Of a stretch of DNA of 1,013 nt, positions 1 to 1,013 are shown in pieces (within the stretch, counting starts at the first letter, position 1; every line of letters begins with the position of its first letter). Below the pieces are notes generated by a model. The model ran no database searches and had not been told where the DNA came from. It saw only the letters and a program-made list of their open reading frames with translations. The translations under genes were made by a program, and so were the position numbers. The stretch is from Naegleria gruberi (taxonomy: Eukaryota), in NCBI GenBank assembly GCA_000004985.1, contig GG739618.1; one strand, given 5' to 3'.

Positions 1-7
1 GTGAAAA

Positions 8-17
8 CGTAGCTACG
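8..17. repeat. Perfect 10-bp palindrome CGTAGCTACG
   Basis: Self-complementary 10-mer. Position 7 with 18 does not extend it. Confidence 0.5.
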
Positions 18-43
18 CGATACATTCATTGATTATGCAATTA

Positions 44-77
44 CGGAACCGTCTGAATCGCAGCCGTTCGGGAGTTG
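44..77 (+). repeat. R1 family copy A: 34-bp unit CGGAACCGTCTGAATCGCAGCCGTTCGGGAGTTG
   Basis: Matches 342-375 at 33/34 positions (only 49 C vs 347 T). Flanks diverge immediately on both sides (43 vs 341, 78 vs 376), so this is a discrete unit and not part of a long segmental duplication. It is followed directly by GGTACC (78-83). Confidence 0.85.
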
Positions 78-91
78 GGTACCTCAAAAAA

Positions 92-119
92 TTGATATTA
101 TTATATATCATTGTATAGT
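92..119 (+). promoter_or_regulatory. Candidate sigma70-type promoter: -35 TTGATA (92-97), 16-bp spacer, -10 TATAGT (114-119)
   Basis: The two hexamers match consensus at 5/6 and 5/6 with ideal spacing. Such matches are frequent by chance in AT-rich DNA. No downstream gene is evident. Confidence 0.2.
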
Positions 120-136
120 CAAATAACTATTATATC
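112..136 (+). repeat. Direct repeat module TGTATAGTC...ACTATTATATC, copy 1
   Basis: The 9-mer TGTATAGTC (112-120) recurs exactly at 976-984. After a 5-nt divergent block, ACTAT and TATATC-like sequence recur at the same offset (864 bp) with a 2-nt indel. The module overlaps the -10-like hexamer TATAGT (114-119). Confidence 0.5.
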
Positions 137-150
137 AAAAATGGCTAGAA

Positions 151-169
151 CCCAGCCGTTCAAAAGTTG
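151..169 (+). repeat. Degenerate partial R1 copy C (CCCAGCCGTTCAAAAGTTG)
   Basis: Aligns to the R1 3' half CGCAGCCGTTCGGGAGTTG (59-77) at 15/19, with CAGCCGTTC and AGTTG conserved. Its end runs into a perfect TTGACA hexamer (167-172). Confidence 0.4.
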
Positions 170-185
170 ACAATGATTTTTATGA

Positions 186-210
186 ATATATATCTATCTA
201 TTATCTATAT
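186..210. repeat. Imperfect microsatellite (TATC)n: ATATATATCTATCTATTATCTATAT
   Basis: TATCTA occurs at 191-196, 195-200 and 202-207. The tract is a low-complexity tetranucleotide repeat. Confidence 0.6.
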
Positions 211-252
211 AACCTTTTGTAAAGATTTTATTTTATAGAAATTGATTTTTGA

Positions 253-279
253 GCATGTTTCAAAAACCCAAAAACATGC
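253..279. other. Hairpin: 8-bp stem GCATGTTT/AAACATGC with an 11-nt loop CAAAAACCCAA
   Basis: Perfect 8-bp inverted repeat (253-260 / 272-279). There is no U-run immediately 3' on either strand, with TTTTT upstream on + and ACTTCGGG downstream. It is therefore not a canonical intrinsic terminator. Confidence 0.45.
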
Positions 280-341
280 ACTTCGGGTCTCTGACTTCAT
301 GGTTGTCTATTTTCGGAACTGTTGAGAAGTAGTTCGTACAT

Positions 342-375
342 CGGAATCGTCTGAATCGCAGCCGTTCGGGAGTTG
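342..375 (+). repeat. R1 family copy B: CGGAATCGTCTGAATCGCAGCCGTTCGGGAGTTG
   Basis: 33/34 identical to 44-77 at an offset of 298 bp. It contains the internal tandem GAATCG-TCT-GAATCG. Its 5' half forms the left arm of the 348-405 stem-loop. Confidence 0.85.
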
Positions 376-405
376 TCATTTACTTCGTAACTTGCGATTC
401 AGGCG
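348..405 (+). other. Imperfect stem-loop: 14-bp stem (348-361 with 392-405) and a 30-nt loop
   Basis: The stem has 12 Watson-Crick pairs plus two G·U-type positions (350/403 and 361/392) when read as RNA. At the DNA level it is a perfect 10-bp inverted repeat plus 2 flanking pairs. The loop (362-391) contains a small internal 4-bp hairpin, TTAC (380-383) with GTAA (387-390). An A-rich run (406-420) follows on the + strand, so this is not a canonical + strand terminator. Confidence 0.6.
391..405 (-). repeat. Inverted partial R1 copy (reverse complement CGCCTGAATCGCAAG)
   Basis: The reverse complement of 391-405 matches the R1 core CGTCTGAATCGCAGC (348-362) at 13/15. The 10-mer CTGAATCGCA (351-360) is perfectly complementary to TGCGATTCAG (393-402). 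Confidence 0.75.
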
Positions 406-490
406 AAAATAAATATCAAAATATGACACAACAGGGGTATTCATTTTTCACGACTTTTTTAGGGTGACTTATGGACCTGTTGTGTCATAT
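406..490 (-). terminator. Possible terminator-like element for a minus-strand transcript (15-bp stem followed by UUUGAUAUUUAUUUU)
   Basis: On the minus strand the 421-490 hairpin is followed directly by the reverse complement of 406-420, TTTGATATTTATTTT (11 of 15 T). The 40-nt loop is much larger than in canonical intrinsic terminators, so confidence is low. Confidence 0.15.
421..490. repeat. Perfect 15-bp inverted repeat ATATGACACAACAGG (421-435) / CCTGTTGTGTCATAT (476-490) with a 40-bp spacer
   Basis: The arms are exact reverse complements, and they end sharply (420/491 and 436/475 do not pair). The spacer contains the SD-like AGGGTG (461-466) and the ATG (471-473) of ORF1. The right arm encodes ORF1 codons 2-7. 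A perfect 15-bp inverted repeat is very unlikely by chance in 1 kb. Confidence 0.9.
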
Positions 491-692
491 AAACAATTTC
501 GTATTTTTTTTAGGAGGCCTGGAAAAAATTTTGGAACCAAAAAAAAAGAAAAAAAGAAAAATAATTATCGGATTGACTATAAACTCGAGGGGCCCAGGAA
601 CTAGCAATATTTTATTTTCCCGAAATTCGCAAGTAAAATTTTCGATCGAAGGTTTTGCACTAATATTATTTATTTACAATAAACTGGATTAA
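471..692 (+). CDS. Doubtful small ORF (73 aa), probably spurious
   Basis: ATG preceded by a weak SD-like AGGGTG (461-466). The product has a hydrophobic N-terminus (LLCHINNFVFFLGGL) and then KKKKKRK encoded by the A tract. It is low complexity, has no recognisable domain, and overlaps an inverted repeat, palindromes and R2. Confidence 0.12.
   Translation: MDLLCHINNFVFFLGGLEKILEPKKKKKRKIIIGLTINSRGPGTSNILFSRNSQVKFSIEGFALILFIYNKLD
539..561. repeat. Homopurine A tract A9-G-A7-G-A5
   Basis: 21 A plus 2 G over 23 nt. It encodes the KKKKKRK run of ORF1. Such tracts are prone to slippage and are typical of non-coding AT-rich spacers. Confidence 0.7.
641..650. repeat. Perfect 10-bp palindrome TTCGATCGAA (CGATCG core)
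   Basis: Self-complementary 10-mer. It shares the CGATCG core with the HIP1 octamer at 936-943. Confidence 0.5.
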
Positions 693-720
693 GAGAATCC
701 TCTGAATCGAAAGTCGGGGT
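671..720 (+). repeat. R2 degenerate direct repeat, copy 1 (contains AACTGGATTAA and TCTGAATCGAAAGTCGGGG)
   Basis: Aligns to 891-940 at a fixed offset of 220 bp with no gaps: 31/39 over 682-720 vs 902-940, including the perfect 11-mer AACTGGATTAA (682-692 = 902-912), plus 7/11 over 671-681. It shares the TCTGAATCG core with R1. Confidence 0.55.
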
Positions 721-739
721 GAGAGAAAAATTTCGGGGG

Positions 740-749
740 AAAAAAAAAA
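740..749. repeat. A10 homopolymer preceded by G5 (735-739)
   Basis: GGGGGAAAAAAAAAA. It lies inside ORF2, where it encodes a KKK run. Confidence 0.6.
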
Positions 750-762
750 TTTCAAAAGTATG

Positions 763-772
763 GTTGTGTTAT
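763..772. repeat. Degenerate extra copy of the 15-bp inverted-repeat right arm (GTTGTGTTAT vs GTTGTGTCAT at 479-488)
   Basis: 9/10 match. The downstream ...CAATAT echoes ...CATAT. This is weak. Confidence 0.25.
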
Positions 773-780
773 CAATATAA

Positions 781-795
781 CCCGACACTGTCGGG
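781..795. other. 15-bp palindrome CCCGACA-C-TGTCGGG (7-bp arms, 1-nt centre)
   Basis: CCCGACA (781-787) is the exact reverse complement of TGTCGGG (789-795). It is GC-rich within AT-rich flanks. This is the geometry of a dimeric DNA-binding-protein site, or a 6-bp stem with a 3-nt loop if transcribed. Confidence 0.6.
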
Positions 796-820
796 AACTA
801 ATACAGCCCTACTTTTGCTT

Positions 821-856
821 CAATCGCAGTATTTAACTTTTCGGAGGTGGTCATTT
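821..856 (+). repeat. Diverged R1-like copy D
   Basis: AATCGCAG (823-830) followed by TTCGGAGGTGGTCATTT (840-856) parallels R1 copy B, which reads AATCGCAG (354-361) followed by TTCGGGAGTTGTCATTT (365-381). About 9 nt (TATTTAACT) replace CCG between the two halves. Confidence 0.35.
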
Positions 857-890
857 TTTAAATATCCAATTAAATTTGAGTATTCGGTAT

Positions 891-940
891 TAATTGTAAT
901 GAACTGGATTAACAGGATCGTTTAAATCGCAAGTCGCGAT
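891..940 (+). repeat. R2 degenerate direct repeat, copy 2 (AACTGGATTAACAGGATCGTTTAAATCGCAAGTCGCGAT)
   Basis: This is the partner of 671-720 (about 76-79% identity). Its 3' end runs into the HIP1 octamer GCGATCGC (936-943). Confidence 0.55.
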
Positions 941-943
941 CGC
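936..943. repeat. HIP1-type octamer GCGATCGC (single occurrence)
   Basis: Exact GCGATCGC. HIP1 is highly over-represented in many cyanobacterial genomes (established knowledge). One copy in 1 kb of 34% GC DNA is suggestive but not diagnostic. Confidence 0.35.
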
Positions 944-975
944 CGATTTTTGTTCCTTTCATCAAACAAAGAAAA

Positions 976-1002
976 TGTATAGTCGGTTTACTATATAATA
1001 TC
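976..1002 (+). repeat. Direct repeat module TGTATAGTC...ACTATATAATATC, copy 2
   Basis: This is the partner of 112-136. It contains TATAGT (978-983) and a perfect TATAAT (994-999). Confidence 0.5.
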
Positions 1003-1013
1003 CTTTATGAAGT

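Follow-up and report, generated by a model that had tools for sequence, protein, structure and literature searches.

Described elements of ribosomal DNA (rDNA) spacers that are close to the one addressed here include Pol I terminator and replication-fork-barrier boxes of the TTF-I/Reb1 type, namely the mouse Sal box (T0, T1-T10), yeast Reb1/Nsi1, the Reb1 Ter of S. pombe and T3 of Xenopus. Boxes of this type are 10-18 nt in length, often have a T-rich stretch before them, are conserved among relatives and are bound by proteins of the Myb type, TTF-I and Reb1 among them; one copy precedes the promoter, at about 150-250 nt from the transcription start. The rDNA minichromosome of Tetrahymena offers another related system in its type I elements, which have origin and promoter functions. 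In Naegleria, the pathogen N. fowleri included, all rRNA genes are on one circle of about 4,000 copies, the circular extrachromosomal rDNA element (CERE). The CERE and its repeat-laden non-ribosomal spacer (NRS) are described in the Naegleria literature (PMC5805870, PMC7714845, PMC13398248). The announcement of the N. gruberi EGB CERE (MG699123) gives seven families of NRS repeats, 34 to 371 bp in size (PMC5805870), and a 35-bp direct repeat is listed for N. fowleri LEE (MT741533; PMC7714845). These CERE papers present repeats by size alone; motif sequence, conservation and function are absent from them (PMC5805870, PMC7714845). The sequences governing CERE replication, rRNA transcription and transcription-replication conflict have been called unknown, which is an obstacle to vectors (PMC13398248, PMC13315211). 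We found neither a cross-species box nor its strand bias or fixed position relative to the 5'ETS in the accessible Naegleria CERE literature, no printed occurrence of the box sequence in the literature, and no Naegleria transcription start site (TSS) in the searchable literature.

The window, meaning the whole stretch of 1,013 nucleotides that was analysed, is an NRS segment of an N. gruberi-type CERE. It is located upstream of the 18S gene, between about -1.32 and -2.34 kb from the 5' end of 18S, and its minus strand is the rRNA-sense strand. Its identity to the contigs L006, L007/8 and L025 is 96.9-99.5%, the highest value being that of the ENA contig L025, which carries an N. gruberi-type spacer ORF; at 90% this ORF clusters with AUH25140.1, 'hypothetical protein [Naegleria gruberi]'. 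L006 contains eukaryotic SSU/5.8S/LSU rRNA together with a GIR1 ribozyme (twin-ribozyme intron), and one of the window-matching rDNA contigs, of 13,799 nt, overlaps itself and is thus circular. A bacterial, phage or plasmid origin of the window was rejected, with no match among phages, PLSDB plasmids, GTDB genomes and IMG/VR. No known RNA family or tRNA was found within the window, where the top Rfam match (E = 0.29) covers only the hairpin. Coding potential is limited to a longest ORF of 73 aa, and the two longest ORFs are absent from the recorded gene calls. The NRS as a whole is rich in duplications, both by our sequence comparison and in the literature (PMC5805870).

On the rRNA-sense strand the box consists of 25 nt, cAACT(CCC/TTT)GAACGGCTG(C/G)G(A/T)TT(C/T)(A/T)AG, with a G+C content of about 60%. 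In the window it is part of a composite 34-mer, which joins the 25-nt box to the extension GACGRTTCCG. The preliminary description had presented the two 34-mer copies, at 44-77 and 342-375, as near-identical in unrelated flanks, and this is correct: 33 of the 34 positions (97%) agree, the similarity ends exactly at 34 nt, and the flanks (43-50 nt) show 28% identity, equivalent to random sequence. With a further copy at 136-169, named A', the shared length is only 25 nt. It had also counted CTGAATCG four times in 1 kb, a count that we confirm (53, 351 and 702 on the plus strand, 395 on the minus strand) against 0.05 expected from dinucleotide shuffles, where 0 of 300 reached four. Allowing up to two mismatches, CTGAATCGCA is present six times against 0.62 expected. 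The family core, however, had been placed in the wrong half and on the wrong strand, since the deepest conservation belongs to CAGCCGTT (AACGGCTG on the rRNA-sense strand) rather than to CTGAATCG. The box has no detectable secondary structure, as the 34-mer and its flanks fold no better than shuffles (z = +0.42). A derivation of the box from the S516 homing site or from any other part of the rRNA genes, by which the box would be a target of the His-Cys box endonuclease-like ORF of the spacer, was rejected because the 34-mer, aligned locally to the complete 13.8-kb circle, matches the spacer copies only.

The copy nearest to the gene, the proximal box (44-77, minus strand; sense CAACTCCCGAACGGCTGCGATTCAGACGGTTCCG), precedes the 5' end of 18S by about 1.37-1.40 kb, is the direct-repeat partner of 342-375 and scores 24.1 bits with a matrix built from other species only. 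The second box, A' (136-169, minus strand; sense AACTTTTGAACGGCTGGGTTCTAGCC), is 92 nt upstream of the proximal box, a spacing that is identical in L001. A' is 65% identical to the 34-mer, is the window's top match to the other-species matrix (28.1 bits) and forms an island of 87.5% identity with the N. andersoni-like L015. The degenerate relative noticed earlier at 151-169 falls within A' and is real, whereas those proposed at 309-326 and 821-856 score 8.2 and 5.5 bits, respectively, no better than noise, the best scores of shuffled sequence being about 8-11 bits. In L007/8, a 373-nt tandem duplication causes the copy number of the A'+A unit to differ between strains. The distal box (342-375, minus strand) shares 27-29 nt at 100% identity with the copies in L001 and L002; between L006 and L001/2 the DNA around such a 27-29-nt stretch is about 72% identical. 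Strain polymorphism is zero in all three boxes.

The distal box has a companion. The inverted partial copy first placed at 391-405 is real and extends over 389-406 on the plus strand (ACTTGCGATTCAGGCGA), pairing with 347-360 as a 14-nt inverted repeat of 93% identity with a 32-nt spacer; as DNA, 340-412 folds at -14.6 kcal/mol (z = -3.5). The same pair, a full box with an inverted core 40 nt off, is found at 5232-5291 of L001, where the entire module has the reverse orientation with respect to the rDNA. Beside this module, and listed apart from the box system, is a perfect 15-bp inverted repeat with a 40-nt loop (421-490), whose fold has z = -5.6 (0 of 200 shuffles) and whose two strain differences are both in the loop. 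The motifs of the preliminary description called R2 (701-719 and 921-939) are real. They belong to a 47-nt repeat, here class B, with one unit at 670-716 and another at 890-936 on the plus strand, 79% identical to each other; with the 34-mer, the motifs have only its left half in common (GAATC.TCTGAATCGCA). The half in common with the box is TGCGATTCAG(A/G)GGATTC, and class B is confined to the N. gruberi complex. Unit 1 carries the left-half motif alone (GAATCCTCTGAATCGAAAGTCG) and has one strain difference; its core is a perfect CTGAATCGCA in the sister lineage L006/L008, and a third copy of the repeat is present at 4155-4202 of L006. The core of unit 2 is degenerate in the window (TTAAATCGCA), and with six differences between strains over 50 nt this unit is weakly constrained.

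Conservation of the box extends well outside the window. Across the window, L006, L001 and L018, a comparison representing three diverged N. gruberi-complex lineages with diverged flanks, 21 nt of the proximal box (TCCCGAACGGCTGCGATTCAG) are invariant in an alignment with a mean column identity of 65%. An unbiased ranking of 8-mers in the upstream spacers puts AACGGCTG first, with at least two copies in each of six of the seven lineages. Matrices built with one group left out recover the box significantly in L025, L001, L018 and L015 (0 of 200 shuffles each), and also in L012 (3 of 200), N. fowleri (2 of 200) and L026 (1 of 200), the last being a distant heterolobosean-like rDNA whose 18S 5' part is only about 67% identical to that of Naegleria. 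No box was found in the Naegleria-like L019 and L022, in 2.2 and 1.4 kb of upstream spacer, respectively. Eukaryotic metagenome matches of a 20-mer are exclusively rDNA-circle contigs. Matches in L003-L005 (58-62% GC, bacterial-like coding sequence) were set aside, being 20-23 nt inside ORFs of unrelated sequence and consistent with chance at the size of the database. These comparisons show that conservation reaches across Naegleria to a heterolobosean-like rDNA that is far more divergent, and the pattern of substitution indicates that the box is under purifying selection. The condition set for refuting the preliminary description, no copies elsewhere and no conservation, therefore does not apply; the unit is retained in related genomes and is not a meaningless local duplication. 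The suggestion of a recurring protein or RNA recognition module is supported, with a core that is invariant in diverging flanks and is recovered across species by cross-validated matrices.

The box is polar and its location is restricted. Copies occur only in the spacer preceding 18S, where AACGGCTG is sense in 14 cases and antisense in two, and 27 of 33 boxes are in sense orientation. In every lineage with a proximal box, this copy is at -0.9 to -1.6 kb from 18S and 260-520 nt upstream of the jump from AT-rich spacer to GC-rich 5'ETS, while the 400-500 nt directly downstream of it have 23-30% GC. The copies of N. fowleri span -1.6 to -6.7 kb, and those of L008 -1.4 to -4.4 kb. Boxes are absent from the roughly 3 kb that follow the 28S 3' end, and the 420 nt after 28S contain none in any lineage. 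A conserved hairpin with a T-run is present about 190 nt past 28S, and it would be a better candidate for the primary terminator than the box. A run of at least five T precedes 39% of boxes within 30 nt, compared with 18% in the background (p ~0.003); A runs upstream of boxes are equally enriched (42% against 19%), and for this reason a T-rich 'release element' may only mirror a homopolymer-rich context. Oppositely oriented pairs exist at 347-406 of the window, at 5232-5291 of L001, in a cluster of L018 and as a 52-nt palindrome in L026, and the distal copy differs in position and orientation between L006 and L001. The 5' ends of contigs were dropped as evidence for the TSS because assemblies break at strain-variable or palindromic DNA.

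Taken as a whole, a sequence-specific DNA-binding protein very probably recognises the box and acts on the rDNA circle in cis. As a sub-mechanism we tentatively favour boxes that serve as polar elements of the TTF-I/Reb1 type, that is, as a Pol I terminator and fork barrier. The protein bound to them would halt Pol I reading round the circle before it reaches the promoter, and a T0-like proximal site with an array upstream would make up a terminator arrangement. The same polar sites, or the opposed pairs, might arrest the forks of the theta-replicating plasmid, and such arrest is proposed to avoid a head-on meeting of replication and transcription. The box contains AACGG, the core of the Myb recognition element YAACKG. 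A broader proposal is that one conserved heterolobosean protein on AACGGCTG organises the upstream spacer, marking off an origin or fork-termination zone from the Pol I promoter; this is conceivable, though we would not expect it.

Other explanations share part of this evidence. The box could belong to the Pol I gene promoter itself. The proximal copy would then coincide with the start site or follow it closely, leaving a 5'ETS of about 1.2-1.6 kb, and the upstream copies would be duplicates of the kind known as spacer promoters in Xenopus, Drosophila, mouse and plants. The proximal copy is indeed the best conserved island of the spacer at a near-constant distance to 18S, and it is preceded by very AT-rich DNA and T6-GAGGTACCC (T7-AGGGGGTC in L001), which resembles TTTTTTCACTATAGGGGTACC at the AT-to-GC boundary of L019 and L022. 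In the tandem repeats of N. fowleri a box is 43 nt upstream of the initiator-like ACTTATAGGGGGGG; the sense bias is compatible with a promoter, and the strain-variable A'+A unit also fits. Like the spacer promoters and enhancer repeats of Xenopus, Drosophila, mouse and Arabidopsis, the boxes are upstream repeats of a gene-adjacent sequence, vary in number between strains and mostly match the gene in orientation. However, known spacer promoters share longer stretches, and a promoter-length segment common to the upstream copies and the gene copy is absent here; the unit in common is only 25-34 nt (25 nt with A') in random flanks. Pol I promoters normally diverge quickly, yet the box persists far past the species level, to about 67% identity in the 18S 5' part. 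The TATAGGGGGGG copy closest to the gene in N. fowleri is without an upstream box, the box of L012 is downstream of the TATAGGGGGGG motif (+39 to +57), and L019 and L022 have none. Some copies are inverted, including the distal copy in L001 and the inverted pairs in L018 and L026, and similarity between L006 and L001 is not detectable in the 300 nt after the proximal box. A promoter role is thus possible but doubtful.

It is unlikely that the boxes are elements of plasmid replication comparable to the Tetrahymena type I elements, with an initiator or origin-associated factor binding them in or next to the single CERE origin. The N. gruberi CERE has a single origin within the NRS, as cited in later articles (PMC11008152, PMC13315211, PMC12845041). 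The element is repeated and plasmid-borne, the stretch of low GC is immediately downstream of the proximal box, and hairpin-forming inverted repeats flank boxes. Against this, the copies extend over 3-5 kb, yet the origin is reported to be within a fragment of 2.1 kb or even 636 bp, both fragments being those of Mullican et al. 2019. There is no 11/11 match to the yeast ARS consensus in or near the window, and eukaryotic ORC is rarely sequence-specific. The Tetrahymena elements are likewise short, conserved and repeated in the upstream spacer (5' NTS) of an extrachromosomal, high-copy rDNA replicon, but they are A/T-rich and act via single-strand binding factors and ORC, while the Naegleria box is G+C-rich. 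A role at the RNA level, for instance as a processing or snoRNA-docking site present several times in the transcribed spacer of a long 5'ETS, is very improbable. The strong sense bias would be compatible with it, and repeated motifs occur within the ETS of other extrachromosomal rDNAs such as that of Didymium (PMC13182076). Nevertheless, not all copies can be in the 5'ETS, because those of N. fowleri at -6.7 kb are too distant; antisense copies exist, the box shows no intrinsic structure (z = +0.4), and it is in AT-rich DNA upstream of the GC-rich body of the ETS. The dispersed or mobile, SDR/MITE-like family of the preliminary description, or a neutral residue of local duplications without function, is largely refuted and only barely credible. 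Like MITEs and short dispersed repeats, the box is short and multi-copy, with several copies in 1 kb and two nearly identical in unrelated flanks; its distal copy differs in place and direction between L006 and L001, and the NRS is rich in duplications (PMC5805870). Unlike them, it is without terminal inverted repeats (fold z = +0.4), and neither target-site duplications nor flanking direct repeats accompany the 34-mer copies. The copies keep their places relative to the 18S gene, orthologous copies are invariant while their flanks diverged, conservation across species and genera survives cross-validation, and the box is confined to the rDNA spacer, the eukaryotic metagenome matches being rDNA-circle contigs only and the three others being high-GC, bacterial-like coding matches of 20-23 nt.

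Returning to the preferred reading of a protein-binding site, the box offers a concrete candidate for a control element of the CERE, being invariant, polar and fixed in position relative to the 5'ETS, and present in N. gruberi, an N. andersoni-like lineage, N. fowleri and a distant relative. If a conserved protein does act on AACGGCTG, this would be the first defined CERE cis-element and a handle for stable episomal vectors in N. gruberi and N. fowleri. In general terms no new principle is involved: regulatory boxes repeated in rDNA spacers are a known theme, of which this would be a further case. Compared with the catalogued NRS repeats of Naegleria CEREs (EGB MG699123, NEG-M AB298288, LEE MT741533), the box belongs to the same molecule and the same region, and the 34-mer pair and the 373-nt duplication of L007/8 fit both ends of the EGB range of repeat sizes. 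Compared with the TTF-I/Reb1-type boxes, it has no sequence likeness beyond the 7-nt GACTTGC in the class B units of the sister lineage, which is at chance level; and in mouse, frog and yeast the primary terminators are downstream of the 28S 3' end, whereas the first Naegleria copy is at least 3 kb away from it. The two are nonetheless alike in being short, polar, repeated in the spacer and conserved among relatives, and the Naegleria box resembles this type in its sense-biased array and its AACGG core, and perhaps in its upstream T runs.

The window is AT-rich, its longest open reading frame spans 73 aa, and a search of it turned up neither a tRNA nor a credible Rfam match. Its two 34-nt copies (44-77 and 342-375), which the preliminary description called near-identical with unrelated flanks, are 97% identical, and their flanks agree at 28%, the random level. 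The relative suspected at 151-169 belongs to a real third copy, 136-169, with 65% identity. The reported fourfold occurrence of CTGAATCG (plus strand 3, minus strand 1) compares with 0.05 expected per dinucleotide-preserving shuffle (0 of 300), and the 10-mer CTGAATCGCA, with up to 2 mismatches, occurs 6 times against 0.62 expected. The partial inverted copy at 391-405 is also genuine, forming a 14-nt inverted repeat with 347-360. The further relatives proposed at 309-326 and 821-856 have matrix scores at noise level and are dropped, the rest of the observation being upheld. Trained on non-gruberi lineages only, a matrix gives exactly three strong matches in the window, at minus-strand positions 143-168, 51-76 and 349-374.

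The 34-mer is a composite of two halves. Its right half, read on the window plus strand (GCCGTTCGGGAGTTG), joins with CTGAATCGCA to form a box whose rRNA-sense sequence is cAACT(CCC/TTT)GAACGGCTG(C/G)G(A/T)TT(C/T)(A/T)AG. The inverted half-copy and the R2 motifs share the left half of the 34-mer (GGAAYCGTCTGAATCGCA); the kinship claimed for the R2 motifs holds for this half, and they lie inside a larger 47-nt repeat (class B, 670-716 and 890-936, 79% identical). The box showed no structure of its own in a fold test, and comparison of the 34-mer ruled out that it derives from the S516 homing site or from any segment of the rRNA genes.

Nothing matching the window turned up in collections of phages, plasmids, prokaryotic genomes and viruses; a 20-mer taken from the repeat, scanned against metagenomes, hit six contigs. 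Three of these are high-GC, bacterial-like coding sequence with 20-23 nt in common, consistent with chance at the database size. The whole window is found at 96.9% identity in L006 (14.4 kb, 40% GC), a contig with 18S, 5.8S and 28S rRNA genes of eukaryotic type and with a GIR1 branching ribozyme, by which the twin-ribozyme intron in Naegleria 18S genes is recognised. Both L006 ORFs are His-Cys box homing-endonuclease-like, and further rDNA elements were reached through their relatives. L007/L008 form a 13.8-kb self-overlapping circle without the intron, 97.8% identical to the window; L025 is 99.5% identical, and its spacer ORF shares a 90% cluster with AUH25140.1, “hypothetical protein [Naegleria gruberi]”. 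The nearest relatives of the L006 intron endonuclease come from N. italica, N. philippinensis, N. gruberi and N. andersoni. The window belongs to the non-ribosomal spacer of an N. gruberi-type rDNA circle, where it runs from about -1.32 to -2.34 kb, counted from the 18S 5' end, with its plus strand antisense to the rRNA.

These circles also differ among themselves. L006 has the twin-ribozyme intron (GIR1 and endonuclease gene), whereas L007/L008 and L025, with spacers 97-99% identical, lack it: circles that are almost the same are polymorphic for the intron. In the spacer downstream of 28S, the rRNA strand holds a free-standing His-Cys box homing-endonuclease-like ORF (L006 6341-7408, minus strand; L025 9977-11011; 344-355 aa; PF05551, E = 1e-26), and its L006 type is 81% identical to the N. 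gruberi EGB type despite 97-98% identity in the upstream spacer. In the L007/L008 strain (13181-13926), the unit holding the 44-77 and 136-169 boxes (window 1-264 and a further 108 nt or so) forms a tandem duplication of 373-nt period, which the window, L006 and L025 lack. The EGB announcement lists seven repeat families of 34 bp to 371 bp in the non-ribosomal sequence (NRS), without sequences or functions (PMC5805870). Our 34-mer and the 373-nt duplication agree in size with its two ends, the latter matching the largest, “371 bp”.

The box is under selection and widespread among lineages. The 34 columns that vary among four strains all lie outside the three boxes, the inverted half-copy and a 36-mer island, and six of them lie in one class B unit. 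In orthologous copies of the proximal box (window, L006, L001, L018), 21 nt are invariant against a mean column identity of 65%; between L006 and L001/L002, 27-29 nt are 100% identical and the alignable flanks only about 72%. In an unbiased ranking over the upstream spacers of seven lineages, AACGGCTG is the top of all shared 8-mers; six of the seven have it in two copies or more, 14 of these copies being sense and 2 antisense. No copy of the 7-mer AACGGCT lies outside the upstream spacer, and most are in sense orientation, in L008, L015 (whose endonuclease is N. andersoni-type), L018 and L012, and likewise in N. fowleri TY (Supplementary Data S1 of PMC13398248). Matrices built without the tested lineage group and judged against 200 shuffles regain the box in L025, L001, L018 and L015 (0/200 each), in L012 (3/200), N. 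fowleri (2/200) and L026 (1/200), and not in the upstream spacer at hand of L019/L022. L026 is heterolobosean-like and much more distant, the first 640 nt of its 18S being about 67% identical to Naegleria. Its two boxes sit about -1.1 kb from 18S (43-179), at the inner ends of a 52-nt inverted repeat (83%), with a 33-nt AT-rich spacer between.

The placement of the box is also regular. In every lineage, GC content jumps from 23-38% to 60-73% between -500 and -1100, and the GC-rich stretch that follows is taken to be the 5'ETS body. Wherever found, the 18S-proximal box lies 260-520 nt upstream of this jump, with very AT-rich DNA between. The 92-nt spacing of the 136-169 and 44-77 boxes is the same in L006 and L001, and the distal box (342-375) forms with the inverted half-copy a conserved module, which in L001 is flipped and at another place. 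At the AT-to-GC boundary itself, TCGACCCCCC(C)AAAT is kept in four lineages (L025 about -870, L001 about -720, L018 about -760, L015 about -960 from 18S), another candidate for the start-site region or first processing site. ACTTATAGGGGG(GG), which resembles a plant Pol I initiator, recurs on the sense strand of N. fowleri TY (-1272, -1639, -1837, -2033), L012 (-937, -1525, -2200), L019 (-585) and L022 (-535), and N. gruberi-type spacers lack it; L019 and L022 have TATAGGGGTACC exactly at the jump.

Other structures also stand out. A perfect 15-bp inverted repeat at 421-490 (ATATGACACAACAGG / CCTGTTGTGTCATAT, loop 40 nt, DNA fold z = -5.6) has its sole two strain differences in the loop, and a second hairpin spans 753-817 (z = -4.7); either may form a cruciform or a pause structure next to the distal module. 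At 497-532, a conserved 36-mer (TTTCGTATTTTTTTTAGGAGGCCTGGAAAAAATTTT), without variation among strains, stands out by its 91.7% identity to L001/L002 from spacer that cannot otherwise be aligned. Past the 28S 3' end, at a distance of about 190 nt, L006 (about 7800-7830, minus strand), L001 (about 560-590), L008, L025 and L018 share a conserved hairpin, CCAAG(Y)TGATCA(R)CTTGG, whose stem is preserved through base changes; a T7-8 run comes after it, and the whole may serve as the primary Pol I terminator or as a site of 3'ETS processing.

Since the box is short, invariant, polar and repeated over several kb of spacer, with one copy fixed before the transcribed region and conservation beyond the genus, it is probably bound by a DNA-binding protein that recognises its sequence and acts in cis on the rDNA circle. 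Of the “protein or RNA recognition module” suggested earlier, the protein part is favoured; an RNA-level ETS element is highly unlikely. Equally remote is a mobile or neutral repeat. The suggested MITE-like family lacks terminal inverted repeats, target duplications and shared flanks, and is opposed also by orthologous positions and by the eukaryotic metagenome matches, all of them on rDNA circles; neutral duplication is opposed by box invariance and cross-lineage recovery.

For the function of such a site, we tentatively favour a polar, TTF-I/Reb1-like Pol I terminator or replication-fork barrier. A circle with one gene has a single spacer, at once “downstream” and “upstream”, so read-through polymerases would need stopping ahead of the promoter, and in a theta-replicating plasmid forks would have to be kept from head-on encounter with Pol I. 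The sense bias, the T runs upstream of boxes, the oppositely oriented pairs, which could trap forks, and AACGG, presumably a Myb-type core, count in its favour. Against it, the first 3 kb or so after 28S hold no box, and there the hairpin and T run resemble a primary terminator; A runs upstream of boxes are as enriched as T runs; and L019/L022 lack the box in the spacer at hand. The main rival, in which the gene promoter includes the proximal copy and the other copies act as spacer promoters, is somewhat less likely. It draws on the conserved proximal copy, the AT-rich DNA upstream of it with T6-GAGGTACCC, and N. fowleri repeats with the box 43 nt upstream of ACTTATAGGGGGGG; yet the unit in common is short, some copies are inverted, and in L012 the order of box and TATAGGGG is inconsistent. 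The deep conservation, reaching across genera, better fits a conserved factor than a fast-evolving promoter. That the box is an origin element seems improbable.

The NRS of the circular extrachromosomal rDNA element (CERE) of Naegleria is described as “repeat-laden”, its regulatory sequences unknown (PMC5805870, PMC7714845, PMC11008152, PMC13398248, PMC13315211). The N. gruberi repeats as such are already catalogued, by size only, and the box is not printed in the searchable CERE literature, which leaves out the Protist 2019 and Plasmid 2021 papers. It overturns nothing established and its importance is moderate, offering a concrete, testable candidate cis-element for a replicon that several groups want as a vector for a lethal pathogen. 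By analogy, it would be one more of the regulatory boxes that are repeated in rDNA spacers; its logic resembles that of Sal boxes, Reb1 sites, spacer promoters and Tetrahymena type I elements, to none of which it is related in sequence.

Follow-up and report, generated by a model that had tools for sequence, protein, structure and literature searches.

The 1,013-nucleotide stretch of Naegleria gruberi DNA analyzed here (the window) contains, between positions 347 and 406, an inverted repeat in which one copy of a dispersed element, R1, faces a reversed relative. Is such an arrangement kept for the helix that it can form, or does the helix simply follow from the way in which the motifs that compose it are laid down? 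The 5′ arm lies at 347-360 (TCGTCTGAATCGCA) and the 3′ arm, as delimited by a repeat search, at 393-406 (TGCGATTCAGGCGA). Each is 14 nt long, 13 of the 14 positions pair (93% complementary), and the core, 351-360 with 393-402, is a perfect 10 bp. The 32-nt spacer (361-392) begins with a 15-nt motif that we call box A (361-375; GCCGTTCGGGAGTTG on the plus strand). In plus-strand RNA, the helix would comprise 15 pairs, 347-361 with 392-406, two of them G·U (T350·G403 and G361·T392). An earlier note on this DNA had described 14 pairs (348-361/392-405), two of them G·U, around a 30-nt loop; that description is exact, and T347-A406 adds a fifteenth pair. Its picture of a dispersed repeat meeting an inverted relative also holds, the two partners being R1 at 342-375 and a reversed element of a kind that we call box B.

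The predicted fold is more stable than shuffled controls on both strands, as the note had anticipated for a functional hairpin. Plus-strand RNA folded at −30.7 kcal/mol, whereas its shuffles averaged −16.0 (z = −5.6) and none of 200 did as well; the minus strand gave −20.9 kcal/mol (z = −3.5), and single-stranded DNA gave −14.6 kcal/mol (z = −3.65). When the window is shuffled by dinucleotides, however, 18% of the shuffles contain a perfect inverted repeat of at least 10 bp with a loop of at most 80 nt, so stem length by itself is not decisive. The decamer CTGAATCGCA is another matter: allowing at most one mismatch, it occurs four times in the window against 0.03 expected, which indicates that the inverted repeat derives from a repeated motif and not from chance.

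To place the window, we scanned metagenomes with 22 nt of R1, which returned three contigs (L001 to L003), and collected additional plasmids with the intron endonuclease and a spacer ORF as queries. Positions 1337-2360 of L003 are 97% identical to the whole window, and L015 and L016 match it at 97.8%. All three of these near-identical contigs carry eukaryotic 18S, 5.8S, and 28S genes. L003 (14.4 kb) also has a GIR1 branching ribozyme and a 254-aa ORF encoding a His-Cys-box homing endonuclease, the Naegleria italica counterpart of which is 89% identical; twin-ribozyme SSU introns of this type, with GIR1 and a homing endonuclease, are known in Naegleria and Didymium (PMC4167309). L015 and L016 are without the SSU intron, and the 13,799-bp period of L015 indicates a circular molecule. 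Given the matching contigs with rRNA genes, the Naegleria-type intron endonuclease, and the circular period, the window belongs to the nonribosomal spacer (NRS) of a circular rDNA plasmid (CERE) from Naegleria, on its 18S-proximal side.

Position 1 of L003 lies about 10 bp upstream of 18S, and the rRNA is encoded on the minus strand of both L003 and the window. Counting upstream from 18S, the hairpin is about 1.7 kb away in L003 and 2.06 to 2.11 kb away in L015, where the distance is greater because a 372-bp unit with two R1-type elements (R1a and R1′, below) is duplicated. That unit is present twice in L015 (13554-13926) and in L016, and once in L003 (1337-1600; 2-264 in the window), and it represents strain variation in the copy number of box A modules between near-identical plasmids.

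The NRS has a GC content of 36%, and the window is AT-rich, with 16 direct and 25 inverted repeat families in the repeat search. No ORF in the window exceeds 73 aa, and looking up the two longest retrieved no record. A tRNA scan of the window found none, and a scan against Rfam (cmscan, E ≤ 10) gave only subthreshold chance matches, none of them over 340-410. Searching the window against phage and plasmid collections with blastn returned nothing relevant, and the exact R1 pattern had no match in viral contigs or in GTDB genomes.

We sorted the spacers into lineages: A (the window, L003, and L015/L016), B (L001/L002), C (L011), D (L008, which comes from a Naegleria andersoni-like assembly), E (L004), and F (L012). 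To these we added the NRS of Naegleria fowleri TY, taken from the supplement of PMC13398248, the last 30 nt of which are the same as in the other lineages. In the further contigs that bear the homing endonuclease (among L019-L024 and L005-L014), the upstream NRS was too short to inform. Sequence upstream of 18S is 76 to 91% similar between lineages over the first 200 to 345 bp. Among A, B, and C this similarity is gone by 0.9 to 1.07 kb from 18S; farther out, short motifs alone match. Lineage F stands apart: positions 1-2259 of L012, upstream of 18S, resemble no other lineage except in the last ~20 nt before 18S, and even the 200-bp block kept in all the others has no detectable similarity there.

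Read on the rRNA-sense strand, R1 consists of box A (CAACTCCCGAACGGC), box B (TGCGATTCAG), and ACGRTTCCG, and a second element, R2, consists of ACT, box B, and box C (RSRATTCYGTTAATSCA). Common to both is GAATCGTCTGAATCGCA, as written on the plus strand of the window. Three R1-type elements lie in the window, all on the minus strand. R1b (342-375), the copy that enters the hairpin, is a full R1, reading CAACTCCCGAACGGC, TGCGATTCAG, and ACGATTCCG on the sense strand. It is 97% identical to R1a (44-77), a full R1 that has no inverted partner and is the most proximal to 18S. R1′ (136-169) is degenerate (65% in the repeat search) and has the box A variant CAACTTTTGAACGGCTGGGTTCTAGCC on the sense strand, a variant kept in lineage D (L008) and similar to TGAACGGCTCGTTTCTAGGCG of N. 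fowleri. Over 347-375, 29 nt of R1b are 100% identical in lineage B (L001 5228-5256), though the surrounding NRS cannot be aligned.

The R2 family has two copies with both box B and box C on the minus strand, at 670-716 and 890-936, where the decamer is mutated in the window to CTGAATCGAA and TTAAATCGCA, respectively, and intact in L003 and L015. A degenerate R2-like element, TTTATTTTCCCGAAATTCGCAAGT, lies on the minus strand at 611-634; it is 79% complementary to 390-413 and is the nearest relative in the window of the element that supplies the 3′ arm of the hairpin. That 3′ arm element, AACTTGCGATTCAGGCG (389-405, plus strand), is itself of the R2 type and is the sole inverted member in lineage A. 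The earlier note had taken it for a truncated R1, which the comparison does not bear out: it belongs to the second box-B family and shares with R1 only the box-B region. Its similarity runs on into AAGT, as in the R2 copies at 702-716 and 922-936, and two forward copies in lineage B (L001 3380 and 5572) match the 17-mer at every position.

Several differences separate the strains within the window. Seven substitutions are clustered within about 26 nt at 916-941 compared with L003 and L015, converting the decamer CTGAATCGCA to TTAAATCGCA, and so destroying it, and creating GATC/CGATCG sites; the second R2 decamer has C710A. Either gene conversion or a decay of the R2 sites of this strain may account for these changes. 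At 634/635, a 10-bp tandem duplication (TAAAATTTTC) is present in L003 (1970-1979) and not in the window or L015, and homopolymer lengths differ at 539-556 and 740-750. We also considered a resemblance of GGTTCTAGCC to the Pol III B box and rejected it as weak and not conserved.

Box A and box B differ in their reach across the genus. The 17-nt form of box A, CAACTYYYGAACGGCT, is present in three to five copies per NRS in lineages A, B, C, and D, 1.2 to 3 kb upstream of 18S, with nearly all copies forward, i.e., in the orientation of the rRNA. N. fowleri TY has the box A core GAACGGCT three times, 1.59, 1.68, and 1.88 kb upstream of 18S, and CAACTCCTCAATGGCTGC at 2.33 kb. The fuller sequence is GGAACGGCTG at the first of the core positions and TGAACGGCTCGTTTCTAGGCG at the other two, and all of these boxes are forward. 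Box B, with at most one mismatch, has forward and reverse counts of 8 and 1 in lineage A, 9 and 3 in B, and 4 and 0 in C; lineages D, E, and F essentially lack it, and N. fowleri has none. This distribution indicates that box A is old and widespread and that box B belongs to one clade, and since box B is missing from D, E, and N. fowleri, it cannot be an essential element genus-wide.

Orientation and position are regular as well. L015 holds nine copies of the 17-mer GAATCGTCTGAATCGCA (at most three mismatches), all in one orientation, 1.2 to 4.5 kb upstream of 18S, and its sole reversed box B is the 3′ arm of the hairpin. Every full R1 in lineage A is forward, and the most proximal full R1 lies 1.18 to 1.41 kb upstream of 18S, in the same orientation, in A, B, and C, these copies being the positional counterparts of R1a.

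We then compared the hairpin arrangement itself. Three strains of lineage A share the unit base for base, which is uninformative because they diverge by just 2 to 3%. The lineage B unit (L001 5228-5295; 2.18 to 2.24 kb upstream of 18S) consists of TCGTCTGAATCGCAGCCGTTCGGGAGTTG, 25 unrelated nt, and TGCGATTCAGGAGA. Its 10-bp core is intact, the outer pair G349-C404 is lost, and the spacer is 40 nt, with unrelated sequence. Compared with lineage A, the R1 of this head-to-head unit has the opposite orientation to the rRNA; the sense strand reads 5′-CTGAATCGCA...box A...TGCGATTCAG-3′ in A and B alike but with box A flipped between them. Inversion of a single large segment between A and B was considered and rejected, as a neighboring 36-nt motif changes order and keeps its syntenic orientation. 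In lineage C, an orthologous unit can be recognized by shared flanks (TAGAAGAT and GAATCCTGTTAATGCACATT), and it keeps box A and box C; the arms, CTAAATCGTA and GGGGATTCAG, form only 7 of the 10 core pairs, with interruptions.

An arms-only alignment of the A, B, and C units was used to count covariation. None of the 14 pairs has changed on both sides, a comparison of low power with three lineages, and at the 6 of 14 pairs that deviate, each deviation breaks the pair. The earlier note held that absence of an inverted partner from all other R1 copies would speak against a functional hairpin, and by that standard the result is unfavorable: the copy at 44-77 and all others in L015 and L001 are without one. 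What leaves room for a structural role is that the partnered arrangement recurs in lineage B.

At the level of sequence, then, the conserved units are the boxes. The helix carries no sign of selection save its recurrence in two lineages, and the hairpin itself is the least conserved aspect. We favor, with moderate confidence, the reading that the boxes are double-stranded factor-binding sites and that the hairpin is a by-product. The stem-loop arises where a forward R1, with its box A and box B, abuts the lone reverse R2-type box-B element, and its hairpin or cruciform potential would be incidental to this one head-to-head pair and not itself required. The boxes would be bound as duplex DNA by nucleolar factors. 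Together, box A and box B would serve RNA polymerase I as a repeated module resembling a promoter or spacer promoter, with its most proximal copy at the distal edge of the conserved 5′-ETS-like sequence, and R2, with box B and box C, would provide auxiliary sites.

Four features speak for this reading: the elements are arrayed in one direction, the first R1 lies just past the conserved 5′-ETS-like block, copy number varies between strains, and box A is conserved genus-wide. The boxes are probably repeated Pol I promoter or spacer-promoter modules; for R1 we infer this identity from position only, since the promoter of the Naegleria gene is unmapped, and we found no mapped Naegleria Pol I start site in the literature. 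In the rDNA intergenic spacers of Xenopus, Drosophila, and plants, spacer promoters and enhancer repeats duplicate promoter sequence, in one orientation, ahead of the gene promoter, and they do so within chromosomal tandem arrays. R1 in lineage A resembles them in its same-orientation duplicates upstream of the gene and in a copy number that varies between strains, as theirs does between individuals.

The boxes are possibly also related to the origin, and the same elements may be active in plasmid replication in the manner of the Tetrahymena type I elements. Those elements, of about 33 nt, are conserved between species and dispersed in the upstream spacer (5′ NTS) of an amplified extrachromosomal rDNA, where they are common to the origin and promoter regions (PMC9967165). 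Box A is likewise short, present across species (lineages A to D and, as its core, N. fowleri), and dispersed in the upstream rDNA spacer. The likeness is one of analogy only, the type I elements being A-rich and bound by ORC via 26T RNA and by single-strand DNA-binding factors.

Not everything about the hairpin sits easily with its being a by-product. Lineage B has the head-to-head pair again, with box A in the loop, even though flanks and loop have turned over completely. Lineage B has further head-to-head pairs of the box-B type at L001 3556-3648 and 5654-5748 (ACTTTCGATTCA and TGAATCGAAAGT), with arms of 12 bp and a loop of 69 nt; a 169-bp segmental repeat contains one of these pairs. Short-range perfect inverted repeats number 4 to 10 per NRS against about 0.8 expected. 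In the window, a second hairpin begins just 15 nt from the first, at 421-490, with arms at 421-435 and 476-490 (ATATGACACAACAGG and CCTGTTGTGTCATAT) that form a perfect 15 bp around a 40-nt loop; neither arm differs among three strains, both substitutions (454 and 471) falling within the loop. Taken together, the recurrence in B, the additional lineage B pair, the nearby 15-bp repeat, and the excess of inverted repeats in the NRS mean that inverted pairs could be under selection.

The alternative that survives best, though we think it unlikely, is that the inverted pair works structurally, as a single-stranded hairpin or a cruciform at or near the CERE origin or a recombination site, with box A in the loop. 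The DNA fold is strong, at −14.6 kcal/mol for this hairpin as single strand and −30.3 kcal/mol (z = −5.5) for both hairpins together, and the flanks are AT-rich, with GC content down to 15 to 18%. The recurrence in lineage B counts in the same direction. The CERE origin lies somewhere within the NRS (PMC11008152, PMC13315211), and the second account places that of N. gruberi within a 2.1-kb NRS fragment. A 636-bp origin fragment of N. gruberi has also been described. For Didymium rDNA, moreover, cruciform-origin models have been proposed (PMC13182076).

Against this, the lineage C ortholog has a decayed stem, D and E have none, only one of the three to five box A copies per plasmid lies in a loop, and the yeast ARS consensus has no match in the window. 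The 10- to 14-bp stem would be adequate for a cruciform. Long spacers in inverted repeats, however, disfavor cruciform extrusion from duplex DNA, and the mixed-composition spacer here measures 30 to 32 nt (40 nt in lineage B). Cruciform potential has been noted in the upstream promoter region of Didymium and Physarum extrachromosomal rDNA (PMC13182076). The palindromes there are 140 bp long and lie in tandem units of 260 bp on linear chromosomes, whereas the window has one 10- to 14-bp inverted repeat among dispersed elements of 17 to 45 nt on a circle. To our knowledge, the Naegleria boxes have no sequence relation to those palindromes.

We give still less credence to the idea that box B marks polar barriers of the Reb1/TTF-I type, at which Pol I would terminate or replication forks would be blocked, the single reversed copy making a local two-way barrier. 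Over the three lineages, box B is forward 21 times and reverse 4 times. Pol I promoters often have terminator sites close by, as with mouse T0, yeast Reb1, and the Xenopus T3 box. Many of the box B copies arose by segmental duplication, however, which means that the orientation bias is not made up of independent observations, and the 3.4 kb that follow 28S, in which one would expect termination to take place, contain no box B.

An RNA role for the hairpin within a spacer or pre-rRNA transcript, whether to signal processing or to regulate in the manner of pRNA, seems to us improbable. The folds are strong on both strands, and G·U pairs lengthen the plus-strand helix, but the better-folding strand is antisense to the rRNA, and on the sense strand those G·U pairs turn into C·A mismatches, giving the weaker −20.9 kcal/mol. 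In lineage B the unit is inverted relative to the rRNA. The surrounding region is AT-rich and variable in copy number, unlike the conserved 5′-ETS-like kilobase nearest 18S. The suggestion of the earlier note that the hairpin might belong to a structured or processed RNA found no backing in the Rfam scan or in compensatory change across the three lineages.

A more speculative idea, to which we attach a similarly low and slightly smaller probability, is that the head-to-head box-B pair is a functional switch or an initiation structure. It could be an invertible cassette, an idea suggested by the 32- to 40-nt segment with box A having flipped between A and B while the arms stayed in place. In the initiation form, the hairpin would show box A as single-stranded DNA for replication or amplification of the ~4,000-copy plasmid, possibly acting through an NRS-encoded homologue of His-Cys-box nucleases.

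That the hairpin is a MITE or other mobile insertion, which the earlier note had raised, is very improbable: like MITEs, it has short terminal inverted arms made from a dispersed repeat, and two plasmids that have otherwise diverged share the R1 29-mer exactly, but the unit is too small at just 60 nt, encloses only 32 nt, has no target-site duplication (flanks GGAA|...|AAAT), is built from arm families that mostly occur as solo, same-orientation copies, and has no second whole copy in any CERE examined, each of which has one R1 with an inverted partner and otherwise solo R1 and R2 copies.

The motif family outweighs the hairpin, because the motifs mark candidate promoter or origin signals, and the hairpin would matter only if inverted pairs turn out to be selected. 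The hairpin is an ordinary example of the inverted repeats found among direct repeats in extrachromosomal rDNA spacers. The CEREs described from N. gruberi EGB, N. fowleri LEE and TY, N. pringsheimi, N. australiensis, and N. jadini are likewise circles of about 14 to 16 kb with a single rDNA cistron, an AT-rich NRS with direct and inverted repeats from 34 to 35 bp up, and a His-Cys-box ORF downstream of 28S (PMC5805870, PMC7714845, PMC11008152). Published accounts describe the NRS as poorly conserved (PMC10586121, PMC10112140, PMC13315211) and give its repeats by size alone, and according to recent papers poor conservation blocks identification of the origin by sequence comparison and hinders the making of episomal vectors for N. 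fowleri (PMC13315211, PMC13398248). In the accessible CERE literature we found no description of the box A and box B motifs or of the head-to-head pair, and the conserved box set, in a spacer supposed to be poorly conserved, appears to be undescribed there. The NRS is therefore not featureless: box A (CAACTYYYGAACGGCT) is kept in rRNA orientation in four lineages, its core is kept in N. fowleri, and in one clade it is joined to box B. These motifs are concrete candidates for work on the CERE promoter, origin, and minimal replicon, including those of N. fowleri.

Three further observations on these plasmids were made. A repeated motif, AAATGATGTTGG-N8-TGACTTATAGGGGG, is common to N. fowleri TY (about 1.27 to 2.03 kb upstream of 18S) and lineage E (L004, 0.93 to 2.2 kb). 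In N. fowleri it starts 22 nt past the GAACGGCT box, and R1′ of lineage A has TGACTATACA at a matching spacing of 41 to 42 nt (window 112-121, minus strand). The motif may resemble plant-type Pol I start sites (TATAGGGG).

The SSU gene with its intron is 99.4% identical between L001 (8145-9960) and L003 (12619-14434), whereas the NRSs of lineages A and B are unalignable beyond about 1 kb. This near-identity reflects either chimeric metagenome assembly across conserved rDNA or homogenization or intron spread between plasmid types.

Finally, free-standing ORFs resembling His-Cys-box endonucleases (PF05551) lie in the NRS downstream of 28S at L003 6341-7408 (minus strand), L001 1219-1983 (minus strand), and L015 7861-8916 (plus strand). 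Those of lineage A run in the rRNA sense and that of lineage B runs antisense to it, with intact homologues at 81% and 58% identity.

Follow-up and report, generated by a model that had tools for sequence, protein, structure and literature searches.

The analysed stretch of DNA, 1,013 nucleotides long and referred to below as the window, is 99.5% identical to positions 2260-1248 of contig L010, which carries an N. gruberi rDNA cistron, and 97.8% and 96.9% identical to contigs L006 (positions 13554-12541) and L004, respectively. Contigs L005 and L006 close into a circle of 13,799 bp, the CERE of approximately 13.8 kb. Eukaryotic SSU, 5.8S and LSU rRNA genes are present on the contigs matching the window (SSU at 3581-5600 and the LSU end at 9381 in L010; SSU at 1463-3482 and LSU at 3808-7263 in the L006 circle), and the window shares its circle with one 18S-5.8S-28S cistron and lies outside the rRNA genes. 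A spacer ORF of L010, which served as a species-level marker, is identical at 343 of 344 positions to the N. gruberi protein AUH25140.1, and the related contig L004 has a GIR1 twin-ribozyme intron whose His-Cys-box endonuclease shares 82-89% identity with intron endonucleases of Naegleria. The segment 342-511, with which this analysis is concerned, lies in the non-ribosomal spacer (NRS) of the circular extrachromosomal rDNA plasmid (CERE) of N. gruberi or a very close strain.

The hairpin module precedes the 18S gene by approximately 1.66-1.83 kb, and the + strand of the window is antisense to the rRNA. The ORFs of the window do not exceed 73 aa and there are no flanking genes, convergent or other; an exact look-up of the 73-aa ORF gave no record, and the tRNA/tmRNA scan of the window found none. 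The most AT-rich part of the window (approximately 100-250, 22-25% G+C) adjoins the module. Homologues sought with the GC-rich ORF that precedes the 18S gene amounted to one cluster only, and BLAST against plasmids and phages was without match. Viral contigs scanned for the 25-mer repeat, for the arms of hairpin 2 and for an 18-mer yielded nothing or G+C-rich chance matches (L024, L025), and the bacterial and archaeal genomes yielded a single chance match in a Bradymonadales contig of 62% G+C (L001). A cyanobacterial origin, suggested by a GCGATCGC site in AT-rich non-coding DNA, was rejected because of the rRNA genes on the related contigs.

The CEREs of N. gruberi strains EGB (MG699123) and NEG-M (AB298288) represent the same type of replicon and, by sequence, the same species group. 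Like the present molecule, they are circles of approximately 14 kb with one rDNA cistron and an AT-rich, repeat-laden spacer, in which a His-Cys-box nuclease-like ORF follows the 28S gene and a GC-rich one precedes the 18S gene (PMC5805870). The published N. gruberi NRS is repeat-laden, has 36.7% G+C and contains repeats from 34 bp upwards (PMC5805870). The literature searched on the CERE NRS deals with repeat families and ORFs only; neither the hairpins nor the box CTGAATCGCA and the element AGCCGTTCNNNAGTT introduced below are described in it, and no function is given there to this part of the spacer.

The preliminary description had placed two adjacent hairpins at 348-405 and 421-490, an A/T stretch between them at 406-420 and a T8 run at 504-511, 13 nt downstream of the second hairpin. 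All of these are real, with the slightly refined limits of Table 1. The hairpin 1 stem is composed of 13 Watson-Crick pairs and one G·T, and that of hairpin 2 (40% G+C) is perfect at 15 of 15 pairs. The predicted RNA fold of 342-511 has -60.6 kcal/mol on the + strand (z -7.9) and -46.4 on the - strand (z -6.2), and none of 200 shuffles was as stable; folded as single-stranded DNA, hairpin 1 reached -14.6 (z -4.2) and hairpin 2 -15.7 (z -6.6). A perfect 15-bp stem did not arise in 2000 dinucleotide shuffles of the window, where the longest had 14 bp and occurred twice, and hairpin 2 is the sole perfect hairpin of at least 15 bp on the whole 13.8-kb circle. The perfect 10-bp core of hairpin 1, in contrast, was equalled or exceeded in approximately 15% of shuffles, so its significance comes from the enrichment of the box it contains and not from stem length. 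The statement that nothing comparable occurs elsewhere in the window was not quite right, since a strong hairpin and a smaller one were found at other places (Table 1).

Table 1. Features in and around the hairpin module (window coordinates)
Feature	Position	Strand	Details
34-nt composite repeat, copy 1	44-77	+	closest copy to the 18S gene
34-nt repeat, degenerate third copy	136-169	+	carries CCCAGCCGTTCAAAAGTTG
Smaller hairpin	253-279		outside the module
34-nt composite repeat, copy 2	342-375	+	box and GCCGTTC element; 97% identical to copy 1
Hairpin 1	347-406		arms 347-360 TCGTCTGAATCGCA and 393-406 TGCGATTCAGGCGA; loop 361-392 (32 nt)
Conserved spacer element	360-374	+	AGCCGTTCGGGAGTT; within hairpin 1 loop
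A/T spacer between hairpins	407-420		AAATAAATATCAAA
Hairpin 2	421-490		arms 421-435 ATATGACACAACAGG and 476-490 CCTGTTGTGTCATAT; 40-nt loop
24-mer	483-506	+	hairpin 2 3'-arm end and flank; recurs inverted elsewhere in the spacer
Conserved 36-nt block	497-532		TTTCGTATTTTTTTTAGGAGGCCTGGAAAAAATTTTGG; contains the T8 run (504-511)
Further box copy	702-711	+	CTGAATCGAA; within 48-nt repeat (670-716, also 890-936)
Third strong hairpin	753-817		DNA -12.8 kcal/mol, z -4.3; RNA -26.8 for 741-820

Hairpin 1 is a convergent pair of the 10-nt box CTGAATCGCA, located at 351-360 on the + strand and at 393-402 on the - strand. As an inverted pair of a spacer-wide box it has the look of a repeat or binding-site module acting at the DNA level rather than that of a small RNA gene or a bacterial terminator. 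Its 5' arm and the 5' part of its loop are provided by copy 2 of the 34-nt repeat, which has exact matches of 27-29 nt in L002, L003 and L017; copy 1 is kept at the same place in three lineages, and conservation of the degenerate third copy extends to the N. andersoni-type locus L014. The earlier suggestion of a composite repeat element is thus supported for hairpin 1, built from the 34-nt repeat and an inverted spacer box. In four Naegleria lineages each locus has 2-6 copies of the element pattern AGCCGTTCNNNAGTT, nearly always antisense to the rRNA and between unrelated flanks.

A homologous box pair (5227-5241/5282-5296) surrounds the same AGCCGTTCNNNAGTT element in a second Naegleria lineage, L002, where the 3' half of the loop is different and the arrangement points the other way with respect to the rRNA. 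The third lineage, L017, has a decayed version of hairpin 1 at 2859-2931 with both boxes degenerate; by hand alignment, 3 of the 10 pairs between its box arms are broken and uncompensated, leaving 6 Watson-Crick pairs and one wobble pair. Judged from these alignments, it is the sequence of hairpin 1 that is kept across the lineages and not its pairing.

The box is a short sequence repeated in the spacer far above chance. It was found 4 times in the window (0.03 expected), 10 times in the 13,926-nt contig L006 (9 in the 13,799-bp circle; 0.58 expected) and 12 times in L002 (0.33 expected). These counts were reached in none of 200 shuffles, but since some boxes lie inside larger duplicated units (48-nt and approximately 2-kb repeats), the enrichment partly reflects duplication and not independent retention. 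Every match falls in the spacer and none in the rDNA. The orientation is antisense to the rRNA for 8 of 9 copies in L006 and 9 of 12 in L002, and within the 3-4 kb before the 18S gene the array runs mostly one way. The core of the box is conserved and its flanks vary from copy to copy; a conserved copy at -1.2 to -1.4 kb immediately precedes the stretch that aligns with other lineages. The box was not found in the more distant Naegleria plasmids L011, L014, L018 and L021, so any system of a factor and this box would be clade-specific. Primary Pol I terminators are normally situated near the 3' end of the 28S gene, and the absence of a CTGAATCGCA box within approximately 3.4 kb of that end counts against reading the box as a Pol I terminator.

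Hairpin 2 is limited to four near-identical strains of the N. gruberi group and was not found in L002, L017, L014, L011 or L018. The strains differ in it only at 454 and 471, both in the loop, so that 0 stem changes stand against approximately 1.4 expected in a comparison confined to these four near-identical strains, a difference too small to speak for constraint on the stem. The 24-mer formed by the end of its 3' arm and the adjacent flank has other copies at L004 4260-4237, L006 10641-10664 and L007 3116-3139. The T8 run belongs to the 36-nt block that is 92% identical to L002 5793-5758 and L003 1665-1700, within spacer that is otherwise unalignable. A recent, local inverted duplication is the most likely source of hairpin 2, which would contribute at most a cruciform-forming potential on the supercoiled plasmid.

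The module is an ordinary kind of feature. The most likely reading, to which a probability of roughly 45% is given, is that of protein-binding spacer repeats which, by analogy with other rDNA spacers, would help to terminate Pol I transcription, arrest forks or operate the origin. The selected features would be the boxes and the element, as double-stranded DNA sites for a candidate sequence-specific nucleolar factor, and base pairing is probably not under selection. In support of this reading the AGCCGTTCNNNAGTT element is found in four lineages, and L002 keeps the box pair around it. Polar boxes that serve as Pol I terminators or fork barriers are known as the mouse Sal box bound by TTF-I, the yeast Reb1/Nsi1 sites and the Xenopus T3 box GACTTGC; there a Myb-type factor stops Pol I or the replication forks, and the boxes of an array mostly point the same way, some of them beyond the 28S end and one close to the promoter. 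The Naegleria box is likewise short, has many spacer copies and a strong orientation bias, and one well-conserved copy directly precedes the stretch that remains alignable as far as the 18S gene. Most copies have (G)ACTTGCGATTCAG as their sense-strand sequence, and a T-rich stretch lies directly upstream of the sole sense-oriented copy (...ATTTTGATATTTATTTTCGCCTGAATCGCA). The differences are that no Naegleria box lies near the 28S 3' end and that its sequence is unrelated to the Sal box and the Reb1 site; the overlap with the 7-mer of the Xenopus T3 box is a post-hoc observation. By analogy with the TTF-I, Reb1 and Rib2 sites, the mostly one-way array before the 18S gene would most likely halt RNA polymerase I circling the plasmid, or forks, ahead of the promoter region, and the convergent pair in hairpin 1 would block from both sides.

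The main rival is neutral repeat turnover, a possible but doubtful explanation, according to which both hairpins would be repeat pieces brought together by accident, without a function of their own, in the spacer of a plasmid of approximately 4000 copies reshuffled by duplication, inversion and gene conversion. The spacer is indeed a patchwork with direct duplications of approximately 1.9-2.1 kb and repeats of 48, 65, 87 and 300 nt; L006 has a 373-nt tandem duplication that L010 does not have, the 24-mer at 483-506 recurs in inverted form, and seven clustered substitutions at 916-941 have the look of gene conversion between repeats. The absence of hairpin 2 from sister lineages, the decay of hairpin 1 in L017 and the unrelated large palindromes in the same spacer of other species (74-nt arms in L011, 39-nt arms in L018) point the same way, as does the repeat-laden and poorly conserved character of the NRS in the literature (PMC7714845, PMC11008152). 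Against neutral turnover speak the 10-nt box core and the 15-nt element, kept between unrelated flanks although the rest of the spacer cannot be aligned among the lineages concerned, and the box pair that L002 retains around the element despite a differing loop and position. A more specific but unlikely proposal is that the two cruciform-prone palindromes, the A/T spacer and the AT-rich unwinding flank form the core of the single replication origin of the plasmid, where the module would serve initiator binding and unwinding. Such a layout recalls viral and plasmid origins and those in the 5' spacer of the Tetrahymena rDNA minichromosome. Within the NRS, the module adjoins the most AT-rich stretch of the window, and hairpin 2 is the only perfect palindrome of such size on the circle. 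According to two reports, the N. gruberi CERE has one origin, mapped to a 2.1-kb NRS fragment, and a 636-bp fragment is termed 'the origin' in vectors (PMC13315211, PMC12845041). On length only, however, the prior is approximately 25% for the 2.1-kb fragment and 8% for the 636-bp one, and hairpin 2 is not kept in the closest other lineages, which also must replicate. The yeast ARS consensus is missing from the window and from L006, and elsewhere in N. gruberi it occurs at chance level (two matches, L007 1158 and 2868). The 5' spacer origin region of the Tetrahymena rDNA minichromosome has repeated type I elements in duplicated domains; it resembles the Naegleria spacer in being extrachromosomal and in the region ahead of the rRNA promoter, where short conserved elements recur and domains of a few hundred nt are duplicated (34-nt repeat spacings of 298 and 373 nt in Naegleria), but there is no sequence similarity, and the Tetrahymena elements are A/T-rich targets of single-strand binding whereas the Naegleria boxes contain G+C. 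Pairing of the module with rRNA in the manner of the Tetrahymena origin RNA was rejected, as complementarity does not extend beyond 9 nt. It is highly improbable that box pair, palindrome and A/T tract together constitute a copy-number control centre, either as the core of the single CERE origin or as the target of the conserved His-Cys-box nuclease-like protein of the plasmid, whose gene follows the 28S gene. According to the latter version this protein would bind or nick the boxes, and paused forks could lead to recombination-driven amplification, by analogy with FLP/FRT of the yeast 2-micron plasmid or with Fob1 at the rDNA barrier. The sole observation in its favour, confounded by phylogeny, is the co-distribution of the box with a PF05551 spacer ORF, which is present in the box-bearing lineages (N. 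gruberi group, L002, L017) and was not found among the tested spacer ORFs of the box-less L011, L014, L018 and L021.

A structured RNA made from spacer transcripts, whether H/ACA-like from the + strand, a small-RNA precursor hairpin or a counterpart of mammalian pRNA, the promoter-associated spacer RNA, is very unlikely, even though the predicted folds are very stable on both strands. On the + strand the order of a hairpin, an ANANNA-type hinge (AAATAA, 407-412), a second hairpin and ACA (493-495) 2 nt past its stem, on a nucleolar replicon, recalls the H/ACA snoRNAs, but both motifs are expected by chance in an A/T-rich hinge. The lower stems of 14 and 15 uninterrupted pairs touch the H box directly and ACA follows after 2 nt, so that any pocket would be more than 16 nt away, beyond the 14-16-nt pocket-box distance of H/ACA RNAs. 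An H/ACA snoRNA was rejected on this architecture, as the predicted folds have no two-sided internal loop and hence no pseudouridylation pockets; besides its overlong lower stems, the module differs from that class in lacking conservation, covariation and a match to an Rfam H/ACA family. The Rfam scan of the whole window on both strands (E up to 10) returned sub-threshold noise only: the best match, MIR8007 on 421-492, had 20.3 bits against a gathering threshold of 195 (E 0.29) and runs through the hairpin 2 stem alone, and no other match had E below 1. None of the 16 predicted pairs of hairpin 1 showed a double change in three lineages, and the covariation term was unfavourable (+1.19). With the broken arms in L017 and the restriction of hairpin 2 to one lineage, these results speak against the small structured non-coding RNA of the preliminary description. 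Complementarity of the module to the rDNA never exceeds 9 nt, and rRNA is the only documented CERE transcript (PMC11075319). The proposal of a bidirectional terminator between convergent transcription units is not supported in the spacer of a eukaryotic, nucleolar rDNA plasmid that has no flanking genes, and an intrinsic terminator of bacterial type is extremely improbable, as is a MITE with hairpin 2 as a 70-nt foldback element. Bacterial intrinsic terminators close a transcription unit with a short stem, rich in G+C, and a U run immediately behind it. Runs of T or A do follow the stems on both strands, but the stem has 40% G+C and a 40-nt loop, and the T8 run, 13 nt away from it, is part of an independently conserved block. 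The arms of hairpin 2, ATATGACACAACAGG...CCTGTTGTGTCATAT, would make perfect 15-bp terminal inverted repeats, but there is no clear target-site duplication at AAA/ATAT...ATAT/AAA and no second full copy of hairpin 2 in any CERE-type contig examined. Against both ideas, the viral, bacterial/archaeal and metagenome scans taken together returned only CERE contigs or chance matches.

The hairpins themselves are probably unremarkable, and the interest of the locus in the preferred reading of factor-binding spacer repeats lies in the short sequences they contain or adjoin. All rRNA genes of Naegleria are carried on the approximately 4000 copies of the CERE plasmid, the promoter, terminators and origin sequence of which are still undefined, also in the pathogen N. 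fowleri, where a functional origin is sought for use in transfection vectors (PMC13315211, PMC13398248). Three short sequences, the CTGAATCGCA box, the AGCCGTTCNNNAGTT element and the 36-nt T8 block, are conserved in an otherwise unalignable spacer and represent concrete candidate cis-acting sites of the plasmid.

No open reading frame longer than 73 aa and no tRNA gene were found in the window, the Rfam scan gave no match (the twin-hairpin module at 342-511 belongs to no Rfam family), and searches of plasmids, phages, viral contigs and bacterial and archaeal genomes returned no relative. When metagenomes were scanned for a 23-mer of the 34-nt internal repeat, three contigs were returned, including L004, which was 96.9 % identical to the whole window. 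Rfam located eukaryotic 18S, 5.8S and 28S rRNA genes on the metagenome contigs and, within the 18S gene, a GIR1 branching ribozyme adjoining a His-Cys-box homing endonuclease ORF, a set characteristic of Naegleria rDNA. More contigs were gathered through homologues of a second His-Cys-box ORF, located after the 28S gene. L005/L006 closed into a 13,799-bp circle with 97.8 % identity to the window. L010 was 99.5 % identical, overlapped with L007 to give a circle of approximately 13.4 kb, and carried a spacer ORF whose product matched a GenBank protein of Naegleria gruberi at 343 of 344 positions. The published N. gruberi CERE, the circular extrachromosomal rDNA plasmid, comprises 14.0-14.1 kb, and its non-ribosomal spacer (NRS) of 8.2 kb has 36.7 % G+C and is repeat-rich, with repeats of at least 34 bp (PMC5805870). 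On the basis of the contig identities, the ORF match and these NRS properties, the window is part of the N. gruberi CERE NRS. The rRNA genes are on the strand opposite to the window plus strand and the module is situated 1661-1830 nt upstream of the 18S 5' end in L010.

The two hairpins, the spacer between them and the T8 run reported in the preliminary description are all present, and the module is structured well above chance. The RNA fold of 342-511 has -60.6 kcal/mol (z -7.9) for the plus strand and -46.4 kcal/mol (z -6.2) for the minus strand; the DNA folds reach -14.6 kcal/mol for hairpin 1 and -15.7 kcal/mol for hairpin 2. A perfect 15-bp stem appeared in 0 of 2000 dinucleotide shuffles of the window, and the 10 perfect base pairs at the core of hairpin 1, taken alone, were equalled in approximately 15 % of shuffles (n = 2000) and are not unusual. 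The preliminary description's claim that the window holds nothing else comparable was slightly off, as 753-817 forms a third strong hairpin. Its 19-nt arms are 84 % complementary, it encloses the small palindrome CCCGACA-C-TGTCGGG, and its DNA fold is -12.8 kcal/mol (z -4.3).

Coordinates of the module, the repeat element and related features of the rDNA plasmids
Feature	Sequence	Position	Remarks
Hairpin 1 arms	window	347-360 TCGTCTGAATCGCA and 393-406 TGCGATTCAGGCGA	13 Watson-Crick pairs and one G·T; loop 32 nt
Inter-hairpin spacer	window	407-420	AAATAAATATCAAA
Hairpin 2 arms	window	421-435 and 476-490	perfect 15-nt arms; loop 40 nt
T8 run	window	504-511	
Element AGCCGTTCNNNAGTT	window	360-374, 62-76, 154-168	
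Element AGCCGTTCNNNAGTT	L010	1887, 2093, 2185	
Element AGCCGTTCNNNAGTT	L002	5241, 6146, 6238	
Element AGCCGTTCNNNAGTT	L014	4747, 5704	
Element AGCCGTTCNNNAGTT	L017	2767, 3820	
373-nt tandem duplication	L006	13280-13426 and 13653-13799	equivalent to window 2-264
PF05551 (His-Cys-box) nuclease-like ORF	L004	6341-7408 (-)	after 28S gene
PF05551 (His-Cys-box) nuclease-like ORF	L006	7861-8916 (+)	after 28S gene
PF05551 (His-Cys-box) nuclease-like ORF	L010	9977-11011 (+)	after 28S gene
PF05551 (His-Cys-box) nuclease-like ORF	L002	1219-1983 (-)	after 28S gene
PF05551 (His-Cys-box) nuclease-like ORF	L017	13419-13985 (-)	after 28S gene

Hairpin 1 is made of repeat parts. Its 5' arm together with half of the loop, at 342-375, matches the 34-nt repeat of 44-77 at 97 % identity, and a degenerate third copy of this repeat occupies 136-169. 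The repeat has two components, the 10-nt box CTGAATCGCA and the element. With at most one mismatch allowed, the box is enriched in the window (4 copies versus 0.03 expected), in L006 (10 versus 0.58) and in L002 (12 versus 0.33), the latter coming from a different Naegleria lineage whose spacer is otherwise mostly unalignable. All copies lie in the spacer, no further than 3-4.5 kb before the 18S gene, and the box is antisense to rRNA in 8 of the 9 copies on the L006 circle and in 9 of 12 in L002. Since the box flanks vary from copy to copy, the core has been kept beyond mere duplication of larger units. In four Naegleria lineages, one of them represented by the N. andersoni-type contig L014, each rDNA plasmid contig holds 2-6 copies of the element, nearly always antisense to rRNA and within unrelated flanks. 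The element was not found in the box-less loci L011, L018 and L021; it is a candidate conserved cis-site. In the N. gruberi-type circle a sense box faces an antisense box, with the element between them, only at hairpin 1. Seven of the 24 strain differences fall within window 916-941, where the box is degenerate (TTTAAATCGCA) in the window and L010 and perfect (TCTGAATCGCA) in L004 and L006; this cluster suggests gene conversion among the copies of a repeat.

The hairpin 1 homologue in L002 (5227-5241/5282-5296) has the same arms and element, differs in the 3' half of its 40-nt loop, and is reversed relative to rRNA and differently placed relative to landmarks. It overlaps another perfect inverted repeat of 12 bp, AAAAATAAGGCC / GGCCTTATTTTT (5199-5296), and with the arm order A-B-A'-B' only one of the two stems can form at a time. 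L017 carries this unit too, with degenerate boxes, CTAAATCGTA facing CTGAATCCCC, and hand alignment left 6 Watson-Crick pairs and one wobble out of 10, without compensation; the hairpin 1 alignment fold contained compensatory changes at 0 of 16 pairs. In these alignments the box sequences are conserved and the pairing is not, which argues that hairpin 1 is a by-product of two facing putative binding sites and was not selected as an RNA or cruciform stem.

Hairpin 2, the sole perfect hairpin of at least 15 bp in the whole circle, was seen only in four near-identical N. gruberi-group sequences. These differ at 454 and 471, both in the loop; the zero stem changes are not significant at 2.4 % divergence. 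The equivalent site in L002 holds approximately 107 nt of unrelated sequence and no hairpin. The segment 483-506 (8 nt at the end of the 3' arm, and the flank) has one other spacer copy, inverted and lacking the partner arm, which fits a local inverted duplication. The T8 run is contained in a 36-nt block, 497-532 (T8-AGGAGGCCTGG-A6-TTTT), 92 % conserved in L002 (5793-5758) and L003 (1665-1700), where the surrounding spacer does not align and no hairpin precedes it; the run is not a tail of hairpin 2.

The N. gruberi type can be aligned with L002 or L017 from the 18S gene to approximately -1.07 kb, presumably the external transcribed spacer, and beyond this point in islands only. One island is a 150-nt block with the 34-nt repeat at -1.2 to -1.5 kb, lying 300-500 nt from the twin hairpins, which are upstream of it. 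The block is included in a 373-nt tandem duplication in L005/L006, absent from L010 and the window, that resembles promoter-region duplications of other rDNA spacers. The remaining spacer is pieced together from repeats of 48 to 300 nt and an approximately 2-kb duplication. Unrelated and much larger palindromes lie upstream of 18S in L011 (1302-1519; 74-nt arms, 99 %) and L018 (1218-1299; 39-nt arms, 85 %); palindromes recur in this spacer without homology.

The PF05551 ORF is intact, with an acidic tail and 99, 81 and 58 % identity between plasmids; the N. gruberi EGB paper described it as 'likely a pseudogene'. It was found in box-bearing lineages and went undetected among the spacer ORFs tested from the four loci that lack the box, a pattern confounded by phylogeny. 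The twin-ribozyme group I intron (GIR1 and homing endonuclease) is present in the L004 18S gene (13315-14242) and missing from that of L006 (1463-3482); since both spacers are 97-98 % identical to the window, its presence is polymorphic among very close plasmids.

The joint reading that we tentatively prefer, with a probability of roughly 45 %, is that the box and the element would be binding sites for a nucleolar DNA-binding factor, that the box array may act like the polar Pol I terminator/fork-barrier boxes of other rDNA spacers, and that hairpin 1 would be a two-sided copy within it. The resemblance to TTF-I/Reb1-type arrays is a functional analogy: the box is repeated like theirs and lies mostly in one orientation, but does not share their location following the 28S gene. 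The majority of the boxes have the form (G)ACTTGCGATTCAG on the sense strand. This contains GACTTGC, the Xenopus T3 heptamer, a post-hoc lead and not evidence. Neutral repeat turnover, to which the patchwork spacer and the lineage restriction of hairpin 2 could be ascribed, is the main rival and somewhat less likely; against it stands the retention of box and element across lineages in differing flanks.

That the module is the origin core is improbable. Mapping has placed a single origin of the N. gruberi NRS within 2.1 kb, and vectors carry a 636-bp piece (PMC13315211, PMC12845041). A structured RNA, suggested by the strong folds and by the hairpin-hinge-hairpin-ACA layout shared with H/ACA snoRNAs, is more improbable still: the small-RNA option of the preliminary description found no support in Rfam, in covariation or in the lineage-restricted hairpin 2. 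The defining pocket geometry of H/ACA snoRNAs is lacking, and rRNA is the sole documented transcript of the plasmid (PMC11075319). A bacterial terminator or a small foldback transposon is hardly credible; every feature of a bacterial intrinsic terminator is missing and the T8 run belongs to a separate block, which leaves the terminator option unsupported. The 'composite repeat element' came closest among the three options offered, hairpin 1 being built from parts of the 34-nt repeat.

The module showed the features of the repeats and inverted repeats of the Naegleria CERE spacer, an already known class to which it belongs, and the twin hairpins are nothing out of the ordinary for a repeat-rich spacer of an rDNA plasmid; its sequence has been public since 2007/2018. 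Specialists want the CERE as a vector and its promoter, terminator and origin are still undefined; the modest use of this analysis is that three short conserved spacer motifs have been picked out near the promoter, terminator and origin region.
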